From Armatimonadota bacterium (GTDB lineage Bacteria > Armatimonadota > Zipacnadia > Zipacnadales > UBA5352): a DNA stretch of 12,668 bases. Positions 1 to 12,668 of the stretch are shown here, piece by piece. The stretch lies in NCBI GenBank assembly GCA_034722055.1, contig JAYENL010000071.1, positions 1 to 12,668 on the forward strand. Direction: 5' to 3'. Below the pieces are notes generated by a model that was not told the origin of the DNA, did no database searches, and saw only the letters and a program-made list of their open reading frames with translations. Position numbers and translations under genes: made by a program. The first letter of the stretch is position 1, and every line of letters begins with the position of its first letter.

Positions 1-2
1 GG

Positions 3-671
3 CGCCTGTGGGCCGCGGGGATCACGCCGGCGAGTCCCGGGCTTGTGGCTTTCGGCGTGCTGGCCGCCGCGTGGATTGGGCTGACCGTAATGGGACCATG
101 GCTGGCGAGGTGGGCCCAGGCGGTGGTGCGCGACGGCCTGGTAGCCGCCGCTGAGCCGGACGGCGCGATGATGGTTGCGCGAGGGCTGGCGCTTCGCGGC
201 CTGGCGATGGCGGCCGGCGTCGGCGTGGTGATGGCGGCGGTCGCACTGGCCCTGCAGGCCCTGCAGCTTCCGCCGCGTGGCGCCTCGTCGGCGACGCCCG
301 GCGGGGCGCCCACGGCACCGGGCGGTCCTCAGGGCGGGCTGTCGGACGCGGCGGGCCGCTGGAGCCGGGGCGCGCTGATGGTGGCGCTGGCGGCGGTGAG
401 CGTGATGGTGGCGGTGCGCGCTGCGCTCATCGGCGCGGAGCGCATAGCGGCCGAGGGCCTGGACGGAGCGTGGGGGCTGGCGCGAGCCATCGGCTGGCCG
501 ATGCTGGGGCTGCTGGGTGCGGCCGCGGCCTTCGATCTGGTGGCCCGGCGCGCGAGCTGGTTCCGCGCGGCGTGGATGTCCCGCTCGGAGATGCAGCAGG
601 AGCTGCGGGAGACGGAGGGCCACCCCTTGACGCGGCAGCGCCGACGCGCCCGGAGGCGGCGACATGCGTAG
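3..671 (+). CDS. flhB: FlhB/SctU-family export gate protein, 5'-partial, C-terminally truncated (membrane domain plus linker only)
   Basis: The frame is open from base 3. RLWAAGITPASPGL aligns with the FlhB N-terminal xARExGQVPRSxEL pattern, so the start lies upstream of the window. There are four hydrophobic segments. The tail FDLV...WMSRSEMQQELRETEGHPLTRQRRR matches the FlhB linker (D...MSKQEIKDEYKxxEGDPxIKxRxR). The TAG stop at 669-671 overlaps the flhA start. Confidence 0.8.
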   Translation, partial: RLWAAGITPASPGLVAFGVLAAAWIGLTVMGPWLARWAQAVVRDGLVAAAEPDGAMMVARGLALRGLAMAAGVGVVMAAVALALQALQLPPRGASSATPGGAPTAPGGPQGGLSDAAGRWSRGALMVALAAVSVMVAVRAALIGAERIAAEGLDGAWGLARAIGWPMLGLLGAAAAFDLVARRASWFRAAWMSRSEMQQELRETEGHPLTRQRRRARRRRHA

Positions 672-2715
672 CCCACTGACCCGCGAGGCGGTTCGCTGGG
701 TGGCCTCCGCCTGGCGCCGCGGCGGCCCCGGGCTGGCCGGGGTCGTGGTGGCCGTGGCCGCGGCGCTGGCGCTGCTGATCCCCCTCCCGCCGCTGGTGGT
801 GGACCTGCTGCTGGCCCTCAGCCTGGGGGCGGCGGCCGGCGTGCTGCTGGCGGCCGTCGCCGCCCCCGAGCCCGCCCGCCTGACCGCCATGCCACCCCTG
901 ATGGTGCTCATCAGCCTGGCACGGATCGTGCTGTGCATGTGTGTGAGCCGACTGATACTCACCGCGGGCGAGGCGGGGACCCTGGTTCCGGCGCTCGGCC
1001 GGGTCATGGGCGGGGGCGACGTCCTCGCGGGGCTGGGAATGCTGGTGGTGCTGGCCGTGGTGCAGGTGGTGATGGTCACTACCGGCGTGGGGCGCATGTC
1101 CGAGGTCGCCGCGCGCTTCGCGCTGGATGCCCTCCCCGGCAAGCAGATGGGGCTGGACACCGCCGTCAGCGGCGGGCACCTCTCGGCGGCGGAGGCGCGC
1201 GGGGAGGTCCGGCGCCTGGAGCAGGAGGCGAACTTCTACGGGGCCATGGACGGTGCGGGGAGGCTGCTGCGCGGCGAGGCGGTGGCGGCCATCGTCATCG
1301 TGGCGCTGACGGCGGCGGCCGGCGTCGCGCGCGCCATGGGGAGTGGGATGGAGGCCGGCCAGGCGTGGAGCACCTACGTCCTGCTGGCCACCGGCCAGGG
1401 GCTGGTGACCATCATCCCGGCCCTGGTAAGCGGGGCGGCGGCGGCGCTGCTGGTCTCTCGGTCCGCCTCCGCCTCCTCGCTGACGCGGGAGCTGGGCGCG
1501 CAGATGCTCATCAGCCCCTGGCCGCTGGTGGCTGCCGCGGCGGCTCTGCTGGCGCTGGGGCTGCTGCCGGGCGTGGCCAAGGCGCCGACCCTGCTGGGCG
1601 GAGCAGTCCTGGCCGTGGTGGCCTGGTGGCTGATGCGCGCCGGCGGTCCAGCTCCGGAGCGTTCCCCCAGCGAGGCCCCCGGGGCCGACGAGCAGGGCGA
1701 CGAGCACGCCGGACTGGTGCTGGAGCTGGGCCTGGGGCTGCTGGACCTCGTAGAGGAGCCGGACAGCCTCATGGAGCTGCTCCCCGACCTCCGGCGGGAG
1801 GTGGGCAGGCGGCTGGGGTTCGCGATTCCACCCATAACGGTACGGGATTCGCTTGACCTTCGGGCGACGGAGTACGCCATCGTCTTCAGGGCCGGCACGC
1901 TCTCGCGCGGCACCGTGCGGCCGGGGAGGGTCCTGGCAGTGCCTCCAGGCGCAGGCGCCACACCGGACGTGGGGCAGCCGGCGGAGCTTGCCGACGGCCG
2001 CACCGGCGTGTGGGTGGAGCCCGACGAGGCCGGCGAGCTGGCGGCGGGGCGCTACTCGCTGATGTCCCCGCGAGAGGTGCTGGCCGAGAACCTGAGCATC
2101 ATCCTGCGCCGCCGCGCCGCGCAGATCTTCGATCTCGAGAGCGCGGCGGCGATGCTGCGGCGCCTGCGCGGCGACCACGCGGCTCTGATTGACGAGGCGG
2201 AGGCGGCCGGGCTGAGCGTGGGGCTGTTCCGCCGCGTCTGTGCCCGCCTGCTGTGGGCGGGAGTTCCGCTGCACGATCTGATCTCCGTGGTCGAGGGCAT
2301 CACCGAGGCCCTGCCCCAGGAGCAGGACGCCGAGCGCCTGGCGCTGGCGGTTCGACCGCGGCTGGCCGGCATGCTCTCGGATCACCTGGCGGAGGACGGC
2401 CGAGTCCGGGCGCTATCGCTGTCTCCGACGCTGGAGGAGGAGCTGGCGGAGGCGGCGCTGCGCGAGGGGGACAGGACGGTGGCGGCGCTGCCGCCGGCCC
2501 GGGCCGCGGCCTGGGTGGACCTGCTCGACCAGGCGGGCAGGGAGCACGGCTGGGGGCGTCCGCTGGCGGTGCTCACGGAGCCGCGCAGCCTTCTGCCCCT
2601 GCAGTGGCTGTGTCGCCAGGCGCAGTCGGAGCTGGTGGCGCTTCAGGCCACGGATCTGTCGCCGAGAGTACAGGTAGAGCACGTGGCGAGGCTGGAGCCC
2701 GAGCAGCTCGGATGA
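664..2715 (+). CDS. flhA: FlhA/SctV (FHIPEP family) export gate protein, divergent
   Basis: 683 aa with an N-terminal multi-TM domain. FHIPEP motifs GRMSEVAARFALDALPGKQMGLD and EANFYGAMDGA are present. The cytoplasmic domain has LELGLGLLDLV, LGFAIPPITVRD and LLWAGVPLHDL. It directly follows the flhB-like gene. Confidence 0.93.
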   Translation: MRSPLTREAVRWVASAWRRGGPGLAGVVVAVAAALALLIPLPPLVVDLLLALSLGAAAGVLLAAVAAPEPARLTAMPPLMVLISLARIVLCMCVSRLILTAGEAGTLVPALGRVMGGGDVLAGLGMLVVLAVVQVVMVTTGVGRMSEVAARFALDALPGKQMGLDTAVSGGHLSAAEARGEVRRLEQEANFYGAMDGAGRLLRGEAVAAIVIVALTAAAGVARAMGSGMEAGQAWSTYVLLATGQGLVTIIPALVSGAAAALLVSRSASASSLTRELGAQMLISPWPLVAAAAALLALGLLPGVAKAPTLLGGAVLAVVAWWLMRAGGPAPERSPSEAPGADEQGDEHAGLVLELGLGLLDLVEEPDSLMELLPDLRREVGRRLGFAIPPITVRDSLDLRATEYAIVFRAGTLSRGTVRPGRVLAVPPGAGATPDVGQPAELADGRTGVWVEPDEAGELAAGRYSLMSPREVLAENLSIILRRRAAQIFDLESAAAMLRRLRGDHAALIDEAEAAGLSVGLFRRVCARLLWAGVPLHDLISVVEGITEALPQEQDAERLALAVRPRLAGMLSDHLAEDGRVRALSLSPTLEEELAEAALREGDRTVAALPPARAAAWVDLLDQAGREHGWGRPLAVLTEPRSLLPLQWLCRQAQSELVALQATDLSPRVQVEHVARLEPEQLG

Positions 2716-2766
2716 TCCAGGCGGCGGGAAGATGTGACACAGACGCGCGCCACCGAGGTGATTCGC

Positions 2767-3528
2767 TTGGCAGCAGAGCGGTGCCCTGACGAGACGCGGC
2801 CCGTGGTCACGGCCGATCAGCGCGAGCGCCTCATTACCGAGCACGTGGGGCTGGTGAAGTACATCGTGGGCCGGGTGGCGGTGCGGCTGCCTGAGAGCGT
2901 GGAGCGGGAGGACCTGGAGAGCGCCGGCATCATGGGACTGATCAAGGCCGCCGACCGCTTCGAGCCCGGGCGGGGGGTGAAGTTCGCCACCTACGCCAGC
3001 ACCGTCATCCGCGGGCAGGTCATGGAGCTGCTGCGGTCCCGGGACTGGGCGCCGCGCAGCGTCCGCCGGCGCTACCGGGAGCTGGAGCGGACCGTGGCCA
3101 CGCTGCAGCGGCAGCTCGGCCGCCAGCCGACTGAGGAGGAGATAGGCCGGGCCATGGGCCTCAGTGACAACGAGTACCAGGAGCTGCTCTCCTCCACCGC
3201 GGTCATTGCCGTGGCCTCGCTTGAGGAGATGATGGAGGGGGAGGACGGGGCCCAGGAGTGCGACGCCGAGCCGCTCGGGGAGCCGGCCGCCTTCGGCGAG
3301 GACCCCGCCGAGATCATCGATCAGCAGGCCCTGAAGGATCTGCTAGCGCGAGCCGTGGACAACCTGCCGGAGCGCGACCGCATCGTCATCGGCCTCTACT
3401 ATCAGGATGAGCTGACCCTCCGGGAGATCGGGGAGGTGCTGGACGTGACCGAGAGCCGGGTCTGCCAGATCCACACTCAGGCCATCGCCCGGCTGCGAGC
3501 CAGCGTCCAGGAGATGCTCAATTCCTGA
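2767..3528 (+). CDS. fliA: FliA/WhiG/SigD-family RNA polymerase sigma factor (sigma28)
   Basis: Motifs LVKYIVGR..RLP..VEREDL...GIMGLIKAADRF, LRSRDWAPRSVR and region 4 LYYQDELTLREIGEVLDVTESRVCQIH. TTG at 2767 is preferred because of the strong SD GAGGTGAT at 2755-2762; the in-frame GTG at 2734 is the alternative start. Confidence 0.95.
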   Translation: MAAERCPDETRPVVTADQRERLITEHVGLVKYIVGRVAVRLPESVEREDLESAGIMGLIKAADRFEPGRGVKFATYASTVIRGQVMELLRSRDWAPRSVRRRYRELERTVATLQRQLGRQPTEEEIGRAMGLSDNEYQELLSSTAVIAVASLEEMMEGEDGAQECDAEPLGEPAAFGEDPAEIIDQQALKDLLARAVDNLPERDRIVIGLYYQDELTLREIGEVLDVTESRVCQIHTQAIARLRASVQEMLNS

Positions 3529-3533
3529 ACGCC

Positions 3534-3595
3534 GGCGGCTTCAGAGCCGTCTACTAACGCTCAGCGTTAGGTAGTGCGGGCGCCCTCGCCTGCAC
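3534..3595. repeat. Three abutting hairpins; back-to-back GTAG-type REP-like palindromes, possibly also terminating fliA
   Basis: GGCGGCT-TCAG-AGCCGTC (3534-3551), CTAACGC-TCA-GCGTTAG (3554-3570) and GTGCGGGCG-CCCT-CGCCTGCAC (3574-3595). CTAC at 3551-3554 and GTAG at 3571-3574 abut the outer hairpins. Confidence 0.5.
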
Positions 3596-3604
3596 GCCGT
3601 TTGG

Positions 3605-3766
3605 GCCCCTCGGCAGACATGCGCCCTGGGCCGGGGTGGAATCTTCGGCCGGTTCGCTGCGCTCACCGGGCTCACCGGGCGCTGCGCCCCCGGCGGCCCC
3701 TCCACCAGGCTTACCCTTACCCACATCGTGGCGAGTGGCGATTCGATGTCTGCCGTCCGGAGGGGC
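3605..3766. repeat. Nested inverted-repeat element (REPIN/MITE-like)
   Basis: Perfect 10-bp IR CGGCAGACAT (3611-3620) / ATGTCTGCCG (3746-3755), extended by GCCCCT (3605-3610) / AGGGGC (3761-3766). Inside are the hairpin CCGGT-TCGCTGCGCTC-ACCGG (3649-3669) and tandem GCTCACCGG x2 (3661-3678). Confidence 0.45.
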
Positions 3767-3860
3767 TGGCCATTGGCCGCCCAGGCCGCCGATTGCGTCA
3801 CTTCGCCGGCAGCGGGCCGACTTCGCGCGCTCCTGAGGAGCGCCCTCAGGCGGCCCCTCC

Positions 3861-4018
3861 GCGGCCAACAGCTCTCAGCAACTTGTGGCTAAAGGCTATC
3901 CACCAGGTACGCCGCGCATCTCCAACGCCCCCAAGCGCTGAGTGGGCTCGTCATGAACATGCGCGGAATTGCGCAAGTCACCAATAGTGGGCTTACTGCT
4001 CATACTCGACTGGGCCGC
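3861..4018. ncRNA. Candidate ~158-nt rod-shaped structured RNA, family unassigned (6S-like architecture possible)
   Basis: Closing stem GCGGCC (3861-3866) / GGCCGC (4013-4018), inner perfect stem CCGCGCAT (3912-3919) / ATGCGCGG (3959-3966), and further nested helices. GC is about 59% by hand count, lower than the flanks. Confidence 0.25.
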
Positions 4019-4020
4019 AG

Positions 4021-4046
4021 GCGCCCCGCTCGAAGGCGGGGCGTTT
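4021..4046 (+). terminator. GC-rich hairpin, possible intrinsic terminator
   Basis: GCGCCCCGCT-CGAA-GGCGGGGCGT gives 10 bp including two G-U pairs on the + strand. The T run after it is short. It sits just upstream of the sigma70 promoter. Confidence 0.5.
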
Positions 4047-4074
4047 GCGCGTGCGAAAGCCCGTGTGCTATAAT
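4045..4074 (+). promoter_or_regulatory. sigma70/sigmaA promoter with extended -10, probably driving lptD-secA-prfB
   Basis: TTGCGC (4045-4050), 18-nt spacer, and perfect TATAAT (4069-4074) preceded by TGn (4066-4068). This is striking in such GC-rich DNA and lies about 80 nt before the next CDS. Confidence 0.8.
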
Positions 4075-4154
4075 TCTCAGAGAGCAGGGAACGCTCCAAG
4101 AGGTGCAATCCGGCCGAAAAGGCGAGAGCGCTGAGAGGTACGCGGGAGCTGCCG

Positions 4155-5765
4155 GTGGCGGGCCTGACGGGCAGCGAGATGGTGTCGCGATGGGTCGTGC
4201 GGGCGCCGGCGCTGGCGATCGTGCTGGTGCTGGCGGCCGGCCAACAGCTTCCCGCGGAGCTGGTCACCGTCACCTTCGGCGCCGAGCGCGTCAGCGTGTA
4301 CTATGACCGCAGGCTGGTGGCCCTTGAGGGCAATGCTCGGGTGCACGGGCAGGTGGCGGAGGACGCCTCGCGGTTCGTGCGCATGACGGCCGACTACATC
4401 GAGGGGGACTTAACCACCGGCCGGTTCGAGCTGGTGGGAAACGTCCGTATCCTGACGCCCGAGGCATCCCTTTCGGGCGAGTTCGCAGTCTATAACACCG
4501 AGACCGCCAGGTACATGCTGCGCCGCGGTGCGGTCATGATGCCCGTGACGGAGGCCGACGGCGAGCCGGTCTACGGCTATGCTTACGCTGGGGACCTGAA
4601 GCGCCGCGACAGCATCATCTACCTGACCGACGCGACGCTGACCACCTGCGACCGGGCCCACCCGCACTGGGCCGCGCGGGTCAAGCGGCTCCGCTACAAC
4701 CCCGAGACGGGGCACATGACGATCGAGGACGGCTCGCTGAGCCTCTACGGGCTGGATATCCCGCTGGTGCCCAGGCTGAGCTTCAATGTCCGGGGTGGGG
4801 CTGAGGAGACCGAGGGCATCTGGCCTGTCCCGGGCTACTCCAGTCGCGACGGCCTGCGGCTGGGGTGGACGCTGCCCTGTGGCGACCCTGTGGACTACCC
4901 GCGGGGGCGGCTGAAGGTCAAGCTGACCCAGCGCCGGGCCTTCCGCGCCATGCTCTTCGCCGAGGACGACCTCGGCGGCGGCACGGCCTGGCTGCGAGCC
5001 AGCCGCAGGGAGGACATAGGGGGCGACATCGATCGGTTCACGACCATCGACCGGATGCCGGAGCTGGGCCTGGAGGGAAGCTGGGACGGCTCCGATGACA
5101 CGTGGTTGGAGGCGATCCTGTCGGTGGGGCGCTTCCATGAGTTCGACCGCCAGAGGGGCCTCCCGGACATCGATGTGACACAGAGCCGGGCGCGGCTGCA
5201 GGCGAGGCTGGTCGGCGGGCGCCAGCAGCGGGCGGAGCGCCGGGGCGACTGGTGGTGGCTGGAGGGCGTCGGCTCACTGTATGGCAGCGGCGATCACTAC
5301 AGCTACCTGGGCGCCGGCGTGGGGGCCTCGGCCAGCCCGACGAGCTGGCTGACTGGCTCCGTGGAGGCCCGGCACTATCTCACCGGGGGGACGACGCCGT
5401 TCGAGTTCGACGACATCGACATCGAGACCGAGCTCAACGGCATCGCCGACGTGCGCTTGAGCTCGCTGTGGAGCGCGGTGTTGGAGGCCCGCTACGACCT
5501 TGAGCGCGGTCTCACGCGTGACTGGGAGGTGGAGCTGCGCCGACGCGCACACTGCCTGACATGGACCGCCGGCTACCGGGACGTGGGCAACAGCTTCAGC
5601 CTGGGGCTGGAGTTCAACGGCATCTTCGGGAACGACCGCCCTCCCCGGCAGCGCAGCCTTGAGGAGGGGCCACCGGCCTACTGGAAGCACCGCCCGACGC
5701 AGGACGAGACGCCGCCCTCCGGCGGCGAGGCGCGCGAAATGCCATCATCGAGTGGAGCGAGATAG
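4155..5765 (+). CDS. lptD: LptD/OstA-like outer-membrane LPS-assembly protein, compact form
   Basis: SD GGGAG (4144-4148) precedes GTG; the alternative start is ATG 4179. Signal-peptide-like N-terminus, OstA jellyroll motifs (LEGNARV, MTADYIEGD..TG..ELVGNVRI, LSGEFAVYN), the LptD signature LTTCDRAHPHW, and amphipathic beta-strands ending RYDL...HCLTW...FSLGLEF. Confidence 0.75.
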   Translation: MAGLTGSEMVSRWVVRAPALAIVLVLAAGQQLPAELVTVTFGAERVSVYYDRRLVALEGNARVHGQVAEDASRFVRMTADYIEGDLTTGRFELVGNVRILTPEASLSGEFAVYNTETARYMLRRGAVMMPVTEADGEPVYGYAYAGDLKRRDSIIYLTDATLTTCDRAHPHWAARVKRLRYNPETGHMTIEDGSLSLYGLDIPLVPRLSFNVRGGAEETEGIWPVPGYSSRDGLRLGWTLPCGDPVDYPRGRLKVKLTQRRAFRAMLFAEDDLGGGTAWLRASRREDIGGDIDRFTTIDRMPELGLEGSWDGSDDTWLEAILSVGRFHEFDRQRGLPDIDVTQSRARLQARLVGGRQQRAERRGDWWWLEGVGSLYGSGDHYSYLGAGVGASASPTSWLTGSVEARHYLTGGTTPFEFDDIDIETELNGIADVRLSSLWSAVLEARYDLERGLTRDWEVELRRRAHCLTWTAGYRDVGNSFSLGLEFNGIFGNDRPPRQRSLEEGPPAYWKHRPTQDETPPSGGEAREMPSSSGAR

Positions 5766-5769
5766 AGCT

Positions 5770-8700
5770 GTGATACTGCCACTTCTGAGACGGATATTCA
5801 ACGCAAATGAGCGCGAGCTGGCCCGCGTGCGGCCGATCGTGGAGGAGGTCAACGCGCTGGAGCCGGAGATGGAGGCCCTCAGCGACGGTGAGCTGAAGGG
5901 CCGCGCCGACCACTTCCGGCATCGGCTGGAGGAGGGCGAGACCCTCGACGACGTCCTCCCCGAGGCCTTCGCGGTGGTGCGCGAGGGCTCCAAGCGCGTC
6001 CTGGGCATGCGGCCCTTCGACGTGCAGGTGATGGGAGCGGTGGTGCTGCACGAGGGCAAGGTCGCGGAGATGAAGACGGGCGAGGGCAAGACCCTCACCG
6101 CCACCATGCCGCTGTATCTGAACGCCCTCACCGGCCGCGGGGCGCACCTGGTCACAACCAACGACTACCTGGTGCGCTGGCAGGCGGAGTGGATGGGGAA
6201 GCTCTACGAGTTCCTGGGGCTGACCGTAGGGCACATCCAGCACGGGATGAAGTCCCAGGAGCGCCGCGCCATGTACCAGCGCGACATCACCTACGTCGAG
6301 AACTCCGAGCTGGGCTTCGACTACCTCCGCGACAACATGGCCGGCAGCCCCGAGCGGCTGGTGCTGCGCGAGCTGCACTACGCCATCATCGACGAGGTGG
6401 ACAGCATCCTCATCGACGAGGCCCGCACCCCGCTGATCATCTCCGGCACCCCGGAGCAGTCCGAGCAGTACTACGAGGAGATCGACCGCATCGTGCGCCG
6501 CCTGGAGGGCACCCGGGAGGAGCCGGAGGAGGGGCCCGATGGGCGCAAGATCGAGCCTGACGCGGACTATATGATCGACGAGAAGTTCCATCAGACGGCG
6601 CTGACCGACCGCGGGCAGCGCAAGATCGAGCGCGCCCTGGGCATCGACAACCTCGAGGACCCCGAGTACATCGAGATCAAGCACCACATCCAGAACTCGC
6701 TGAAGGCCCACGGCCTGTACACCCGCGATCACGACTACGTCATCAAGGACGGCGAGGTCGTGATCGTGGACGAGTTCACCGGGCACCTGCAGCCCGGCCG
6801 CCGCTACTCCGACGGCCTGCACCAGGCGATCGAGGCCAAGGAGGGCGTGCGCATCCAGCAGGCGAGGCAGACGGTGGCCTCCATCACCTACCAGAACTTC
6901 TTCAAGCTCTACGACAAGCTGGCCGGGATGACCGGGACCGCCAAGACGGAGGAGGACGAGTTCCGCCAGATCTACGGCATCTCGGTGGTGGTCATTCCCA
7001 CCAACGAGCCGGTTATCCGTGAGGATCACCCGGACGTGGTCTACAAGACCGAGGAGGCTAAGTTCCGGGGCATCGTGGACGAGATCATCGACTGCTACGT
7101 GCGGGAGCAGCCCGCGCTGGTGGGATCGCGCTCGGTGGAGGTCTCCGAGCGCATCAGCGCCCGGATGACGCCTGAGCGGCTGAACCTCCACGTCCTGGCG
7201 CGCATCGGCCAGTTCGAGCTGCACAACAACGACCGCGCGGTCGATGACAGACAGACCCGGGACCAGTACCTGGAGACGCTGCGCACCCCCATCCCGCAGA
7301 TCTCCCGCTCCGAGGTGGTGAATATCCTGCGGCAGCTCGGCTTCACGCCCGATCCGCTGGAGCGGGAGAACCTGGAGCGGCTTCTGCAGCTCATCGGGAC
7401 GGAGGACGGCGAGATCGCGGAGGCCGACCGGGAGCGGTACCTGCAGCGCCTGGAGCACGCCATCACCAACGGCATCCCCCACAATGTGCTCAACGCTAAG
7501 TACCACGAACGGGAGGGGCAGATCATCGCGGAGGCGGGCCGGCGCGGGGCGGTGACCATCGCCACTAACATGGCCGGCCGGGGCGTGGACATCGTCCTGG
7601 GCGGCAAGCCCGACGACGGCGAGGGCATCATCGAGGAGGAGTACGAGCGCGTCAAACAGCTCGGGGGGCTGCACATCATCGGCTCCGAGCGCCACGAGAG
7701 CCGGCGCATCGACAACCAGCTTCGCGGGCGCTCCGGCCGCCAGGGCGATCCTGGCTCCTCGCGCTTCTACGTGTCGCTGGAGGATGAGCTGATGCGGCTG
7801 TTCGCCCCGGACCGCTTCGGGATGCTCATGGGCGGGTGGCCGGAGGAGGAGGCCATCGAGGCTCGGCTGGTCTCCCGCTCCATCGAGCGGGCGCAGGAGA
7901 AGGTGGAGGCGCGGAACTTCGATATCCGCAAGAACACGCTCAAGTATGACGACGTCATGAACGTCCAGCGGGCGCTGATCTACGACCAGCGGCGGCGCGT
8001 CCTGGAGGGCGAGGACATCGGCGACGCCGTCATCGACATGGTCGAGCAGGCAGTGCAGCAGCGCGTGGACACCTACGGGGACCCGGAGCTGCCCATCCGC
8101 TGGACGGACCAGATCGTGGACGGAATGTTGAACGTGGAGCGCTCCGGCGAGGAGCTGACCGCCAAGGCGGTCGAGCAGGTGCTGCGCGCCTCGGAGGCGT
8201 CGGGCATCGAGAGCGCCCTGCCGCCCGAGGAGATGCTGGAGATGGATCCCTTCGAGCGGCGGGAGCGGATCGACGAGGTCTGCCGGGGCATGTGGCTGCG
8301 GCGCTACCACGCCGCGCTGGAGGACGCCGTGCCGGGCATGGCGCACATGGTCGCCGTCGATGAGCTGGCGGACAGCGACCAGGAGCAGCAGGCGGAGATG
8401 CTCAAGCAGCGCGCCAGGCAGCTCTACGAGCGCAAGGAGCAGTCGGTGGGCTCGGAGCTGATGCGTCAGATCGAGCGCACCTGGCTGCTGCGCATCATTG
8501 ACTCGCGGTGGATGCAGCACCTCAAGGACATGGACTTCTTGCGGGAGGGCATCCACCTGCGCGCCTACGGGCAGAAGGACCCCCTCATCGAGTACACCAA
8601 GGAGTCCCACGAGCTGTTCCAGTCGCTGCTGCAGGGCATCGCTGAGGACCTGACAAAGGCGGTGCTGCTCACCGAGGTGGCTGCCGAGCAGCAGGGCGTG

Positions 8701-8943
8701 GCGGTCCGGGGCATGGAGGCGGGGCAGGCCGAGGTGCCGGATGCCGCCGAGGCGGAGGCCAGAGCCCAGCAGGCCCAGGAGGAGGACGTGGAGACGCCCA
8801 TGACCGAGGCGGCGGAGGAGATGACCGAGAAGGGTCACACCTACGTGGCCGAGGACGAGCCGGGGCGCAACGACCCCTGCCCCTGCGGCTCCGGGAAGAA
8901 ATACAAGTACTGTTGCATGCACAAGAAAGTCTCGAGTAGCTGA
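5770..8943 (+). CDS. secA: Preprotein translocase ATPase SecA (1057 aa, two large insertions, C-terminal SEC-C zinc motif)
   Basis: MKTGEGKT Walker A, GFDYLRDNM, IIDEVDSILIDEARTPLIISG, GMTGTAKTE, ATNMAGRGVDI, ERHESRRIDNQLRGRSGRQGDPG and GRNDPCPCGSGKKYKYCC. GTG 5770 lies 4 nt after the lptD stop and gives a typical N-terminus (LLRRIFNANEREL). Confidence 0.99.
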   Translation: MILPLLRRIFNANERELARVRPIVEEVNALEPEMEALSDGELKGRADHFRHRLEEGETLDDVLPEAFAVVREGSKRVLGMRPFDVQVMGAVVLHEGKVAEMKTGEGKTLTATMPLYLNALTGRGAHLVTTNDYLVRWQAEWMGKLYEFLGLTVGHIQHGMKSQERRAMYQRDITYVENSELGFDYLRDNMAGSPERLVLRELHYAIIDEVDSILIDEARTPLIISGTPEQSEQYYEEIDRIVRRLEGTREEPEEGPDGRKIEPDADYMIDEKFHQTALTDRGQRKIERALGIDNLEDPEYIEIKHHIQNSLKAHGLYTRDHDYVIKDGEVVIVDEFTGHLQPGRRYSDGLHQAIEAKEGVRIQQARQTVASITYQNFFKLYDKLAGMTGTAKTEEDEFRQIYGISVVVIPTNEPVIREDHPDVVYKTEEAKFRGIVDEIIDCYVREQPALVGSRSVEVSERISARMTPERLNLHVLARIGQFELHNNDRAVDDRQTRDQYLETLRTPIPQISRSEVVNILRQLGFTPDPLERENLERLLQLIGTEDGEIAEADRERYLQRLEHAITNGIPHNVLNAKYHEREGQIIAEAGRRGAVTIATNMAGRGVDIVLGGKPDDGEGIIEEEYERVKQLGGLHIIGSERHESRRIDNQLRGRSGRQGDPGSSRFYVSLEDELMRLFAPDRFGMLMGGWPEEEAIEARLVSRSIERAQEKVEARNFDIRKNTLKYDDVMNVQRALIYDQRRRVLEGEDIGDAVIDMVEQAVQQRVDTYGDPELPIRWTDQIVDGMLNVERSGEELTAKAVEQVLRASEASGIESALPPEEMLEMDPFERRERIDEVCRGMWLRRYHAALEDAVPGMAHMVAVDELADSDQEQQAEMLKQRARQLYERKEQSVGSELMRQIERTWLLRIIDSRWMQHLKDMDFLREGIHLRAYGQKDPLIEYTKESHELFQSLLQGIAEDLTKAVLLTEVAAEQQGVAVRGMEAGQAEVPDAAEAEARAQQAQEEDVETPMTEAAEEMTEKGHTYVAEDEPGRNDPCPCGSGKKYKYCCMHKKVSSS

Positions 8944-9034
8944 TGGCGGGCCGTGGGGGCATCCAGGGGCGCCCCAAGCGCCGTCCAGGCAGGGGCGCCC
9001 GCACTGTGAATGCAGGAGATCGGAGGAAGAGCTG

Positions 9035-10154
9035 GTGAGTCTGCCGGAACTTCGGGAGCAAGCCGAGAATCTAAAGAACACAGTAGAGCAAGCGTGGGAT
9101 CGTCTTTGACCTCGCCGCACGCGAGGAGAAGCTGCAGCGTCTCGTAAAGGAGACGGAGGCCCCCGGCTTCTGGGACGATCCGGACGCGGCCCAGCAGCAG
9201 ATGCAGCAGATCTCGGCGTTCCGGGACCTCATCGAGCCGTGGCGGGAGCTGCGCTCGACGGTCGATGACCTGGCGGTGCTGGCGGAGCTGGGCCTGGAGG
9301 AGCAGGACGACAGCGTCGAGCCGGAGGTCGAGGAGGGGCTGCGGGAGGCGCAAAGCAGCTTCGGGCGGCTGGAGCTGCTGGCGATGCTCTCGGGCAAGTA
9401 CGACGCCGCCGACAGCATCGTGATGATCACGGCGGGAGCTGGCGGGACCGAGGCGTGCGACTGGGCGTCGATGCTCCTTGACATGTACAAGTTCTGGGCG
9501 GAGGATCACGACTACGGCTTCGAGGTGCTCTCGGCGGTGGCCGGGGACCAGGCGGGCTACCGGAACGTGACCTTCCGGGTCACCGGGCGCCACGCCTACG
9601 GGTACCTCAAGGCCGAGGCCGGCGTGCACCGGCTGGTGCGCATCTCGCCCTTCGACTCCTCCAAGCGTAGGCACACCAGCTTCGCCTCGGTGGACGTGCT
9701 GCCGGACATGGGCGAGGATGCGGACGTGGAGATCGACCCCAACGACCTGCGGATCGACACCTACCGGTCGTCGGGCGCCGGCGGGCAGCACGTCAACAAG
9801 ACGGACTCGGCGGTGCGCATCACGCACCAGCCGACGGGGATCGTGGTGCAGTGCCAGGCCGAACGAAGTCAGCACGCCAATCGTCGTACTGCAATGAACC
9901 TGCTGCGGGCGCGTCTGCATGAGCTGCAGCGCCGGAGGCGGCAGGAGGAGGTCGATGCTCTCCGCGGCGAGCGCAAGGAGATCGACTTCGGCAGTCAGAT
10001 ACGATCCTACGTGATGCAGCCGTACCGGATGGTGAAAGACCACCGCACCGACGTTGACACGGGCGACGTGGACTCGGTGCTGCACGGCGAGCTGGATCAG
10101 TTCATCCGACCGTACTTGCTCGAGTTCGCCTCACAGAGAGGTGAGGAGCAATGA
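9035..10154 (+). CDS. prfB: Peptide chain release factor 2, programmed +1 frameshift; join(9035..9106,9108..10154), 372 aa
   Basis: SD GGAGGA (9022-9027) and GTG 9035 open 24 codons (MSLPELREQAENLKNTVEQAWDRL) ending in CTT-TGA-C at 9104-9110. The +1 frame continues DLAAREEKL...PGFWDDP into the 9201 ORF. SPF (RISPFDS) and GGQ (GAGGQHVN) motifs are present. Confidence 0.98.
9095..9110 (+). promoter_or_regulatory. prfB +1 ribosomal frameshift cassette
   Basis: TGGGAT-CGT-CTT-TGA-C: canonical CUU-UGA-C shift site with a weak SD-like element at the usual spacing. Confidence 0.95.
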
Positions 10155-10783
10155 GGCTCATCACCGTGATTGTGGCAATGACGCTGGTGGCCGCTGTGGT
10201 TGTGGCGGGGACGACCGCCGCGGAGCTGACCACCGCCAATGCCCAGCGCCAGGAGACCTCCTTCGGCGACCTCACCGCCGACGCCCTGGTGCATGCCGCC
10301 AAGACCACCATCGCGCTGGTGCCGGCAGTCTCCTTCAAGAGCGGGACGATCCCCGCTGGCGAGGTCACCGGCGACGCCGTCCGGAAGCTGCTGACCAAGC
10401 CCGGCGAGTCCTGGGCCGTGGTGGCTCTCACTGGCCGGCAGCTCAGGCAGACGCTGGAGCGGAGCGTCTCGCGCGCGCCGCAGCCGCACGCGGGCTTCCT
10501 GCAGGTCTCCGGGGTGGTGCTCACGTACGACCCCGGCAAGCCCAGGAACTCCCGCATCGTCTCGCTGACCATCAGCGGCGCCGACCTGCAGCCCGACGGC
10601 GAGTACCAAGTCGCCATGCCGCTGTCGCTGGCCAAGGGCGGCTCGGGCTACTTCACCATCTTCAGGGAGGAGGACATCACCCGCAGCGGCTCCGAGGGGC
10701 TGACCGACGCGATCCTGGACTTCGTGGACTCCCAGGAGAGCGTCAACTACACCGGCCAGGGACGCATCAACGTGGCGGGCTGA
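10151..10783 (+). CDS. Secreted protein consisting only of a 5'-nucleotidase C-terminal domain
   Basis: ATGA overlap with the prfB stop and a signal peptide (MRLITVIVAMTLVAAVVVAGTTAA). Motifs ETSFGDLTADAL, IPAGEVT, LTGRQLRQTLERSV, GFLQVSG...YDP, LAKGGSGY and GRI match this domain. There is no metallophosphatase domain. Confidence 0.88.
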   Translation: MRLITVIVAMTLVAAVVVAGTTAAELTTANAQRQETSFGDLTADALVHAAKTTIALVPAVSFKSGTIPAGEVTGDAVRKLLTKPGESWAVVALTGRQLRQTLERSVSRAPQPHAGFLQVSGVVLTYDPGKPRNSRIVSLTISGADLQPDGEYQVAMPLSLAKGGSGYFTIFREEDITRSGSEGLTDAILDFVDSQESVNYTGQGRINVAG

Positions 10784-10808
10784 TCGACGCGGGCTCACTG
10801 CATGCGAT

Positions 10809-10838
10809 GGGGCCGGGGCACCAGCGTGCCCCGGCCCC
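10809..10838. terminator. Perfect 13-bp hairpin between convergent genes, probable bidirectional terminator
   Basis: GGGGCCGGGGCAC-CAGC-GTGCCCCGGCCCC between the stops at 10783 (+) and 10857 (-). There is no strong U tract on either side. Confidence 0.75.
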
Positions 10839-10856
10839 GGTTCGGTAACGCACCGC

Positions 10857-11876
10857 TCACTGCTCGGCGGGCGGCATCAGCCGCGTGGTGGCCTCCACGA
10901 ACATCTCCAGGAAGATCTCCGTGGGCTCGGCGGCGCCGGTGAGCTCGGCGGGAAGCGCGGCCCGCATCTCCACCTGGGTGCGCTCCATGCTGGCCACCCG
11001 CCTGCCGGCCTCGGGATCGAACCAGGTCCGCGTGTTCGTGGTGGTGCTCCCCTTCATCCCCAGCATCTGGGCCAGCTCACCCAGCGCCTCCGACTGCACC
11101 GTGGTCGTGCTGTCGAGCCGCACGCACTCCCGGCCCTCCAGCTCGATGTCGCCGTCGTAGCGCGTGGTGATGGTGAGCGGCCGCTCGGTACCCTCCACCT
11201 CGATCGGCCGGGCAGTGCCCGACCACTCAGCCCCGACCGTCACCGGCTCCTCCGGGAAGGTCGCCACCTTCTGGTCCATCAGCAGGCGCTTGAGGTCCAA
11301 CCCGCCCGTCATGATCCGCGCCATCCGGGCGTTCCACGGCGACTGCTGGCCGGCGGCCGTCGGCTCCTGGAGCATCTCGAAGTCCGCGATCTCTCCCCGC
11401 GGGGTCATGACAGTGCGGATCCTCATGTTCTGGTTGGGTCGCGGCACCGCCTGTCCGCTCATCGTCACCGTCAGATCCGACACATCGACGCTGGTCAGGA
11501 GCGTGAACTTGCCCTCCTCGTCCACGTCCTCCACGCTGACCACGGTCTGCAGCTCACCGGACATATCGATCGCCTGGCTCTGGCCCATCACGTGCACCGA
11601 GCCGACGCCCTCCACGTTTGTGCGGTAGGTCAGCTTCTCCCCTTTGGTGTACTTCAGGCGCAGCAGGAGGGGCTCGCCGGCCGGCTCTGCGGCGGGTTGC
11701 TCCAGGGGCACTGCGCCCTCGTGCTCCTGCCCGACATCGGCCGGCCCGACGTCCTCCTGCGCGGCCTCGTCGGCGCCGGGCTGATCGGCGGCCGGGGCAT
11801 CACCGTCAGCGGCCAGGCAGGGCACGGCCAGCAGCATGAGTGCGATTACGACCCAGCTCACGAGACGTCGCTTCAT
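10857..11876 (-). CDS. Secreted beta-rich hypothetical protein, DUF6263-like
   Basis: SD GAGGTGA 6 nt before ATG, signal peptide MKRRLVSWVVIALMLLAVPCLA, and an acidic Ala/Pro linker. LRLKYTKGEKLTY, FPEEPVTVGAEW and WFDPEAGR resemble DUF6263-type proteins (family call from memory). Confidence 0.7.
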   Translation of the reverse strand: MKRRLVSWVVIALMLLAVPCLAADGDAPAADQPGADEAAQEDVGPADVGQEHEGAVPLEQPAAEPAGEPLLLRLKYTKGEKLTYRTNVEGVGSVHVMGQSQAIDMSGELQTVVSVEDVDEEGKFTLLTSVDVSDLTVTMSGQAVPRPNQNMRIRTVMTPRGEIADFEMLQEPTAAGQQSPWNARMARIMTGGLDLKRLLMDQKVATFPEEPVTVGAEWSGTARPIEVEGTERPLTITTRYDGDIELEGRECVRLDSTTTVQSEALGELAQMLGMKGSTTTNTRTWFDPEAGRRVASMERTQVEMRAALPAELTGAAEPTEIFLEMFVEATTRLMPPAEQ

Positions 11877-11900
11877 CTGATGTCACCTCGTTGGCGGCCG

Positions 11901-12668
11901 TCAGGTCTTGCCACGTTCCGTCTGTTCGATCTGCTGCTTCATCATCCGCCAGGTCTCCCGCGCGCCGCGCACCTGGGCCTCGGTAACCCCGCGGGGGCTG
12001 TAGGTGGCCAGCACGTAGGCACGGGTGAGACGCTCGGCCCCGCGGTCGGGCAGATGCAGGCCGGACGGGAGCCCGCGCAGGAACTCCAGGGCCGTCTGAT
12101 CCTCCCGCCGCTCGTAGCCGCCCCTGGCCGTATAGGCCTGAAACGCCCGGTACACGTACCTCACGACGTCGGAGGGCGCCAGGTCGGCGTCCAGCCCACG
12201 CTCGAATATATCGACAAAAGGATCCTCGGGAAGGTTCCCGGGGGCAGCGCCTCTGCGGGCCGGCAGACTCAGGCCCGAGAGCCACTGCGCCAGCCGCTGC
12301 CACATCCCGGCGAGGACCAGGCTCACGTATCCCGGGAGGCGCCGCACCGCCTGCCAGATGCTGCGCCGGTGCGCCCAGAGGAAGTAGAGGGCCGCCAGCG
12401 CCGCCGCCAGCAGCAGCAGCCACAGCAGAATCCTGCCCACGGCCCCCAGGTGAGGTTGCTCCACGATGCGCCGCGGGGCGGGCTGCTGCCGGGCGCCGCT
12501 GCCCTGCTCCCGCCCCTGGCCCTCGCCGGAGCCCCGGCCGCGGCCCCTGCCTTCGCCGCCGCCTCCCGCGCCCTGGCCGAACACTGGCCTGGCTCCGCCC
12601 TCACCGGGCTGCTCACCCTCCTCGCCGCCGCCCTGCCGGCCTTCATCCTCGCCGGGACCGGGGCGCGC
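11901..12668 (-). CDS. DUF4129 domain-containing membrane protein, 5'-partial
   Basis: The frame is open to the window edge (ARPGPGEDEGRQGGGEEGEQPGEGG...). A Gly/Glu/Gln-rich linker and TM helix ILLWLLLLAAALAALYFLW precede the pattern Y......A..G..R...QTALEF....AERLTRAYVLATYS typical of DUF4129. Confidence 0.8.
   Translation of the reverse strand, partial: ARPGPGEDEGRQGGGEEGEQPGEGGARPVFGQGAGGGGEGRGRGRGSGEGQGREQGSGARQQPAPRRIVEQPHLGAVGRILLWLLLLAAALAALYFLWAHRRSIWQAVRRLPGYVSLVLAGMWQRLAQWLSGLSLPARRGAAPGNLPEDPFVDIFERGLDADLAPSDVVRYVYRAFQAYTARGGYERREDQTALEFLRGLPSGLHLPDRGAERLTRAYVLATYSPRGVTEAQVRGARETWRMMKQQIEQTERGKT

Follow-up and report, generated by a model that had tools for sequence, protein, structure and literature searches.

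A flagellum-derived type III export apparatus in uncultured Armatimonadota and its possible role in removing the anti-sigma factor FlgM

The locus described here, termed cluster B, is most readily compared with the flagellar export apparatus of Salmonella and its FlgM/sigma-28 checkpoint. The two share the FliPQR-FlhB-FlhA gate, the FliHIJ ATPase, FliM/N, FliO, FliA and FlgM, and the gene order of cluster B is the usual flagellar operon order minus the structural genes. In contrast to the Salmonella flagellum, cluster B has no rod, hook, filament or stator genes, its FliF is predicted to be reduced to one ring domain fused to the FliG middle domain, it lacks the switch domain of FlhB and, in FlhA, both the chaperone dimple and some of the proton path, and it persists without a flagellum. 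Chlamydia carries a flhA-fliA gene pair.

A further likeness is that Chlamydia, which has no flagellum, carries an additional FlhA and FliI and a short form of FliF (PMC2830194). However, the chlamydial remnants number only three or four genes, which interact with the injectisome, and the accessible text of that report neither describes a dedicated FliPQR/FlhB set nor mentions FlgM. The secretin-less type III systems of Myxococcales (PMC3459982) resemble cluster B in the absence of secretin, needle, rod and motor and in vertical inheritance; their function is given there as unknown, with protein translocation proposed. They are placed in the injectisome lineage, in which the basal clades have sctD and sctI (PMC3459982), whereas the genes of cluster B are of the flagellar type, its FlhB is truncated and a sigma-28 factor is linked to it. 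In Lysobacter enzymogenes (PMC7688988) and Buchnera (PMC8109811), flagellar export genes are likewise kept in non-swimming cells, but these remnants are described as keeping hook or basal-body parts and as deriving from the cell's only flagellar system, while cluster B is a separate paralogue. Among laboratory strains, the late-locked flhB delta-CCD, flk-null mutants of Salmonella similarly have an FlhB that ends before the cleavable C-domain (PMC13344023); that state needs overexpression, whereas the cluster B truncation is natural, order-wide and under purifying selection. A literature search conducted outside most subscription journals found no description of a cluster-B-like system, and the accessible part of the Zipacnadia paper (PMC10290634) mentions type III secretion only as flagellar, although its supplements may list these genes. 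On balance, we lean towards the reading that this flagellum-free export gate removes the anti-sigma factor FlgM and so switches on sigma-28 genes.

Gene content and assembly of cluster B

Only the tail of the operon is visible in the window, that is, the whole stretch of DNA analysed, which is the complete 12,668-nucleotide contig JAYENL010000071.1:

3..671, + strand: flhB*, a C-terminally truncated FlhB; the frame is open at its 5' end and the start lies off the window, on contig C172
664..2715, + strand: flhA-B, a divergent full-length FlhA of 683 aa (FHIPEP, 438 bits)
2734..3528, + strand: fliA-B, a sigma-28 factor, the terminal gene of cluster B

As a first-pass annotation of this DNA had stated, the three frames are intact and tightly coupled, flhB* and flhA overlapping by 8 nt and fliA following flhA after 18 nt (GTG at 2734) or 51 nt (TTG at 2767), and housekeeping genes (an lptD-like gene, secA and prfB) lie 3' of fliA. 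The upstream search for fliP, fliQ and fliR that it had proposed located them on contigs adjoining the window in the assembly. The last 127 nt of C172, which bears fliQ, fliR and the start of flhB*, overlap exactly with the start of the window. Contig C227 bears fliFG*-fliH-I-J-M*-N-O-P, and its junction with C172 consists of a repeat only (96% over 137 nt), with no exact overlap; in relatives, the identical gene order stands on one contiguous piece. Cluster B is a 13-gene operon composed of a fliF-fliG mini-fusion, fliH-I-J-M-N-O-P-Q-R, flhB*, flhA and fliA, with Pfam matches for the gate proteins FliP, FliQ, FliR, FlhA and FlhB and the ATPase proteins FliH, FliI and FliJ. FliFG* gave a partial PF01514 match and a weak FliG_M match (E 0.01), and its structure model matches FliF RBM2, from which we predict a miniature FliF ring that consists of RBM2 alone and is joined to the middle domain of FliG.

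No rod, hook or filament genes were found in cluster B. In the gene listing, no extra conserved gene of the SctD-ring or SctF-needle kind was seen inside the clusters among the matches listed, and secretin lay on contigs other than the located cluster B pieces in the five genomes searched. The same genome also has a separate, complete flagellar system with its own gate and a full-length FlhB, and cluster B is a separate paralogous machine coexisting with this full flagellum. This flagellum corrects the first-pass annotation as regards the genome but does not refute its core proposal, since cluster B is not the only gate there and no separate FlhB C-domain gene was found. The missing flhF and flhG, which it had taken as a further sign of reduction, were rejected as a diagnostic marker, as no orthologue of either was found in the genome and the flagellar operon lacks both as well. 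We take cluster B to be a second type III export apparatus of flagellar descent that has no rod, hook, motor or outer-membrane pore.

The FliOPQR-FlhBA "CORE" has been proposed for nanotube formation, and in cluster B every CORE gene is present and the axial genes are absent. It is nevertheless very unlikely that cluster B acts as such a CORE, seeding nanotubes or another membrane structure: this would not account for the conserved truncation of FlhB, for the retention of ATPase and C-ring components, for the fliA linkage or for the flgM pattern, and nothing in our analysis supports the suggestion, which goes back to the first-pass annotation.

FlhB truncation and FlhA divergence

FlhB* has a total length of ~240 aa (window plus C172) and matches PF01312 at profile positions 143-238 of 335 only. 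Its transmembrane domain and linker helix are kept, the NPTH cleavage site and the cytoplasmic switch domain are absent, and the lariat loop is altered or degenerate. The truncation, already noted from the window, recurs in 19/19 aligned orthologues, all ending at Salmonella-equivalent residues ~250-256, before NPTH. Due to this common end point, and because ~60 of the top-ranked 50%-identity clusters have lengths of 220-253 aa, a frameshift artefact was rejected. A split flhB was also rejected, as no separate C-domain gene was found in this genome or the order relatives searched. Only genomes outside the order gave matches to a stand-alone FlhB C-domain. In Salmonella, an FlhB stop at 258 or deletion of 270-383 is reported to let FlgM-Bla reach the periplasm even when rod, hook and FliK are missing and to block early substrates, an effect that required Flk loss and overexpression (PMC13344023). 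In cluster B, loss of the FlhB C-domain would lock the gate in late-substrate mode.

FlhA-B is altered, as had been suspected from its sequence. Its FHIPEP match is full length, and it scored 403 bits against FlhA TIGR01398 (cut-off 772), above its 303 bits against SctV. In an FlhA tree of 52 rows, with most near-identical Smithella rows omitted and no Myxo sequence among them, it formed its own 19-row clade (SH 100) apart from four SctV sequences. FlhA-B retains its inner charge ring and the R85-D/E208 pair: the pore-lining or charge-ring residues R85, R94, R147, R154, D158, D199 and R270 are invariant (19/19), and the changes K203R (19/19) and D208E (16/19) are conservative. The docking dimple for FlgN, FliS and FliT is lost, with F459 and T490 absent in 19/19 sequences and D456 in 19/19 as aligned; the chaperone-docking roles of these residues are described in PMC9114704. 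Among residues reported essential to proton flow, including Q254, D249 and N137 (bioRxiv 10.64898/2026.06.13.732081), the Q254 position is hydrophobic and the D249 position non-acidic in all 19 sequences, and the N137 position is variable; T246 and S261 are also lost. Charge at FlhA 249 was found dispensable and D208E functional (Hara 2011). The loss of Q254 suggests that FlhA-B has no normal proton coupling, because of which export by the cluster B gate may be slow or absent.

Loss of the proton-path residues Q254, D249, T246 and S261, together with the degenerate FlhB lariat loop, would also fit a gate that no longer translocates and serves as a membrane scaffold or sensor, binding FlgM or FliA or presenting FlgM to a protease, with sigma-28 controlled without export. 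We consider this improbable, since the pore-lining and charge-ring residues of FlhA-B are invariant or conservatively changed, constraint on the export proteins is strongest for FliP and FliI (dN/dS 0.08-0.19), and the ATPase motifs of FliI (Walker A/B and ERGRE) are intact in 14/14 sequences. The FliP methionine gasket is altered.

Distribution, selection and persistence after flagellum loss

Cluster B was found in 47 of the 67 genomes of the order, which comprises uncultured Armatimonadota with relatives titled Ca. Zipacnadia/Armatimonadia. FliFG* was matched in 45/67 genomes, and two others (G006 and G034) have other cluster B genes. The 13 genes are all present and collinear in 12 loci from two families, and 12/13 in two more loci; the cluster is split into three pieces in family f4, and several lineages gave no match. 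Fifteen cluster-B genomes are without any PF00460 (rod/hook) match, and flagellin was not found in the seven of them searched. Searches of subsets of the genomes with cluster B only (B-only) recovered no flagellin, FliE, FliG_C (4/4 genomes), rod C-domain, FliK or FlgN; FlgM is thus the sole known flagellar substrate found in B-only genomes. Cluster B therefore persists after flagellum loss in several lineages.

Over 10 genome pairs, dN/dS of cluster B was 0.04-0.54, the corresponding figures for the neighbouring lptD-like gene and secA being 0.13-0.44, and cluster B is under purifying selection. These results agree with the first-pass proposal of a reduced gate kept for a non-flagellar job with its own sigma-28 factor. 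Long branches, low family scores, a fliP split over two frames in G036 and the lineages without a match might instead indicate a decaying duplicate of the flagellar operon, but a cluster present in 47/67 genomes, truncated at the same point in 19/19 FlhB* sequences, with dN/dS much lower than 1 and still present in several lineages that have lost the flagellum, makes decay extremely unlikely, and the selection data largely refute it. In the FliP tree (26 of 35 rows used), cluster B joins the order's own flagellar FliP with support of 89, which leaves a putative origin from that FliP neither shown nor rejected; the FlhA and FliI trees, both built without Myxo sequences, do not resolve the origin.

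FlgM, FliA and the proposed export switch

The supposedly altered sigma-28 factor proved typical: fliA-B scored 254 bits against FliA/WhiG TIGR02479 (cut-off 189.6), and the promoter before flgM is canonical. FlgM gave a PF04316 match above the cut-off and in this genome is encoded as an orphan on contig C239. Across the 23 order genomes without a rod/hook match, full-length flgM was present in 15/15 with cluster B and 0/8 gate-less genomes, a co-occurrence spanning about six B-only and three gate-less lineages, with some genomes 67-89% complete; fliA is kept in three of the eight gate-less genomes. A sigma-28 promoter lies upstream of flgM in 32/33 loci. In five B-only genomes the sigma-28 motif occurred 47 times and its controls 17 times, while four gate-less genomes gave 14 of each.

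FlgM of eight B-only genomes is 97-101 aa long with an invariant M-x-I-D-P start, and in the complex model its residues 1-50 make no confident contact with FliA. The FliA-B/FlgM complex scored 0.81 (best control 0.00), with runs agreeing in at least 75% of contacts and partner pLDDT of at least 66; the mark used was reached by 116/157 solved pairs and 2/215 mismatched pairs. FlgM is thus predicted to bind FliA-B, although this pass may stem from likeness to the textbook pair. In family f6, 7/7 flagellated genomes have FlgM and no FliFG* match, the three flgM loci examined are of the orphan type adjoining rseB, and three FliA sequences group with the order's other FliAs. Since f6 keeps flgM without cluster B, the FliA/FlgM pair can work with an ordinary flagellum, a point that weighs against the FlgM-removal reading.

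Based on the co-occurrence and the FlhB truncation, we propose that cluster B would export FlgM into the periplasm and thereby free the co-encoded FliA, independently of flagellum assembly. FliA, described as the export chaperone of FlgM (PMC8527033), would serve in the same role here. Export would be slow and largely ATPase-driven, periplasmic FlgM would be degraded, and sigma-28-driven flgM transcription would reset the switch.

Alternatively, cluster B might serve as a periplasmic translocator of general use, its substrates being as yet unrecognised proteins of the envelope or cell surface, for example, or members of the sigma-28 regulon; exporting FlgM would then be a side effect or a means of coupling. 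In favour of this, keeping a full ATPase complex, FliO and remnants of the C-ring comes at considerable cost, the cytoplasmic domain of FlhA has been remodelled instead of being lost, and the leftover flagellar export genes of Lysobacter are reported to export non-flagellar proteins (PMC7688988). However, among the matches listed, the clusters showed no conserved gene for a candidate substrate or chaperone and were flanked by housekeeping genes that differ by family. In B-only genomes, most genes that follow a sigma-28 motif have to do with signalling, polysaccharides or pili. We therefore regard this alternative as unlikely, though worth keeping in view.

As for control of the cluster itself, no sigma-28 promoter was found directly upstream of fliFG* (0/18 loci), where one weak sigma-54-like match was seen. 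One family has a structured leader RNA, not described before and matching no Rfam family, that may control cluster B; an antiterminator pairing is possible and variable (-9 to -22 kcal/mol). Beyond FlgM removal as such, we tentatively suggest, with rather less confidence, that cluster B represents a third use of type III secretion, as a dedicated transmembrane signalling device: a natural late-locked gate with an anti-sigma factor as sole cargo, in which secretion alone would switch on a lifestyle programme of HD-domain and two-component signalling, polysaccharide and pilus genes, possibly with the leader RNA controlling the cluster in that family.

Cluster B offers a natural test of the 2026 model in which removal of the FlhB C-domain flips the secretion switch. 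Moreover, with one ring domain, a degenerate proton path and neither switch domain nor chaperone dimple, it is a type III gate reduced by nature to a minimum, in which one can ask directly whether ATP is sufficient to drive export. It also adds an independent case of the secretin-less stage that has been proposed to lie between flagellum and injectisome. If the proposed FlgM export is true, the checkpoint by which it frees sigma-28 would be detachable from the flagellum and able to persist as a signalling module in its own right.

Gene content of cluster B

The first-pass annotation had read flhB, flhA and a sigma-28 gene as a candidate repurposed type III export gate with intact frames, and all three frames were confirmed:

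3-671, + strand: truncated FlhB (C-terminus missing), intact ORF with its 5' start on contig C172
664-2715, + strand: divergent FlhA (FlhA-B), intact ORF
2734-3528, + strand: sigma-28 (FliA-B), intact ORF

The window is contig C71 in full, and these three genes belong to a 13-gene set, cluster B. Contig C172 shares a 127-nt overlap with the window start and supplies fliQ, fliR and the flhB start, whereas C227, joined through a repeat only, supplies a FliF/FliG mini-fusion, fliH, fliI, fliJ, a divergent fliM, fliN, fliO and fliP; the fliP, fliQ and fliR sought upstream are all present. An intergenic repeat family (window 3529-4154, L004:5890-6232 and L001:1-280), present on many contigs of the host draft genome (6.14 Mb, 68% GC, 92.7% complete), separates fliP from fliQ, and the assembly probably breaks there. 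Elsewhere in the window, secA (5659-8943) has an apparent insertion at about residues 437-602, between its DEAD and P-loop domains. The prfB (9201-10154) profile match begins at position 29, so the true start is probably further upstream in a different frame, as in the usual programmed frameshift.

The FliF/FliG fusion starts with a hydrophobic segment, followed by a single ring-building domain, a transmembrane helix and a tail resembling the FliG middle domain. Its ring-building domain matches FliF RBM2 (model pLDDT 81), and the model matches MS-ring chains including the RBM2-inner ring (Foldseek E ~1e-6). As modelled, the fusion appears to keep the gate-cradling part, with the parts holding the rod or meeting the stator absent. 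The FliI catalytic motifs are intact (14/14). Truncated FlhB retains its N-terminal peptide as well as the charged linker helix, which threads the FlhA channel according to excerpts of a 2026 preprint, and ends 16-22 residues past the EGDP-equivalent (Salmonella-equivalent 250-256) in 19/19 sequences.

In FlhA-B, R85, R94, R147, R154, D158, D199 and R270 are invariant (19/19), K203R occurs in 19/19 and D208E in 16/19; D208E is functional in Salmonella (Hara 2011). The residues F459 and T490, given roles in the chaperone dimple in excerpts of PMC9114704, are gone from all 19, and the dimple is retained in 18/18 flagellar FlhA of the phylum. FlhA-B also lacks Q254 and a charge at D249, both reported essential to the proton path in excerpts of bioRxiv 10.64898/2026.06.13.732081. 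Of all the evidence, these losses speak most strongly against normal export driven by protons, and with its proton path degenerate, cluster B could be a non-exporting scaffold. It may also carry substrates other than the recognised flagellar ones.

Distribution and descent

Twelve loci, from families f1 and f5, have all 13 genes in identical order, and a further two gave matches to 12 of the 13; the operon is in three pieces in family f4 and was seen in part only, on short contigs, in f2 and f3. A profile of the fusion, built from 13 of the 45 matching genomes, gave full-type matches in 45 of the 67 genomes of the host's order, and cluster B is present in 47 when G006 and G034, which hold other cluster B genes, are counted. 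The same search gave no match in families f6 and f7, genera g11 and g121, or genomes G007, G029 and G207. Across 161 genomes sampled evenly over the phylum, C-truncated FlhB was confined to this order, bar one contig-end fragment. The 19 FlhA-B rows group in a single clade (SH 100) separate from flagellar FlhA and four SctV sequences, and in the FliP tree the flagellar FliP of the order itself comes out as the sister of cluster B (support 89). An origin by duplication in the order's ancestor would fit. A dN/dS near 1, with frameshifted orthologues in relatives, had been named as refuting gate retention; Nei-Gojobori values were 0.04-0.54 across 10 genome pairs (dS is partly saturated in the distant ones), and constraint was strongest in FliI, FliP and FliA. 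In G036 alone, cluster B fliP is spread over two frames (L046:3600-4453), the result of faulty assembly or else of a local break. Between fliP and fliQ, five f5 loci carry a conserved lipoprotein-like gene (~280 aa) without Pfam match on the other strand (L046:4491-5333, - strand; also L047, L048, L049 and L051).

A complete flagellar system, A, lies on C215, C115 and C252 of the host genome; it includes genes for a full-length FlhB (375 aa), the rod, hook and motor, FliK, FlgN and flagellin, and has a FliA and a FlgM of its own. The idea of a gate without a flagellum stands for cluster B itself, which has no rod, hook or motor, but not for its host. The flagellar operon at L002:7444-12651 (C215) has the unusual order fliQ, sigma-region-4 protein, flhA, fliR, flhB, fliA; its FliA is a family-f1 sister duplicate of FliA-B, and fliG and fliM of the system lie on another contig. 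No flhF/flhG orthologue was found in the host genome. On the tested features cluster B falls outside both the flagellar and injectisome families, as proposed. It is a genuine second export apparatus, conserved and derived from a flagellum, and we found no description of it in the literature searched.

FlgM as a predicted cargo

Excerpts of Chevance et al. 2026 (PMC13344023) report that an FlhB stop at 258 or deletion of 270-383 in Salmonella blocks early substrates and gives periplasmic FlgM-Bla, with rod, hook and FliK dispensable. The truncated FlhB of cluster B is a natural version of these alleles, although the Salmonella ones were studied in a flk-null strain. We propose that the cluster B gate would export the anti-sigma factor FlgM, as in the flagellar FlgM checkpoint.

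FlgM occurs in 58/67 order genomes. Among the 23 without a rod or hook match, it is found in 15/15 with cluster B (B-only) and 0/8 without any export gate (gate-less), a pattern rather than a statistical test, as these represent about six and three lineages, respectively. Three gate-less genomes (G030, G213 and G214) still have fliA, and keeping fliA while losing flgM is expected if an unexportable FlgM is a permanent brake. FliE, FliG_C, rod C-domain, FliK and FlgN were not found in the four B-only genomes covered per search (92-96% complete). Family f6, however, has a flagellum, an orphan flgM and one fliA without a cluster B match; the flgM-fliA pair is thus not exclusive to cluster B, which counts against FlgM export.

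The orphan flgM sits apart from flagellar genes, is preceded by an rseB-like gene in 24/33 loci, and has a sigma-28 promoter, T(A/C)AAG-N14/15-GCCGATA, before it in 32 of the best-scoring 33. Orphan FlgM is ~100 aa long and invariably begins M-x-I-D-P. Modelling predicts that it binds FliA-B through its C-terminal half (score 0.81 versus 0.00 for the best control), a score that resemblance to a known complex may explain. FliA is described as the export chaperone of FlgM in excerpts of PMC8527033, and the flhA-fliA adjacency persisting in split operons would follow from such a role. At L129:229-1677, an ECF sigma, an anti-sigma-like gene and an rseB-like gene precede orphan flgM, a neighbourhood that may couple the sigma-28 switch to envelope stress. 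On balance, judging from sequence, we lean towards cluster B working most like the FlgM checkpoint of flagella, detached from the flagellum itself.

A possible leader RNA and the sigma-28 output

In family f1, a structured conserved RNA of ~230 nt sits directly before the fusion gene, behind a sigma-70-type promoter:

L037:6800-7024, + strand: f1 RNA
L241 (C14:98-283), - strand: host copy, continuing at L004:1-40

DNA search found it in 15/18 f1 genomes, one match being a short hit elsewhere only; the promoter is upstream in 14/14 copies, and G012 has the RNA upstream of both fusion-gene copies. Folding z is -2.2 to -4.9, the 3' end is a terminator with compensatory changes, and the conserved loops GGCCCG and CGGGCU could kiss. 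An Rfam search gave no match; this could be either a stand-alone RNA or a leader resembling a riboswitch.

Five B-only genomes are enriched for the sigma-28 motif (47 matches versus 17 controls), and four gate-less ones are not (14 versus 14). Downstream genes, taken from 30 loci listed for the 47 matches, some of them chance, include flgM, a second flgM, HD_5 proteins (three genomes), a histidine kinase, a response regulator, a PAS protein, a polysaccharide export protein, a sugar transferase, a Tad-type gene and a sigma-54 fragment. Two divergent sigma-28 promoters occur at L175:1-1235 (G025:C10) and at G035:C37:22467-23329; in G025, which has no flagellum, they face a second flgM and a sigma-54-like gene. 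In G040 (L051:13607-16281, L162), genes for a histidine kinase, a response regulator and a GAF-HD protein follow the motif and sit just upstream of cluster B on the same strand, a possible feedback loop. As a lead, these genes suggest that the sigma-28 output of B-only genomes is a signalling and surface programme. Family f5 has one FliA per genome (16/16), and in all nine genomes in which this gene could be placed it belongs to cluster B, so cluster B may also influence flagellin expression in flagellated f5 members.
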